Of a DNA stretch of 36,303 nt, positions 1 to 36,303 are shown one piece after another. Numbering within the stretch: the first letter of the stretch is position 1; the number at the start of each line of letters is the position of its first letter. Made by a program: the position numbers and the translations under genes. The DNA comes from an uncultured Clostridia bacterium (GTDB taxonomy: Bacteria; Acidobacteriota; Aminicenantia; JBFLYD01; JBBIMS01): positions 1 to 36,303 of the forward strand of contig CAZFCI010000307.1 of the NCBI GenBank assembly GCA_964517525.1, given 5' to 3'. A model generated the notes under the pieces. It saw only the letters and a list, made by a program, of their open reading frames with translations. It was not told the DNA's origin and did not search any database.

Positions 1-3
1 CGC

Positions 4-66
4 GTTAGATCATATAAAATGTCCACGAAATGTATCTGGTTAGATCAAAATTAAATGTCCATGAAA
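4..66 (+). repeat. Left IS end: two tandem copies of GTTAGATCA-N7/8-TGTCC-N2-GAAA
   Basis: Copies at 4-30 and 39-66, read directly from the sequence. Confidence 0.85.
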
Positions 67-79
67 ATGATAAAATATT

Positions 80-99
80 CCTGACTTTACTAAGTCAGG
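80..99 (+). promoter_or_regulatory. Hairpin abutting the transposase RBS
   Basis: CCTGACTT (80-87) and AAGTCAGG (92-99) form a perfect 8-bp stem with a 4-nt loop, immediately followed by GAGGAGAT-ATG(108). Confidence 0.5.
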
Positions 100-107
100 G
101 AGGAGAT

Positions 108-1349
108 ATGGTAAAGGAGTTTGACATGGAACTTATTAAAAGGCAATTAAAAGAGTATTTAAAAGGGAGTAAAAAGAAAAAGTCTCAAATTATCTCTCAG
201 TATTGTGAGCTAACAAAGGTCAAAAGAGCTACTGCTTGCAAGAGATTCAGGCGTTTCGCAGAGAGATATCTATTTTCTGAGAGCTACTCTTGGAAGAATC
301 TATCCATCAAAAAGGGGCGTAAAAGAAAGTATGGAGCTATTCATAAAGAGATAATAAAGAGATGCTGGGAGCTTTCTGGTTGTGTTTGTGCTGAGAAACT
401 CCATCCAATGCTTTCTGTATACATAGAACACCTGAGAAGGAATGGGAAACTTCTTTTCTATGATCCTTCTTTACTGCAAGAGGTAGAGAAGATATCTGTT
501 GGAAGTTTAAAGAGGGTTCTGAGGGATTTTCCAAAAGTATCGAGCAAAAGATATAAGGGGAATGCTTTTATTTATCAGAAAGTGCCTATTGTTGCAGATT
601 TTGGCAGATATGCTTTTGAGAGACCTGGTTATGTTGAGGTTGATTTTGTAGAACATAATGGAGGCTCATCAGCTGGAGTTTACGCAGTAACTGCAGTTTA
701 TACTGATCTTTACTCTCAATGGACGGTAAGAGCGTGTGGGCTTGGGAAGAATCTAAGGAGTGTAGCTGAGATTGACAGAATTGCTCATAGAAGGATTCCG
801 TTTCGAGTTATCCACTATCATCCTGACAATGATAAAGCTATTTTGAAGGTTTTATTTGAGAGGGTAAGAGGTAAGGATTCGATACACCTTTCAAGATCGA
901 GGCCTTACAAAAAGAATGACAATGCTCATGTAGAGCAGAAGGGAGGTGATAAGGTAAGGAAACTTATTGGGTATTGGAGATTTGGAAGTGATGAAGAGGT
1001 TAGAATTCTTAATGAGATTTATTGGAGAGCTGACCTTCTTGACAATTTTTTTATAGCCTGCTTTAAATTAAAGGAGAAGTTGAAGGATAGCAGAGGGAAG
1101 ACAGTTAAGAAAGTATATGAAAAGGCAAAGACTCCTTATCAGAGGCTGATAGAGAGTGAGTATTTAGATGAGAAAGAGAAGGAAAGATTGAAGAGGATTT
1201 ATGAGAGTCTGGACATGGTAAAATTAAGAGAAGAGATAGAGGTTTTAACCGATGAGCTAATTAATTTAGGAACAAGAGGTGATAAAATGAGGGTTAATTT
1301 CAAGGACAAAAAATATGATCTAACCAAAGACATATTTCAGAGACAATGA
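108..1349 (+). CDS. DDE-type transposase (integrase catalytic core)
   Basis: Candidate DDE motifs EVDFVEH, HPDND and SRPYKKNDNAHVEQK; C-terminal KTPYQR. Start moved from 30 to ATG 108 because GGAGGAG precedes it and 30-66 lies in the terminal repeats. Confidence 0.88.
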   Translation: MVKEFDMELIKRQLKEYLKGSKKKKSQIISQYCELTKVKRATACKRFRRFAERYLFSESYSWKNLSIKKGRKRKYGAIHKEIIKRCWELSGCVCAEKLHPMLSVYIEHLRRNGKLLFYDPSLLQEVEKISVGSLKRVLRDFPKVSSKRYKGNAFIYQKVPIVADFGRYAFERPGYVEVDFVEHNGGSSAGVYAVTAVYTDLYSQWTVRACGLGKNLRSVAEIDRIAHRRIPFRVIHYHPDNDKAILKVLFERVRGKDSIHLSRSRPYKKNDNAHVEQKGGDKVRKLIGYWRFGSDEEVRILNEIYWRADLLDNFFIACFKLKEKLKDSRGKTVKKVYEKAKTPYQRLIESEYLDEKEKERLKRIYESLDMVKLREEIEVLTDELINLGTRGDKMRVNFKDKKYDLTKDIFQRQ

Positions 1350-1365
1350 ATTATGATCTAACACG
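1298..1365 (-). repeat. Right IS end: two inverted copies of the same motif
   Basis: TTTC-AA-GGACA-N7-TGATCTAAC (1298-1324) and TTTC-AG-AGACA-N8-TGATCTAAC-ACG (1335-1365). Confidence 0.85.
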
Positions 1366-1519
1366 ACCAGAATCCCCAAACAGTACCACCGTACCTCTCC
1401 CAGCATTCCTCCAATGCTTCCTCACAAGTCTTTGCATATCCCAAATCCACAAAAAGAGCTCCAAAAGTCATTACAACAAAAATGAAGATAAAAAGAAAAG
1501 AAATTAGTCTTTTTAACAT
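1358..1519 (-). pseudogene. Small secreted CX6C peptide, truncated by the IS at 1365/1366 (not in the ORF track)
   Basis: Hand translation: MLKRLISFLFIFIFVVMTFGALFVDLGYAKTCEEALEECWERYGGTVWGFW|SC*. GAGGAGG RBS upstream, signal peptide, and CEEALEEC resembles CESAYARC of the neighbouring gene. The last codons and stop come from the IS end. Confidence 0.75.
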
Positions 1520-1531
1520 CTTATCCTCCTC

Positions 1532-1765
1532 TTATCCCATAAATTCAAGGCACCATGCATAACCCACTATACAAAATCCTTCCCAGGCAAATGCTAATGC
1601 AGGATTGATGAAACCAGATAAGATAGCATCAAGGATACAGCGAGCATAGGCTGATTCACAACTTGCACTAAATGAAGGGGTAAAGCTAAAAAGCATTAAA
1701 ATTACAACAACCAATGAAAAAGCTACTCCTTTACCCAACCATTTCCTTTTTAAAAGAACCTTCAT
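1532..1765 (-). CDS. Small secreted twin-CX6C peptide, function unknown
   Basis: 77 aa: basic N-terminus, hydrophobic stretch, SFSA cleavage-like site, then CESAYARC-x21-CIVGYAWC. GGGAG RBS upstream. Confidence 0.75.
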   Translation of the reverse strand: MKVLLKRKWLGKGVAFSLVVVILMLFSFTPSFSASCESAYARCILDAILSGFINPALAFAWEGFCIVGYAWCLEFMG

Positions 1766-1777
1766 TTTTTAATCTCC

Positions 1778-1783
1778 CATAAT
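1778..1783 (+). promoter_or_regulatory. -10 half (CATAAT) of the IS110 circle-junction promoter
   Basis: Lies 17 nt from TTGACA (3368-3373) only after the right end is joined to the left end through ATCTCC. Confidence 0.8.
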
Positions 1784-1784
1784 A

Positions 1785-3374
1785 TTAATTATATGCATAG
1801 CAATTTAATTTACTTTTATTTACAATGGAATTTGAAAATCTCAGGGTGTTTGGCAAACCTTCATTTTGAGTGTGCCTTGAGCACGATAAGGAGGATGGTT
1901 CCCCACACTCTGACGGTGAGATTTGATTGCATGATGTGCTTCGAGCACTCAATCCGGGAGGATAATTCCCGTCAGAGCATGGGGGGAGCAGAACACCCTG
2001 CAACTGAAAGGAGGTCCTATGTTTAAAAACCTTTATGTCGGTGTCGATGTCTGTGAGGCTGAGTTTTCCGCTTGCTTCATGGATGGCAATGAAAGAAATC
2101 TCGCCTCCAGAAAATACCCTAATACCTTCGACGGATTCAGGCTCTTCAGACAGGACTGCCTCGCCTTCTCCCGTCTTGTGGGTAGAAATGCCAATATCAT
2201 AATCGGTATGGAATCTACAGGAAATTACCATGTCCCACTCCAATCTTTCCTCTTCAGTAGAGCAGGCAGAAGATTCAAAATTAGAGTGATTAACCCCTAC
2301 TGTGTTAAGAGTTTCAGAAAAGCCAGCTTTACCCTCTCCAAAACCGATAAAATCGATGCTGAGACAATCGCTCGATACCTCAAAGCTTTCCCCTCTCAGT
2401 CCTCTACCCCTATCCCTCCTCATCAGCTCTCTTTGCGCTCTACTACAAGATTTAGAAGAGTTCTCATACAGGAGAGAACAAGATGTATAAATCGCCTCAG
2501 GAAAAATCTCAGAGTGGTTCTCCCTGGATATAAAAGAGTGATCGGAGATAAAATCAATACCCCCTTCCTCCAGTTCCTCTCCCTTCATCCTGATTTCGAG
2601 GGTATACCCCCTTCCAGCCCCTACAGACCCCTCCTCAGCATCCTCCAGCAAGATATGCTCTCCATCCTCAAAGATGAGATCAAATGGACTGCAGAGAGAA
2701 TCCTCCAGCTCAATGGGCAGATTGAGGAGCTTGAAAGAAAGATTGATGAGATAATGGATACCTTCTACCCCGACCATATCCTCTTTTCCATCCCAGGTAT
2801 GGGAAAAATTACTGTTGCTACAATAATTGGAGAGATTGGAGATTCTGTCGAGAAATTTCCCACTCAGAAGGATTTCATTGGATATATCGGTCTCTATCCT
2901 GTTGTCTTTCAATCGGGGAAGAATTCTGTCTATTTTAAGATGACATGGAAAGGGAACAAATGGCTCAAAATGGCTTTTATCCTCGCAACTGTCTCTGCAA
3001 GGAAGAATAACCCAGCATTCAGAAATTTCTACAACAGACTCAGGGACAGGGGGAAGAGTAAAAAAGCAGCTGGAGGAGCTCTTGCAAGAAAGATAGCATG
3101 CGTTGTTTACGCAATCCTTCGTAGCGGTATACCATGGAATGAGGAATATGCTCTCTCTGGAATGAGAAGAGGAGAACAGATGAGCCAGAGGATAGATGAG
3201 ATGGCGGGTTCTCCCAATGGGGTAAACCCCGTAAGAGCTCAAAGGCTCAGTGATAATGTGGGACCAACCCGCCAGAGAAGAATATAATGCATATTTTTCC
3301 TTTTTGCAAGAGGTAGAAATGATTCTCCAACCTCCCATCAGTTCCAACTTTTCAGCCAATCTTCTACTTGACAT
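1785..3374 (-). CDS. 529-codon antisense ORF spanning the IS110 element; no recognisable protein family
   Basis: In the ORF track. In codon register with the transposase but also open through both non-coding ends. The host AAGGAG (3387-3392) lies 12 nt before its ATG. Translation is unproven. Confidence 0.4.
   Translation of the reverse strand: MSSRRLAEKLELMGGWRIISTSCKKEKYALYSSLAGWSHIITEPLSSYGVYPIGRTRHLIYPLAHLFSSSHSRESIFLIPWYTATKDCVNNACYLSCKSSSSCFFTLPPVPESVVEISECWVILPCRDSCEDKSHFEPFVPFPCHLKIDRILPRLKDNRIETDISNEILLSGKFLDRISNLSNYCSNSNFSHTWDGKEDMVGVEGIHYLINLSFKLLNLPIELEDSLCSPFDLIFEDGEHILLEDAEEGSVGAGRGYTLEIRMKGEELEEGGIDFISDHSFISRENHSEIFPEAIYTSCSLLYENSSKSCSRAQRELMRRDRGRGLRGESFEVSSDCLSIDFIGFGEGKAGFSETLNTVGVNHSNFESSACSTEEERLEWDMVISCRFHTDYDIGISTHKTGEGEAVLSEEPESVEGIRVFSGGEISFIAIHEASGKLSLTDIDTDIKVFKHRTSFQLQGVLLPPCSDGNYPPGLSARSTSCNQISPSECGEPSSLSCSRHTQNEGLPNTLRFSNSIVNKSKLNCYAYN
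1842..2000 (+). ncRNA. Predicted bridge RNA (target-binding loop about 1856-1900, donor-binding loop about 1901-1984)
   Basis: Closing stem CAGGGTGTT (1842-1850)/AACACCCTG (1992-2000). Stem CTCTGACGG (1908-1916)/CCGTCAGAG (1969-1977). Twin GTGC..GCAC hairpins at 1872-1884 and 1936-1948. Four loop segments match the target and donor junction sequences. The transcript may start near 1790. Confidence 0.85.
2019..3287 (+). CDS. IS110-family transposase/recombinase (DEDD RuvC-like plus Tnp20 domain)
   Basis: YVGVDV, GMESTG and KTDKIDA (DEDD tetrad); SIPGMG, FQSGK (catalytic Ser motif), KGNKWLK, ALARK. AAGGAGG RBS. Confidence 0.96.
   Translation: MFKNLYVGVDVCEAEFSACFMDGNERNLASRKYPNTFDGFRLFRQDCLAFSRLVGRNANIIIGMESTGNYHVPLQSFLFSRAGRRFKIRVINPYCVKSFRKASFTLSKTDKIDAETIARYLKAFPSQSSTPIPPHQLSLRSTTRFRRVLIQERTRCINRLRKNLRVVLPGYKRVIGDKINTPFLQFLSLHPDFEGIPPSSPYRPLLSILQQDMLSILKDEIKWTAERILQLNGQIEELERKIDEIMDTFYPDHILFSIPGMGKITVATIIGEIGDSVEKFPTQKDFIGYIGLYPVVFQSGKNSVYFKMTWKGNKWLKMAFILATVSARKNNPAFRNFYNRLRDRGKSKKAAGGALARKIACVVYAILRSGIPWNEEYALSGMRRGEQMSQRIDEMAGSPNGVNPVRAQRLSDNVGPTRQRRI
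3202..3274 (+). other. GC-rich multibranch stem-loop inside the 3' end of the IS110 transposase gene
   Basis: TGGCGGGTT (3202-3210)/AACCCGCCA (3266-3274) and TCCCA (3212-3216)/TGGGA (3259-3263), enclosing hairpins TGGGG-TAAA-CCCCG (3218-3231) and GAGCT-CAAA-GGCTC (3235-3248). Confidence 0.6.
3368..3373 (+). promoter_or_regulatory. -35 half (TTGACA) of the IS110 circle-junction promoter
   Basis: Perfect consensus, 17 nt inside the right boundary of the element. Confidence 0.8.
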
Positions 3375-3386
3375 TTATTATTGCAT

Positions 3387-3408
3387 CTCCTTAAATATGA
3401 TTTTACCA
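3387..3408 (-). promoter_or_regulatory. Displaced host extended -10 (TGGTAAAAT) and SD (TAAGGAG) of the peptide operon
   Basis: The minus strand reads TGGTAAAATCATATTTAAGGAG. The -35 region is poor, and read-through from the ATPase gene is also possible. Confidence 0.55.
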
Positions 3409-3433
3409 CTTAGAAAATATTAAGGAAAGAATT

Positions 3434-6076
3434 TCAAAAAGTTTGATTTCCCCTTTTTCTTTTCAAAAGTTTTTCCAATTCAACAGCAAAGAAGAGGAGG
3501 GAGGAAAAGAAGAGCATTATTAAGAGTTCAGGGATTGAGAGAGGAGTTGTCTTTAGAAATTTGTTAAACAATGGTATATAAATTGTTCCAATTTGTAAAA
3601 TAAATGTCCCTATAATTGTCCAGAAAAGAAGAGGATTGGAAAAGAACCCAACTTTAAATGTTGAATGGATAAAAGATTTACAAGCAAAAGCATGCCATAA
3701 CTGGGCTAAACATAAGACATTGAAGGTTATTGTCTGCCAGTGAAGGTTTAATTTTATAGCTATTCCCTGGGCTGTCAGAGTTAGCAAGCCGAGAAAAATG
3801 CCTGACCAGAGAATGCTTATACCAAGCCCTCTTGAAAAAATATTCTCCTTTGGATTTCTTGGTGGTCTTTCCATTATTCCGATCTCCCCCCTTTCAGAAG
3901 AAAAAGCAATCCCTGGCAGACCATCGGTTACAAGATTTATCCATAATATCTGAATTGGTTGCAGGGGTAGAGGTAAGCCAAAAAATGGTGCAAGGAATAT
4001 TGTCATTATCTCTCCAACATTGCTGGCAAGAACATATCTAATGAACTTAAGGATGTTATCATATATCTTTCTTCCTTCTTGTATTGCCTTTACAATTGTT
4101 GCAAAATTATCGTCGAGAAGAATCATATCAGATGCTTCCTTTGCAACATCTGTACCTGTAATTCCCATTGCAACTCCAATATCAGCTTTTTTTAAGGAGG
4201 GAGCATCATTTACACCGTCCCCAGTCATGGCAACATACTCCCCCTTATCCTGAAGAGCTTTAACAATCTTAAACTTTTGCTCAGGAGCAACCCTTGCATA
4301 GACTTTAATCTCTTTCACCCTTTCTTCAAGTTCTGCTAAACTCAGGGCATCAAGCTTTGCTCCTGTAATTATTGAATAATCATTTTCTAAAATACCTAAC
4401 TTTTTTGCAATAACCTTTGCTGTCAATGGGTGATCCCCTGTAATCATCACGGGTTTTATACCTGCTGATTTGCAGAGTTTAACTGCTGAGTATGCTTCTT
4501 CTCTTGGAGGATCCATCATTCCTATGAAACCAATAAATATCAAATCACTTTCAACATTTTCTGGCTCAAGATTCTCTGGAATAAAGTCCCACTCCCTAAT
4601 TGCAAAGCCAAGAACTCTTAAGCCATCTCCAGCCATCTTCTCATTGGTTATTGTTAATAAGTTCCTGTCAATCCTTCCTATCCCTTCTTCAGACAAAGAG
4701 CTTGATGATTTTGAAACGATAACCTCTGGCGCTCCCTTTGTAATTGAGAGAATTTTCCCACCCCTCCATTCATGAAAGGTTGTCATGCATTTCCTTTCTG
4801 AATCAAAGGGTATTTCTGCAATTCTTTTCATTTCCCTTTCTATTCTCTCCTTTTTAATTCCTGAATCTATCCCTAACTGAAGGAGGGCTATCTCAGTAGG
4901 GTCTCCAATAAATTTACCATTCTGATAAGATGCGTCGTTGGACAATGTTGCTATCTTCAAAAAGAAAAGTAATTTATTTAGATTGTCTTCGTTTTCATCA
5001 ATAATTATTTCATCTTTTTTATAAATTTTCCCATTCCAGAATATCTCCTCTACATTCATTTTATTGAGGGTCAGGGTTCCTGTTTTGTCCGTGCAAATGT
5101 AAGTTATAGAGCCTAAGGTTTCAACTGCAGGAAGCCTTCTTATTAAAGCATTTTCCTCAACCATTCTTCTTGCTCCGAAAGCCAGGGATATTGTTATAAC
5201 TGCTGGAAGAGCTTCTGGGATTGCAGCAACTGCAAGGCTAACTGCGGTTATAAAAAGGAGTATTGGTTCTCCTCCCCTTAGCAATCCAATAAAGAAAACT
5301 AAAGCACAAATAAAAAGAAATGCAAAAGAGAGTTTTTTACCAAGGTCAGTAAGCCTTTTCTGAAGGGGTGTCTTCTCCTCCTTAGCTTCCTGGAGCATTT
5401 CTGCAATTCTACCAAGTTCTGTTTTCATTCCTGTTTCAACAACAATTCCTTTACTTCTTCCCATTGTGACGGCAGTCCCTTTAAAAATCATATTTTTCCT
5501 GTCACCAAGAGGAAGATGTTTTTCCTTCAAGACTTTTGTTATCTTTTCAACAGGAACAGATTCTCCTGTTAATGATGCCTCATTCACCTTTAACTGATGT
5601 GCCTCTATCAAACGAATATCTGCGGGAACAATATTACCCGCTTCAACCAATACAATATCCCCTGGAACAATTTCCTCAATACGGATCTTCTTAATTTCAT
5701 TGTCCCTTAAAACAGTACCCTCAGGCTCAGCCATCTCCTTTAGTTTTTCCATTGCTTTTTCAGCCTTGTATTCCTGGACAAATCCGATCAGGGCATTTAA
5801 GAAGACTATAAGGAGAATTGCAATGGAATCCATTTCCTCTCCCAAAAAGGCTGAAATTATTGCTGCAGCAATAAGAATAATGATCATAAAATCGGAAAAT
5901 TGGCTTAGAAAAAGCAAAAAAGGACTTTTTTTCTTTTTCTCCTCTATCCTGTTCAAACCGTATATTGAAATTCTCCTTTTTGCCTCCTCAGAAGATATTC
6001 CAAAAGGGGAGGACTCAAGTATTTCAAAAACCTCTTCTATTTCTTTTCTATACCAGTCTGTTCTAATCTCTTCCAT
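3434..6076 (-). CDS. P-type cation-transporting ATPase, P2A (Ca2+, PMR1/SERCA-like)
   Basis: TGES, IPEALP, DKTGTLT, KGAPE, DPPR, MITGD, TGDGVND and WINLVTDG motifs. Start set to ATG 6076, which has GAGG upstream. Confidence 0.95.
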   Translation of the reverse strand: MEEIRTDWYRKEIEEVFEILESSPFGISSEEAKRRISIYGLNRIEEKKKKSPFLLFLSQFSDFMIIILIAAAIISAFLGEEMDSIAILLIVFLNALIGFVQEYKAEKAMEKLKEMAEPEGTVLRDNEIKKIRIEEIVPGDIVLVEAGNIVPADIRLIEAHQLKVNEASLTGESVPVEKITKVLKEKHLPLGDRKNMIFKGTAVTMGRSKGIVVETGMKTELGRIAEMLQEAKEEKTPLQKRLTDLGKKLSFAFLFICALVFFIGLLRGGEPILLFITAVSLAVAAIPEALPAVITISLAFGARRMVEENALIRRLPAVETLGSITYICTDKTGTLTLNKMNVEEIFWNGKIYKKDEIIIDENEDNLNKLLFFLKIATLSNDASYQNGKFIGDPTEIALLQLGIDSGIKKERIEREMKRIAEIPFDSERKCMTTFHEWRGGKILSITKGAPEVIVSKSSSSLSEEGIGRIDRNLLTITNEKMAGDGLRVLGFAIREWDFIPENLEPENVESDLIFIGFIGMMDPPREEAYSAVKLCKSAGIKPVMITGDHPLTAKVIAKKLGILENDYSIITGAKLDALSLAELEERVKEIKVYARVAPEQKFKIVKALQDKGEYVAMTGDGVNDAPSLKKADIGVAMGITGTDVAKEASDMILLDDNFATIVKAIQEGRKIYDNILKFIRYVLASNVGEIMTIFLAPFFGLPLPLQPIQILWINLVTDGLPGIAFSSERGEIGIMERPPRNPKENIFSRGLGISILWSGIFLGLLTLTAQGIAIKLNLHWQTITFNVLCLAQLWHAFACKSFIHSTFKVGFFSNPLLFWTIIGTFILQIGTIYIPLFNKFLKTTPLSIPELLIMLFFSSLLFFAVELEKLLKRKRGNQTF

Positions 6077-6164
6077 ACAAAACCTCAAACAGAAATTTTA
6101 TAATATTTTTTTAAAATTTAAAATTAAAACATCATCATCAGACAATCTTAAAATCAATTTTTCC

Positions 6165-6194
6165 TTGACATAAGGGTAAAAATACATTTAAAAT
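6165..6194 (+). promoter_or_regulatory. Sigma70-like promoter for the pilus cluster
   Basis: TTGACA (6165-6170)-18 nt-TAAAAT (6189-6194); the ATG is only 9 nt further on. Confidence 0.6.
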
Positions 6195-6203
6195 AAAAAA
6201 GAA

Positions 6204-7889
6204 ATGGAAATTACGAAAAAAGAACAAAAGCCAAAGCTTCTTGGAGAGAAGCTTCTTGAACTGGGGCTTATAACTCCCCAGCAGTTGGATATTGCTCTAA
6301 AAGAGCAGAAAAGGACAGGAGAACTTCTTGGCGAAATTCTGGTGAATTTAGGATTTATTTCTCAGGATGTTCTCTCCTCTACCCTTGCCTCTCAATCGGG
6401 AGTTGAGTATCTTGATTTGAAGAGGACAATTGTAGAGTCAAATGCCCTCGAGCTTGTTCCAGAAACCTTTGCGAGAGAAAGAAAGGTAATTCCAATTGCT
6501 CTCCAGAATAATGTTTTAACAGTTGCTATGTCCAATGTTTTTGATGTTGAGACAATTACAGAATTGGAGAGATTGACAAAAAAGTTGATAAAGGTTGTTT
6601 CTGCTCCAGAGCAGGAAATTTTGAGTGCCATTGATTCCAATTATATTGGAGGAGCTTCTATTGATGAGCTGATCGAGGATAGTGTTAGAGTAGCAACAAG
6701 ATTCGGGGGAGCTGAGATGGCTATTGCTGAGGAAGCTCCAATTGTAAAACTTGTTGACCAATTAATTTTCAAAGGAGTAAAGGAAGGAGCAACAGATTTG
6801 CATATTGAGCCTGAAGAGAAAATTGTCAGGACAAGATATAGAATAGATGGGATTCTTTATAGTGGACCAACTTTTCCCAAAAGCCTTCAGCCATCTATTA
6901 CAGCAAGGCTGAAGATAATCAGTGGAGCAAACATCGCAGAGACAAGGCTTCCTCAGGATGGTAGGATAAAGTTCCAACTTGGAAGGAGAGTTCTTGACAT
7001 AAGAGCCTCCTTCTTCCCCTCCATATATGGAGAAAATATAGCTTTGAGAATTCTTGATAAAACCAGATTGGTCCTCGGCTTGGATCAGCTTGGATTCAAT
7101 GCTGAAAATCTTGCAATTTTTAAAAGATTGATTGAGAAACCATACGGAATAATTCTTGTTACAGGACCAACAGGCTCAGGCAAGACAACAACTCTCTATG
7201 CAGCTCTCTCCTATTTAAATTCTCTTGAAAAGAACATAATGACAGTTGAGGACCCTGTTGAATACGAATTTCCCATAATCAGACAATCTCAGGTAAATCC
7301 AAAGGCAGGTTATAATTTCGCTGAAGCAATGAGGGCAATTTTGAGACAGGATCCCGATATAATATTTGTAGGTGAGATGAGAGATAGGGAAACTGTTGAT
7401 ATGGCAATTAGAGCTGCTTTGACAGGCCATCTTGTTCTTTCTACTCTCCATACAAACGATTCCGTCAGTGCGATCCCCCGTTTAATTGATATGGGAGCAG
7501 AACCATTCCTAATTTCAGCAACAGTCATTGGTGTTGTTGCCCAGAGATTGGTTCGTCTAATTTGTGAGGATTGTAAAACTCCATATCAACCTCCAGAAGA
7601 TATTCTCAAAAGAATAGGGTGGCAGAAAGGAATTCCCACTTTTTATAAAGGTGAAGGTTGTCCAAAATGTGGTAAAAGGGGTTATAGGGGAAGGACAGGG
7701 CTATTCGAAATCTTTACCATAACTGACAGGATAAGGAAGCTAATAAATGAAAAAACTGATTTTGTAAAATTGAGGGAAACCGCCCTTGAAGAGGGTCTTG
7801 TTACCCTTTTTGAAGATGGGATTGAGAAGGCAAAAAATGGACTTACAACAATAGATGAGGTAATTAGAGTAACCTTTGGAGAGTTCTAA
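6204..7889 (+). CDS. pilB: Type IV pilus/T2SS assembly ATPase (PilB/GspE/MshE family)
   Basis: N-terminal MshEN-like LGEKLLELGLI...LGEILVNLG, GPTGSGKTT, TVEDPVE, LRQDPD, GHLVLSTLH, CxxC..CxxC zinc motif. Confidence 0.93.
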   Translation: MEITKKEQKPKLLGEKLLELGLITPQQLDIALKEQKRTGELLGEILVNLGFISQDVLSSTLASQSGVEYLDLKRTIVESNALELVPETFARERKVIPIALQNNVLTVAMSNVFDVETITELERLTKKLIKVVSAPEQEILSAIDSNYIGGASIDELIEDSVRVATRFGGAEMAIAEEAPIVKLVDQLIFKGVKEGATDLHIEPEEKIVRTRYRIDGILYSGPTFPKSLQPSITARLKIISGANIAETRLPQDGRIKFQLGRRVLDIRASFFPSIYGENIALRILDKTRLVLGLDQLGFNAENLAIFKRLIEKPYGIILVTGPTGSGKTTTLYAALSYLNSLEKNIMTVEDPVEYEFPIIRQSQVNPKAGYNFAEAMRAILRQDPDIIFVGEMRDRETVDMAIRAALTGHLVLSTLHTNDSVSAIPRLIDMGAEPFLISATVIGVVAQRLVRLICEDCKTPYQPPEDILKRIGWQKGIPTFYKGEGCPKCGKRGYRGRTGLFEIFTITDRIRKLINEKTDFVKLRETALEEGLVTLFEDGIEKAKNGLTTIDEVIRVTFGEF

Positions 7890-9100
7890 TGCCCTACTTT
7901 CAATATAAAGCAAGGGATGGGAGAGGGAAAGAAGTAAAAGGAATAGTTATTGCTGAGAATGAGAGTGCCCTCTCTCTGAACCTTGAAAGAATGAATCTAT
8001 ACTTGATAAGTGCAAGGGAGGTAAAAAAAGAAAGGGAGAGTCTTAGACCTGTCGGGGTTAAAAGAAGGGATCTAATAACTTTTACAATCCACCTTTCCAC
8101 TTCCCTTGAGGCAGGGATTGCATTAATAACAGCGATAAAAGATTTTGCAGAGAGCACAGAGAATCTAAAGTTTAAAGAGGTTCTTAATGATATTGTAAAA
8201 CAGCTTGAAGCAGGAGCTTTTCTCTCTGATGCCATGAGCAAATATCCGAGGGTTTTTTCTGAGTTATATGTGAACATTTTGAGAGCTGGAGAGGCAACAG
8301 GTAATCTTGATATGGTTCTAAAGGATCTTGTGAAATTTCTTGAGTGGCAGGAGGAGATTAACTCTCAGGTGAAACAGGCTTCCATATATCCAACCTTTGT
8401 AATATCTTTGATAATTGGTGTAATTACAATAATGATGACATTCACTCTACCAAAGTTCTTTCCAATTCTAAAAAGTTTTAATGTTGAGCTACCTCTACCA
8501 ACAAAGATAATAATGGCAGTTTCGACATTTTTTGCCAGGTTTTGGTGGGCAATTATTGGAGCAATTATTTGCTTTGTTATAATCTATATTACGACAAATA
8601 AAACTCCCAATGGAAGGAGATTCTGGGACAGATTAAAACTTCATATACCTTTTTTTGGAAGCTTAAACAGGAAGGTTGCTCTTTCAAGATTCTCTCACTA
8701 TCTAAGCATCCTTTACAAAGCTGGTATTGGAATTGTTCAAGCTCTTTACATTGTGGAGAAAATAGTTGGGAATGCGATAATTGCAGATGAAATCAAGAAA
8801 GTGAGGGATGGAATCGTAAGGGGGGAGAGTCTTTCAGAAGGTTTAAAGAGATCAGAATATTTTCCACCTCTTGTAAACAGGATGATTGAAGTGGGAGAGG
8901 ACACAGGAAAGCTCGATGAAAGTTTAAATAAAGTTTCAGAGTATTACGATAGAGAGGTTCCAGCAGCAATAAGGAGATTTTTTGCAATTCTTGAACCAAC
9001 AATGATAGTTCTCCTCGGAGGAATGGTTCTTTTTATGGCACTTTCTATATTCCTCCCAATGTATAAACTCACTTCCACTATAGGAGCAGGAGTAAGATGA
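7889..9100 (+). CDS. pilC: Inner-membrane platform protein (PilC/GspF/MshG family)
   Basis: FQYKARD start, AGEATGNL, YP motif, GEDTGKLD, LEP; three TM segments. Confidence 0.92.
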   Translation: MPYFQYKARDGRGKEVKGIVIAENESALSLNLERMNLYLISAREVKKERESLRPVGVKRRDLITFTIHLSTSLEAGIALITAIKDFAESTENLKFKEVLNDIVKQLEAGAFLSDAMSKYPRVFSELYVNILRAGEATGNLDMVLKDLVKFLEWQEEINSQVKQASIYPTFVISLIIGVITIMMTFTLPKFFPILKSFNVELPLPTKIIMAVSTFFARFWWAIIGAIICFVIIYITTNKTPNGRRFWDRLKLHIPFFGSLNRKVALSRFSHYLSILYKAGIGIVQALYIVEKIVGNAIIADEIKKVRDGIVRGESLSEGLKRSEYFPPLVNRMIEVGEDTGKLDESLNKVSEYYDREVPAAIRRFFAILEPTMIVLLGGMVLFMALSIFLPMYKLTSTIGAGVR

Positions 9101-10590
9101 CAAGGACTTTCATGAAAAAATCCTTTTTAGCAATTGGAATTGAGGAGAATGAGGTAAAGTTAATGGAGATTGAGTTCAAGGGGAAGCTACTGGATGTCAA
9201 AAGAGCCCTTATATTCAACATAGCAAGCATTGAAGAGCTTTCATTATCTCTTATGGAAAAGATCAAAAAGGATGGATATACAAAAAGAACTGCTATAGTT
9301 CTTCTTCCCTTTTCAAGGGTTTCAAATTTTACTCTCTCTTTGCCACCAATGCCTAAATCAGAAATAAAAAGTATTGTGGAAAGGGAACTCAGAAAAAATT
9401 TTTCATCTCTTGAAGATGTTTGTTATGAATTTTTTGTTGCTGGAACAAAGCTCGAAGGAGAGGAAAAAAGAAAGGAGGTTGTCGTTACTTATGTTTCAAG
9501 AGATTACATAAATTTGATAATCGATTCCTTAAATAGGTGTGGATTGACCCCTGCCATCATAACCCCACCCTTCCAGGCTTTCCACAACCTTCTTATGTTC
9601 TCAAAGCTTTACAAACCAGAGAAATCAACAGCATTTCTTGATATTTCAGAAACAAAGGCTTCAATTGCTTTATTCAGGGAGAGCACATGGTTTCTATCAA
9701 GAGATTTTGTCCTTGAGAGTTTTGAGGGAGGAAGTGGTCTTGAAAAGTTATTTATTGAAGTTAACAGGGCTTTTCATTATTTCAAACAGAAGAACAGAGG
9801 ATTTGAAATTAATCAATTAATAGTTGGAGGAAGTAATCCTTCTTTAAAAGAAATTAAGGAATATCTTTTGGGAAACCTTAGAATTCCTGTTTATATGGTT
9901 GACTGGGATTTTCTAAAAGATTTTATGCTTTCCCGTTCTTTCCCTCCAGAAGAACTGGACTATTTTGCTAACGCCTTCTTCCTTTTGGTAGGTGCTTCCC
10001 TTAACTATTTCGTAAAGGATGCGATTAATTTTATCCCTCCAGAACTATACGAAAAGAGAATGTTAAGATACAGGTTGAGGGGTATTGGTATATCTGCCTT
10101 AGCCCTTCTTTTTGTTGTCTTTTTTGCGAATAAATACTTGGGTTCAATCCAATCAGGTTATAATCAATCTCTTCTTTTGCAGAAGAATTACATAGAAAAG
10201 CTGACATCTCAAATGAGAGAGATGAAGTCTTCAAAAAATGAGAGATGGCTTGCTTATAAAAGATTCTCAGCCCTTCAGAAACCCTATAAATATTCAGCTT
10301 CTTTTTATGAGTTTTTAAGAGAACTATCACTGTTTACTCCTGATGAGATAAAGGTAGATTTTCTTGAGTCCCAGAAAACAAATAATGGGTGGAGCTTTTC
10401 CTTTGATGGGAGTGTCATTGCAGATGATCCTTTGAAAGCTCAAGAAATTTTTTCCAATTTCTCTGAAAAAATCAAAAATATCAAATCCATAAAAAATCTT
10501 AATGTCTCATCTCTCCAGATGAAGAGTAATCCAATGGAAAGTAATAAGATAACAATGATATTTAAAATCCAGGGAGAGATAGAAATATAA
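9097..10590 (+). CDS. PilM-like actin-fold domain fused to a PilN-like TM/periplasmic domain
   Basis: LAIGIE start, LPPMPKSE, AFLDI, IVGG, then INFIPPE followed by a TM helix and coiled coil; position in the operon. Confidence 0.7.
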   Translation: MTRTFMKKSFLAIGIEENEVKLMEIEFKGKLLDVKRALIFNIASIEELSLSLMEKIKKDGYTKRTAIVLLPFSRVSNFTLSLPPMPKSEIKSIVERELRKNFSSLEDVCYEFFVAGTKLEGEEKRKEVVVTYVSRDYINLIIDSLNRCGLTPAIITPPFQAFHNLLMFSKLYKPEKSTAFLDISETKASIALFRESTWFLSRDFVLESFEGGSGLEKLFIEVNRAFHYFKQKNRGFEINQLIVGGSNPSLKEIKEYLLGNLRIPVYMVDWDFLKDFMLSRSFPPEELDYFANAFFLLVGASLNYFVKDAINFIPPELYEKRMLRYRLRGIGISALALLFVVFFANKYLGSIQSGYNQSLLLQKNYIEKLTSQMREMKSSKNERWLAYKRFSALQKPYKYSASFYEFLRELSLFTPDEIKVDFLESQKTNNGWSFSFDGSVIADDPLKAQEIFSNFSEKIKNIKSIKNLNVSSLQMKSNPMESNKITMIFKIQGEIEI

Positions 10591-11261
10591 TGGAAAAGAA
10601 GAAGTTTGTTTTTTATCTTGCGAAAGTTGGTGGTATTGCCCTAATAATTACCATTTCCATTGCTTTCCTTCTCTTTTCTCTTCGTCCTAAATTGGCATAT
10701 TTTAAAAAAGCAAAGGAAGAAATGAAAAAGAATCAAACAATTATTGATAATTTTGATAGGGATAAAGCAATTTTTGAGAAAGAGACAGAAGATGAGATAA
10801 AATTGTGGCATAAAATTAAAGAAGAGATGGATTCTAAGATAAAAAATCTTGGTTCAGATGAAGAAATATTTTCTCATTTTTCAAGCCTATTGAGGGAGCT
10901 TAAGGACAAAGCCTCTTCTTTGGGTATAAGGCAGTTGATGCTTCAATCCCAGAGCAAAAGTTTCACAATAAATGTAAATCCAGATCCTTCTCTTCCATTA
11001 TTCATAAAAGGTGTTAGAGAAACAGGATTCGAAAATGTAGAAGGTGAAGAGGATTTTGGGGAGCCCATCGGAAAACTTAATTTTATTGGTTTTAAGATTT
11101 TATACAATGCAGACATAGTGAAATCTTCTAATTTTATAAGATTACTCCCTTCCCTCTCTAATCTATTATCAATAGAAAAAATCGAAGTTTACTCTCAAGA
11201 ATCTCAACCCATTTATGTCCTCTATGTCAAGTTTTATTTCAAAAGGACAAGAAATGCTTAG
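10590..11261 (+). CDS. PilO/MshJ-like alignment protein
   Basis: N-terminal TM helix, coiled coil, C-terminal LLSIEKIEV; position in the operon. Confidence 0.55.
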   Translation: MEKKKFVFYLAKVGGIALIITISIAFLLFSLRPKLAYFKKAKEEMKKNQTIIDNFDRDKAIFEKETEDEIKLWHKIKEEMDSKIKNLGSDEEIFSHFSSLLRELKDKASSLGIRQLMLQSQSKSFTINVNPDPSLPLFIKGVRETGFENVEGEEDFGEPIGKLNFIGFKILYNADIVKSSNFIRLLPSLSNLLSIEKIEVYSQESQPIYVLYVKFYFKRTRNA

Positions 11262-11748
11262 AAATAAATATTTTGCCTTATCTCTGTTAATTTTTGCGGT
11301 GATTTTTTTCTATATTTTCTTTATAAGAGGATTTCTCATGAAAAGACAGCCGAGAACTCCTCTTCATAAACCGGTAGCGAAGGTCGAGGAGAAAAAGGAA
11401 GAGTCAACCCAAGAAAATTTTGATTTAAACAAGCCTTTCAAAATAGAGGAAATTTCTTCTACTCCTTCGGACGAATGGGGAAGAGACATATTCCTACCAG
11501 TTCTATCTGATGAGACTGAAGAAGAAGTGAGAATGCTGGAACTACCAAAATTAACTGCAATTGTAAGGGATAGTAAAAGAACATTTGCAATTTTAAATGG
11601 AAAAATTGTTAAAGAAGGAGAGAGGATAGATGGAATTCTTGTGAAAAAGATTCTTGAAAACAGTGTTATAATAGATAGAGGAGCAGGTGAAGAGCATGTT
11701 TATATTTTTAATCTCCAAAAAGGAGGTCAATTTGAAAAGAATAATTAA
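11254..11748 (+). CDS. PilP/MshK/GspB-like accessory protein
   Basis: TM helix, WGRDIF, LTAIV..FAILNGKIVKEGERIDG. Start at ATG 11254, with AAGGA upstream. Confidence 0.55.
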   Translation: MLRNKYFALSLLIFAVIFFYIFFIRGFLMKRQPRTPLHKPVAKVEEKKEESTQENFDLNKPFKIEEISSTPSDEWGRDIFLPVLSDETEEEVRMLELPKLTAIVRDSKRTFAILNGKIVKEGERIDGILVKKILENSVIIDRGAGEEHVYIFNLQKGGQFEKNN

Positions 11749-13495
11749 TTTTTTAATTCTGAGCATAATATTTCTTCTGTTTTATTCTTGTGCTCCAAAA
11801 GTTGAGAAAATAGAAACAAAACCTCCTGAAAAAAGGGTTGAAGAGGTCCCGCCTGTAGATCTTACAATAACAAAAACCGAAGAAATAAAGAAGGAAGCAC
11901 CTTCTGAAGAGGAAAAGAGACAAATTGTTAAGGTTAAGGATGTGGACATAAAAGATCTCCTCCTTGCCTTAACCACAGATACTGATATAAGCTTGATAAT
12001 AGACCCTGATGTTAAGGGGATTGTTCCAATCCTTGATGTAAAAGATATAACCCTTGGGAAATTGCTTTACTATGTTCTTCCTCAGCTTGGTTTAGCATAT
12101 TCATGGGATGGGAAGATTTTAAGGGTCTTCAAAGCAAAGCTTGAGACAAGGGTTTTCTATCTTAACTACATAGCAGTTGCAAGGGAAGGGGAGAGGAATG
12201 TTTCCTACTCAACCCGTTCAACAGTAGGTGGAGCTGGAATTGGAGGAATGGGAGGAGTTGGAGGGGCTGGAGTGACTGGAGGAGTTGCTGGAATGGGAGG
12301 ATTTGCAGGAGGAGCTGGAGGAGGAGAGGCTCAGAGCACAACAAACATAAAAACAAAAACAGAGACTAACATATGGAATGACCTTGTCTCTGGGCTTGAG
12401 GCAATCGTTTTTGGGAAAAGCACGGGTGCTGGAGAGAGGACAAAGGCTCCAGAACCCTATTCCCGTTCTGACGAGGAGGGGAGAAGGCTTATAATTTCGC
12501 CTCAAACCGGGGTCATTATGATTACAGATTATCCTGAAAAATTAGCGCAGGCAGCTCATTTTGTTGAGTCTCTTGAGGGTTCTTCCCAGAGGCAAGTTTG
12601 GATTGAGGCAAAGATCCTTGAGGTAATCCTTGATCAGAAACATCAAATGGGCGTTAACTGGAATATGGTTCTGAACCCAGGAGAGAAATTTCTTGGACTT
12701 CTTCCCTCAACAGATACTGTAATGTATCCAACAACATCCTTAGATACAAGAACACCTTTAAATCAGGATGTATCGCCTTCCTACGGAAGTTTCCAATATG
12801 GAGTTACAAATAATAAGATCGATTTTATTCTTGATGCCCTATCAAGGCAGGGGCAGCTGAAAGTTCTCCTGTCTCCAAGACTTTCAGCTTTAAATAATGA
12901 GAAGGCTGTTATCAGAGTTGTCAGAGAGGAAGCTTTTTTCAACCTTTATACATTAACAACAGTAGCTCAGGCAGGAGCAGTTACTGCCCCTTCAATAAAT
13001 CTCCAAATAGTTCCTGTTGGAATAATGATGGACATAATACCTCAGATTTCTCCCAATGGAGAGATTACCTTGAGTATAAATCCCGATATATCGGAACTTG
13101 TTGAGATAAGAACATTCCAGTCCCAGGGAGCAATGGCAACACAGCCAGTCATAGATAGAAGGAGTATAGATACTGTTGCAAAGGTTAAGGATGGTCAGAC
13201 AATTATAATTGCAGGAATCATAAAGGAAAGGAAGAAGGAAGAACTCAGGGGAGCTCCCTTCTTGATGAAAATACCCTTCCTTGGCACAATGTTTAGAAGA
13301 ACCGAGCAGAGTGTGGAAAGGTCGGAGCTTGTGATTCTCATAACTCCAACACTGATGGTGGGTAAAAAGATTCAAGAACTTTCTGAAGAGGAAAGGAGAA
13401 GGGTGGAAGAGGCTGTAAAGCCATTTCATTTTGGAGACATAGAGCCCTGGAAAGAGGGTGTTAAGGGAGAGTTGAGGAAGAAAAAGGGAAATTAA
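11732..13495 (+). CDS. mshL: Lipoprotein secretin, MshL-like
   Basis: TTG start behind AGGAGG; lipobox-like LFYSC; ETRVFYLNYI plus a Gly-rich N-domain; QVWIEAKILEV, LNNEKAVI, DGQTIIIAGII, IPFLGTMF, ELVILITP. Confidence 0.85.
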   Translation: MKRIINFLILSIIFLLFYSCAPKVEKIETKPPEKRVEEVPPVDLTITKTEEIKKEAPSEEEKRQIVKVKDVDIKDLLLALTTDTDISLIIDPDVKGIVPILDVKDITLGKLLYYVLPQLGLAYSWDGKILRVFKAKLETRVFYLNYIAVAREGERNVSYSTRSTVGGAGIGGMGGVGGAGVTGGVAGMGGFAGGAGGGEAQSTTNIKTKTETNIWNDLVSGLEAIVFGKSTGAGERTKAPEPYSRSDEEGRRLIISPQTGVIMITDYPEKLAQAAHFVESLEGSSQRQVWIEAKILEVILDQKHQMGVNWNMVLNPGEKFLGLLPSTDTVMYPTTSLDTRTPLNQDVSPSYGSFQYGVTNNKIDFILDALSRQGQLKVLLSPRLSALNNEKAVIRVVREEAFFNLYTLTTVAQAGAVTAPSINLQIVPVGIMMDIIPQISPNGEITLSINPDISELVEIRTFQSQGAMATQPVIDRRSIDTVAKVKDGQTIIIAGIIKERKKEELRGAPFLMKIPFLGTMFRRTEQSVERSELVILITPTLMVGKKIQELSEEERRRVEEAVKPFHFGDIEPWKEGVKGELRKKKGN

Positions 13496-14409
13496 TGTAT
13501 GAAGCTTTTTACGGATTAAAGGAGAATCCATTCTCCCTAACTCCTGATCCAAAATACTTCTTTTTCAGTAAAGATCATGAAGAAGCCCTTTCCCACATAA
13601 TTTTTGCAATAAATCAGGGTGAGGGTTTCATAGTTCTGATTGGGAGTGTTGGAACTGGAAAGACAACAATATCAAGGGTTTTAATGGAAAGACTTGGAAA
13701 TCTTTTATATACATCCCTCATTTTAAATCCCTTCCTTACAGAAACAGAGCTTTTAAGTTCAATTCTCTGGGATTTTCATCTTATTCCCTCTGGCAACACA
13801 AAAAAGGAGTTGATAGATCAGCTAAATAAATTCCTTTTAAATGAGGTTGCACCATCTGGTAAGAGAGCTCTTGTCATAATTGACGAAGCTCAAAACCTCA
13901 GTATGGAGGTTATGGAGCAGATAAGGCTCCTCTCTAATCTGGAGACCGACAAGGAAAAGCTTCTTCAAATTCTTCTGATTGGTCAGGAAGAACTTGCAAA
14001 AAAACTTGCAAATCCAGCCCTTAGGCAACTTAATGGAAGAATCTCGACAAGATATTTTCTCTCCCCTCTTAAGAAAAAGGAGGTAAGGGAATATATCGAG
14101 CACAGGCTGAAAATTGCAACTCCTAATGTCGATATTAAATTTACAAAAGGAGCTATAAAGGAGGTTTATAAGTTTTCCAGGGGTGTCCCGAGGCTTATAA
14201 ACATGATTTGCGACAGAGCTTTGCTCGCTGGCTTTGTGAAGAGTTCTACAACCATTGACAGGAATATGGTAATAAAGGCTAAGAAAAGTCTTATAGGAGA
14301 AAAAGAGAAGGAGTTTAAAAAGATTTTAGATAAGAAAAAAGGACTGAAAAAAATCTTTTCTTTTTTTAAGAGAAAATCATTTTTGGATTTTAATCTATCA
14401 GGAAGATGA
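13495..14409 (+). CDS. ExeA/MshM-family AAA ATPase
   Basis: MYEAFYGLKENPFSLTPDP, GSVGTGKTT, IIDEAQNL, LRLL-like IRLLSNLE, GVPRLIN. Confidence 0.9.
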   Translation: MYEAFYGLKENPFSLTPDPKYFFFSKDHEEALSHIIFAINQGEGFIVLIGSVGTGKTTISRVLMERLGNLLYTSLILNPFLTETELLSSILWDFHLIPSGNTKKELIDQLNKFLLNEVAPSGKRALVIIDEAQNLSMEVMEQIRLLSNLETDKEKLLQILLIGQEELAKKLANPALRQLNGRISTRYFLSPLKKKEVREYIEHRLKIATPNVDIKFTKGAIKEVYKFSRGVPRLINMICDRALLAGFVKSSTTIDRNMVIKAKKSLIGEKEKEFKKILDKKKGLKKIFSFFKRKSFLDFNLSGR

Positions 14410-15518
14410 GCCTTATTTCCGACGCTTTAAAGGAAGCCCAGCGAAAGAGAGAGAAGAGAAATTCTCTTCCATCACCCCCTATTCTTCCACCCCCTGAGAG
14501 GAAGAAGAAAAGAGGAAGACCCTTCTTAGGACTCACAATTTTTGCTTTTATACTGGTCATATTCTCTGTTTATCTTTATTTCCAGATAGATAGAATAGTA
14601 AAAGTCAGAAATATAAATGTTGTAAAACCAGTAGCTTCTCCGATGGGAATTGAGGCTCAAAAACCACTAGCGGAAGAAAGCAGGAATGATATTGTCCAGA
14701 ACAAAAAAGAAATACCTGAGGATTTGACAAAAAACAATAAAATTATTGAGAGCGTTGAAAGTGAGCCAAAAGAAAAAATAAGCTCCACCCAAACATTTCC
14801 TTCTGAGGTTCCCCCTCCCAAGAAATTTGAAGAAAGGAATGTAAAACCTAAAAAGATTGAGGAAGAAATTCCATTAATGGAAGAAGAAAGAAAAACAGGA
14901 CAGATCGAAATAATTAAATCTTTGATCTCATCAAAAAAATCCCAAATGGAAGAGGAATTGTCAGAAATAGAAAAAGCTGAAAGAGATAAAGACTGGGAGA
15001 AGGCATGCTCTCTTTGGGAAAAAATTATAGAAAAAAATGGGAAAAAAGAGTATTTTCTGAATGCGGGAGTAGCATACAAAAATGCAGGGAATGGTAGGAG
15101 AGCAGAGGAGCTCTTCCTTCGAGCTCTTGAGCTGGATTCTCAATATCTTTCTGCTTTGAATAATCTTGGAGTCCTTTATCTTGAGAGGAATGACTATGAC
15201 AAAGCTATTCATTATTTTGGGAATGCTCTGAAGATATACCCTGGCGATCCTGAAATTTATGTTAACATGGGAATCGCATTTTTTAGAAAGAATGAATTTA
15301 ACAAGGCTCGGAGCTATTTTGAGGATGCACTAAAATTAAACAACAAACTTTATCAATCCTATTTTTACCTCGGGATTATTTATCTGAATCAAAACGATAG
15401 AGAAGGAGCTTTGCTCAATTTTACAAAGCTTCTTGAATTTGCACCTGATGATTTCCCTGCTGAGTTGAAAAAATGGGTTAAGGAAAAAATAGACAAATTA
15501 AGGATTCCCAATCCTTGA
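14406..15518 (+). CDS. Membrane-anchored TPR protein (MshN-like)
   Basis: MSLISDALKEAQ start typical of ExeA partners, a TM helix, a low-complexity linker and several TPR repeats (ALNNLGVLY, YVNMGIAF). Confidence 0.75.
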   Translation: MSLISDALKEAQRKREKRNSLPSPPILPPPERKKKRGRPFLGLTIFAFILVIFSVYLYFQIDRIVKVRNINVVKPVASPMGIEAQKPLAEESRNDIVQNKKEIPEDLTKNNKIIESVESEPKEKISSTQTFPSEVPPPKKFEERNVKPKKIEEEIPLMEEERKTGQIEIIKSLISSKKSQMEEELSEIEKAERDKDWEKACSLWEKIIEKNGKKEYFLNAGVAYKNAGNGRRAEELFLRALELDSQYLSALNNLGVLYLERNDYDKAIHYFGNALKIYPGDPEIYVNMGIAFFRKNEFNKARSYFEDALKLNNKLYQSYFYLGIIYLNQNDREGALLNFTKLLEFAPDDFPAELKKWVKEKIDKLRIPNP

Positions 15519-15543
15519 CAAAAGTTCTGAAAAAAGCTAAAAT
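15515..15543 (+). promoter_or_regulatory. Sigma70-like promoter, probably giving a leaderless mRNA
   Basis: TTGACA (15515-15520)-17 nt-TAAAAT (15538-15543); ATG at 15549 with no SD. Confidence 0.65.
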
Positions 15544-15548
15544 TTTAG

Positions 15549-17057
15549 ATGATTCCAATATTAAAAATATTAATATTAACTCTCTATTTTTTGATTCTTT
15601 TGATTCTCTCTATTTACGGAATTCATAGATATATTCTTCTATATCTTTTTTTTAAGTACAAAAACAGGGGCAATTCCCCAAGAGGCTATTTCAGTGAAGA
15701 TAATCTACCCAAGGTAACAGTTCAGCTACCTATTTACAATGAGGTTTATGTGGTCGAAAGGCTTATAGATGCAGTTTGCAGATTGGATTATCCGAAGGAA
15801 AAACTTGAAATACAGGTTCTTGACGACTCCACGGATGAGACTAAGGATATTGCCATGGCTCAGGTAGAGAGATATAAAAATCAAGGCTTTAATATAAAAT
15901 ACTTTCACAGAGACTCAAGGAGAGGCTTTAAGGCAGGAGCTCTTCAGGAGGGTCTTTTAAAAGCAGAGGGAGACTTTATAGCCATATTTGATGCTGATTT
16001 TATTCCTAATCCTGATTTTATTAGAAGAACAATCCACTATTTCACAGATGAATCAATTGCCCTTGTCCAGGCAAGATGGGGGCATATTAATAGAGAGTTT
16101 TCCTTTCTCACAATGATCCAGTCCATCCTTCTTGATGGTCATTTCATTGTGGAGCATGTTGCAAGGAATAGATCAGGTAGATTCTTCAATTTTAATGGGA
16201 CTGCTGGTATATGGAGAAAGATTGCCATATTTCAATCAGGTGGTTGGGACGGTTCAACCCTCGCTGAGGATTTAGATCTTAGCTACAGAGCCCAGCTCCT
16301 TGGTTGGAAATTCGTATATTTGCCCGATTTCTCAGTCCCGGCAGAATTGCCTGTTGATATAAATGGTTTTAAAAACCAACAGCACAGATGGGCTAAGGGT
16401 TCTGTTCAAGCTGCCATAAAGCTTTTGCCTAAAATAATGAAGGCAAAGATTCCTTTAAAAATAAAACTTGAGGCATTCTTCCATTTAACAGGAAATTTTA
16501 CATTCCCTCTTATGATTCCTCTATCTCTCCTCGTTTTTCCAACAGTGATAATTAGAAAGGGGCTTGGTTTATACGACATGGTCATTGTTGATCTTCCTCT
16601 CTTCCTTTTTGCAACAGGTTCCTTTGCAATATTTTACGCTCTTGCCCAGAAGGAACTTTATACAGATTGGGATAAAAATATTAAATATATCCCCTTTGTT
16701 CTTTCTTTGGGAGTTGGACTTTCCATAAACAATACCATTGCAGTTTTAGAGGCTTTAGAGGGTAAAAAATCTGAATTTGTCAGAACTCCAAAATTCGGAA
16801 TTGAAGGAAAGAACCAATCTTGGATAGGAAAGAAATACAAGGGTAATAGAAGCTTTATCCCCTATCTTGAACTTGCAATGACAATTTATTTTGTTATTGT
16901 AATTATAGGAGCTTTTGTCGCTGAGATTTATATGACCATTCCCTTTCTTCTTATCTTCTTCTTTGGTTATGTATATCTTACCTATCTCTCTTTCTTCCAG
17001 AACAAAAAACTCCTTGAAGTTTACAACCTTGAACCTCAGAAAAGGATAAGATTTTAA
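15549..17057 (+). CDS. Processive GT2 glycosyltransferase (cellulose-synthase-like, CslA-type)
   Basis: VQLPIYNE, DDSTD, FKAGAL, FDADF, AEDLDLS, QQHRWAKG (D,D,D,QxxRW), FVRTPK; multiple TM helices. Confidence 0.92.
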   Translation: MIPILKILILTLYFLILLILSIYGIHRYILLYLFFKYKNRGNSPRGYFSEDNLPKVTVQLPIYNEVYVVERLIDAVCRLDYPKEKLEIQVLDDSTDETKDIAMAQVERYKNQGFNIKYFHRDSRRGFKAGALQEGLLKAEGDFIAIFDADFIPNPDFIRRTIHYFTDESIALVQARWGHINREFSFLTMIQSILLDGHFIVEHVARNRSGRFFNFNGTAGIWRKIAIFQSGGWDGSTLAEDLDLSYRAQLLGWKFVYLPDFSVPAELPVDINGFKNQQHRWAKGSVQAAIKLLPKIMKAKIPLKIKLEAFFHLTGNFTFPLMIPLSLLVFPTVIIRKGLGLYDMVIVDLPLFLFATGSFAIFYALAQKELYTDWDKNIKYIPFVLSLGVGLSINNTIAVLEALEGKKSEFVRTPKFGIEGKNQSWIGKKYKGNRSFIPYLELAMTIYFVIVIIGAFVAEIYMTIPFLLIFFFGYVYLTYLSFFQNKKLLEVYNLEPQKRIRF

Positions 17058-19360
17058 GGGGTAATTATAAGGATCTTCTTACCATAACTTTTTTCTTCCA
17101 TCGTTCTATACTCTCCTGAAACATAAAATTTTATCTGATCATCGTAGTTTTTACTGAAAGGATTTCCACTCTGTCCAGATGAATTTATAATAACCGATTT
17201 TGAGAAATCGGAAAAATCAATTATCATTCTAAAAGCAGAGGATGCAACTACTTTGAAGTCTTTTCCTCTTACAAAGGATGCGAGTTGCACACATGCCCTC
17301 CCTCCCTTCATGAAATATGGACCTCTATCAAAAAGATATTTCAAAATTGGAATTGAGCCAAATGGGTGTCTGTAGTAGATCAAATGGATTTCTTCCCAAT
17401 CTATATTATCCCTTCCCTTATATTCCTCTTTAAATTTATCGTAGGTATCCTCAAGGCTTTTCTCAACAATCTCTTCAAAACTTTCCCTTTTGTCTGTTCT
17501 CAAATCATCAATCCAGTAGTAAAAATCATCATCTTCATTTCCGTCAGGATAATTCATAATCTTGTATATCCAATTAGTTGAAATAAGCCATCTATGGTTT
17601 TCCTCTTTAAAATTGTCCTCAAAAATATTTCTGGATAGAAAGTATTCGAAATTGTAAAAGAGATAGGGAGGAAAACCTTTATCCATTTTAAAATCCCAAT
17701 TCTTTAATTTTTCGAAAACAAAATTTGCTTTTTCAGATTTAAAATTCATATTTCTCATCTTATTTATCAAGAATTCAGCTCCTTTGTATAATGTATCTGT
17801 TTGAATATTTTTCATATCTTCAAGGGTTAACTTTGACTTTCTTTTTATAAGCTCTTCAATCCTTTCGGCTCTGAAGTCGGGCATCCAGTCCATAGCAAAA
17901 ATTGGAATTTCACCTTCTGGAAGAACTGGATTGTTGGCTGTAACTATAAATCCCCTTTCTGGATTTAAAAGGTATGGTTTTTTATTCTCATCCCAGAAAC
18001 CTTTCCAAAGATCAGTTTCCCCTTCAGCTGGAACAGGTAAAGAACCATCTCCCTTACTTCTAATTGGAATAAGACCTGTTGGGAAATAGCCTATGTTCCC
18101 ATGCCTATCAGCAAAAACTACATTCTGGGCAGGAGCACTAAATTTCTTCAAGGCTGATAAAAACTCTTCATAGTTCTTTGATAGATTCATTTCGAAGATT
18201 GCCTCCATTGTCTTTGAAGGATAGTCACTAACAGACTGGATAAGCAAGTAAAGGTTTTCGAACTTTCTAATCTTTCCAAATTCTGTTACTTTCACTTCAA
18301 CCTCTCTTTCACCTCCACCCTTAATCTTTACAACTTTCTTTAATTTCTTAAAATCTCTCCATTCTCCGTTCCAGAAATATTTATTTTCATTCTCAGGATT
18401 TACTTTTAGAATGTAATAGTCTATTACATCAGACTCTACATTGGTAAAACCCCATCCAATATTTTTATTTCTTCCAATCACTATAAGGGGTGTTCCTGGT
18501 AATGTGTTTCCGCAAAGTTCTAAATCAGGAGTTTCTGCATAAATCTGATAAAAATAAGATGGGAACATTAACCCTAAATGAGGATCGTTTGCAAGGTATG
18601 GAAACCCAGTATATGTTAATCTTCCTGAAATAACCCAATTGTTACTACCAATTCCTTCCTCATTTTTTGGAAGGAATTCATCTGCAAGAATTTCTCCTTT
18701 CATGCTATTGTATTCTTCTTCTTTAATTATGCTTGTCCCATAATTCCCATAAATGAGCTTTTTTGCTCTTTCAAAACCAATTGCATTTACAACTTGATAG
18801 TTGTAAAGCTCAGAACCATCTCTGCAAAGAATCCCCTCCATGATTTTTAAGATTGAGACAGAATCCTCAATCTTCCATTTTTCAGGTCTATAATTCAAAA
18901 ATTTAAATTCAATAGGAAGATTCTGGGTCTCAATAAAATAATTTATTCCATCGGAATAATGCCTTAGCATTTCTTTTATTTTTGGATTTGCTTCCTTCAA
19001 TGTTCTCTCAATACTTTCCTCTATGAGCATCTCCTTTTGCCTTAGATCGGAGTTAACTGTCATCTTTCCAAAAATCTCTGAAAGTCTTCCTTGAGCCATC
19101 CTCCTCGAAAGCTCCATTTGGTAGAGTCTGTCCTGAGCATGGACAAAACCTATGGCAAAGAATAGATCCTCAATATTCTCTGCTCTAATGAAAGGGACAC
19201 CCCATCTATTCCTTTTAATCTCAACCTTAGAAACAATTTTGTCACTCTTCAAAATTCCATGGGTTTTTGGAAGGGTTGTTCTTAGCCAGATAAAAAGTAA
19301 GAGGGAGAAGGCAATGAGGATAAAAACTATAAATATCAAAACTTTTTTAAAGAACTTCAT
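17054..19360 (-). CDS. Penicillin acylase family Ntn-hydrolase (peptidase S45)
   Basis: WGVPFI, GFVHAQDRLYQM, GSNNW nucleophile, ANDPHL, TANN, GQSGNP. Start at ATG 19360 behind AAGGAG. Confidence 0.93.
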   Translation of the reverse strand: MKFFKKVLIFIVFILIAFSLLLFIWLRTTLPKTHGILKSDKIVSKVEIKRNRWGVPFIRAENIEDLFFAIGFVHAQDRLYQMELSRRMAQGRLSEIFGKMTVNSDLRQKEMLIEESIERTLKEANPKIKEMLRHYSDGINYFIETQNLPIEFKFLNYRPEKWKIEDSVSILKIMEGILCRDGSELYNYQVVNAIGFERAKKLIYGNYGTSIIKEEEYNSMKGEILADEFLPKNEEGIGSNNWVISGRLTYTGFPYLANDPHLGLMFPSYFYQIYAETPDLELCGNTLPGTPLIVIGRNKNIGWGFTNVESDVIDYYILKVNPENENKYFWNGEWRDFKKLKKVVKIKGGGEREVEVKVTEFGKIRKFENLYLLIQSVSDYPSKTMEAIFEMNLSKNYEEFLSALKKFSAPAQNVVFADRHGNIGYFPTGLIPIRSKGDGSLPVPAEGETDLWKGFWDENKKPYLLNPERGFIVTANNPVLPEGEIPIFAMDWMPDFRAERIEELIKRKSKLTLEDMKNIQTDTLYKGAEFLINKMRNMNFKSEKANFVFEKLKNWDFKMDKGFPPYLFYNFEYFLSRNIFEDNFKEENHRWLISTNWIYKIMNYPDGNEDDDFYYWIDDLRTDKRESFEEIVEKSLEDTYDKFKEEYKGRDNIDWEEIHLIYYRHPFGSIPILKYLFDRGPYFMKGGRACVQLASFVRGKDFKVVASSAFRMIIDFSDFSKSVIINSSGQSGNPFSKNYDDQIKFYVSGEYRTMEEKSYGKKILIITP

Positions 19361-19430
19361 TTTTACTCCTTTCCAAAAACATTTAAGATTTATATTAACC
19401 AAAAATTCAATTTACCACAACCATAAGAAC

Positions 19431-19459
19431 TTGACACATATGTTTTAAAATTTTAAACT
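19431..19459 (+). promoter_or_regulatory. Sigma70-like promoter for the cytochrome-porin pair
   Basis: TTGACA (19431-19436)-17 nt-TAAACT (19454-19459), then an AAGGAGG RBS. Confidence 0.65.
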
Positions 19460-19480
19460 TATAAACTTAAGGAGGTTTAT

Positions 19481-20416
19481 ATGGGAAAAGGTTTCTTTAG
19501 AATCTTGAATGCCTTTATTGCCCCCCTCCTTTCTATACTAATCCCAATTTCCCTCTTCTCCTTCCCGACACAACCAGGGAATGAGACCTGTGGAGAGTGC
19601 CATTCAGAAATTTTCAAGTCCTTTGAGATGAATGTCCACGGAAGACTTCAGAGTTTTGAAGTAAAAGGGATAAGGGGGTGCGAATCCTGCCATGGTTCAG
19701 GAAAAGAACATGTGGAGTCAGGGGATCCTGAAAAAATATTAAGTTTTAAGAAACTCTCTCCTGAAGAGTCTTCAAAGGTCTGTCTCAGATGCCACATTAC
19801 AGGTAATTTATCTGGGTGGAATCTATCCGCCCATTCATCAAGTGAAGTTGGTTGTAACCAGTGCCATTCAATTCATGGGAAAAGGAGCCTTGTAAAATCT
19901 GAACCTCAGCTCTGCCTCGATTGTCACAAAGAAATAAAGGCTAAGATTTACTATCCTTCCCATCATCCTTTAAGGGAAGGGAAGATCAAATGTAGTGACT
20001 GCCATCAGCATCACGGCTCTTTAGTGAAAAATCTAAAAACCTCTGATAGGACAAACGATCTCTGTTTCAACTGCCATGCAGATAAGCAAGGACCATTCAT
20101 ATTTGAGCATGCTCCTGTTGTTGAAAATTGTGGAATATGCCATGAGCCCCATGGAACTGTTGCCAATAATCTCCTCAAGCAGAACGAGCCTTTCCTATGC
20201 TTCCAGTGCCATGAAGTTCACAAACACGCAGGAAGAGAGGGGCTGACATATCCTTACACAATTCCAGCAACTAAAGAGACATCTTCAAACCCTTACGGGA
20301 AAGCAGGTTGGAGGGTTGCTTTTCTTACAAAATGCACTCAATGCCACTTCAGGATTCACGGGACTGATAATCCTTCCCAAACCGTAACTGGTGGAGGGAA
20401 GGGATTGATTCGATAA
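19481..20416 (+). CDS. Periplasmic decaheme c-type cytochrome, MtrA/DmsE family
   Basis: Signal peptide and ten CxxCH motifs (counted); family-typical SHHPLREG, KQGPFIFEHAPV, HGT..NNLL. Confidence 0.93.
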   Translation: MGKGFFRILNAFIAPLLSILIPISLFSFPTQPGNETCGECHSEIFKSFEMNVHGRLQSFEVKGIRGCESCHGSGKEHVESGDPEKILSFKKLSPEESSKVCLRCHITGNLSGWNLSAHSSSEVGCNQCHSIHGKRSLVKSEPQLCLDCHKEIKAKIYYPSHHPLREGKIKCSDCHQHHGSLVKNLKTSDRTNDLCFNCHADKQGPFIFEHAPVVENCGICHEPHGTVANNLLKQNEPFLCFQCHEVHKHAGREGLTYPYTIPATKETSSNPYGKAGWRVAFLTKCTQCHFRIHGTDNPSQTVTGGGKGLIR

Positions 20417-20426
20417 GGAGGAACCA

Positions 20427-22565
20427 ATGAAAGGAAAAGTCTTATTAATTTTATTATTTTTAATACTCATTCCATTTCTATTTTCAGAGGAAAAGAAAAA
20501 ACCTGAGGTTCAAGTTTCCCTTGGAACAAAGGTAAACAGTATTGAAAATTATCCTGGAAAGATCGGAGAGTTCGAGCCTCTTAATAAAGGTTTATCCCCT
20601 GTTGTCTCTGCTCAGATTTCCGGCTCATCGGGAAAATTATTTTATGGGCTCGAATCAATTATAAACGAGAACATGAAAGATCAGAGGCACGAACTAATTT
20701 TAGATTTTGGAAGAATCTTCGAGGAGAATCTTCAATTCAACTCCCTTCCCCACAGGCTTGACCATGATCCCCTTAAAAATCTCGATGTTACTTCCCTTGC
20801 AAGATCTGGTGTCTTCCACACTGATTTTGACCCAACAAAGGAATACAGAATTAACAGAAAGGAACTTATAAGTAAAAGTGTCCTCAGAATCCCTTCCATT
20901 CCCTTTGCCCACTTCTATGTAAACTACAGAGACGAAAGAAGGGAGGGTGAGTATCAGGCAAGGACATTGAGCAAATGCGCTACCTGCCACATAGTTGCAA
21001 AATCAAGACCAGTTGACAATTTCAACAGGAGTGCTCAGTTTGGAGGACATTTAAAGGTTTGGAAAGGTAGCATCGACTATTCCTATACAAAAACAGATTT
21101 TAAAGAGAGGGGTGAAACACCGACGAATGTTTATCTCCCTGCTCTTCATCCATACCTTGTTGTTGACAACTTCACAAGTAGAATTCAATACGATGCTGAC
21201 AATGGACCTATTCCCTTTGACCAGGTTCCTGATACGAGAAAGGGTACCCATATTGTAAAAGGAAACTTTTCTGCTTCAGAATCAACAACCTTTATCGCCA
21301 ATTATGTGAATTCAAAAATTGAAAATCTCTTCACAAATTTGAGCAGTAGAGCTGATGCCTTTGCTGGAGGCTTTTCAACTAAAATTGGTAAAAATATCTA
21401 CTTAAATGCAAAGTTAAATTATAGAAATATTGAAAGTGACTCAATTTTTGTTGATGTGGTGGAGTTAAGGGATAATGCTGGTCCCAATAAAGGTAAAACC
21501 TATGCTGAAGCTTATCCAGATTTTGGAAGTCCTGATTATCTAAGGAAATCTTCCCTTTCAAGGGAAGTATGGGAGTTTAGTGCCAATGCAAGATTCAAAG
21601 TTTCGAAGAAGTTGGGTTTAAGGGCAGGATATGAATATGAAAAGATTGACAGGAATAATTTTGAGGTTTCAGTTACAGAAAGCAATACCTTAAAGGGAGA
21701 AATTGAATACAAACCCTTGAAAAATCTTGATTTTAAATTGCATACAACTTATACAAAGGTTTCCAATCCCTTTGCCAATCTTTTTGCAGCAATTTCGCCT
21801 GCTGTTCAGTTATATGCTGTTGCAGATCCCTTTAAAGGACTCCAATTCTATCACTACCACAGATTGAGACAGGCTCATCTTTCAAGCTTACCAGCTAAAA
21901 TATTTGAAGGAAGAGGATTCCTTAGTTGGTCCCCTACTCAACGATTCTCAATTTCAGGTAGCATGAATGTAAGGGATGAAAAGAATAATTTGAATTACTC
22001 TGAATGGATGAGAAAAAGTGGTCTCTACAATATTAACATTTGGTTAGCTCCAGCGGATAGGCTTAATCTAACTCTATCTTATAATTACCACAATGAAGCC
22101 CTTCAAACTCTTTTTGCAATTCCTGCTGCAGAAGGATGTGGGGGTGGAATAATTGGTGGTCACACTGGAAGTCTCTACGACCCTGTTGATTATAATATAA
22201 AAATCAACACTGCTTTCCTTACAGTAAACTATATTCTTTCTGAAAAACTAAATCTTTATACAAATATTTCCTATAATTCATCCTTTGCAAAGCTATCTGA
22301 TCTTTCCCTTGATACAAGTCAGGTTCCATATATACCAGCTCTTCCTCCTGCTCCTTTCAACTACGATTTCTCTGATGTCCCTGATTACTCAGATCTAAAA
22401 GTTAATCAGTTCCTTGGTGAGATAGGATTTCTGTTCGAAATTTCAAAAACCTGGTCTCTTAAAGGTTCTTTCCTCTATCATCCCTATAAAGACCTTGCTC
22501 CATATCTTTTCGATACCGAGGGCAAAGCCTATTCCATCTTCTTTGGCTTCATCTGGAATCTTTAA
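20427..22565 (+). CDS. Decaheme-associated outer-membrane beta-barrel (MtrB/PioB-like) with one CxxCH
   Basis: Signal peptide, amphipathic beta-strand pattern, aromatic C-terminus (FFGFIWNL), SKCATCH; directly downstream of the decaheme gene. Confidence 0.8.
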   Translation: MKGKVLLILLFLILIPFLFSEEKKKPEVQVSLGTKVNSIENYPGKIGEFEPLNKGLSPVVSAQISGSSGKLFYGLESIINENMKDQRHELILDFGRIFEENLQFNSLPHRLDHDPLKNLDVTSLARSGVFHTDFDPTKEYRINRKELISKSVLRIPSIPFAHFYVNYRDERREGEYQARTLSKCATCHIVAKSRPVDNFNRSAQFGGHLKVWKGSIDYSYTKTDFKERGETPTNVYLPALHPYLVVDNFTSRIQYDADNGPIPFDQVPDTRKGTHIVKGNFSASESTTFIANYVNSKIENLFTNLSSRADAFAGGFSTKIGKNIYLNAKLNYRNIESDSIFVDVVELRDNAGPNKGKTYAEAYPDFGSPDYLRKSSLSREVWEFSANARFKVSKKLGLRAGYEYEKIDRNNFEVSVTESNTLKGEIEYKPLKNLDFKLHTTYTKVSNPFANLFAAISPAVQLYAVADPFKGLQFYHYHRLRQAHLSSLPAKIFEGRGFLSWSPTQRFSISGSMNVRDEKNNLNYSEWMRKSGLYNINIWLAPADRLNLTLSYNYHNEALQTLFAIPAAEGCGGGIIGGHTGSLYDPVDYNIKINTAFLTVNYILSEKLNLYTNISYNSSFAKLSDLSLDTSQVPYIPALPPAPFNYDFSDVPDYSDLKVNQFLGEIGFLFEISKTWSLKGSFLYHPYKDLAPYLFDTEGKAYSIFFGFIWNL

Positions 22566-22575
22566 GATTATTTAG

Positions 22576-22604
22576 GAAGGGGAGGTAGAATAAACCTCCC
22601 CTTC
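22576..22604 (+). terminator. Stem-loop after the porin gene
   Basis: GAAGGGGAGGT/ACCTCCCCTTC 11-bp stem with a 7-nt loop; no clear U-tract follows. Confidence 0.6.
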
Positions 22605-22660
22605 TCATCAAAATATACAAGATAAATTCTCTTCTATTCGTGATATTTAACAATCAAAGT

Positions 22661-22689
22661 TTGACAAATTGAACTACTTCTTAGATAAT
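22661..22689 (+). promoter_or_regulatory. Sigma70-like promoter for the oxidoreductase operon
   Basis: TTGACA (22661-22666)-17 nt-GATAAT (22684-22689). Confidence 0.6.
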
Positions 22690-22789
22690 ATATTATTATA
22701 AAGTTTTTATTCTGGTGTTTAATGGGACTAATAACTGATATAGAATTCATAAAAATTTCAAATAAACCCATTATTTTTAAGGAGGTTCA

Positions 22790-23260
22790 ATGGGATTGGA
22801 CTATTCTCAGATAGTAAATGGAATAATAGAAAAATATAATGGGAGAAAAGAGGCTATTATTCCCATTCTGCAGGATGTTCAGAGCGAGCTCCGATGGCTT
22901 CCTCCTGAAGCTATATCATTGATCTCTAAAAGATTAAAAATTTCTGAGAGCAATATCTACAGTATAGCCACCTTTTACAAGTCTTTTTATTTAAAGCCAA
23001 GGGGAGAACATGTTGTAACAGTATGCATGGGAACCGCATGCCATGTTAGAGGAGCTCCTAAGATTCTTGAAGAATTCGAGAGAAAATTAAACATAAAAGA
23101 GGGAGAAACAACAAAAGACCATAAAGTCACCCTTGAATGTGTTAACTGTGTTGGTGCGTGTGCTCTTGGTCCTATTGTAATTGTAAATGAAGAATATCAT
23201 GGCCAGATGACAAAGGTAAAGGTTGAAAATATTCTTGAAAATATTTTGAAGAAGGGGTGA
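22790..23260 (+). CDS. NuoE/HydC-like [2Fe-2S] subunit (BfuC)
   Basis: IATFY, CMGTACHVRGA, CVGACALGP. Confidence 0.92.
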   Translation: MGLDYSQIVNGIIEKYNGRKEAIIPILQDVQSELRWLPPEAISLISKRLKISESNIYSIATFYKSFYLKPRGEHVVTVCMGTACHVRGAPKILEEFERKLNIKEGETTKDHKVTLECVNCVGACALGPIVIVNEEYHGQMTKVKVENILENILKKG

Positions 23261-23263
23261 AAG

Positions 23264-25216
23264 ATGCCAAGGATAGAGAATTTTGAGGAATTAGAAAGGG
23301 CGAGGAAAGAAATTCTGGAGAAAAGAGTTTCTGAGAAAGTTACTATAACAATATGTAATGGAACAGGTTGTCAGGCTTACGGATGTAAAAAGCTCACCGA
23401 TAGCTTTCTTACAAAAATTAATCAGAATGGGCTCAGGGATAAGGTTGATGTGAGAAAGACTGGTTGTCATGGCTTCTGTGAAAGAGGACCAATTGTTGTT
23501 ATTCAACCTTATGGGATTTTCTATCAGAGAGTGAAGACAGAAGACATTGATGAAATACTTAAAGAGACTATAGAGAATAAACGAGTTGTAGAACGTCTTT
23601 TATACGAGAATCCAATTACAAAAGAGAAAATAGAAAAAGAGAAGGAAGTCCCTTTTTATAAAAGACAATTGAGAATTGTTTTCGGGAAAAATGGTTTAAT
23701 AGATCCAACAAACATTGAGGACTATATTGCCATAGGAGGTTATGAAGCCTTGGCAAAGGTTTTAAGGGAAATGAAAGAGGAAGAGGTAATTGAAGAGATC
23801 AAAAATGCAGGTCTTAGAGGTAGAGGAGGAGCTGGATTCCCAACAGGTTTAAAATGGGAAATTGCAAGAAAGTCTGTTCAATCCCATCCTTTAAAAATTG
23901 GATATATTGTTTGTAACTGCGATGAGGGTGACCCTGGTGCTTATATGGACAGGAGCCTTCTTGAAGGTAACCCCCACTTAGTCATAGAAGGAATGGCAAT
24001 AGGAGCTTATGCAATAGGAGTAAAAGAGGGTTATATCTATGTTAGAAATGAGTATCCATTGGCAGTGAAAAATGCGACAATTGCTATAGAACAGGCTAAG
24101 GAATGGGGCTTGCTTGGGAAAAATATAATGGGAAGTGGATTTGAGTTCGACATTAAAATAGTTAGAGGGGCTGGAGCCTTTGTAAGTGGTGAGGAAACAG
24201 CCCTTATTGCTTCCATAGAAGGAAGGAGAGCATCGCCAAGACCAAGACCTCCTTACCCAGCTCAACAAGGACTCTGGGAAAAACCTACCAATATAAACAA
24301 TGTTGAGACATGGGCTAATGTTCCTATCATTATTTCCAATAGTTCTGAATGGTATCGAAGCATAGGAACAGAAACATCGAAAGGAACAAAGATTTTCTCC
24401 CTTGTCGGTAAGATAAATAATACAGGGCTTGTTGAAGTTCCTATGGGAATTACACTGAGGGAAATTATATTCGATATAGGGGGTGGGATTCCTGGTGGTA
24501 AAGAATTCAAAGCGGTTCAAACTGGAGGACCATCTGGCGGTTGTATTCCAAAAGAATTTTTAGACCTCCCTATTGATTTTGAGAAATTGACCTCAGTTGG
24601 TTCAATGATGGGTTCTGGTGGAATGATTGTTATGGATGAGGATACCTGTATGGTGGATGTGGCAAAATACTTTCTAAATTTCACTCAGGAGGAGTCCTGC
24701 GGAAAATGCGTTCCTTGCAGAGTTGGAACAAGACAGATGAAGGAGATACTGACAAAAATCACAGAAGGTAAAGGAACAATGAAAGACCTTGAGACTCTTG
24801 AAACTTTAGCCTACACAGTCAAGAATGCCTCCCTTTGCGGTCTCGGTCAGACAGCTCCAAATCCTGTTCTAACAACCCTAAAATATTTCCGCCATGAATA
24901 CGAAGCCCACATACTTGAGAAAAGATGTCCTGCCCTTGTATGCAAAGAACTTATAAACTACTATATTGATCCTGATAAATGTGTTGGATGTCTTCTCTGC
25001 CTTAAAAATTGTCCTTCCAATGCAATTCTCGGTGGTAATAAGATGATTCATGTCATTGTGCAGGAAAAATGTATAAAATGCGGAGCCTGTCTTGAAGTCT
25101 GTCCCAAAAAAGTTTCTGCTGTAATTAAACTCTCCGGTGAAAAGAGGGAAGGACCAAAGGAGCCTATCCCTGTTCAGGAATGGAGAAAAATGAGAGGAAA
25201 GGAGAGTGAAAAATGA
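23264..25216 (+). CDS. NuoF/HydB-like FMN/NAD-binding Fe-S subunit (BfuB)
   Basis: N-terminal thioredoxin-like [2Fe-2S] domain, GLRGRGGAGFPTG, CDEGDPGAYMDR, GEETAL, GGPSGG, ESCGKCVPCR and a C-terminal 2x[4Fe-4S] domain. Confidence 0.93.
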   Translation: MPRIENFEELERARKEILEKRVSEKVTITICNGTGCQAYGCKKLTDSFLTKINQNGLRDKVDVRKTGCHGFCERGPIVVIQPYGIFYQRVKTEDIDEILKETIENKRVVERLLYENPITKEKIEKEKEVPFYKRQLRIVFGKNGLIDPTNIEDYIAIGGYEALAKVLREMKEEEVIEEIKNAGLRGRGGAGFPTGLKWEIARKSVQSHPLKIGYIVCNCDEGDPGAYMDRSLLEGNPHLVIEGMAIGAYAIGVKEGYIYVRNEYPLAVKNATIAIEQAKEWGLLGKNIMGSGFEFDIKIVRGAGAFVSGEETALIASIEGRRASPRPRPPYPAQQGLWEKPTNINNVETWANVPIIISNSSEWYRSIGTETSKGTKIFSLVGKINNTGLVEVPMGITLREIIFDIGGGIPGGKEFKAVQTGGPSGGCIPKEFLDLPIDFEKLTSVGSMMGSGGMIVMDEDTCMVDVAKYFLNFTQEESCGKCVPCRVGTRQMKEILTKITEGKGTMKDLETLETLAYTVKNASLCGLGQTAPNPVLTTLKYFRHEYEAHILEKRCPALVCKELINYYIDPDKCVGCLLCLKNCPSNAILGGNKMIHVIVQEKCIKCGACLEVCPKKVSAVIKLSGEKREGPKEPIPVQEWRKMRGKESEK

Positions 25217-27645
25217 ACAGGATAAAGATTAAAATAGATGGAAAAGAGGTAATAACTGAAAAAGGGAAGACTGTTCTTCAAGCTTCTCTAGACGCAGGAA
25301 TATACATACCAACCCTTTGCTATCATCCATATCTAAAACCCCATGGTGGTTGTAGACTTTGCATTGTCCAGATTAAAGGAATGAAGGGTTTCCCTGTTTC
25401 CTGTGCAACTCCTGCTGAGGATGGAATGGAAGTTACGACAAATTCTGATGAGATTAAAAGTCTGAGAAAGGAAACTTTGAAACTACTTTTAACAGAACAT
25501 CCCAATGCATGTTTAATATGTCCTGAGAGTAAAACATGCAAACTTTTCCAGAAATGCATAAGGAAAGCAGGAGTAACAACAGGTTGTAGATTCTGTCCAA
25601 AGGATGGGCAGTGTGAATTCCAGAAGCTTGTTGAATATATAGGGATTGAAGAAATTGGGCTTCCCTTCAACTATAGATTTCTCCCTGTTGAGGATGAAGA
25701 TCCCTTCTTTGGAAGGGATTACAATTTATGCGTCCTTTGCGAGAGATGTGTCAGGGTTTGCAACGATGTAAGGGGAGCGGGTGTTCTATCAGTTTACTTC
25801 AGAGGAAGTGAGGCAAGGATTGGAACACCCTTTGGAATATCCCACCTTGAAACCAACTGCCAGTTCTGCGGAGCTTGTGTTGATGTATGTCCAACAGGTG
25901 CTCTATACGAAAAACAGAGCAAGTGGAGCGGAGTTCCTGATAAGATTGAGGAGTCCATATGTGTTTTATGCGGAATGGGTTGTTCAATGGAATATAAGGT
26001 GAAGGATGGGAAATTTGTAAGTTCAAAACCATCAGAAAAGGGTTTTAATGAGGGGCAGGCTTGCGTTAAGGGAAGATTTTTAATCCCCTATATTGTAAAC
26101 AGCAGAAAGAGAATCCTCAATCCTTATATAAAAATTCATGGAAAACATGAAAAGGTAAATCTTGATGAAGCTCTTGAATTTACTGCAAAAAAGCTTTCTG
26201 AATTGAAAGGGAAAGACTTTTCCCTGATACTATCTCCTTATCTTTCCAATGAGGATCTCTATGTGGGTCAGAAATTTGCAAGGAAGGTTATGGGATCAAA
26301 TTCTGTCGACACAATAGCAAGTCTCTTCTTCAATCCCTTTGAGCTCATAAGAGGTAAAAGAGTAGAAGATTTGTTTAACGGGAATTATAAATCCTTTATT
26401 GTGTTAGGTGCTTCACCCCTTGAGACATCTCAGGTACTTAGAGTTTTCTTGAGAAAAAAAATAAAAGAAGGTAAAAAGGTGGCAGTTGTGAGCCCAATAA
26501 ATTCAACCCTTTCTGAAGAAGCTGATATTTTTGTGAAAATAAATCCAGGAGAAGAAGGAGAATTTATTTCAGCTATTAAAGGAGAATCCAAAAAATTCAA
26601 AGAGATAAGGGAACTTTTGAATTCCTTCAAACCATCCCTTTTAATCTATGGAAATGAAATTTTCCAGAACAATCTTGCAAAAGAGCTGATCGAGCTATCA
26701 AGCCATATTGATTTGCTTCCTGCATCCCTTCAAGGGAACACTTTTGGAACATTTATCCTCGGTTGTAACCCAGATATTTATCCAGGTCCTTTTCTCTTAG
26801 AAGAGGGGGCAAAGAAATTTTCAGATTTCTGGAATTGCAAACTCCCATATTCAAAAGGTAAAGGAATAATGGAAGTTGCAAGAAATTCTGAGAAAATTGG
26901 TGTTCTTTACATTTGTGGAGAATTCCCTTCAAACAATGTTCCAAAGGCTGAATTTTTAATATACCAGGGAATAATTCACACTCCAATTTCAGAGATAGCT
27001 GATGTAATTCTTCCAGCTACAACATTCATAGAAACAGAGGGAACATATATCAACTTTGAAGGAAGAATTCAAAAAGGGAAGAAAGTCGCAGAGCCGAGAG
27101 GGGATTCAAAGCCTGATTGGTTGTTATTCTCGGAAATTGCAAAGAGAATGGGCGAGGAAGGTTTTGACTACAATGAACCCTCGGAAATATTCAGGGAGAT
27201 TCAAACGACTGGACTGGCTAAACCTTTAGAATATGAAAATCTTGAAAAGGGTATATTCAAGATGGAATTCCCCTCTCTGGAAATTTCTCCTTCAGGGGAA
27301 AGAAAAATTTCAAAGACAGAAGGTTTCCCCTTTAAGCTTTTCTTCAAACCATTCCACTGGAGCTACAGAGATTACCTCCTTCTTAATGAGATAGCTGATT
27401 TAAGAAAAATTGTCAGACCTGATGAGATTCATATAAATCCATCTGACGCTGAAAAACTTGGAATAAAAAATGGAAATCAAATATCAATTTCAGGACATAA
27501 TGGTTTATTCAAGGGAAGAGCAATTTTAAATGAAAACATACCTGAGGGATTCATATATTCAGCCGCGGATCTATCTTTACTCCTTTCTGAATCCTCCACT
27601 TCCACTATGGATCAAATTTTAAATGTAAAAATTGAAAGGGGGTAG
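25213..27645 (+). CDS. NuoG/FdhA-like Fe-S subunit with a molybdopterin-oxidoreductase fold (BfuA)
   Basis: IPTLC..CRLC [2Fe-2S], HxxxCxxC, two ferredoxin motifs, CVLCGMGC..C, ADVILPA, EGTYINFEGRIQ. No H-cluster motifs seen. Confidence 0.85.
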   Translation: MNRIKIKIDGKEVITEKGKTVLQASLDAGIYIPTLCYHPYLKPHGGCRLCIVQIKGMKGFPVSCATPAEDGMEVTTNSDEIKSLRKETLKLLLTEHPNACLICPESKTCKLFQKCIRKAGVTTGCRFCPKDGQCEFQKLVEYIGIEEIGLPFNYRFLPVEDEDPFFGRDYNLCVLCERCVRVCNDVRGAGVLSVYFRGSEARIGTPFGISHLETNCQFCGACVDVCPTGALYEKQSKWSGVPDKIEESICVLCGMGCSMEYKVKDGKFVSSKPSEKGFNEGQACVKGRFLIPYIVNSRKRILNPYIKIHGKHEKVNLDEALEFTAKKLSELKGKDFSLILSPYLSNEDLYVGQKFARKVMGSNSVDTIASLFFNPFELIRGKRVEDLFNGNYKSFIVLGASPLETSQVLRVFLRKKIKEGKKVAVVSPINSTLSEEADIFVKINPGEEGEFISAIKGESKKFKEIRELLNSFKPSLLIYGNEIFQNNLAKELIELSSHIDLLPASLQGNTFGTFILGCNPDIYPGPFLLEEGAKKFSDFWNCKLPYSKGKGIMEVARNSEKIGVLYICGEFPSNNVPKAEFLIYQGIIHTPISEIADVILPATTFIETEGTYINFEGRIQKGKKVAEPRGDSKPDWLLFSEIAKRMGEEGFDYNEPSEIFREIQTTGLAKPLEYENLEKGIFKMEFPSLEISPSGERKISKTEGFPFKLFFKPFHWSYRDYLLLNEIADLRKIVRPDEIHINPSDAEKLGIKNGNQISISGHNGLFKGRAILNENIPEGFIYSAADLSLLLSESSTSTMDQILNVKIERG

Positions 27646-27647
27646 AA

Positions 27648-28478
27648 GTGTATAAAGTAATTGAAAAAAGAATGATAGTTCCAAACATTCATATGATGAG
27701 GGTCTCAGCCCCTGCAATTGCAAAAAAATGCCTCCCAGGTCAATTTGTAATAGTTATGGTTGATGAGAAAGGGGAAAGGATTCCCCTTTCTATATCAGAC
27801 TGGGATAGAGATGAGGGAATTATAACAATTGTTTTTATGGAAGTTGGGACATCAACGAGAAAATTGGCAAAACTTAAAGAAGGGGATGAACTTTTTGCTC
27901 TTGCAGGTCCCCTTGGCTCACCATCAGAAATCTCAAAATTCGGAACAGTTCTATGCATAGGTGGTTGCTATGGAATTGGAACAATTTATCCAATTTGTAG
28001 GGCATTAAAGGAAGAAGGGAATAAGGTTATAACCCTTCTTGAGGCAAGGAGTTCATTCCTTCTCTACTGGGAGGAGAAGCTTAGAGCAGTCAGCGATGAG
28101 CTCCTACTTCTTACAAGGGATGGAACATCAGGAATTAGTGGTCATGTTCCCACTGCAATAAAGGAGATTGTCCAAAGAGAAAAAATAGACAGGGTAATTG
28201 TTAACGGATGCACCTTTCTTCTAATGGTTGGCTCTGAAGCTACAAAGCCCTTTGGAATAAAGACCATTGTAAGTTTGAATCCAATAATGATAGATGGAAC
28301 TGGTATGTGCGGGGTTTGCAGAGTTTCAATATCAGGGAAAACAAAATTTGCCTGTGTCGATGGCCCTGATTTTGATGGACATGAGGTTGACTGGGAAACC
28401 CTTCTTATGAGAAGGTCAGCCTACCTGAAAGAAGAATTTGAGTCCATAAGGTATTTGCAGTGTGAAGAGATTTTTTGA
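27648..28478 (+). CDS. nfnA: NfnA/NfnS small subunit (PyrK-like FAD/NAD and [2Fe-2S])
   Basis: PGQFVIV, GERIPLSI, GPLG, SLNPIMIDGTGMCGVCRV, FACVDGPDFDGH; GTG start. Confidence 0.88.
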   Translation: MYKVIEKRMIVPNIHMMRVSAPAIAKKCLPGQFVIVMVDEKGERIPLSISDWDRDEGIITIVFMEVGTSTRKLAKLKEGDELFALAGPLGSPSEISKFGTVLCIGGCYGIGTIYPICRALKEEGNKVITLLEARSSFLLYWEEKLRAVSDELLLLTRDGTSGISGHVPTAIKEIVQREKIDRVIVNGCTFLLMVGSEATKPFGIKTIVSLNPIMIDGTGMCGVCRVSISGKTKFACVDGPDFDGHEVDWETLLMRRSAYLKEEFESIRYLQCEEIF

Positions 28479-29984
<1,506 letters not shown>

Positions 29985-29986
29985 AA

Positions 29987-31285
29987 ATGAAATGGTTTGA
30001 TGATTATAAGAAAAAGCTATGCAGTGCAGAAGAGGCTGTTTCCCTCGTAAAAAGTAATTCAAGGGTTTATCTCGGAGGAAATGCAGCAGCTCCTTTTCAT
30101 CTAATGAGAGCTTTAGCAAAAAGGAAAGATGAACTAAGGAATGTTGAGCTTCTCCATGTTCTTTTAATGGGTGAGGATCCCTTTTCAGGTCCTGAGATGG
30201 AGGGGCATTTCAAGCATAACTCACTTTTTGTAGGTCCAGCCGATAGAAAAGCTGTTAATGAAGGAAAATCAGAATATATACCTATTCACCTCCACATGAT
30301 ACCGAGACTTCTTAGATCACCGCTGGCAAAACCGGATGTTGCAATTGTTCAGGTCTCCCCTCCTGATATTCACGGTTTTATGAGTTTAGGGGTTGAGGTT
30401 CTTGCATCAAAGGCTGCTGTTGAATCAGCAGATATTGTTATAGCTCAGGTTAATGAGTTAATGCCAAGGACATTGGGAGATAGTTTTGTTCATGTTTCAA
30501 GATGCACTAAAATTGTTGAGCATACAGAGGACCTTCCAATCCTGAACAAAGAACCCTTCACTGAGGTTGAAGCAAAAATTGGAAAGCACATTGCAGATCT
30601 GATAGAGGATGGCTCCACTTTGCAGTTGGGAATTGGAGGAATTCCTGATGCAGTCCTCTTCTTTTTAAAGGACAAAAAAGATCTCGGTATTCACACAGAG
30701 ATGGTCTCCGATGGAGTTATGGAAGCTATTGAGCAGGGAATAATAACTTGCAGGAAGAAAACCCTTCATCCAGGAAAGGTTATAGCAACATTTATCCTTG
30801 GAACAAAGAAACTTTACACTTATGTTGACAACAACCCTCTATTTGAACTTCACCCTGTTGACTACACAAATCATCCTTTTGTTGTTTCAGAGAATGAAAA
30901 AATGATTGCAATAAATTCGGCAATTGAGGTTGATCTTACAGGTCAGGTTTGCTCTGACTCAATGGGAACCTATATATACAGTGGATTTGGTGGGCAGGTT
31001 GACTTTATAAGGGGGGCTGCCCATGCAAAGGATGGGAAGCCAATAATTGCTCTTCCTTCAACGGCGAAAGGAGGAACAATTTCAAGAATAGCTCCTGTTC
31101 TCAAGACAGGAGCAGGTGTTGTCACTTCGAGAGCTGATGTCCATTATGTAGTGACTGAATTTGGGGTAGCATATCTTTTCGGTAAAAATTTAAAGGAAAG
31201 GGCAGAAGCCCTTATAAACATTGCCCATCCTGATTTCAGGGATGATCTGATAAAGGAGGCAAAGGCAAGAAAACTTATAAAGTAA
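29987..31285 (+). CDS. Acetyl-CoA hydrolase/transferase family (4-hydroxybutyrate CoA-transferase-like)
   Basis: LQLGIGGIPDAV, GIHTEM, GFGGQVDFIRGA, VVTEFGVA, IAHPDFR. Confidence 0.9.
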   Translation: MKWFDDYKKKLCSAEEAVSLVKSNSRVYLGGNAAAPFHLMRALAKRKDELRNVELLHVLLMGEDPFSGPEMEGHFKHNSLFVGPADRKAVNEGKSEYIPIHLHMIPRLLRSPLAKPDVAIVQVSPPDIHGFMSLGVEVLASKAAVESADIVIAQVNELMPRTLGDSFVHVSRCTKIVEHTEDLPILNKEPFTEVEAKIGKHIADLIEDGSTLQLGIGGIPDAVLFFLKDKKDLGIHTEMVSDGVMEAIEQGIITCRKKTLHPGKVIATFILGTKKLYTYVDNNPLFELHPVDYTNHPFVVSENEKMIAINSAIEVDLTGQVCSDSMGTYIYSGFGGQVDFIRGAAHAKDGKPIIALPSTAKGGTISRIAPVLKTGAGVVTSRADVHYVVTEFGVAYLFGKNLKERAEALINIAHPDFRDDLIKEAKARKLIK

Positions 31286-31330
31286 TGAAAATCATAACTC
31301 ACATTTGTTTAGATAATTAATGGAAGAGAT

Positions 31331-31957
31331 ATGGGAAGAATAGGAACTGATGAATCAGGTAAAGGGGATTATTTTGGTCCCCTTGTTGTTGCGGGTGTTT
31401 ATATAGATGAAACAGATGAAGGTTATATTAAAGATCTTGGAGTTAAGGACTCAAAAAGACTTTCTGATAACAGAGTGAAAGAACTTGCGAAAGCAATAAA
31501 AAAGGAGTTTACTTATTCGGTTGTTACAATTTACCCTGCCAAGTATAATGAGCTATGGAGGAAATTTAAGAATCTAAACAAAATTCTTGCCTGGGGGCAT
31601 GCAAGGGTAATTGAGAATATTCTCCACAAAGTTGTATGTTCCAGAGCTATAGCAGACAAATTCGGGAATGAAAAATTTATAAGGGAAGCTTTAATGAAAA
31701 AAGGGAAAAAGATACACTTGGAGCAGAGAGAGAGGGGGGAGGAAGATCTTGCAGTTGCTTGTGCTTCAATACTTGCAAGAGCTGGTTTTCTTGAGGGGCT
31801 TGAGAAAATTTCAAAAACTTATAACATAAATTTAATCAAAGGCTCATCGGAGGAAGTGGTTAAACTGGCAAAGAAAATTATCACTGAATACCCTTCAATT
31901 CCTCTTACAGAGATCGCAAAGGAACATTTCATTATAACTAAAAAAATAAGGGCCTAG
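31331..31957 (+). CDS. rnhC: Ribonuclease HIII, catalytic domain only
   Basis: IGTDESGKGDYFGPLVVAG, GVKDSKRL, NLNKILAWGH, DKF, AVACASILAR. Confidence 0.85.
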   Translation: MGRIGTDESGKGDYFGPLVVAGVYIDETDEGYIKDLGVKDSKRLSDNRVKELAKAIKKEFTYSVVTIYPAKYNELWRKFKNLNKILAWGHARVIENILHKVVCSRAIADKFGNEKFIREALMKKGKKIHLEQRERGEEDLAVACASILARAGFLEGLEKISKTYNINLIKGSSEEVVKLAKKIITEYPSIPLTEIAKEHFIITKKIRA

Positions 31958-31965
31958 TCTCCTCT

Positions 31966-34062
31966 CTACAAAAGCCCTCTTTTCTTAAGGAGTGGTTCTA
32001 CCTTAGGTTCTCTTCCTCTAAATTTCTTGTAAAGAATCATAGGGTCTTCTGAACCACCTTTTTCAAGGATGTTTTTCCTGAAAGATAAAGCAGTTTGAGA
32101 ATCAAAAATTCCCTTCTCTTTGAATGCTTCGAAGGCATCTGCATCGAGGACCTCAGACCATATATAACTGTAATATCCAGCTGAATACCCACCCGAAAAT
32201 ATGTGCTGGAAATTTGTGCTCCTATATCGAACAACAATTTCAGGAATCATTCCAATCCTCTTCATGGATTCCTCTTCAAATTTTATGGGATCAAGCTCCT
32301 TTGCATCCTCAAGTATATGGTAATCCATGTCGAGAAATGAAGCTGCAAGGTATTCAACAGTTGCAAAACCTTGATTGAATTTCCTCGAGTTTTTAAGCTT
32401 CTCAATAAGTTCGGATGGGATTGCCTCTCCTGTCTGATAGTGCTTTGCATAGACCTTTAAAACTTCAGGCTCTAAAGCCCAGTTCTCCATAATCTGAGAT
32501 GGAAGTTCAACAAAATCTCTTGGAACAGCTGTCCCTGAGAGGGTTGGGTATTTGCATTTTGAAAGGAGTCCGTGAAGAGCATGACCGAATTCATGGAATA
32601 AAGTCTCCACCTCTTCTATGCTAAGAAGCGCTGGTTTATCCGATGAAGGTTTTGTAAAATTACCCACATTTACGATTACTGGATGAACCATTTTTCCATC
32701 GAGCATTGATTGTTTTCTGAAACTAGTCATCCATGCACCACTCCTCTTGCTCTCCCTTGGAAAATAGTCAACATAAAATATTCCAATGTGGGAACCATCA
32801 GCCTCTTTAACCTCAAATACCTTTACATCCGGATGATATTTTGGGATGTCTTTTCTTTCCTCGAATTTTATTCCATAAAGTTTGTTTGCAACATAAAAAG
32901 CACCTTCAATGCAATTTTCAAGTTTAAAATAAGGTCTTAACATTTCCTCATCGATAGCATATTTTTCCTTTCTAACTTTTTCAGCATAATACCACCAATC
33001 CCAAGGCTCCAGTTTAAAATTATTCCCTTCCTTATAAATCATATCCTGAAGCTCCTTAGCCTCTTTTTTTGCAACCTTCAGTGCTGGCTCCCAGATCTTT
33101 TTTAGAAGCTCGTAAACCTTTCCAGGAGTTTTTGCCATATTTTCCTCAAGGATTAAATGGGCATGGGTTTTGTAGCCGAGGAGCTTAGCCTTTTCAATTC
33201 TAAGAGCTATTATCCGAGATATTATCTTTTTATTATCTAGCTCATCATCATTGTTTCCTCTATTTATGTATGCCTTAAAAATCTTCTCCCTTAGCTCTCT
33301 TTTTGATGAGAACTGAAGGAATGGAATCAAACTTGGTTTTTTGAGGGTGAAAACCCATTTCCCCTCATGGTTTCTTTCCTTAGCTGTCTCAGCAGCCGAT
33401 TGGATTACTGAAGGTGGAAGCCCTTCAAGATCTTCTTTATTTTCTATAACAAGTTCAAATTTGTTCTCTTCCTTTAAAACATTTTCTCCAAATCTGACAG
33501 AGAGGAGAGAGAGCTCCTGGTTTATCTCCATCAGACGAGCCTTCTTTTTATCATCAAGATTTGCTCCACCTCTTACAAAATCTTTGTAATATTCCTCGAC
33601 GAGCTTCTTCTGTTCCTGATTCAAATTGAGTTTTTCACGGTTTTCATAAACTACCTTAACTCTCTTGAAAAGTTCAGGATTCATTCTTATCTCATCCCTA
33701 TGTCTTGCGAGCATTGGGGCTACTTCTTTAGCAATTTTCTGCATATTATCATTTGTCATGCATCCGTTTAGAACATAGAAGAGATCCACTACTCTCTGGA
33801 GGAGAGAGCCGCTTTTTTCGATGGCTTCAATTGTATTTTCAAAGGTTGGAGGCTCAGTATTTTTAGCAATTGATTCAATCTCCTTTTTCTCAATCTCAAT
33901 TCCAGCTTTTATAGCAGGAAGAAAGTGCTCTTCCTTTATCTGGTTAAAGGGTGGAACACCATAAGGAGTGTTAAATTCCTTTAAAAGGGGATTTTCACTT
34001 TCCTGAGATAGAGCAAATGGAATTAGCAAAAAGATTAAAAATAATGGAATATAAATTCTCAT
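31966..34062 (-). CDS. M3A metallopeptidase (peptidyl-dipeptidase Dcp-like), exported
   Basis: Signal peptide, NPLL, PWDWWYY, KRSGAWM, FHEFGHALH, DFVELPSQ, GYSAGYYSYIWSEVLDAD. Confidence 0.94.
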   Translation of the reverse strand: MRIYIPLFLIFLLIPFALSQESENPLLKEFNTPYGVPPFNQIKEEHFLPAIKAGIEIEKKEIESIAKNTEPPTFENTIEAIEKSGSLLQRVVDLFYVLNGCMTNDNMQKIAKEVAPMLARHRDEIRMNPELFKRVKVVYENREKLNLNQEQKKLVEEYYKDFVRGGANLDDKKKARLMEINQELSLLSVRFGENVLKEENKFELVIENKEDLEGLPPSVIQSAAETAKERNHEGKWVFTLKKPSLIPFLQFSSKRELREKIFKAYINRGNNDDELDNKKIISRIIALRIEKAKLLGYKTHAHLILEENMAKTPGKVYELLKKIWEPALKVAKKEAKELQDMIYKEGNNFKLEPWDWWYYAEKVRKEKYAIDEEMLRPYFKLENCIEGAFYVANKLYGIKFEERKDIPKYHPDVKVFEVKEADGSHIGIFYVDYFPRESKRSGAWMTSFRKQSMLDGKMVHPVIVNVGNFTKPSSDKPALLSIEEVETLFHEFGHALHGLLSKCKYPTLSGTAVPRDFVELPSQIMENWALEPEVLKVYAKHYQTGEAIPSELIEKLKNSRKFNQGFATVEYLAASFLDMDYHILEDAKELDPIKFEEESMKRIGMIPEIVVRYRSTNFQHIFSGGYSAGYYSYIWSEVLDADAFEAFKEKGIFDSQTALSFRKNILEKGGSEDPMILYKKFRGREPKVEPLLKKRGLL

Positions 34063-34151
34063 TATAAAAACCTCCTCAAAGCAAAATTTAAAAAAAATTA
34101 TACTATATTTTTAAAAAAACAAGAAAATAATTTAATAATTTTATGGTTTCC

Positions 34152-34180
34152 TTGAGAAGAATTGAGATTTTTGATATATT
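34152..34180 (+). promoter_or_regulatory. Possible sigma70-like promoter
   Basis: TTGAGA (34152-34157)-17 nt-TATATT (34175-34180) with an extended TG; ATG at 34189 with no SD. Confidence 0.45.
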
Positions 34181-34188
34181 GAAAATTT

Positions 34189-34740
34189 ATGAGTATTATA
34201 ATGGTTCCAAAAAAGATTTTCTTAACAAAGGGAATGGGAAGGCATAAAGAGAAGCTCGCTTCCTTTGAGCAGGCTTTGAGGGCAGCTGGAATAGCTCCAT
34301 TCAATCTTGTAAAAACCTCTTCCATATTTCCTCCTGGATGCGAGCTGATTTCTAAAGAAGAAGGTCTGAAGCTTTTAAAACCAGGGCAGATTGTTTTCTG
34401 TGTCATGAGTGAGAATTCTACTGATGAACCTCACAGATTGATCTCTGCTTCTATAGGTCTTGCAATTCCAAAGGATAAGAATACCTATGGTTATCTATCA
34501 GAGCATCACAGTTTTGGTGAAAAGGAGGAGGATGTAGGGGATTATGCAGAAGACTTAGCAGCTTCAATGCTTGCAACGACTCTTGGACTTGAATTTGATC
34601 CTGAGCAGAGCTGGGATGAAAGAAGAGGACTTTTCAAAATCTCTGGCAAAATTGTTAGAACAAAAAACATTACCCAGACTGCTATGGGAAAGAAAGGTTA
34701 CTGGACAACAGTTATTGCCACAGCAATATTCATTACTTAA
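34189..34740 (+). CDS. pdaD: Pyruvoyl-dependent arginine decarboxylase
   Basis: [35 protein letters not shown] (Ser-Ser self-cleavage site), YGYLSEHH. The start could be 34201. Confidence 0.9.
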
Positions 34741-34779
34741 ATCTTGGGAAATTAGCGGATAACAAAAGGAAGATAAAGA

Positions 34780-35526
34780 ATGGAAATAATGACAGATTTC
34801 CAGAAAAAATTGATGGATAAGAAGAAATCTTCAATCAAAAAATATATGGAGATATTTGTTGGAGAGAAAGGATTTTTTTATTTCTTAAAATTTGAGCTAA
34901 TAACAACCTTTTTTGGTGGACTTGGTGGCTCTTTAGGTCTTTTTTTAAGGAAAATTTTTTATCCTCTTATATTCAAAAAAGTTGGAAAAAATTGCGTTTT
35001 CGGAAAGAATATTACTCTGCGTCAGCCCCATAAAATAGTTATTGGAGACAATTGTATAATAGATGATTTCTGTGTTCTTGACGGGAAGAGTCATCATGAT
35101 GTTAGTATATTAATTGGAAACAATGTTTTTTTGAGTAGAAATTGTGTCCTTTCCTGCCATTTTGAAAAGATAGAGATAGGGGATAACTGTGACATTGGTC
35201 CCAACAATTTGTTCCAAGCTGGAGGACCTATTAAAGTTGGAGACAATGTTATCACTTCTGCTTATTGCTATTTTGTCGCATCAACAAGAAAAATTGAAAG
35301 GATTGATATCCCCATTATTGCGCAGGGAACAATTTCAAAGGGAATTGAAATAGAGGATAACTGCTATCTGGGAGCCTTTGTGATGGTAAATGACGGTGTC
35401 AAAATAGGAAGAGACACTGTTATTGGAGCTGGTTCTATTGTTTTAAAGGATATCCCTGAATTTACTGTTGCCTTTGGAACACCCGCAAAAGTTGTCCGTT
35501 CAAGGATTGAAGGCGAAAAGAATTGA
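34780..35526 (+). CDS. Hexapeptide-repeat (left-handed beta-helix) acyltransferase
   Basis: Repeated IGDN/IGNN hexapeptides; C-terminal IGAGSIVLKDIP..AFGTPAKV. Confidence 0.88.
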   Translation: MEIMTDFQKKLMDKKKSSIKKYMEIFVGEKGFFYFLKFELITTFFGGLGGSLGLFLRKIFYPLIFKKVGKNCVFGKNITLRQPHKIVIGDNCIIDDFCVLDGKSHHDVSILIGNNVFLSRNCVLSCHFEKIEIGDNCDIGPNNLFQAGGPIKVGDNVITSAYCYFVASTRKIERIDIPIIAQGTISKGIEIEDNCYLGAFVMVNDGVKIGRDTVIGAGSIVLKDIPEFTVAFGTPAKVVRSRIEGEKN

Positions 35527-36303
35527 AAAGATTCCTTCATATTCTTATAAGATTTATAATAAGTGCCTCTCTGATAATTTTTGTTTTTTCTAAGAGCGAC
35601 CTCAAGAATGTTTTAAATTGTCTAAGGGAAGCAAATATTCCTCTTCTCATCTTCTCACTCTTCCTTCATTTTGTGGGTGTCCTCCTTGGAAGTAGCAGGT
35701 GGAGGGTTCTTCTTGAATCATATGGAATAAATGTACCCCACAAAGATTTATACAGACTTTATATGATAGGCTCTTTTTTCAATACATTTCTTCCCACATC
35801 AGTTGGAGGAGACGCTATCAGAATGTATAAGGTTTCAGCCCTCACAGATAAAAGGGCTCAGGCTGTCACTTCAGTTCTTATAGAAAGATTTATAGGAATG
35901 CTAATTCTTTACATAATTTCCTTTTTTTCCTTTATTTTCTATTTTGGCTTTAAAAAGGAGAAAGAATTATTTCTCGCAATTGTTATTCTCCTTTTTGCTT
36001 CCATTGGATTTATAATTTTCCTTTTCAGTACCCTCTCAGAGAAAATTATAAAAATTGTTCCTTCTTCACTCCTTAAAGAGAAACTTGACAAAATTCATTA
36101 CTCCTTAAAATATCCTGTTAAGGATCCAAAAAATCTTTTTAAAGTTTTCACCTATACAACCCTTCTCCAGATTAATGTGGTAATTTATTTTTTTATAATC
36201 TCCATTGCAATCAAAATGAAACTATCTATTATCTATTTCTTCATTCTTATTCCGATAATTCTTACGGTAACAATGCTACCCATAACAATTGGAGGAATAG
36301 GAT
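35523..36303 (+). CDS. Lysylphosphatidylglycerol-synthase TM/flippase-like (UPF0104) membrane protein, partial
   Basis: Hand translation from TTG 35523 (overlapping the previous TGA): LKRFLHILIRFIISASL...SRWRVLL...YMIGSFFNTFLPTSVGGDAIR...LPITIGGIG. Runs off the end of the window. Confidence 0.85.
   Translation, partial: MKRFLHILIRFIISASLIIFVFSKSDLKNVLNCLREANIPLLIFSLFLHFVGVLLGSSRWRVLLESYGINVPHKDLYRLYMIGSFFNTFLPTSVGGDAIRMYKVSALTDKRAQAVTSVLIERFIGMLILYIISFFSFIFYFGFKKEKELFLAIVILLFASIGFIIFLFSTLSEKIIKIVPSSLLKEKLDKIHYSLKYPVKDPKNLFKVFTYTTLLQINVVIYFFIISIAIKMKLSIIYFFILIPIILTVTMLPITIGGIG

Follow-up and report, generated by a model that had tools for sequence, protein, structure and literature searches.

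How does a mobile element come to lie, in a single orientation, between the Shine-Dalgarno (SD) sequence of a gene and its start codon, and to what extent is such a landing site written into an RNA that the element itself carries? The question is raised by an IS110-family element in the window, the whole 36,303-nucleotide stretch of DNA analyzed here, for which an initial annotation had proposed a bridge RNA aimed at the SD and the start codon together. SD-site insertion is already known from IS900 and is not new in kind. According to the accessible parts of the reports, IS900 and IS901 insert between SD and start codon (PMC2942039, PMC8141618), and IS900 has the published target motif CATGNNNNNNTCTCCTT as well as a whole-element open reading frame (ORF) opposite the transposase, "hed", that relies on host translation signals (PMC8141618). 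In the literature searched, we found neither a bridge-RNA basis for the IS900 target nor a paper tying a bridge RNA to a ribosome-binding site (RBS) target; the seekRNA paper makes no mention of RBS or IS900, and SD-like targets may already be among the target motifs that Durrant et al. give for each guide in Supplementary Data 2.

The element and its ends comprise the following features.

Positions 1776 to 3386, plus strand: element body, IS110 family, 1613 bp counting one CT core.
Positions 2019 to 3287, plus strand: IS110-family DEDD recombinase, 422 aa (PF01548, E 2e-30; PF02371, E 2e-21).
Positions 1774 to 1775, plus strand: left copy of the CT core, which with 1776-1778 reads CTCCC, or GGGAG on the minus strand.
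Positions 3387 to 3393, plus strand: right copy of the CT core and right target CCTTA, jointly the antisense of the host SD TAAGGAG.
Positions 3380 to 3386, plus strand: right end (left donor) ATTGCAT, matched by the donor guide LDG.
Positions 3368 to 3373, plus strand: TTGACA, a -35-like hexamer at the right end (sequence match only).
Positions 1778 to 1783, plus strand: CATAAT, a -10-like hexamer (likewise).

Pfam finds both a DEDD RuvC-like N-terminal domain and an IS110-type Tnp C-terminal domain in the recombinase, PF01548 scoring 106 bits (cut-off 29) and PF02371 76.7 bits (cut-off 21.3). The lineage is distant, as the closest recombinase relative in a scan of species-representative genomes is at most about 30% identical; in 40 same-class genomes, identity does not exceed 36% in short matches or 32% in longer ones. 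If the right end (RE) and left end (LE) were joined in a circle with one CT, TTGACA would stand 17 nt ahead of CATAAT, a putative promoter rebuilt at the RE-LE junction that resembles the sigma-70-like junction promoter described for IS621 (PMC11208158). A promoter and terminator scan gave scores no better than those of shuffled sequence.

On either side of the element lie the target flank and the host genes.

Positions 1758 to 1773, plus strand: left target flank (LT), CCTTCATTTTTTAAT, in which CAT, 8 nt from the core, is the start codon of the gene on the minus strand.
Positions 1532 to 1765, minus strand: host gene for a 77-aa Cys-rich small protein with no Pfam family, ATG at 1765-1763, now downstream of the element.
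Positions 3434 to 6088, minus strand: 884-aa ORF upstream of the insertion site, read from its translation as a putative P-type ATPase.

Element boundaries were set from empty sites and from the junctions in the element's own genome, three left and three right. The three left junctions have CTCCCATAAT in common, and the core CT(CC) is single in empty sites and present at both ends of occupied ones, with no further target duplication. Empty sites in same-genus genomes assign CCTTA to the target and not to the element: in G001 and G003 they read ...AAC-CT-CCTTAAATA..., the locus orthologous to the 884-aa ORF lacks the element in G001, G002, and G003, and four further sites are empty in the element's own genome and occupied in other samples. 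In G001 and G003 the window's right flank is joined to a ribBA-like gene, which adjoins the left junction of another copy on contig C195. The element-free sequence put forward in the initial annotation, TAAGGAG-ATTAA-AAAATGAAGGTT, is thus no ancestral site but a chimera whose right flank belongs with the ribBA-like gene; as the peptide genes of the left flank were not found in G001-G003, no empty site is available for that flank.

Near its left end the element carries a predicted bridge RNA with two loops.

Positions 1842 to 2000, plus strand: structured bridge RNA, with a predicted outer stem (1842-1851/1991-2000) around two internal-loop modules.
Positions 1860 to 1870, plus strand: 5' arm of the target loop, UUCAUUUUGAG, conserved with small changes in relatives; candidate left target guide.
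Positions 1871 to 1885, plus strand: target-loop stem-loop UGUGC-CUUGA-GCACG, invariant at 5/5 pairs.
Positions 1887 to 1894, plus strand: right target guide (RTG) UAAGGAG(G), identical to the SD and predicted to pair with the top strand CT-CCTTA at 3387-3393.
Positions 1908 to 1977, plus strand: donor-binding loop, with basal stem 1908-1916/1969-1977, stem-loop 1936-1948, LDG AUUGCAU at 1926-1932, and RDG GGGAG at 1956-1960.

The minimum free energy (MFE) of the RNA, -67.6 kcal/mol, has a z of -3.9, and none of 200 shuffles was equally stable. In the consensus fold of four relatives, 96% of cells are paired, as against 49-57% with slid partners, and compensatory changes occur in 3 of 46 pairs; the donor-loop basal stem has two compensatory pairs. 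In a shuffle control for this fold, which is based on four to five related sequences, 31 of 500 shuffles matched the observed score. No Rfam family matched the RNA, the sole listed match being snoR1 (E 0.82), far under the gathering score. LDG is identical to the final 7 nt of the element and RDG is complementary to the core and the first 3 nt, and both matches are conserved in L126-L128 and L130. The Pfam domains, the fold z, and the consensus structure bear out the annotation of an IS110-family element whose bridge RNA has two loops. The strings on which that annotation was built are likewise in place: TAAGGAG (1887-1893) is the reverse complement of CTCCTTA (3387-3393), ATTGCAT recurs at 1926-1932 and 3380-3386, GGGAG (1956-1960) is complementary to CTCCC (1774-1778), and both loops share the layout guide-GA-(G)UGUGC...GCAC...GGAGGAU.

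The RTG changes together with the sequence that it would read. All five cases with a UAAGGAG guide have the right flank CTCCTTA; the guide AAAAGGAG is paired with the flank CTCCTTTT in L126 and L128, and AAGAGGAG with CTCCTCTT in L127, while in X8 a T>A change at 1887 of the guide accompanies the flank CTCCTTT. Guide and flank thus agree in three guide variants, with one possible exception, X3, in which the LE-side contig has the A variant at 1887 and the RE-side contig reads CTCCTTA; the two contigs may or may not come from one copy. Three further elements follow the same pattern to different degrees, ISa matching at 9/9 positions (guide UUAUGGGAG, flank CTCCCATAA), ISd at 7/9 (UCUAAGGAG, CTCCTTATG), and ISc at 6/8 (CAAAGGAG, CTCCTTCA). 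That the RTG and donor-loop matches recur in all other copies and relatives, and that the RTG covaries with the right flank, argues that these matches are more than chance.

The start codon is nearly always close by. All ten stored left flanks have a CAT 5-8 nt from the core, at distances of 5, 6, 7, or 8 nt that resemble those of background sites, and nine of them open an antisense frame that runs for at least 48 codons. With loose ends counted as well, a start codon is near in 11 of 13 directly read left flanks, the two others being an X1 loose end, GGTATATTTGAC, and L130, whose flank is the end of another IS. (A bimodal spacing of 5 or 8 nt, apparent in the first six sites, was gone once more sites were added, 6 and 7 also being found.) The recombinase gene is always antisense to the host gene, as annotated. 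Together, the empty sites, the covariation in relatives, and the position of the ten stored left flanks at start codons support the reading that the 3' arm of the first loop, UAAGGAG, specifies the antisense SD. Of the annotated double target, the SD half stands, on RTG covariation and empty sites, and the start-codon half is not supported as stated, no fixed register being found; likewise, guide-target covariation holds between RTG and right flank and is not evident at any fixed register between left arm and left flank. The nearness of start codons follows most simply from SD targeting, though the 5' arm may play a part in it. As regards rDNA as a possible target, the assembly yielded no 16S 3' end.

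What the 5' arm does is a separate matter. It is conceivable, if rather unlikely, that it serves mainly as the intramolecular partner of the SD-like RTG, CCUUCAUUUU pairing with AUAAGGAGG to close the target loop of the free RNA; such pairing could hide the SD mimic from ribosomes or gate target binding, and the likeness of the arm to a start codon would be incidental. The consensus fold does pair the 5' arm with the RTG arm (columns 26-35/54-62; nine pairs, 94% of cells paired, one compensatory change from U-A to C-G in L127), the single-sequence MFE structure has the same pairing, and the arms of ISa, ISc, and ISd contain ACUCC, the complement of GGAGU in the corresponding RTGs. However, where the RTG varies, the arm does not always compensate (U-U in the window, C-A in L126, U-C in L130), RNAalifold tends to close any pairable loop, and the LTG/RTG layout of IS621, in the parts of its description available, suggests loop arms that are complementary at the core only.

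We hold it unlikely that the 5' arm, UUCAUUUU, acts as left target guide by pairing with the start-codon region, so that the RNA would read SD and ATG, possibly with a variable DNA bulge between ATG and core. In its favor, TTCATTTT at 1860-1867 of the window is identical to the left flank at 1761-1768, and the identity extends to 10 nt, CCTTCATTTT (1858-1867 and 1758-1767). Among relatives, the flank of L127 reads CATCTT where its arm has CAUCUU and L128 matches its arm at 9/9 positions, but in L126 CATTTT faces CAUCUU. With sites aligned on CAT, agreement with the arm is higher for occupied sites than for 89 SD-type background sites (mean 3.6 vs. 2.27 of 5, p = 0.0005; p = 0.003 without the window and p = 0.024 for the six own-genome sites); since all non-CAT guide positions are U, however, this score measures T-richness, and occupied flanks are simply T-richer (0.54 vs. 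0.43, p = 0.017). In an IS621-like register, with the arm abutting the stem, CAU falls at -8 to -6 and L126 and L127 match at 7/9; the arms of ISa, ISc, and ISd likewise have CCAU at -8 to -6 and end in the core CU, yet ISc at C28 matches its own arm at only 3/9 and ISd at 2/9. L130 and one X1 junction have no start codon at all, and the CAT-core spacing of 5-8 nt varies as in background. Across 10 occupied and 89 background sites, no one register holds across copies: the best reaches p = 0.02 with strict pairing or 0.007 with wobble and does not pass correction for 32 tests, and in the DBL-like register that the initial annotation had assumed, parallel to the verified LDG, occupied sites are no better than background (p = 0.81). 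The match of TTCATTTT to the left flank, annotated as reading the start codon, does not recur at one register in other copies.

Other candidates for the left side were tried and set aside. GGCAAAC-CU (1852-1860), with the sole CU in the arm, showed no enrichment over background as a left guide (p = 0.43), and a left flank shared in run X2, CATTTTTTAAT, proved to be a three-mismatch alignment to the own-genome dnaK-like site CATTTTAAAAC. A pattern of CAU-N5-core, hairpin, and GGAG had nine matches in the loci versus eight in shuffled loci, four of the nine being real bridge-RNA loops (the window, L008, L023, and L130). A broader pattern gave mostly chance matches in the genome, recovered the known ISa, ISc, and ISd loops (L130, L008, and L023), and added one new ISc copy on contig C28.

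The significance of the SD sites themselves depends on the background. CTCCTTA sites in the genome are of SD type in 131 of 681 cases (19%), but in 61 of 97 (63%) outside a crude coding mask; with 63% of noncoding sites already of SD type, the placement of all surviving insertions at SDs is not itself significant (~0.63^6), nor is enrichment beyond the 7-nt guide and purifying selection. It is nevertheless improbable that there is no SD "programming", the resemblance of a 7-nt target to an SD being fortuitous and insertions surviving at SDs because those in coding sequence are lost, given that GGAG is kept in all guide variants while flanking bases vary (UAAGGAG, AAAGGAG, AGAGGAG, CGAGGAG, AUGGGAG; at least four lineages), an SD is rebuilt by the left end, an antisense ORF is placed to use the host SD and kept open by selection, and a target of this type is reported for IS900, whose host has 69% GC (PMC8141618; GC from PMC4607514).

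This antisense frame accounts for nearly the whole element.

Positions 1785 to 3374, minus strand: antisense ORF, 529 aa, "hed"-like, spanning element positions 15-1601.

Its ATG lies 12 nt past the host-derived SD and its stop 6 nt ahead of the regenerated GGGAG, which itself stands 8 nt upstream of the host ATG; as annotated, the left end CTCCC replaces the split SD. The frame is open in all four relatives (the window, L126, L127, and L128; 515-529 codons), whereas the remaining antisense frames have 22-58 stops. It stays open through complete avoidance of TTA, CTA, and TCA codons: the recombinase gene of the window copy uses none among 35 Leu and 30 Ser codons, while host genes use the avoided codons for 27% of Leu and 30% of Ser. 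In a codon survey of 147 of the 160 IS110 loci L046-L205, those with a plus-strand ORF of at least 300 aa, this lineage was the only one of low GC with zero such codons. Openness in relatives and codon avoidance indicate that the antisense ORF is maintained by selection; Pfam has no family for it.

We consider it very probable (roughly 0.85) that 1776-3386 is an IS900-like IS110 member made up of a DEDD recombinase and a left-end bridge RNA, whose SD-copy target guide places insertions upstream of start codons. Once expressed, the RNA would recognize the joined ends of the element through its donor loop, LDG pairing with the right end and RDG with CT and the left end. The 3' arm of the target loop, UAAGGAG(G), has the same sequence as the SD and would therefore base-pair with the strand antisense to the host SD, CT-CCTTA. 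Recombination would take place at CT (or CTCC) within the SD, a few nucleotides upstream of the start codon, leaving the recombinase antisense to the host gene. The host SD would then sit 12 nt upstream of the antisense-ORF ATG and drive its translation; the frame would end 6 nt before the left end, which would give the displaced host gene its replacement SD, GGGAG. By this succession the host gene would become the second cistron of an operon and remain expressed instead of being silenced.

The likeness to IS900 and IS901, as far as their reports were available, covers one-orientation insertion between SD and start codon (PMC8141618, PMC2942039) and ends without inverted repeats (putatively so here) or target duplication. 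The IS900 motif CATGNNNNNNTCTCCTT shares CT-CCTT and the antisense ATG with the present target (PMC8141618). Both elements have a whole-length antisense ORF, here predicted from the DNA alone; ours has its own ATG, whereas hed is described, in the accessible text, without RBS and start codon (PMC8141618). The hosts differ, a 36%-GC hot-spring organism here and one of 69% GC for IS900 (PMC4607514). The element is likened to IS900 by its target and its antisense ORF.

With IS621, in the portions of its description consulted, the element shares a 5' noncoding RNA with target and donor loops, a CT core, 3' arms (RTG, RDG) that pair with the top strand, core included, discontiguous RDG pairing, and, in some IS621 orthologues, a 7-nt "extended RTG" (PMC11208160, PMC11208158). 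In IS621, specificity is dominated by an LTG of 9 nt, core CU included (PMC11208160, PMC11208158). Here, by contrast, GA/GU occupies the core position of the arm, no match to left flanks could be demonstrated, specificity rests on the 7-8 nt RTG, and GGAGGAU occurs in both 3' arms. The geometry also differs from that of IS621 in that LDG has GA in place of the core-pairing bases of IS621 guides. An SD is targeted here, not a REP-type repeat; REP targeting is reported for ISPpu9, and IS621 presumably targets REP-type repeats. Half-match recombination, insertion with half of the bridge-RNA target specification matching, is described for IS621 in a partly available preprint (bioRxiv 10.64898/2026.08.31.748434). 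Such insertion would describe sites here that match the RTG and not the 5' arm, with the difference that an off-target route in IS621 would here be the normal mode.

The known framework of IS110 biology is unchanged by these findings. They do offer an RNA-level explanation for a decades-old finding, the insertion of IS900-type elements between RBS and start codon, in that the RTG is itself an SD sequence. A natural bridge RNA with its specificity in a long right guide, and little in the left arm, bears on bridge-RNA reprogramming and on off-target "half-match" insertion, and the antisense ORF and regenerated SD suggest low-cost insertion into operons. More speculatively, and with quite low probability in our view, an IS110 clade (this element, ISa, ISc, ISd, and, by target motif, IS900) may have bridge RNAs that mimic the recognition code of the ribosome, one arm being an SD copy and the opposite arm an anti-SD/anti-start-codon that reads ATG at a flexible distance. 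Its elements would act as translationally coupled upstream cistrons, and members could be programmed against the SD-like junction of another member. In L130, the ISa RTG UUAUGGGAG matches the left end of the present element at 9/9 positions.

The insertion sequence at 1776-3386 is a bona fide IS110-family member: the product of its recombinase gene carries both IS110 domains in Pfam (PF01548 and PF02371). The short strings cited in the initial annotation are all present in the window sequence where it had placed them. The element and its surroundings comprise the following open reading frames (ORFs).

30-1349, plus strand: 439-aa ORF, no Pfam family
1358-1519, minus strand: small Cys-rich ORF (53 aa), hydrophobic N-terminus, no Pfam family
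1532-1765, minus strand: small Cys-rich ORF (77 aa), hydrophobic N-terminus, no Pfam family
2019-3287, plus strand: IS110 recombinase
1785-3374, minus strand: antisense ORF of 529 codons, running through the whole element

The 312 contigs of the same assembly hold two more left ends, one finishing contig C212 and the other starting C195, as well as two more right ends (on C181 and C120). At all three left junctions in this genome the flank is followed by CTCCCATAAT, and at all three right junctions TTATTGCAT is followed by CTCCTTA. Occupied sites alone leave undecided whether CCTTA belongs to element or target, so the decision falls to empty sites in two same-genus genomes, which read GGCATCTTTTAAC-CT-CCTTAAATAAG in G001 (flank 88% identical) and AGCATTTTTCAAC-CT-CCTTAAATAAA in G003. 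Thus, the core is CT, CCTTA is target, and the element consists of 1776-3386 plus one CT, with a crossover that could lie anywhere within CTCC.

In same-genus genomes, the native position of the window's right flank is after the ribBA-like gene found at the C195 left junction, and the 77-aa peptide gene is not its native neighbour; comparison of window 1-3520 with loci L010, L011 and L003 assigns the left and right flanks to different insertion sites. From this flank order, contig C307 combines flanks of two insertions, its left flank belonging to one and its right flank to the other, either through recombination between IS copies or through an assembly join across the repeat. The empty site that had been reconstructed by excising the element is therefore correct in form but not an ancestral sequence. 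Four metagenome runs (X1, X2, X3 and X8) supplied the additional junctions in assembled contigs, some of them seen just as 30-nt loose ends. One short contig in each of X1 and X2 joins window 2149/2152 to 2936, skipping ~785 nt of the recombinase gene, and may represent an internally deleted copy.

A stable RNA with the two loops initially proposed is predicted upstream of the recombinase. The 175 nt at 1836-2010 fold at -67.6 kcal/mol (z -3.9; 0 of 200 shuffles equally stable) into an outer stem around two modules of common layout; in each, a GUGC/GCAC hairpin separates a 5′ arm from a 3′ arm with terminal GGAGGAU. This structure is based on four to five close relatives, and a search of the region against Rfam found no model for it. 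Both donor guides match the element's own ends: the left guide AUUGCAU (1926-1932) equals its final 7 nt, and the right guide GGGAG (1956-1960) complements CT together with its first three nucleotides. Neither guide changes in relatives whose recombinases are 62-97% identical. Joined through one CT, the two ends form TTGACA-17 nt-CATAAT, a candidate promoter by analogy with the junction promoter described for IS621 (PMC11208158).

CT-CCTTA is the complement of the right target guide UAAGGAG (1887-1893), and the five right flanks read beside elements with this guide (window, C181, C120 and two junctions in X1 and X2) are all CTCCTTA. Guide and flank change together: metagenome relatives L126 and L128 carry AAAAGGAG beside CTCCTTTT, L127 carries AAGAGGAG beside CTCCTCTT, and in X8 a 1887 T>A change accompanies the flank CTCCTT-T. 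Run X3 is discordant, with the A variant in its left-end contig and CTCCTTA in its right-end contig, although the two need not derive from one copy. In a further relative, L130, the guide is ACGAGGAG and the right flank lies beyond the contig end. Three other IS110 lineages show the same correspondence: ISa (in L130) pairs UUAUGGGAG with CTCCCATAA at 9/9 positions, ISd (L023) UCUAAGGAG with CTCCTTATG at 7/9, and ISc (L008) CAAAGGAG with CTCCTTCA at 6/8. GGAG is kept in every guide variant, among the element's relatives as well as in ISa, ISc and ISd. As a separate observation, the 66%-identical relative L129 (~1380-1420) has the right junction ATTGCAT-CT-CCCATAG, whose flank resembles the family's own left end over 8 nt and not a CCTT-type antisense Shine-Dalgarno (SD) sequence; the L129 contig does not extend to its bridge RNA.

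The initial annotation had proposed ribosome-binding sites as landing sites, and the placement at start codons holds. Stored sequence gave ten left flanks: those of the window, C212, C195, L126, L127, L128 and four sites (C149, C255, C202 and C65) that are empty in this genome and occupied in X1-X3. CAT lies 5-8 nt from the core in every one, and in nine it begins an antisense frame that stays open for at least 48 codons; the L127 contig stops after 4 codons. By reading of the translations, the target genes look like glutamine synthetase, ribBA, yicC, transaldolase and dnaK. Of three more left flanks, one in X3 has CAT at 7 nt, one X1 loose end has no start codon, and in L130 the right end of another IS occupies this position. 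The left flank of X8 was deduced from the alignment rather than read directly. The genome (36.3% GC) has 681 CTCCTTA sites, of which 131 (19%) count as SD-type, with the start codon of an antisense ORF of 50 or more codons 3-11 nt away. The proportion is already 63% (61 of 97) for sites outside a crude coding mask, so a 7-nt SD-like guide and the loss of insertions in genes suffice to explain the location. Three features make the case for the SD as the selected target: GGAG is conserved from one guide variant and lineage to another, an SD is regenerated, and an antisense ORF is present.

A second proposal was that the RNA itself reads the start codon through the 5′ arm of the first loop. If it worked like the left donor guide, the arm UCAUUUU (1861-1867) would match the 7 nt that precede the core; no such match is seen, and in this register the ten occupied sites score below 89 unoccupied SD-type sites (p=0.81). 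Among 16 registers, each with and without wobble (32 tests), the best places A1869 opposite -1 and UCAUUUUGA facing -9 to -1 (p=0.02 strict, 0.007 with wobble), and loses significance after correction. It is the register predicted by IS621 geometry, in which the arm abuts the hairpin (PMC11208158). The arms of ISa (CCAUUUUUC-CU), ISc (CCAUGUUUC-CU) and ISd (CCAUUUCAC-CU) share it, with the core CU last and CAU at -8 to -6, and it gives 7/9 matches in L126 and L127, which share a 5-nt spacing. Aligned on CAT at any spacing, occupied sites average 3.6 of 5 matches versus 2.27 in the background (p=0.0005; 0.003 without the window; 0.024 for six own-genome sites). However, every arm position outside CAT is U, and occupied flanks are simply richer in T (0.54 versus 0.43, p=0.017). 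By reading, ISc at C28 matches 3/9 arm positions and ISd 2/9. Furthermore, the arm shows complementarity to the right-target-guide arm over 9 pairs, with pairing in 94% of cells and a single compensatory change. Start-codon reading by the bridge RNA is thus possible but improbable, at perhaps one chance in four.

The consequences of insertion are best followed on the minus strand, where the order is host SD TAAGGAG, 12 nt, the ATG of the antisense ORF, its TAA, 6 nt, GGGAG (1778-1774), 8 nt and the host ATG (1765). The left end hence does regenerate an SD-like GGGAG, as had been noted, from which the host gene might still be expressed. The antisense ORF is open in the window, L126, L127 and L128 (529, 529, 525 and 515 codons), and the other two antisense frames contain 22-58 stops. 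Its codons are in register with those of the recombinase gene, which in all four elements has zero TTA, CTA and TCA codons; in the host, TTA/CTA make up 27% of Leu codons and TCA 30% of Ser codons. Total avoidance of the three codons keeps the ORF open. Among the fetched IS110 loci L046-L205, 147 of 160 have a plus-strand ORF of at least 300 aa, and 11 of these lack the three codons, the only members below 50% GC being of the window element's lineage. ISc (L008) also has an antisense ORF, of 461 codons. The predicted product of the 1785-3374 ORF belongs to no Pfam family.

This architecture has a precedent in IS900, an IS110-family member that targets CATGNNNNNNTCTCCTT and bears on its complementary strand the hed ORF, across the whole IS900 sequence (PMC8141618). 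The 1785-3374 ORF is the counterpart of hed, and the shared target type and antisense-ORF architecture place the element in an already known kind. Our search found no published link between an SD-type target and a bridge-RNA right guide; the supplements of the bridge-RNA papers were outside it and may bear on this point.

Positions 1-1460 of L130 hold ISa, directly left of a copy of the window element. The 3′ arm of the first ISa loop, UUAUGGGAG, complements CT plus the window element's left end at 9/9 positions, and on this ground ISa apparently landed in the junction created by that copy. The same 10-mer occurs at a natural SD-type site on C170 of this genome. Judged from their sequences, ISc (at least two copies in this genome, L008 on C239 and one at C28 ~2870) and ISd (L023, from the same-class genome G013) are additional SD-targeting IS110 lineages, with left ends CT-CCTAGG/CCTACG, right target guides AAAGGAG and UAAGGAG, and CAT 6-7 nt from the core in their left flanks.

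A search of three same-genus genomes found neither of the two small Cys-rich ORFs to the left of the window element. The stretch at 1306-1367, around the 3′ end of the 439-aa ORF, recurs in G001 at four contig ends (C222, C164, C361 and C335), near a fifth (C35) and internally in C257, which suggests that this stretch is the terminus of another mobile element.

Follow-up and report, generated by a model that had tools for sequence, protein, structure and literature searches.

A large clade of IS110-family elements maintains an open reading frame that runs antisense through the whole element and is selected for its openness only. This clade, spread over many bacterial phyla, targets the boundary between the Shine-Dalgarno (SD) sequence and the start codon of host genes. 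The layout has been known since IS900 (1997), and sequence comparison shows here that it is conserved across many phyla. We propose, with confidence evenly balanced, that the element described below is an IS900-type IS110 insertion whose antisense frame lets host ribosomes cross it, making the insertion nearly non-polar. IS110 bridge recombinases are under development as programmable genome-insertion tools, but few studies have looked at their natural biology. Should the frame allow host operons to stay expressed, it would provide a natural design for insertions that spare downstream genes.

An IS110 element between two copies of a CTCC core

The element was found in the window, a stretch of 36,303 nucleotides from an uncultured Clostridia bacterium (contig CAZFCI010000307.1). 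Its features and their surroundings are as follows.

1532-1765, minus strand: host ORF of 77 aa, with its ATG at 1765-1763, 8 nt past the regenerated GGGAG
1774-1777: left core CTCC, GGAG on the minus strand; with base 1778 it gives the SD GGGAG
1778-2018, plus strand: left end (LE), holding the -10 half of the predicted circle-junction promoter and the bridge RNA
1778-1783, plus strand: -10 half of the predicted junction promoter, CATAAT, within LE
1785-3374, minus strand: hed-type antisense ORF running the length of the element, ATG start, 529 codons and a stop
about 1856-1986, plus strand: structured part of the bridge RNA, within LE (RNAalifold)
1859-1864, plus strand: LE motif CTTCAT (C-T/G-TCAT across the alignment)
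1887-1896, plus strand: putative target guide TAAGGAGGAT, from its match to the target
1925-1932, plus strand: putative donor guide GATTGCAT, from its match to the donor
2019-3287, plus strand: IS110-family DEDD recombinase/transposase, 422 aa (Pfam, NF033542)
3288-3386, plus strand: right end (RE), holding the -35 half of the predicted junction promoter and the donor motif
3368-3373, plus strand: -35 half of the predicted junction promoter, TTGACA, within RE
3378-3386, plus strand: donor motif TTATTGCAT, within RE
3387-3390: right core CTCC; its complement supplies the GGAG of the captured SD
3387-3392, minus strand: captured host SD AAGGAG, 12 nt upstream of the antisense ATG; ribBA's by synteny
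3434-6088, minus strand: upstream host gene for a P-type cation ATPase (Pfam), directly followed by ribBA in three congeners

The IS110-family bridge-RNA element occupies 1778-3386, with one copy of the CTCC core on either side. An IS110-type insert had been recognised in the original prediction, but its limits of 1772-3390 are replaced by these core-flanked ones; likewise, the AAGGAG that it had assigned to the host at the right end is present, but its GGAG is the right core copy. Empty sites of three congeners hold one CTCC, and the occupied site holds one at each junction. Since donor and target share this 4-bp core, GGAG stands on both sides of the insert.

The transposase matched PF01548 (106 bits, cut-off 29), PF02371 (76.7 bits, cut-off 21.3) and NF033542, "IS110 family RNA-guided transposase" (223 bits, cut-off 140). 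RNAalifold gave a bridge RNA consensus from 21 LEs with 30 pairs, compensatory changes in 17 of them, and two internal loops; loop 1 has an invariant AGGAG on its 3' side, and loop 2 an invariant GATTGCA on its 5' side. An Rfam search with the bridge RNA returned no family, the sole match being a chance one to snoR1 (E=0.86). In the predicted circle, 17 nt (3374-3390) would lie between TTGACA and CATAAT. The RE motif TTGACA-N4-TTAT[TA][GA][CT]A[TG]-CTCC was found in 37 distinct right ends, and both halves of the predicted junction promoter are kept (37 right ends, 37 left ends).

The antisense frame starts with the ATG at 3374-3372, separated by a 12-nt gap (3386-3375) from AAGGAG (3392-3387, minus strand). 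It stops with the TAA at 1787-1785, leaving 19 nt (1784-1766, holding GGGAG) before the host ATG at 1765-1763; these coordinates agree with those first proposed. The start codon overlaps the complement of the -35 box, and the stop falls just within the complement of the -10 region. Only ATGCAATAATAA separates the junction GGAG from the antisense ATG, and the ORF, with no ribosome-binding site (RBS) of its own, depends on that of the host. All 11 right junctions in the host genus read AGGAG, ATGCAATAATAA, ATG, and at every junction the AGGAG comes from the target plus the core. At the other end, the regenerated GGGAG (1778-1774, minus strand) is 8 nt ahead of the downstream host ATG. Frames in relatives measure 520-625 codons.

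SD/start-codon junctions as targets

Among relatives, a host ATG lies 5-10 nt past GGAG and opens an ORF at 33 of 36 distinct left junctions; at these sites the element is oriented antisense to the host gene. Pfam domains were found in 7 of 10 ORFs downstream of such junctions, some aligned from residue 2. The three left junctions in the window's genome have the form CAT-N6-8-CTCC, and the 11 right junctions from the genus have the form CTCC-T(T/A/G); the left and right flanks in the window combine to CAT-T-TTTTAA-TCTCCTT. Copies in this genome precede its only ribBA and a type I glnA, and both genes are intact.

Contrary to what had been supposed, the two flanks in the window do not belong to one host gene. 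Synteny in three congeners assigns the right-end SD to ribBA; the ATG belongs to another gene, and the contig thus joins two insertion sites. The 77-aa ORF is probably the left-junction site of a copy rather than the original partner of the right flank. Profile searches found no family for it, and no orthologous empty site was found in the three congeners.

Antisense stops are avoided beyond chance

Because the antisense ORF and the transposase (2019-3287, plus strand) share one codon register, antisense stops correspond to sense TTA, CTA or TCA. None of these codons occurs among the 35 Leu and 30 Ser codons of the window transposase. From the use of A-ending codons in other codon families, which serves as an internal control, 17.0 antisense stops were expected against the 0 observed (P(0)=1.4e-9). 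The non-coding ends behave alike: the LE (229 nt) has 0 in-register antisense stops against 4 and 4 in the other two antisense frames, and the RE (84 nt) has 0 against 2 and 1.

The same was seen across the clade. Among 61 non-identical transposases of at least 380 aa, antisense stops are absent in 42. All 16 low-GC members (GC 0.37-0.51) have 0 stops against 11.2-22.8 expected, with P(0) from 4e-6 to 4e-13, and they use A-ending codons normally in other families (fA4 0.14-0.32). The estimator fits 12 low-GC IS110s without the frame (observed and expected counts of 14 and 13.4, 28 and 28.4, 39 and 37.2). In the LEs of the low-GC members (3484 nt) the in-register frame has 14 stops, whereas the other frames have 68 and 74; 6 of the 14 are the ORF's own stop, 6 come from L045 and 2 from L052. 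Their REs (954 nt) contain 0 against 18 and 23. The open antisense frame is not due to chance. Divergent homologues that target SD/start-codon sites (35-75% transposase identity) keep it open from end to end, as the original prediction had anticipated.

Start and stop are held in phase

Both ends of the frame are maintained in register. Of 30 distinct right ends from elements without antisense stops, 29 have a start in the antisense frame (ATG in 24, TTG in 5). Its phase is kept although the distance to the transposase stop takes 19 different values, each of them divisible by 3; this signal could come partly from the sense stop codon shifting within one frame. In left ends of the TATAA type, which are those of high-GC members, LE length is 2 mod 3 in 20 of 22, over 9 different lengths, which places the TAG of TTA-TAG-GAGG in frame. 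The frame ends 0-16 nt ahead of the regenerated SD.

Host ribosomes may cross the insert

Classical IS insertions are polar, and untranslated RNA within an operon is prone to Rho termination. In the usual intercistronic layout, one cistron ends a short way ahead of the SD and start codon of the next. The element described here would avoid polarity by means of its open frame. In the mechanism that we propose, the bridge RNA would guide the element into a consensus SD/start junction (CAT-N5-10-CTCC-TTA on the element's plus strand), with insertion antisense to the host gene. The upstream GGAG copy retains the host SD context, 12 nt ahead of an ATG or TTG inside the -35 box, and the downstream copy re-forms an SD for the host gene. 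From that start codon the frame would be read across the RE, the transposase and the bridge-RNA region, ending before the regenerated SD. Host ribosomes loaded at the captured SD would translate the 1.6-kb insert and keep transcription and translation coupled; the host transcript would be spared from Rho or decay, and the downstream gene would be expressed from the regenerated SD. With ribosomes crossing the insert, insertion would be nearly non-polar and copies could persist before housekeeping genes.

From the sequence we infer that the frame is translated, that polarity is thereby prevented and that this is the benefit selected for. For these uncultured phyla, it is a textbook assumption that an untranslated insert would fall prey to Rho or decay. 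Against the mechanism, 12 nt between SD and ATG is more than efficient initiation would favour, and this spacing is set by the geometry of the promoter and not tuned for translation; moreover, the host gene has its own regenerated SD and does not need re-initiation. A stricter version, in which the hed-type frame is a translated spacer, ribosome passage is the sole selected property and the clade became non-polar by integrating exactly at the SD/start junction, doubling the SD core and offering ribosomes an open frame that closes just ahead of the regenerated SD, we hold slightly more doubtful than its converse. If true, the elements could spread to the 5' ends of ribBA, glnA and other housekeeping genes with little burden, the hed frame of IS900 would have its first functional explanation, and the clade would clearly exemplify selection for translatability with none on the product.

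Antisense translation might instead serve the element, with host gene expression as a side effect: protected read-through would keep the integrated copy quiet, by antisense RNA to the transposase mRNA and the bridge RNA or by transcriptional interference, or it may tune excision. The fixed antisense orientation would suit this reading. So would the behaviour of IS621, for which passages of PMC13626964 describe excision from the chromosome as dependent on sense read-through of flanking genes, which antisense read-through would oppose. A neutral product fits as well, but is needed equally by the passage of host ribosomes. Serving the element does not account for the position of the stop just ahead of the regenerated SD, maintained in 20 of 22 high-GC left ends, or for the loss of the frame in a Dehalococcoidia-type clade in which AGGAG is present and the downstream start absent. 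We consider this reading unlikely.

The antisense product is not conserved

The ORF might encode a real protein, a Hed homologue dependent on host signals and acting in transposition or on the host. Its start codon is conserved and in phase, and gene callers predict full-length homologues, 6 of 15 matches in a representative library being 517-566 aa long. However, the product carries no amino-acid constraint beyond that of the transposase. At conserved residues, synonymous-codon identity was 1.03-1.04 times expectation (377 pairs below 50% identity), and antisense identity equalled that simulated with free synonymous codon choice (0.178 observed versus 0.174 simulated; 0.227 versus 0.219). Only 3 columns are invariant in 26 antisense proteins, compared with 64 in 29 transposases. 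The N-terminal part of the antisense product, 1 to 121 codons long, evolves neutrally, with 4 synonymous and 25 non-synonymous changes between the RE codons of L010 and L066, and a Pfam search with the product returned no family. Since the product is conserved no further than the transposase imposes, selection acts on the openness of the frame and not on what it encodes, which bears out the earlier suggestion that the protein may be irrelevant. A functional Hed protein is thus improbable.

A preference for CTC, considered as a sign of constraint on the antisense protein, proved lineage-specific: L044 has CTT 24 times and CTC 4 times.

Lineages without the frame

Two groups nested among the open lineages carry 2-20 antisense stops. 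One, with five entries (WOR-3, L078 and L069), targets G/C hairpins; stops are still depleted in L069 (2 versus 14.4 expected). The other, the Dehalococcoidia-type clade with nine entries, still sits behind AGGAG and has no downstream start codon at 3 of 4 sites. The frame was lost after the change of target. Sub-lineages that do not target SD/start-codon sites and outgroup IS110s do not keep an open antisense frame, as the original prediction required. The tree came from a quick search with long-branch warnings, and the clade stands in it on a long stem. The plasmid-borne IS110 relatives found by tblastn have less than 30% transposase identity; those of actinobacterial plasmids are 27-28% identical, and the two of these inspected, L134 with 7 antisense stops and L135 with 4, do not share the arrangement.

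Between 1 and 4 antisense stops are present in five members of the clade (L061, L074, L079, L085 and L093), and two of them, L061 and L074, are located at SD/start-codon sites. L045 has 6 in-register LE stops, and the start of L052 is out of frame. Such exceptions are perhaps copies in decay; alternatively, the frame may not be essential. Outgroups L094-98, L033, L100 and L102 lie 5-7 nt before start codons, yet carry 17-39 antisense stops. This contradicts a rule by which every IS110 near a start codon keeps the frame, and other ways of tolerance must therefore exist.

These cases speak for a further alternative, in which something else sustains the host gene (an outward LE promoter, or independent initiation on a stable read-through transcript) and the frame is kept for another reason. 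The outgroups just upstream of start codons and the five stop-carrying members are compatible with it, and the regenerated SD permits independent initiation. However, a consensus scan for promoters and terminators gave nothing above shuffle expectation, with no outward sigma-70-like promoter at the left end, and the strong selection for an open, in-phase frame is left unexplained. We regard this alternative as decidedly improbable.

To the view that the open frame is a passive by-product of transposase base composition or codon usage, as in-register antisense frames of GC-rich genes often are, we give almost no credence: the IS900 host is GC-rich and high-GC members do expect few stops (L017 0.3, L010 1.7, L070 2.7), but an origin by codon bias is contradicted by the stop avoidance of the 16 low-GC members with their normal A-ending codons, by non-coding ends that are open in the frame of the antisense ORF only, by a start and a junction stop that stay in phase over many lengths, and by outgroups of equal GC with 14-48 stops.

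Relation to IS900 and other known systems

Doran et al. reportedly described the hed ORF of IS900 in 1997 (Microbiology 143:547), with its function unknown. Passages of PMC8141618 describe hed, in Mycobacterium avium subsp. paratuberculosis, as an element-long ORF on the complementary strand that needs a host RBS, and give the target of IS900 as CATGNNNNNNTCTCCTT (CATGN6TCTCCTT), an RBS/start-codon site. The statement in the original prediction that no such arrangement had been described was thus wrong, both hed and the SD/start-codon target having been published in 1997 according to the same passages (PMC8141618). There, in 2021, hed is still "of unknown function"; it was published as a gene, whereas we read the frame described here as a translated spacer. 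Literature searches found nothing that interprets hed, or an antisense ORF in any IS, as a means against polarity, and no IS in the papers searched is shown to escape polarity through an open frame.

IS900 and the present element are both IS110-family members, apparently without inverted repeats, and each genome has numerous copies located ahead of genes. Each has a complementary-strand ORF that spans the element and requires a host RBS, and the IS900 motif, as given in those passages, matches the sites found here, including the flanks in the window. They differ in that hed is described as lacking both an RBS and a start codon (PMC8141618, same passages), whereas the present elements conserve an ATG or TTG inside the element, 12 nt past the SD. 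The likeness to IS900, known by description, is one of layout and target motif. The host of IS900 is GC-rich and passive frames are possible there, whereas the present element and 15 relatives are low-GC.

Likenesses to IS621 and other IS110 elements, as described in parts of PMC11208160, PMC11208158 and PMC13626964, extend to the DEDD RuvC-like and Tnp domains, an LE-encoded two-loop RNA (here with covariation and with putative guide matches to target and donor), and a core repeated at both junctions. IS110 elements have a sigma-70 junction promoter whose halves lie in RE and LE and are joined again in the circle, and that of IS621 is split upon integration (PMC11208160, relevant passages); the TTGACA and CATAAT found here are candidates for such halves. 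The targets described there are repeats such as REP, with a core dinucleotide (PMC11208160), whereas here they are SD/start junctions with a 4-bp core. The word "antisense" has 0 occurrences in PMC13626964 and in PMC11187229.

Base skew

In low-GC members the antisense strand has an mRNA-like excess of G over C, the skew of the sense strand being -0.107. The corresponding skew is +0.091 in low-GC IS110s without the frame, and it is positive in 13 of 14 host genes in the window. The G>C skew of the antisense strand gives weak support to the mechanism proposed above.

A minus-strand frame spans the element

The IS110-family element of the window is spanned by a minus-strand ORF that lies between an AAGGAG and a host ATG, and the ORF coordinates and spacings of the original prediction were confirmed.

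Features of the element in the window
1785..3374, minus strand: antisense ORF, 529 aa, ATG start (ORF listing of the window)
3392-3387, minus strand: AAGGAG, followed after 12 nt by the antisense ATG
3374-3372, minus strand: antisense ATG, overlapping the complement of the -35 box
1787-1785, minus strand: antisense stop TAA, just inside the -10 region
1778-1774, minus strand: GGGAG, within the 19 nt separating the antisense TAA from the host ATG
1765-1763, minus strand: host ATG, 19 nt past the antisense TAA
2019-3287, plus strand: IS110-family recombinase, 422 aa (PF01548, PF02371, NF033542 'IS110 family RNA-guided transposase')
about 1856-1986, plus strand: structured part of the bridge RNA (common fold of 21 left ends)
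3368-3373, plus strand: TTGACA in the right end, -35 half of a putative junction promoter
1778-1783, plus strand: CATAAT at the start of the left end, -10 half of the putative junction promoter

Because the transposase and antisense frames are in register, every sense TTA, CTA or TCA is an antisense stop. These codons are absent from the 35 Leu and 30 Ser codons of the window transposase, and in the window's host genes they account for 28% of the codons for each of these two amino acids. If the element circularised, TTGACA and CATAAT would lie 17 nt apart, as read from the sequence, a layout that matches the IS110 junction promoter of PMC11208160 (in excerpt).

Element ends and insertion sites

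In the 312-contig assembly of the window's genome (G000), the element occurs as the full copy and as two further left ends and two further right ends, these four all at contig ends. The left junctions (3/3) read host CAT, 6-8 nt, CTCC and then element CATAAT..., and the right junctions (3/3) read ...TTATTGCAT, CTCC, TTA; AGGAG adjoined the same element end at 8 further right junctions of a congener, giving 11/11. The empty site in three congeners consists of a P-type ATPase gene, then CAT-N5-7-CCTCCTTAA and ribBA. Occupied junctions and empty sites together thus define the element as 1778-3386, with the 4-bp core CTCC repeated on both sides, and the AAGGAG at its right end as the Shine-Dalgarno sequence (SD) of ribBA, since ribBA directly follows the ATPase gene in the three congeners. 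The SD and start codon had been assigned to a single host site, which did not hold: the SD is that of ribBA, and the ATG is that of a 77-aa ORF at the left junction, a different site from the ATPase/ribBA site. In G000, ribBA lies on contig C195, adjoining an element left end (L003). The window contig (C307) therefore joins two insertion sites, either through an assembly mis-join at the repeat or through recombination between two copies.

The ribBA with a copy in front is the only ribBA of G000 and its ORF is intact, as is that of a type I glnA that also has a copy in front and a 42% paralogue elsewhere in the genome. The target top strand, A(C/T)CTCCTTA (window 3385-3393 and the L003 junction), presumably resembles the 3' end of 16S rRNA (anti-SD), so that off-target insertion at the ends of rRNA genes is conceivable. 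In the congener G002, at least eight contig ends (L125-L132) carry the last ~51 nt of a related element at 87-88% identity, all behind AGGAG, which points to a high copy number of that element.

The frame is kept open across relatives

With an alignment of 29 transposases as query, 100 related loci were collected (30 genomic, 70 metagenomic), and a plus-strand match was present in 101 sequences, window included. In the tree of 69 transposases, a quick search with long-branch warnings from which 32 rows were left out as shorter than 380 aa or identical, all 42 rows without antisense stops fell into one clade of 61 rows, whose stem was long and had full support. The original prediction had proposed testing whether divergent homologues that target ribosome-binding sites keep the frame open; these 42 of 61 rows did, among them 16 low-GC members in which many stops would be expected. 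The in-register frames of the 42 measured 502-733 codons; 8 run off the contig end, and those of L030 (720 codons) and L032 (733 codons) extend beyond the element into flanking DNA. The stop-free state required 7 changes on the tree versus 21.6 in shuffles, none of 500 being as low. Five further clade members had 1-4 antisense stops.

Expected stops were estimated from the share of A-ending codons in the same gene's other codon families. Each of the 16 low-GC members showed 0 stops versus 11.2-22.8 expected, and the estimator agreed with the counts in 12 low-GC IS110s whose antisense frame is not open (observed/expected 14/13.4, 14/13.5, 14/13.1, 20/15.3, 21/22.5, 28/28.4, 26/21.0, 39/37.2, 21/28.0, 48/40.5, 17/22.0 and 18/25.9). 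As for the non-coding ends of low-GC members, their left ends had 14 in-register stops (6 terminal stops of the ORF itself, 6 in L045 and 2 in L052), compared with 68 and 74 for the two remaining antisense frames, and their right ends had 0 versus 18 and 23. Sense-strand GC skew was -0.107 in low-GC members; low-GC IS110s with no such frame had +0.091, and 13 of the window's 14 host genes had positive values, which hints that the antisense strand is mRNA-like.

Start and stop are held in phase

In 37 distinct right ends a common landmark could be located (TTGACA, 4 nt, donor motif, core), and 34 of these have the triplet that overlaps the -35 box in the antisense frame. For stop-free elements this was so in 29/30 (24 ATG, 5 TTG; exception L052). 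The spacing between the in-frame start and the transposase stop took 19 different values, from 3 to 363 nt and all multiples of three; this signal could arise partly from the sense stop shifting within its own frame, but long right ends are non-coding in sense. GC-rich members have the left junction TTA-TAG-GAGG, and their left-end length was 2 mod 3 in 20/22 distinct ends of nine lengths (exceptions L069 and L015), so the junction TAG would serve as stop of the antisense frame. Among low-GC members the phase varies, with TAA, TAG or TGA 6-16 nt ahead of GGGAG.

Bridge RNA and target

The common fold of 21 left ends had 30 pairs, 17 with compensatory changes, and an Rfam search with the bridge RNA matched no model. 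The first loop carries on its 3' side an invariant AGGAG, complementary to the target CTCC, and the second loop contains GATTGCA, a match to the donor end. On the 5' side, the first loop (window 1859-1864; columns about 146-151 of alignment A2, which covers the bridge-RNA left ends) reads C(T/G)TCAT in 21/21, invariant except for the second base. The CAT within this motif complements the target's host start codon, and the putative guide may therefore read SD and start codon across a variable spacer. A host ATG followed GGAG after 5-10 nt and opened an ORF at 33 of 36 distinct left junctions, the misses being two very short flanks and L067. Pfam domains were found in 7/10 ORFs downstream of left junctions (e.g. 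YicC-like_N, aligned from residue 2).

Two lineages nested in the clade are without the frame. In one, of 5 rows (L069, L078 and three WOR-3 copies), the flanks are G/C hairpins, not SD-ATG, and antisense stops number 2, 20 and 14, L069 being still depleted (2 versus 14.4 expected). A 9-row Dehalococcoidia-type clade, with 6-7 stops, lands behind AGAAGGAG in repeated sequence, with no downstream start codon at 3/4 sites. Behind AGAAGGAG, the flanks of the Dehalococcoidia-type copies L016, L019, L073, L080 and L081 are alike (GGAG-CG-N-TA...CCCA...TCAC), in what looks like repeated host sequence.

Possible roles of the frame

In excerpts of PMC8141618, hed of IS900 is described as a further ORF that lies opposite the transposase, spans the whole element and has neither RBS nor start codon, and the IS900 target is given as CATGNNNNNNTCTCCTT (citing Doran et al.). 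The window's insertion sites fit this motif, so that the arrangement, earlier thought to be undescribed, has a precedent and the window's element is a distant new member; unlike hed as described there, its frame has its own start codon. Literature searches on hed and IS antisense ORFs turned up no proposal that a frame of this type guards against polarity.

The best-supported reading, to which we give about an even chance, is that read-through of the frame by host ribosomes preserves downstream gene expression. Ribosomes would start from the captured SD and translate the frame along the whole element; the host transcript would thereby stay coupled and intact, so that the downstream gene could be expressed from the regenerated SD. 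The original interpretation is upheld in part: the suggestion that the protein may be irrelevant gains support, and the view that nothing of the kind had been described was wrong.

Translation might instead silence or regulate the element, a doubtful but real alternative: according to excerpts of PMC13626964, excision of integrated IS621 requires sense read-through from flanking genes, and the element here, being always antisense to its host gene, would not receive it.

A genuine Hed protein as the product of the ORF is unlikely. Among 34 sequences less than 90% identical, synonymous-codon agreement at residues conserved between transposases was 1.03 (151 pairs) and 1.04 (226 pairs) times expectation below 50% identity, and only the 21 pairs above 70% reached 1.36. 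Antisense protein identity matched simulations with free synonymous choice (0.178 versus 0.174; 0.227 versus 0.219), and 26 aligned antisense proteins had 3 invariant columns versus 64 in 29 transposases. Right-end codons of L010 and L066, where nothing else is encoded, differed by 4 synonymous and 25 non-synonymous changes (9, 14 and 13 by codon position), and the product matched no Pfam family. Selection thus acts on openness and phase and not on product sequence, in keeping with the earlier guess that the protein may be irrelevant.

Survival of host-gene expression through some other mechanism, with a different role for the frame, is distinctly improbable, although outgroups at 25-32% identity (L094-98, L033, L100, L102) sit 5-7 nt before host start codons yet carry 17-39 antisense stops. 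A strict rule that any IS110 near a start codon has an open frame was rejected on these outgroups. They have CTCC or CCTTC at the left junction and no AGGAG at right junctions; translation-start targeting appears to predate the hed-type frame and to be more widespread. A passive by-product is scarcely credible given the stop deficit of the low-GC members and ends open only in register.

Other repeats in the genome

Where two genes of the window converge, a 76-nt stretch (1290-1366) recurs on contig C12 at 100% identity and partially on C171 and C67, and a congener has related pieces at several of its contig ends; the stretch may be a further small repeat or a mobile-element end. G000 also carries a second, different IS110-family transposase gene (L108, contig C239:15276-15734; PF01548, 80.5 bits).
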